A DNA stretch of 6,941 nucleotides from a virus. Taxonomy: Duplodnaviria > Heunggongvirae > Uroviricota > Caudoviricetes. Positions 1 through 6,941 of this stretch are shown piece by piece. The notes under the pieces are model-generated. The model worked only from the letters and a program-made list of their open reading frames with translations. It was not told the origin of the DNA and did no database searches. The stretch lies in IMG/VR virus record IMGVR_UViG_2541047442_000018; one strand, 5' to 3'. A program made the position numbers and the translations under genes. Within the stretch, counting starts at the first letter, position 1. Each line of letters begins with the position of its first letter.

Positions 1-6061: not shown

Positions 6062-6085
6062 CCGATATGGGAATTCCCATATCGG
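6062..6085. other. perfect 24-bp palindrome CCGATATGGGAATTCCCATATCGG, function unknown
   Basis: Seen in sequence: fully self-complementary over 24 bp. It lies between the AcfC terminator and the hok leader, about 46 bp upstream of the inferred hok mRNA 5' end. No T-run follows on either strand. The sequence is certain; the function is not. Confidence 0.5.
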
Positions 6086-6130
6086 GCGAAAACGGTTTGC
6101 TGTAACGGCAGAGTTAAGTAGGATTGCTGC

Positions 6131-6220
6131 GGGTGCTTGAGGCTATCTGCCTCGGGCATGAACACCAACGGCAGATAGATAAAAGCCCCACCCGACTATA
6201 AATCGAAGTGAGGCCCCTAT
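6131..6220 (+). promoter_or_regulatory. hok mRNA 5' leader with tac/ucb-like alternative hairpins
   Basis: Seen in sequence: the leader begins GGGTGCTTGAGG (6131..6142), which is complementary to a 3' segment at 6483..6495. Overlapping alternative pairings are GAGGC/GCCTC (6138..6152) and ATCTGCC/GGCAGAT (6144..6176). Recall: this matches the plasmid R1 hok leader architecture, with compensatory base changes. Confidence 0.5.
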
Positions 6221-6228
6221 ATGCTCGT
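6180..6228 (-). ncRNA. sok: sok-like antisense RNA (approximate boundaries)
   Basis: Seen in sequence: minus-strand -35 TTGACC (complement of 6259..6264). Minus-strand hairpin GCCTCAC / GTGGGGC (complement of 6209..6215 and 6185..6191) followed by a T-run (complement of 6181..6184). The transcript would be antisense to the upstream SD (GTGAGG 6208..6213) and ATG 6221. The -10 is poor and the ends are not determinable by eye. Confidence 0.35.
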
Positions 6229-6277
6229 CACATATAGATTGCCTCTTACGGACCGAAAGGTCAAGGAGAAGCAGGCT

Positions 6278-6433
6278 ATGAAGCAGCAAAAGGCGATGTT
6301 AATCGCCCTGATCGTCATCTGTTTAATCGTCATAGTGACGGCACTGGTAACGAGGAAAGACCTCTGCGAGGTACGAATCCGAACCGGCCAGACGGAGGTC
6401 GCTGTCTTCGTAGACTACGAATCTGAGAAGTAA
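6278..6433 (+). CDS. hok: Hok/Gef-family type I toxin (51 aa membrane peptide)
   Basis: Seen in sequence: SD AAGGAG (6263..6268), ATG 6278, product MKQQKAMLIALIVICLIVIVTALVTRKDLCEVRIRTGQTEVAVFVDYESEK with one transmembrane helix and the conserved TRKDLCE motif. Recall: near-identical to E. coli HokD/HokC. The ORF-track start at 6221 is an in-frame upstream ATG in the mok position. Confidence 0.9.
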   Translation: MKQQKAMLIALIVICLIVIVTALVTRKDLCEVRIRTGQTEVAVFVDYESEK

Positions 6434-6439
6434 GAGACC

Positions 6440-6500
6440 AAGCGGGGGAGTAATCTCCCGCCACCTCTGATGTGTCAGGCATCCTCAACGCACCCGCGCT
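6440..6500 (+). other. hok mRNA 3' element (fbi-like): hairpin plus segment complementary to the mRNA 5' end
   Basis: Seen in sequence: hairpin GGGAG-TAAT-CTCCC (6446..6459). CCTCAACGCACCC (6483..6495) is the reverse complement of the leader start GGGTGCTTGAGG except for one extra base. Confidence 0.4.
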
Positions 6501-6552
6501 TTACCATACTGAAAATGCTGTTTGAATGTTCATCTCTGAAAGAGGACTATGA

Positions 6553-6897
6553 ATGAAAAAGGTATTGATTGCAGCACTTATTTCTGGTGTGTCTTTTGGC
6601 GCTTTTGCACAGCAGGGCGGTTTCCAAGGGCCTGAAGCAGAGCGTTCAACAGTAGCGCAGGCAAAAGAACTGAAGGATGATGCATGGGTTATCCTTGAAG
6701 GGAGCATCGTTAAAAAAGTGGGTGATGAACGTTATGAGTTTCGTGACAATAGCGGGACAATTGTCACGGATATCGATGACAGCATATGGGCCGGTCAGAA
6801 TGTTTCTCCGAAAGACAAAGTAAGAATTGAGGGTGAAATTGATAAAGACCTGAGCAGTGTTGAAGTGGATGTAAAGGCACTGAAATTATTAAAGTAA
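6553..6897 (+). CDS. YgiW/YdeI (BOF, bacterial OB-fold) family periplasmic protein (114 aa)
   Basis: Seen in sequence: SD GAGGA (6542..6546), ATG 6553, signal peptide MKKVLIAALISGVSFGAFA. Recall: the mature part (QQGGFQGP...DDAWVILEGSIVKKVGDERYEFRDNSGTIVTDIDDSIW...KDKVRIEGEIDKDLSSVEVDVKAL) matches the YgiW/VisP/YdeI pattern closely. Confidence 0.9.
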   Translation: MKKVLIAALISGVSFGAFAQQGGFQGPEAERSTVAQAKELKDDAWVILEGSIVKKVGDERYEFRDNSGTIVTDIDDSIWAGQNVSPKDKVRIEGEIDKDLSSVEVDVKALKLLK

Positions 6898-6913
6898 CCG
6901 TCCCAGCTTGCTA

Positions 6914-6941
6914 AGCCCGTCTTACTGACGGGTTTTCTGTT
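6914..6941 (+). terminator. rho-independent terminator after the YgiW-like gene
   Basis: Seen in sequence: stem CCCGTC (6916..6921) / GACGGG (6927..6932), loop TTACT, then TTTTCTGTT to the window end. Confidence 0.6.

Follow-up and report, generated by a model that had tools for sequence, protein, structure and literature searches.

The window analysed here, the whole 6,941-nt stretch of the viral record IMGVR_UViG_2541047442_000018 (Caudoviricetes), is a segment of a lambdoid prophage of the type found in E. coli O157:H7 and its relatives (the 'PPompW' prophage). An immunity region, a YdaT-like gene, replication genes and a DUF1627 gene occupy its left part, followed by a fimbrial pseudogene, paa, a hok/sok module and a BOF/YgiW-like gene. 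The features surrounding the palindrome that is the subject of this analysis are as follows.

5184-5942, plus strand: paa, an AcfC-family adhesin with the SBP_bac_11 fold (Pfam match)
5949-5962: terminator-like hairpin followed by a T-run, just 3' of paa, the only such site near the palindrome
6047/6048: mosaic junction between the paa cargo module (left) and the relic and hok module (right), the latter common to prophages without paa (O104:H4 type)
6048-6088, minus strand: relic of a KilA-N gene, ~40 nt, corresponding to about codons 57-70 of a 257-aa homologue
6062-6085, either strand: palindrome CCGATATGGGAATTCCCATATCGG, perfect over 24 bp, read from the sequence
6096-6124, plus strand: likely hok promoter (-35 TTTGCT at 6096-6101, 17-nt spacer, -10 TAGGAT at 6119-6124)
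6131-6280, plus strand: hok mRNA 5' leader and sok antisense region (Rfam RF01794, 103.9 bits)
6221-6433, plus strand: mok reading frame, 70 aa
6279-6433, plus strand: hok toxin coding sequence, 51 aa, inside mok
6553-6897: BOF/YgiW-like gene

Homology of the window with the O157 PPompW prophages and with all complete E. coli genomes of the collection ends at ~6505, and a BOF/YgiW-like gene adjoining this hok was not found in those prophages or in that genome collection. In the prophage copy of O157:H7 strain PV15-279 (L001, 2653-3865), IS1203 splits a replication gene; IS1203 is absent from the window at ~2400-2900. A second perfect inverted repeat, ATGTTGATTACA-AAAA-TGTAATCAACAT (12-nt arms, 4-nt spacer), lies at 4992-5019 in an AT-rich region ~165 nt upstream of the paa start; it is not followed by a T-run and could be an operator or a remnant. 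Just past the paa terminator, at 5966-6002, TTTTCCGGATGCCGCGCCAGCGGCATGTAGGGGC resembles an E. coli REP/PU element.

The original prediction described a perfect 24-bp palindrome that was very unlikely to arise by chance, was not a terminator and was possibly prone to form a cruciform, and our analysis agrees on all of these points. The two arms (6062-6073 and 6074-6085) are 100% complementary with a spacer of 0 nt. When the window was shuffled 300 times, no perfect palindrome had arms longer than 10 nt, compared with 12 nt in the real window, and CCGATATGGGAATTCCCATATCGG occurred in 0 of 200 shuffles; the window itself holds a single copy, even with 3 mismatches tolerated. Half-sites and additional copies within the window did not exceed chance: there were 5 half-site matches against 1.6 expected, and 3 of these 5 are the palindrome itself. 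The sequence TGATATGGGAA at 4654-4664 is a half-site with one mismatch, at chance level. For a 54-nt RNA stretch containing the palindrome, the predicted folding energy was -24.1 kcal/mol on the plus strand (z = -5.2) and -20.7 kcal/mol on the minus strand (z = -4.0), and a 38-nt DNA stretch was predicted to fold with -10 kcal/mol.

Several simple identities were rejected. The palindrome is followed by GCGAAAACGG on the plus strand and by AATGAATTCAG on the minus strand, and because there is no T-run on either strand, the hairpin is not an intrinsic terminator. An Rfam 15 scan of the whole window (E-value mode) returned sok and one chance snoRNA match elsewhere, with none over 6040-6100; a known RNA family was thus ruled out, the nearest match being sok, downstream. 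A small protein encoded across the palindrome was also rejected: the 86-aa minus-strand ORF at 5908-6168 is in a different frame from the codons described below, and the frame of those codons is closed by stops.

The likely hok promoter was read from the sequence and is kept across 46 upstream contexts; a consensus scan did not call it. Relative to the predicted 5' end of the hok mRNA (~6131), the palindrome ends ~45 nt before and is centred at about -57.5, and the gap between the palindrome and the likely -35 hexamer is ~10-11 nt. The palindrome therefore falls wholly outside the hok/sok RNA model (6131-6280, against a palindrome end of 6085). Compared with described type I hok/sok loci (plasmid R1 parB; chromosomal hokA-E; RF01794), it stands directly upstream of an apparently intact hok/mok/sok, but it is not part of the RNA model and is missing from most hok loci. 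It is not known to correspond to any hok element described so far (tac, fbi, sokT, ucb/dcb).

Matches to the 101 nt around the palindrome came from 737 of the 5426 complete E. coli genomes, usually three matches per genome, whereas hok-like sequence was present in ~4700. For an unbiased sample, 80 prophage hok loci were collected by Hok protein search, and the hok 5' motif was located in 75 of them. These 75 loci represent 46 distinct upstream contexts, 9 of which contain the palindrome. In the commonest upstream context, marked by a 27-aa ORF with CRWG as its last residues, the same -35 and -10 hexamers recur but the palindrome is missing. Among viral contigs, the unit of palindrome plus hok was found in four different upstream contexts, and the palindrome and the -35 hexamer are separated by either 11 or 33 nt, depending on the relic. 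No regulator gene was co-inherited with the palindrome, and the neighbouring genes vary on both sides. Judging from these loci, the palindrome is dispensable for hok/sok expression. In many prophages, hok is directly preceded by a small hydrophobic ORF, of 34 aa (ending in VYCLVVFLMDRL) or 27 aa (MTWPEAFTTVGIAMAVALVVYSICRWG); these ORFs were seen at L002 2906-3010 and in L218-L297.

An E. coli O104:H4 prophage that lacks paa carries the same palindrome ahead of the same hok promoter. Homology between the window and this prophage begins at 6048 (GAACTGAATTCATT...), 14 nt to the left of the palindrome, which bears out the earlier suggestion that the palindrome lies by a cargo junction. As for a recombination site, the junction is 14 nt away, there is no adjacent recombinase gene, and no second copy of the palindrome bounds the paa cargo. 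As with gene remnants on the module boundaries of other mosaic lambdoid prophages (morons and their junctions), a cargo block (here the fimbrial pseudogene and paa) adjoins a conserved module within a few bases of the relic, an arrangement typical of mosaic phages; however, the remnant in the window forms an exact palindrome, and its preservation far exceeds that of ordinary junction debris.

What the earlier reading missed is the identity of the palindrome, which is the coding sequence of a KilA-N motif, S-D-M-G-I-P-I-S-E. On either strand, its codons read (x)CC GAT ATG GGA ATT CCC ATA TCG G and encode D-M-G-I-P-I-S; since the palindrome is self-complementary, the same peptide is encoded on both strands (20-mer core). 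We used the 18-mer core to scan public viral and genome collections, and the matches were hok-linked copies, KilA-N ORFs and orphans. There were many matches, in unrelated phyla, and most lay inside ORFs with the codons GAT ATG GGA ATT CCC ATA TC. The surrounding motif in these ORFs, ...(F/Y)LxxLSxDMGIPISxLIxxxKG...QGTWVHP..., is that of the KilA-N domain, and a 257-aa E. coli prophage homologue matched the Pfam KilA-N family (PF04383) with E = 4e-27. Within KilA-N genes (for example, WP_000200358.1 and that of phage vB_EcoS-613R10), the 24-mer corresponds to the most conserved motif, (S)DMGIPIS(E). We take this motif to sit at the turn of the helix-turn-helix.

Intact KilA-N genes were found directly upstream of hok, on the opposite strand, in phage vB_EcoS-613R10 (L298) and in E. 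coli strain 7/2 (L517), with the order DUF1627-DUF977-...-[KilA-N]-hok. In O104:H4-type prophages (L002) and in the window, the same slot holds the palindrome relic only. Window positions 6052-6084 align with 94% identity to positions 3090-3122 of L298, which fall within the intact KilA-N coding sequence and are collinear with hok. To the left of the palindrome, 24 nt were compared with the reverse complement of the codons for ISELIQSFKG; identity was 19/24 in L234, 18/24 in L247 and 17/24 in L146 (binomial p from 4e-8 to 3e-6). A relic in the sense orientation was rejected, as flank identity was then just 6-10/24. The left flank of the window itself scores 12/24 in an ungapped comparison, because of an extra 3-nt deletion there.

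On the minus strand of the window, the frame reads SPDMGIPISE-stop-IQ and comprises 18 codons between stops (LCRYSKPFSPDMGIPISE followed by a stop); ~14 KilA-N codons remain in the window. With stops closing this frame, it cannot yield a protein. A TBLASTN analysis of the window gave no significant KilA-N match past the motif, and a complete KilA-N domain (~100 aa) is not present in any open frame of the window. The relic thus shares with intact KilA-N genes the slot, the orientation relative to hok and homology in the flank beyond the palindrome, but with ~14 codons bounded by stops it is a fragment of a family member and not a member. Together, the flank homology, the matching slot and orientation, and the disrupted frame identify a gene remnant. 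We have high confidence in the KilA-N origin of the palindrome and moderate confidence that it lacks a present function.

Relics differ among hok-linked loci. On the right, a longer type has some four additional degenerate codons; the type in the window lacks ~22 nt there, and the missing segment is bounded by GGG, which suggests a microhomology deletion. Three of the 9 palindrome-bearing hok upstream sequences are imperfect. Two of these (L261 and L272) have a 1-nt deletion in the left arm, with hok intact. The third, L234, reads CCAATGTGGGA-A-TCCCACATCGG; it has lost one central base and has acquired symmetric substitutions, A>G in one arm and T>C in the other (ATAT>ATGT and ATAT>ACAT). Overall, the palindrome is better kept than its flanks in the relics.

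The codons GGA, CCC, ATA and TCG are rare in E. coli. Since the palindrome uses rare codons, we examined constraint on it in living KilA-N genes. A codon-degenerate scan (GAYATGGGNATHCCNATHTC) identified only three variants in KilA-N ORFs, all differing by ≤1 base from the palindrome; other codon mixes occurred in unrelated contexts. In 17 distinct KilA-N proteins obtained by a protein-level search, D is encoded by GAT, P by CCC and I by ATA in 17/17 cases each, whereas synonymous sites of the other invariant residues in the same proteins are near saturation. A metagenome sample centred on a distant (Chloroflexi-type) KilA-N member yielded alternative palindromes. The forms recorded for KilA-N genes are given below by peptide motif.

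DIGIPIS: GATATCGGAATTCCGATATC, a perfect palindrome
ETGIPVS: GAAACGGGAATTCCCGTTTC and GAAACCGGAATTCCGGTTTC, perfect palindromes
VMGIPIT: GTTATGGGAATTCCCATAAC, a perfect palindrome
DMGYPIS: GATATGGGATATCCCATATC, an alternative perfect palindrome
VTGFPVT: GTTACGGGATTTCCCGTAAC, with all pairs kept except the central one

Palindromes with a central GGG/ATC or GGT/ATA are also present in KilA-N genes. The palindromic KilA-N genes are those of loci L357-L516, on viral and metagenome contigs. A second KilA-N lineage was observed at L518 2223-3729 (E. coli G1/2); it is 78% identical and carries the GGG variant of the palindrome. This gene lies directly downstream of a LexA-family (CI-like) prophage repressor, on the same strand, unlike the hok-linked context. 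The palindrome is missing from more distant KilA-N genes, namely those of phage D3 (orf11), HK544, and Moraxella and Klebsiella phages; in KilA-N genes at intermediate distance, the outer arms are kept. A full-text literature search for KilA-N together with a palindrome, and for the sequence itself, found nothing.

Covariation between the arms was tested in a codon-anchored alignment of 61 sequences, with 500 shuffles. In this alignment, 84% of cells are paired, and changes on both sides were found at 8 of the 12 pairs. Compensatory cells numbered 52, compared with 14.6 ± 3.0 in the shuffles, none of which (0/500) reached the observed value; the covariation score was 0.223 vs 0.075, and it was ≤0.056 with the partner slid. 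At position 0/21, where both bases are third-codon positions, a C-G pair is present in 52/61 sequences, and the usual element is therefore 22 bp long, sometimes up to 28 bp. Some compensatory changes alter amino acids, such that residues on the two arms co-vary.

Codon rarity, or translational pausing, leaves the compensatory switches unexplained (ATG/CCC to ATC/CCG, and GGA/ATT to GGG/ATC or GGT/ATA). G.U pairs are almost absent from the stem, with 7 at the innermost pair; by our own count from the alignment, the A.C combination (GGA/ATC) occurs at that pair in ~7 sequences. Since G.U is about as frequent as A.C, there is no sense-strand asymmetry, which points to DNA and not to the sense RNA; selection at the RNA level is accordingly not favoured. 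Autoregulatory operator arrays near intact KilA-N genes were ruled out, as neither full nor half sites were found there beyond the palindrome itself.

Beyond hok, the 18-mer loci include 56 distinct contexts without HMM-detectable KilA-N homology. The exact KilA-N 22-mer CGATATGGGAATTCCCATATCG is present in 32 of these 56 orphan contexts, against well under four by chance. Across 596 Gb, the 18-mer was observed 95 times compared with ~9 expected, and the expectation for the 22-mer is ~0.03 by our own arithmetic; these counts rule out a chance origin of the matches. With 32 of 56 orphans carrying the exact 22-mer, it follows that the palindrome often persists after its gene is lost, and the copy linked to hok belongs to a broader class of orphans. 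Examples among the orphan loci (L003-L217) include Buttiauxella (L029), Xenorhabdus (L036 and L051), Nitrosospira (L037), and L099 and L124. Some orphan 22-mers lie in frame within long ORFs of unrelated proteins.

Based on these comparisons, the palindrome in the window is probably the fossil core of a KilA-N gene antisense to hok, dispensable and without a present role. A KilA-N gene would once have separated hok from the replication genes, running in the antisense direction relative to hok, and deletions and module exchange would have removed the remainder of it. On the right side, the relic was probably fused to the hok promoter through GGG microhomology; on the left, different modules (paa here, the 34-aa ORF elsewhere) would have been joined 14 nt from the palindrome. 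The palindrome may still be perfect in part since the copies are young and in part since its arms may be mutually corrected by template switching during replication. In living KilA-N genes, either template switching or selection on the hairpin would keep the stretch palindromic.

Template switching keeps inverted repeats perfect; it has been documented in E. coli and proposed to conserve such repeats over evolutionary time (PMC5941160), and correction of quasipalindromes by template switching has also been described (PMC7202029). Like the template-switched inverted repeats of these studies, the palindrome has perfect arms, symmetric double changes (in L234), compensatory changes and no obvious function. 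Arms that evolve in concert, as template switching predicts, were seen in the symmetric changes of L234 and in the alignment of intact genes (8/12 pairs; 52 compensatory cells vs 14.6). However, the evolutionary analysis in PMC5941160 concerned mainly non-coding repeats in Proteobacteria, whereas here the repeat is a protein motif, occurs in several phyla and has co-varying residues on its arms. The covariation in living genes could equally reflect template switching filtered by protein selection, or selection that acts on a structure of the DNA or on a binding site. Gene remnants are an ordinary sight at mosaic junctions; a palindrome that is kept by compensation and outlives its gene is an unusual variant of conserved inverted repeats.

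Some observations count against reading the palindrome as a fossil: it is better kept than the flanks of the relics, the symmetric substitutions in L234 fit selection on pairing as well as template switching, the relic has accompanied hok into no fewer than four upstream contexts, and in intact genes the palindrome is clearly constrained at the nucleotide level.

Among the other explanations, one is that the palindrome is a hotspot of recombination or deletion, at which a hairpin stalls replication and draws breakpoints to the palindrome edges. The right edge of the window-type relic abuts the hok promoter, the left junction is only 14 nt away, the longer relic type differs by the ~22 nt bounded by GGG, and many orphans retain little beyond the 22-mer, all of which would fit such a process. 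However, the hok-linked relics may share one ancestral relic, in which case their end points would not be separate events; the breaks in partial KilA-N genes at other loci are scattered and do not fall at the palindrome; and no recombinase or att-like arms are evident. We consider a hotspot unlikely as the explanation, although the idea is compatible with, and not opposed to, a fossil origin.

Because the palindrome is constrained at the nucleotide level in intact genes, an orphan copy may retain a function of its own. The palindrome of 20-28 bp would then be a functional element of KilA-N genes, and orphans such as the one near hok would stay active, which we regard as quite unlikely. Such an element could act as a hairpin or cruciform in the DNA, or as a binding site encoded by the helix-turn-helix that recognises it, and compensatory changes may then dictate the residues of the motif (DMGIPIS, ETGIPVS, VTGFPVT, DIGIPIS). 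An orphan would, for instance, couple hok expression or local DNA transactions to the KilA-N proteins of co-resident prophages upon induction. That the copy in the window is an inherited element still recognised, e.g., by a structure-specific enzyme or by KilA-N proteins that co-resident prophages supply, is in our judgment decidedly unlikely. The nucleotide-level constraint and covariation in intact genes, the exact 22-mer in 32/56 non-hok orphan contexts, and a core that is better kept than its flanks are consistent with recognition; however, template switching can yield all of these patterns without function (PMC5941160), some relics are decaying, and the absence of extra sites near intact KilA-N genes is contrary to what an autoregulatory operator predicts. 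In addition, intact close copies of this KilA-N gene were found in 137 of 5426 E. coli genomes, compared with 737 genomes with the relic, and the trans partner is therefore usually missing, at least among close relatives.

The palindrome might instead have been exapted as a hairpin, with a stem-loop in read-through RNA from the upstream genes that blocks 3' exonucleases, makes RNA polymerase pause or shields the hok transcript from transcription arriving from upstream. The predicted fold is strong on both strands, the palindrome lies 20-120 nt past the stop codon of the upstream gene in all four contexts, and the L234 variant retains its stem despite its changes. A role of this kind is nevertheless very unlikely, given that there is no U-tract, that paa has a terminator-like site of its own at 5949-5962, that most hok loci do without the hairpin, and that the near absence of G.U pairs in intact genes argues against RNA-level constraint at the source.

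The original prediction favoured an operator for a dimeric regulator, and the perfect dyad, with its centre 57.5 nt before the predicted start (a class-I-like position) and kept upstream of hok in hundreds of genomes, resembles one; yet an operator acting on the hok promoter is extremely improbable, because at most hok loci the same promoter occurs without the palindrome, a result that, under the refuting condition of the original prediction, shows the palindrome not to be needed for hok, and because its spacing to the -35 hexamer varies, while one relic has an altered half-site spacing through loss of the central base, no regulator gene travels with it, the window has no second site, and a coding origin already explains the sequence. 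The recurrence upstream of other genes that had been proposed as a check did not materialise, as no match of the 18-mer core in the viral and genome collections scanned lies at the promoter of another gene. Like the dyad operators of CRP, LexA and phage CI/Cro, the palindrome has two-fold symmetry near a promoter, but it lacks fixed spacing, recurrence at other promoters and a cognate regulator. To our knowledge, it matches no operator consensus.

With the palindrome read as the debris of a neighbouring KilA-N gene, hok in the window has the appearance of a standard prophage hok/sok module, and the tempting but unsupported reading of the palindrome as a regulator of hok is removed for this locus. 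The comparison also places the right end of the paa virulence cargo at the 6047/6048 junction. Where the KilA-N gene is intact, the symmetry of the DNA is tied to the protein sequence, through frozen synonymous sites and arm-matched replacements. If template switching is the cause, these genes would be a clear natural example of a mutational process that shapes a protein motif and of a sequence that outlives its gene; if selection is the cause, the palindrome would be a cis-element, so far undescribed, within a phage gene family of very wide distribution.

What the first reader, a model, noticed from the sequence alone, without database searches (positions are those of the whole stretch)
6131..6500. 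Complete hok/sok-type locus in which the mok-position ATG is in frame with hok
The sequence shows a full type I toxin-antitoxin architecture: leader, upstream ATG 6221 with its own SD, hok ORF 6278..6433, an antisense promoter and terminator, and a 3' segment complementary to the 5' end. From my recollection of the plasmid R1 paradigm, mok starts 58 nt upstream of hok in a different frame and ends 4 nt before the hok stop. Here the upstream ATG is exactly 57 nt upstream and in frame, and the R1-type mok frame is closed by TAG at 6235..6237. Initiation at 6221 would therefore produce a 70-aa N-extended Hok (MLVTYRLPLTDRKVKEKQA-Hok) rather than a separate Mok. This could be a distinct regulatory variant, a decayed locus, or a 1-nt sequencing error. 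The compensatory changes in the leader hairpins relative to R1 argue that the RNA structure is under selection.
Basis: partly seen in the sequence, partly recalled or inferred. Interest (0 to 1): 0.6.

Follow-up and report, generated by a model that had tools for sequence, protein, structure and literature searches.

The report
Ordinary prophage hok/mok/sok toxin-antitoxin locus
This is an intact copy of the well-known hok/sok RNA-controlled toxin-antitoxin module in an E. coli lambdoid prophage, and its leader reading frame (mok) being in frame with the toxin gene is the usual, already annotated arrangement for this branch of the family.

Summary
The region is a complete hok/mok/sok type I toxin-antitoxin locus (Pfam HOK_GEF E 2.5e-21; Rfam RF01794, 103.9 bits). 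Predicted folding reproduces the published R1 switch: tac pairs with fbi in the full-length mRNA and with ucb after 3' trimming.

The in-frame mok at -57 is not a new variant, decay or a sequencing error. E. coli K-12 mokC/hokC and phage 933W mokW/hokW are annotated with the same geometry: 57 nt upstream, shared stop codon. Of 75 distinct related loci, 53 have it, 13 have the R1-like -58 (+1 frame), 5 have -56, and 4 lack a mok-position start. Even plasmids whose Hok is identical to the R1 sequence I queried from memory show both -58 and -57.

The 176-nt leader occurs at >=99% identity in 975 complete E. coli records. The Mok peptide is not conserved, and 57 nt is reached by only 4 of 9 spacing configurations, so selection for the frame itself is not shown.

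The locus is a recombinant: a paa-linked hokD-type 5' part joined to a 933W hokW-type 3' part. Verdict: already known, low interest.

The parts
6096..6124 (+). Putative hok promoter: -35 TTTGCT (6096..6101), 17-nt spacer, -10 TAGGAT (6119..6124)
   Evidence: Position homology only. K-12 hokC has TATAAT and 933W has TAGAAT at the same distance from the conserved GGGTGCTTGAGG 5' end. It falls below the threshold of the consensus scan.
6131..6500 (+). Full-length hok mRNA (about 370 nt; the 3' end is approximate)
   Evidence: Rfam RF01794 match starts at 6131. The fold gives -145 kcal/mol, z -5.7, with the two ends paired.
6131..6142 (+). tac element (5' end, GGGUGCUUGAGG)
   Evidence: Pairs with 6483..6495 in the full-length RNA (p about 1.0). 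In the 3'-trimmed RNA, bases 6131..6138 pair with 6183..6189 (p about 0.92). The stem is conserved in 17 homologues, with one compensatory change in hokB.
6143..6178 (+). Leader hairpin CUAUCUGCC / GGCAGAUAG
   Evidence: Covariation at alignment columns 15/64 (UA 9, AU 6, GU 2) and 17/62.
6183..6189 (+). ucb (AAGCCCC): the anti-SD for mok in the full-length RNA and the partner of tac in the trimmed RNA
   Evidence: and inverted repeat I1.
6210..6213 (+). mok Shine-Dalgarno GAGG
   Evidence: Unpaired probability is about 0 in the full-length fold. GAGG is conserved in the aligned homologues. Le Rhun et al. (PMC9841398) identify a GAGG mok SD in R1.
6221..6433 (+). mok reading frame, in frame with hok (70 codons, shares the hok stop)
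   Evidence: Same geometry as the annotated mokC and mokW. The phage record LC567818 annotates this 213-nt ORF as 'gef'.
6241..6245 (+). dcb-like GCCUC that pairs with the mok SD region (GAGGC 6210..6214) in the trimmed RNA
   Evidence: MFE of 6131..6463. GCCTCTTAC is invariant in 17 homologues.
6263..6268 (+). hok Shine-Dalgarno AAGGAG
   Evidence: Invariant CAAGGAG in alignment A2. More accessible in the trimmed than in the full-length fold.
6278..6433 (+). hok toxin gene (51 aa)
   Evidence: PF01848 E 2.5e-21. The exact sequence is WP_199899979.1, 'Hok/Gef family protein'.
6442..6461 (+). 3' UTR hairpin GCGGGGGAG-UAAU-CUCCCGC, the likely 3' end of the processed, translatable mRNA
   Evidence: -15 kcal/mol, z -3.0. 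Its role is inferred by analogy with the last stem-loop of truncated R1 hok mRNA described in PMC9841398.
6483..6495 (+). fbi element (CCUCAACGCACCC), complementary to tac
   Evidence: Pairing probabilities 0.96-1.0. Identical in the 933W and paa-linked homologues.
6236..6264 (-). Putative sok promoter: -35 TTGACC (6264..6259), 17-nt spacer, -10 CAATCT (6241..6236)
   Evidence: Same position as TTGACC-17-CACTCT upstream of the annotated K-12 sokC start. Not detected by the consensus scan.
6181..6229 (-). Predicted Sok antisense RNA (about 49-59 nt; the 3' end may reach about 6171), covering the mok ATG and SD
   Evidence: The 5' end is placed at mok A+8, as in the annotated sokC and sokW. Stable hairpin followed by UUUU; -26.4 kcal/mol, z -4.2. 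No expression data.

Best explanation
The region is an intact, ordinary hok/mok/sok type I toxin-antitoxin module in the early region of an E. coli lambdoid prophage. It belongs to the hokC(gef)/hokD/hokW branch of the family.

Proposed mechanism, following the R1 model:
1. A weak promoter makes a stable, roughly 370-nt hok mRNA.
2. In that RNA the 5' tac element pairs with the 3' fbi element, and the mok Shine-Dalgarno is sequestered by ucb. The full-length RNA can therefore be neither translated nor bound by Sok.
3. Slow 3' trimming removes fbi. tac then pairs with ucb, and the mok initiation region opens.
4. The short, unstable antisense Sok RNA, transcribed from within mok, binds the mok initiation region and blocks mok translation. 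Because hok translation depends on ribosomes reading through mok, hok is blocked too.
5. If the element and its Sok supply are lost, mok and hok are translated and the 51-aa membrane toxin kills or arrests the cell.

Here mok starts 57 nt upstream of hok and is in frame. Ribosomes starting at 6221 would therefore make a 70-aa N-extended Hok rather than a separate Mok. This is the commonest arrangement in the clade, not a special variant.

Shown here: the sequence parts, family membership, predicted alternative folds, and how common the in-frame geometry is. Inferred from the R1 literature: transcription of Sok, 3' processing, translational coupling and toxicity.
For: Family membership and folding:
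- Pfam HOK_GEF E 2.5e-21. Rfam RF01794, full-length match at 103.9 bits.
- Predicted folds reproduce the published switch. tac-fbi pairing has p about 1.0 in 6131..6500, and tac-ucb pairing p about 0.92 in 6131..6463. The mok SD is paired to ucb in the former and to GCCUC (dcb) in the latter. The model is described in PMC9841398.
- Leader stems are conserved across Escherichia, Photorhabdus, Pantoea, Erwinia and IncF plasmid loci, and 4 pairs show double changes.

The in-frame geometry is already annotated:
- K-12: mokC 16751..16960 and hokC 16751..16903 share a stop; sokC is antisense over the mokC start.
- Phage 933W: mokW (213 nt) and hokW (156 nt) share a stop, sokW is antisense, and a YgiW-like gene follows, as in the window.

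Survey of 75 distinct loci from GTDB genomes, IMG/VR, K-12 and IncF plasmids:
- 53 are at -57 and in frame.
- 13 are at -58.
- 5 are at -56.
- 4 have no mok-position start.
One search, which deduplicated before phage 933W had been fetched, gave 52 of 74.

Not an error: the 176-nt leader/mok/hok-start is found at >=99% identity in 975 complete E. coli records.

Context: lambdoid prophage early genes.
Against: - No expression data exist for this copy. The Sok -10 (CAATCT) and the hok promoter are poor consensus matches, and a simple scan reports no promoter or terminator.
- Chromosomal hok loci tested in the literature did not mediate post-segregational killing (as summarised in bioRxiv 10.1101/2025.08.07.668861). 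The biological role of this prophage copy is therefore uncertain.
- The survey was seeded with this Hok protein, so it over-represents close relatives.
Confidence: 0.87

Rival explanations
1. The in-frame arrangement is itself selected. The 70-aa Mok-Hok fusion would then be a second functional toxin or regulatory isoform, making this a distinct regulatory variant of hok/sok.
For: - -57 is the majority state: 53 of 71 loci with a recognisable mok start.
- It is kept in lineages that differ by paired 1-nt or 3-nt indels. Window versus 933W: TT-GCC with GGTCAAGG against TTAGCC with GG-CAAGG. Pantoea / E. tracheiphila: 25+32 against 22+35.
- The extension is Lys/Arg-rich. By inference this is compatible with a cytoplasmic N-terminus.
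Against: - The extension is read in different frames internally (RLPLTDRKVKEK, RLASYVPKGKEK, GSLLRAERQGE), so the peptide is not conserved.
- Only 4 of 9 spacing configurations give 57, close to the 1 in 3 expected by chance.
- -58 and -56 loci are common, and they include the experimentally functional R1 locus.
- Plasmids with identical Hok carry either -58 or -57.
- Published work states that it is mok translation, not the Mok product, that matters (PMC9841398).
- The indels also lie inside the antisense sok promoter (the -35 and the spacer), which gives another reason for length compensation (inference).
Confidence: 0.08
2. The locus is a decayed, non-functional remnant, like the E. coli K-12 hokD (relF) copy that has lost its leader.
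For: - K-12 hokD and several other copies lack the whole mok/sok leader (L006, L012, L028, L068).
- The literature reports chromosomal loci as inactive in post-segregational killing.
- The promoter hexamers here are weak.
- The locus is a recombinant of two types.
Against: - Every element is present and in register: tac, ucb, SDmok, mok ATG, dcb, SDhok, an intact hok ORF, the 3' hairpin and fbi.
- The recombination joins two intact homologues and keeps tac/fbi complementarity.
- The same leader is maintained in 975 records.
Confidence: 0.04
3. A 1-nt sequencing or assembly error created the in-frame arrangement.
For: None beyond the difference from R1.
Against: - The 176-nt stretch 6125..6300 is found at >=99% identity in 975 independent complete E. 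coli records, and all five top-listed hits are 100%.
- The stretch from the promoter to about 6410 is also essentially identical (a single mismatch) in phage record LC567818.
- The independently annotated mokC and mokW have the same geometry.
Confidence: 0.01

Closest known systems
hokW / mokW / sokW of Shiga-toxin phage 933W (AF125520)
   Same: - A prophage-borne hok locus in which mok (213 nt) and hok (156 nt) share a stop codon, with mok 57 nt upstream.
- The antisense sok starts at mok A+8.
- It is followed by a YgiW/YdeI-like OB-fold gene.
- From about window 6424 onward the window sequence is identical to this type.
   Different: - 933W has a 21-nt longer Sok-terminator hairpin in the leader.
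- It reads TTAGCC...GG-CAAGG where the window has TT-GCC...GGTCAAGG, so the Mok extension has a different sequence.
- Its hok -10 is TAGAAT rather than TAGGAT.
hokC (gef) / mokC / sokC of E. coli K-12
   Same: - mokC starts 57 nt upstream of hokC, is in frame and shares its stop.
- Extension MLNTCRVPLTDRKVKEKRA against MLVTYRLPLTDRKVKEKQA here.
- Same TTGACC-17-CA(C/A)TCT sok promoter layout and the same tac sequence.
   Different: - It is a chromosomal locus beside IS186, not in a prophage.
- Hok is 50 aa and about 78% identical.
- The leader is 3 nt longer.
hok / mok / sok (parB) of plasmid R1
   Same: - Same set of elements (tac, ucb, SDmok, dcb, fbi, antisense Sok over the mok initiation region) and the same predicted refolding switch.
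- Hok is 42% identical to my from-memory R1 sequence.
- Invariant GCCTCTTAC and CAAGGAG.
   Different: - In R1, mok starts 58 nt upstream, reads in the +1 frame, and ends 4 nt before the end of the hok stop, giving a separate 70-aa Mok.
- It is plasmid-borne and has demonstrated post-segregational killing.
- Its leader hairpin is longer.
hokD (relF) of the E. coli K-12 Qin prophage, and paa-linked 'hokD' of O157 prophages
   Same: - The O157 / PPompW paa-linked copies are identical to the window from the promoter to about 6412 (one coding difference, T17, in PPompW) and share the in-frame mok.
- They sit in the same prophage neighbourhood (paa upstream).
   Different: - K-12 hokD itself has lost the entire leader, mok and sok, and sits directly after relBE.
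- The O157 and PPompW copies have a different Hok C-terminus (FTAYEPEE), 3' hairpin and downstream gene (rem).

Membership tests
[quoted passage not shown] | Small hydrophobic Hok/Gef toxin ORF | tested here: met
   PF01848 E 2.5e-21, 75.4 bits against a cut-off of 22. NCBIfam Hok subfamily at 49.4 bits is below its cut-off of 73. Exact protein WP_199899979.1 is named 'Hok/Gef family protein'.
[quoted passage not shown] | Conserved structured hok mRNA leader | tested here: met
   Rfam RF01794, full model 1-157, 103.9 bits against a gathering score of 59. Conserved stems with covariation in 17 homologues.
[quoted passage not shown] | Upstream overlapping mok reading frame with its own SD, whose start lies in the Sok target | tested here: met
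   GAGG 6210..6213 and ATG 6221, with the ORF running through the hok start. Homologous ATG in 71 of 75 distinct loci.
[quoted passage not shown] | Long-range 5'-3' (tac/fbi) pairing, with an alternative tac/ucb pairing after 3' trimming | tested here: met
   Predicted only. p about 1.0 for 6131..6142 with 6483..6495 in the full-length RNA, and p about 0.92 for 6131..6138 with 6183..6189 in the trimmed RNA.
[quoted passage not shown] | cis-encoded antisense Sok RNA gene (promoter, 5' tail complementary to the mok initiation region, terminator hairpin) | tested here: inconclusive
   The consensus scan finds no promoter or terminator. Positional homology to the annotated sokC and sokW, plus a hairpin with a U-run (z -4.2), supports it. 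Transcription cannot be tested here.
[quoted passage not shown] | Toxicity of Hok, and killing or arrest when Sok is lost | not testable with these tools
   Needs experiments.
R1-type gene arrangement (mok at -58, +1 frame, separate 70-aa Mok) | mok out of frame with hok and ending before the hok stop | tested here: not met
   In the window mok is at -57 and in frame, and the +1 frame is closed by TAG 6235..6237. The R1-type geometry was verified in L116-L118 and in PMC9841398.
hokC/mokC - hokW/mokW-type arrangement (mok in frame, N-extended Hok ORF) | mok ATG 57 nt upstream of the hok ATG, sharing the hok stop codon | tested here: met
   Window 6221 and 6278 share stop 6431..6433. Same geometry as the annotated mokC/hokC and mokW/hokW.

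The most novel reading that the evidence does not exclude
The in-frame geometry is maintained by selection, so that mok initiation yields a 70-aa N-extended Hok isoform with its own role. It might, for example, be a less toxic or differently targeted form that tunes killing. Prophage and chromosomal hok loci would then be dual-isoform toxins, unlike R1. The evidence does not exclude this: -57 is the majority state and is kept through compensating indels. It does not favour it either: the peptide is not conserved, only 4 of 9 spacing configurations are in frame, and functional loci exist at -58 and -56.
Probability: 0.08. Interest if true: 0.4.

Novelty: already known. Interest (0 to 1): 0.1.

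Why it matters
It matters little as a discovery. The arrangement has been in the GenBank annotation of E. coli K-12 (mokC/hokC) and of phage 933W (mokW/hokW/sokW) for a long time.

The check is useful in two small ways:
- The textbook R1 picture of an out-of-frame mok is the minority state among the relatives sampled here. All three frame relations (-56, -57, -58) occur in nature, even among plasmids whose Hok matches the R1 sequence I queried from memory. This fits the published view that it is mok translation, not the Mok protein, that matters.
- A recent survey of Hok diversity deliberately left mok unanalysed because calling it is 'not trivial' (bioRxiv 10.1101/2025.08.07.668861). A systematic catalogue of mok geometry would therefore be a modest but real addition.

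Tried and rejected
- The consensus promoter/terminator scan of 6000..6560 returned nothing. Promoters were therefore placed only by homology.
- The first leader alignment (A1) used wrong coordinates for the minus-strand and R1-type loci. It was discarded and redone as A2.
- The R1 plasmid record KY749247 is not in the plasmid collection.
- The supplement of PMC9841398, which would hold the R1 construct sequence, is not held. The R1 geometry was taken from the mutation numbering in the main text.
- PMC395038 (Thisted et al. 1994) is not held.
- A literature search for 'orf69' with 'gef', the name I recall for the in-frame gef leader ORF, found nothing relevant. That recollection is therefore not used as evidence.
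- Selection for the in-frame state was considered and not adopted, because only 4 of 9 spacing configurations give 57 nt.
- Inverted repeat I3 (5993..6004 with 6213..6224) was judged a chance match.

Full report
**Observation**

- GAGG lies at 6210..6213 and ATG at 6221..6223.
- The hok ATG is at 6278 and TAA at 6431..6433.
- The two ATGs are 57 nt apart and in frame. The 6221 ORF encodes MLVTYRLPLTDRKVKEKQA fused to the 51-aa Hok, 70 aa in all.
- TAG at 6235..6237 closes the +1 frame.

The 51-aa ORF is a Hok/Gef protein (PF01848, E 2.5e-21). That sequence matched thousands of plasmid records at >=99% identity.

Region 6131..6280 matches the whole of Rfam RF01794 at 103.9 bits against a gathering score of 59. 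That model is named 'sok', but it matches the hok-sense strand and ends on the hok AUG. In practice it describes the hok mRNA leader.

**Context**

The window is an E. coli contig. The exact Hok protein is WP_199899979.1, recorded on a contig of 6941 nt. It carries the early region of a lambdoid prophage:
- a CI/DicA-like repressor, Cro, and YdaT;
- DnaT-like and P-like replication proteins, and DUF1627;
- a Paa/AcfC-family adhesin (named from homologous records), then hok, then a YgiW/YdeI OB-fold protein.

Bases 1..6505 are 99.6% identical to PPompW-type prophages of Shiga-toxin-producing E. coli.

**Anatomy and predicted mechanism**

Folding 6131..6500 gives -145 kcal/mol (z -5.7). The 5' end (6131..6142, tac) pairs with 6483..6495 (fbi) at probabilities of 0.96-1.0. 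The mok Shine-Dalgarno is paired with GCCCCA (ucb).

I then removed the 3' tail by folding 6131..6463, which ends just after the strong 3' hairpin at 6442..6461.
- The 5' end (6131..6138) switches to 6183..6189 (ucb) with p about 0.92.
- GAGGC (6210..6214) pairs with the invariant GCCUC (6241..6245, dcb).
- The hok Shine-Dalgarno and AUG become more accessible.

This is the refolding scheme described for R1 hok mRNA (PMC9841398).

On the minus strand, TTGACC (6264..6259) - 17 nt - CAATCT (6241..6236) sits where K-12 has TTGACC-17-CACTCT ahead of the annotated sokC start. sokC and the 933W sokW both start at mok A+8, which corresponds to 6229 here. Downstream is a stable hairpin followed by UUUU ending at 6181 (-26.4 kcal/mol, z -4.2).

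A simple consensus scan reported no promoter or terminator. The Sok gene is therefore inferred from homology and is not demonstrated.

An alignment of 17 leaders was made from Escherichia, Photorhabdus, Pantoea, Erwinia and IncF plasmids. It keeps the tac/ucb stem and the leader hairpin, with compensatory changes in four pairs.

**Is the in-frame mok unusual?**

No. The same geometry is already annotated in two reference records.
- E. coli K-12: mokC (16751..16960) and hokC (16751..16903) share a stop codon and start 57 nt apart. sokC is antisense across the mokC start. The MokC extension is MLNTCRVPLTDRKVKEKRA.
- Phage 933W: mokW (213 nt) and hokW (156 nt) share a stop and sokW is antisense. 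The next gene is YgiW-like, as in the window.

One PPompW phage record annotates the 213-nt ORF itself as 'gef'. By contrast, K-12 mokB starts 58 nt upstream of hokB and is out of frame.

I collected hok loci from one-genome-per-species contigs (29 loci), IMG/VR (80 loci), K-12 and IncF plasmids. Among 75 distinct sequences the counts were:

| mok start | Frame relative to hok | Where the mok ORF ends | Loci |
|---|---|---|---|
| -57 | in frame | shares the hok stop | 53 |
| -58 | +1 | 4, 7, 40 or 43 nt before the end of the hok stop | 13 |
| -56 | +2 | 19-codon ORF ending in an ATGA overlap with the hok start | 5 |
| none | - | leaderless copies such as K-12 hokD, or a mutated start | 4 |

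One search, which deduplicated before phage 933W had been fetched, gave 52 of 74.

Mutation numbering in PMC9841398 places the mok ATG at 116..118 and the hok ATG at 174..176, and gives a 70-aa Mok. Three IncF plasmids with Hok identical to my R1 query have mok at -58, 70 codons, ending 4 nt before the end of the hok stop. A fourth plasmid with the same Hok has mok at -57 and in frame, 71 codons. Both states therefore occur even within the R1 type.

A sequencing error is excluded. The 176-nt stretch 6125..6300 occurs at >=99% identity in 975 complete E. coli records, and all five top-listed hits are 100%.

**Is the frame itself selected?**

The evidence is weak.

In favour: -57 is kept between lineages that differ by paired indels.
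- Window against 933W: TT-GCC with GGTCAAGG against TTAGCC with GG-CAAGG.
- Pantoea / E. tracheiphila: 25+32 nt against the common 22+35 nt.

Against:
- The extension peptide is read in different internal frames in different lineages (RLPLTDRKVKEK, RLASYVPKGKEK, GSLLRAERQGE). The peptide is not conserved while the nucleotides GCCTCTTAC and CAAGGAG are invariant.
- Counted as spacing configurations rather than sequences, 4 of 9 give 57 nt. That is close to the one in three expected by chance.
- The indels lie inside the antisense sok -35 and spacer. Promoter geometry is therefore an alternative reason for length compensation (inference).
- Published work states that translation of mok up to the hok initiation region matters, not the Mok product (PMC9841398).

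I conclude that the frame relation is labile and largely neutral. In-frame is simply the commonest state in this clade.

**What is particular to this copy**

It is a recombinant. From the promoter to about 6412 it is identical to the paa-linked 'hokD' of O157 prophages. The PPompW copy differs in that stretch only at Hok codon 17. From about 6424 onward, through the 3' hairpin, fbi and the YgiW-like gene, it is identical to the 933W hokW type.

The tac/fbi pairing is unaffected, because fbi is identical in both parents. The resulting Hok (I17 together with ...VFVDYESEK) is rare, recorded on only two contigs.

**Verdict**

The identification as a hok/sok locus is confirmed. The suggestion that the in-frame mok marks a new regulatory variant, decay or an error is not supported. 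This is an already known arrangement and interest is low.

The only residual novelty is the untested possibility that the N-extended Hok has a role of its own. A recent Hok survey explicitly left mok unanalysed (bioRxiv 10.1101/2025.08.07.668861).

Noticed in passing
window 6412..6424 (breakpoint); 6090..6941 overall: The hok locus is a mosaic. Its 5' part (promoter, leader, mok, sok and most of hok) is identical to the paa-linked hokD-type of O157 prophages, and differs from the PPompW copy only at Hok codon 17. Its 3' part (Hok C-terminus, 3' hairpin, fbi and the downstream YgiW-like gene 6553..6897) is identical to the phage 933W hokW module. The resulting Hok protein is recorded on only 2 contigs.
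   Followed up: partly
window 6411..6425 (Tyr47 codon TAC at 6416..6418): The Tyr codon sits in UAGA-CUACGAA-UCUG, a small hairpin with a 7-nt loop. The loop resembles, as I recall it, the tRNA-Arg(ACG) anticodon loop. A recent preprint reports TadA A-to-I recoding in hok mRNAs: Tyr29-to-Cys in hokB, and Cys46 in hokC, hokD and hokE (bioRxiv 10.1101/2025.08.07.668861); whether this Tyr47 corresponds is my inference. The hairpin is not more stable than shuffled controls. The recombination breakpoint lies here too.
   Followed up: partly
window 6062..6085: A perfect 24-nt palindrome, CCGATATGGGAA/TTCCCATATCGG, lies between the paa stop and the hok promoter. It folds at -18.3 kcal/mol, z -4.1, and has no following U-run. 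It could be a transcription barrier, a processing site or a protein-binding site insulating hok from paa read-through.
   Followed up: partly
window 6131..6280, + strand: Rfam RF01794, named 'sok antitoxin (CssrC)', matches the hok-sense strand over 157 positions and ends on the hok AUG. The family therefore models the hok mRNA leader rather than the roughly 50-60-nt antisense Sok.
   Followed up: no
L005 544..759 against L116-L118 (IncF plasmids): Plasmids whose Hok is 100% identical to the R1 sequence I queried from memory differ around the mok start (ATGTCTGAC against ATGCCTAGAC or ATGCTTAGAC). One has mok in frame (71 codons) and the others are out of frame (70 codons).
   Followed up: yes
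window 6188..6213 against L007, L010, L119 etc.: Two leader length classes exist among close relatives: about 146 nt (window, paa-linked copies) and about 168 nt (933W and most IMG/VR copies). They differ by a 21-nt insertion that lengthens the hairpin serving as the Sok terminator.
   Followed up: no
window 4391..5023 equivalent (L001 4391..4924): Between DUF1627 and paa, the homologous O157 region is annotated as a frameshifted fimbrial-protein pseudogene. In the window, the same stretch holds only short broken ORFs.
   Followed up: no
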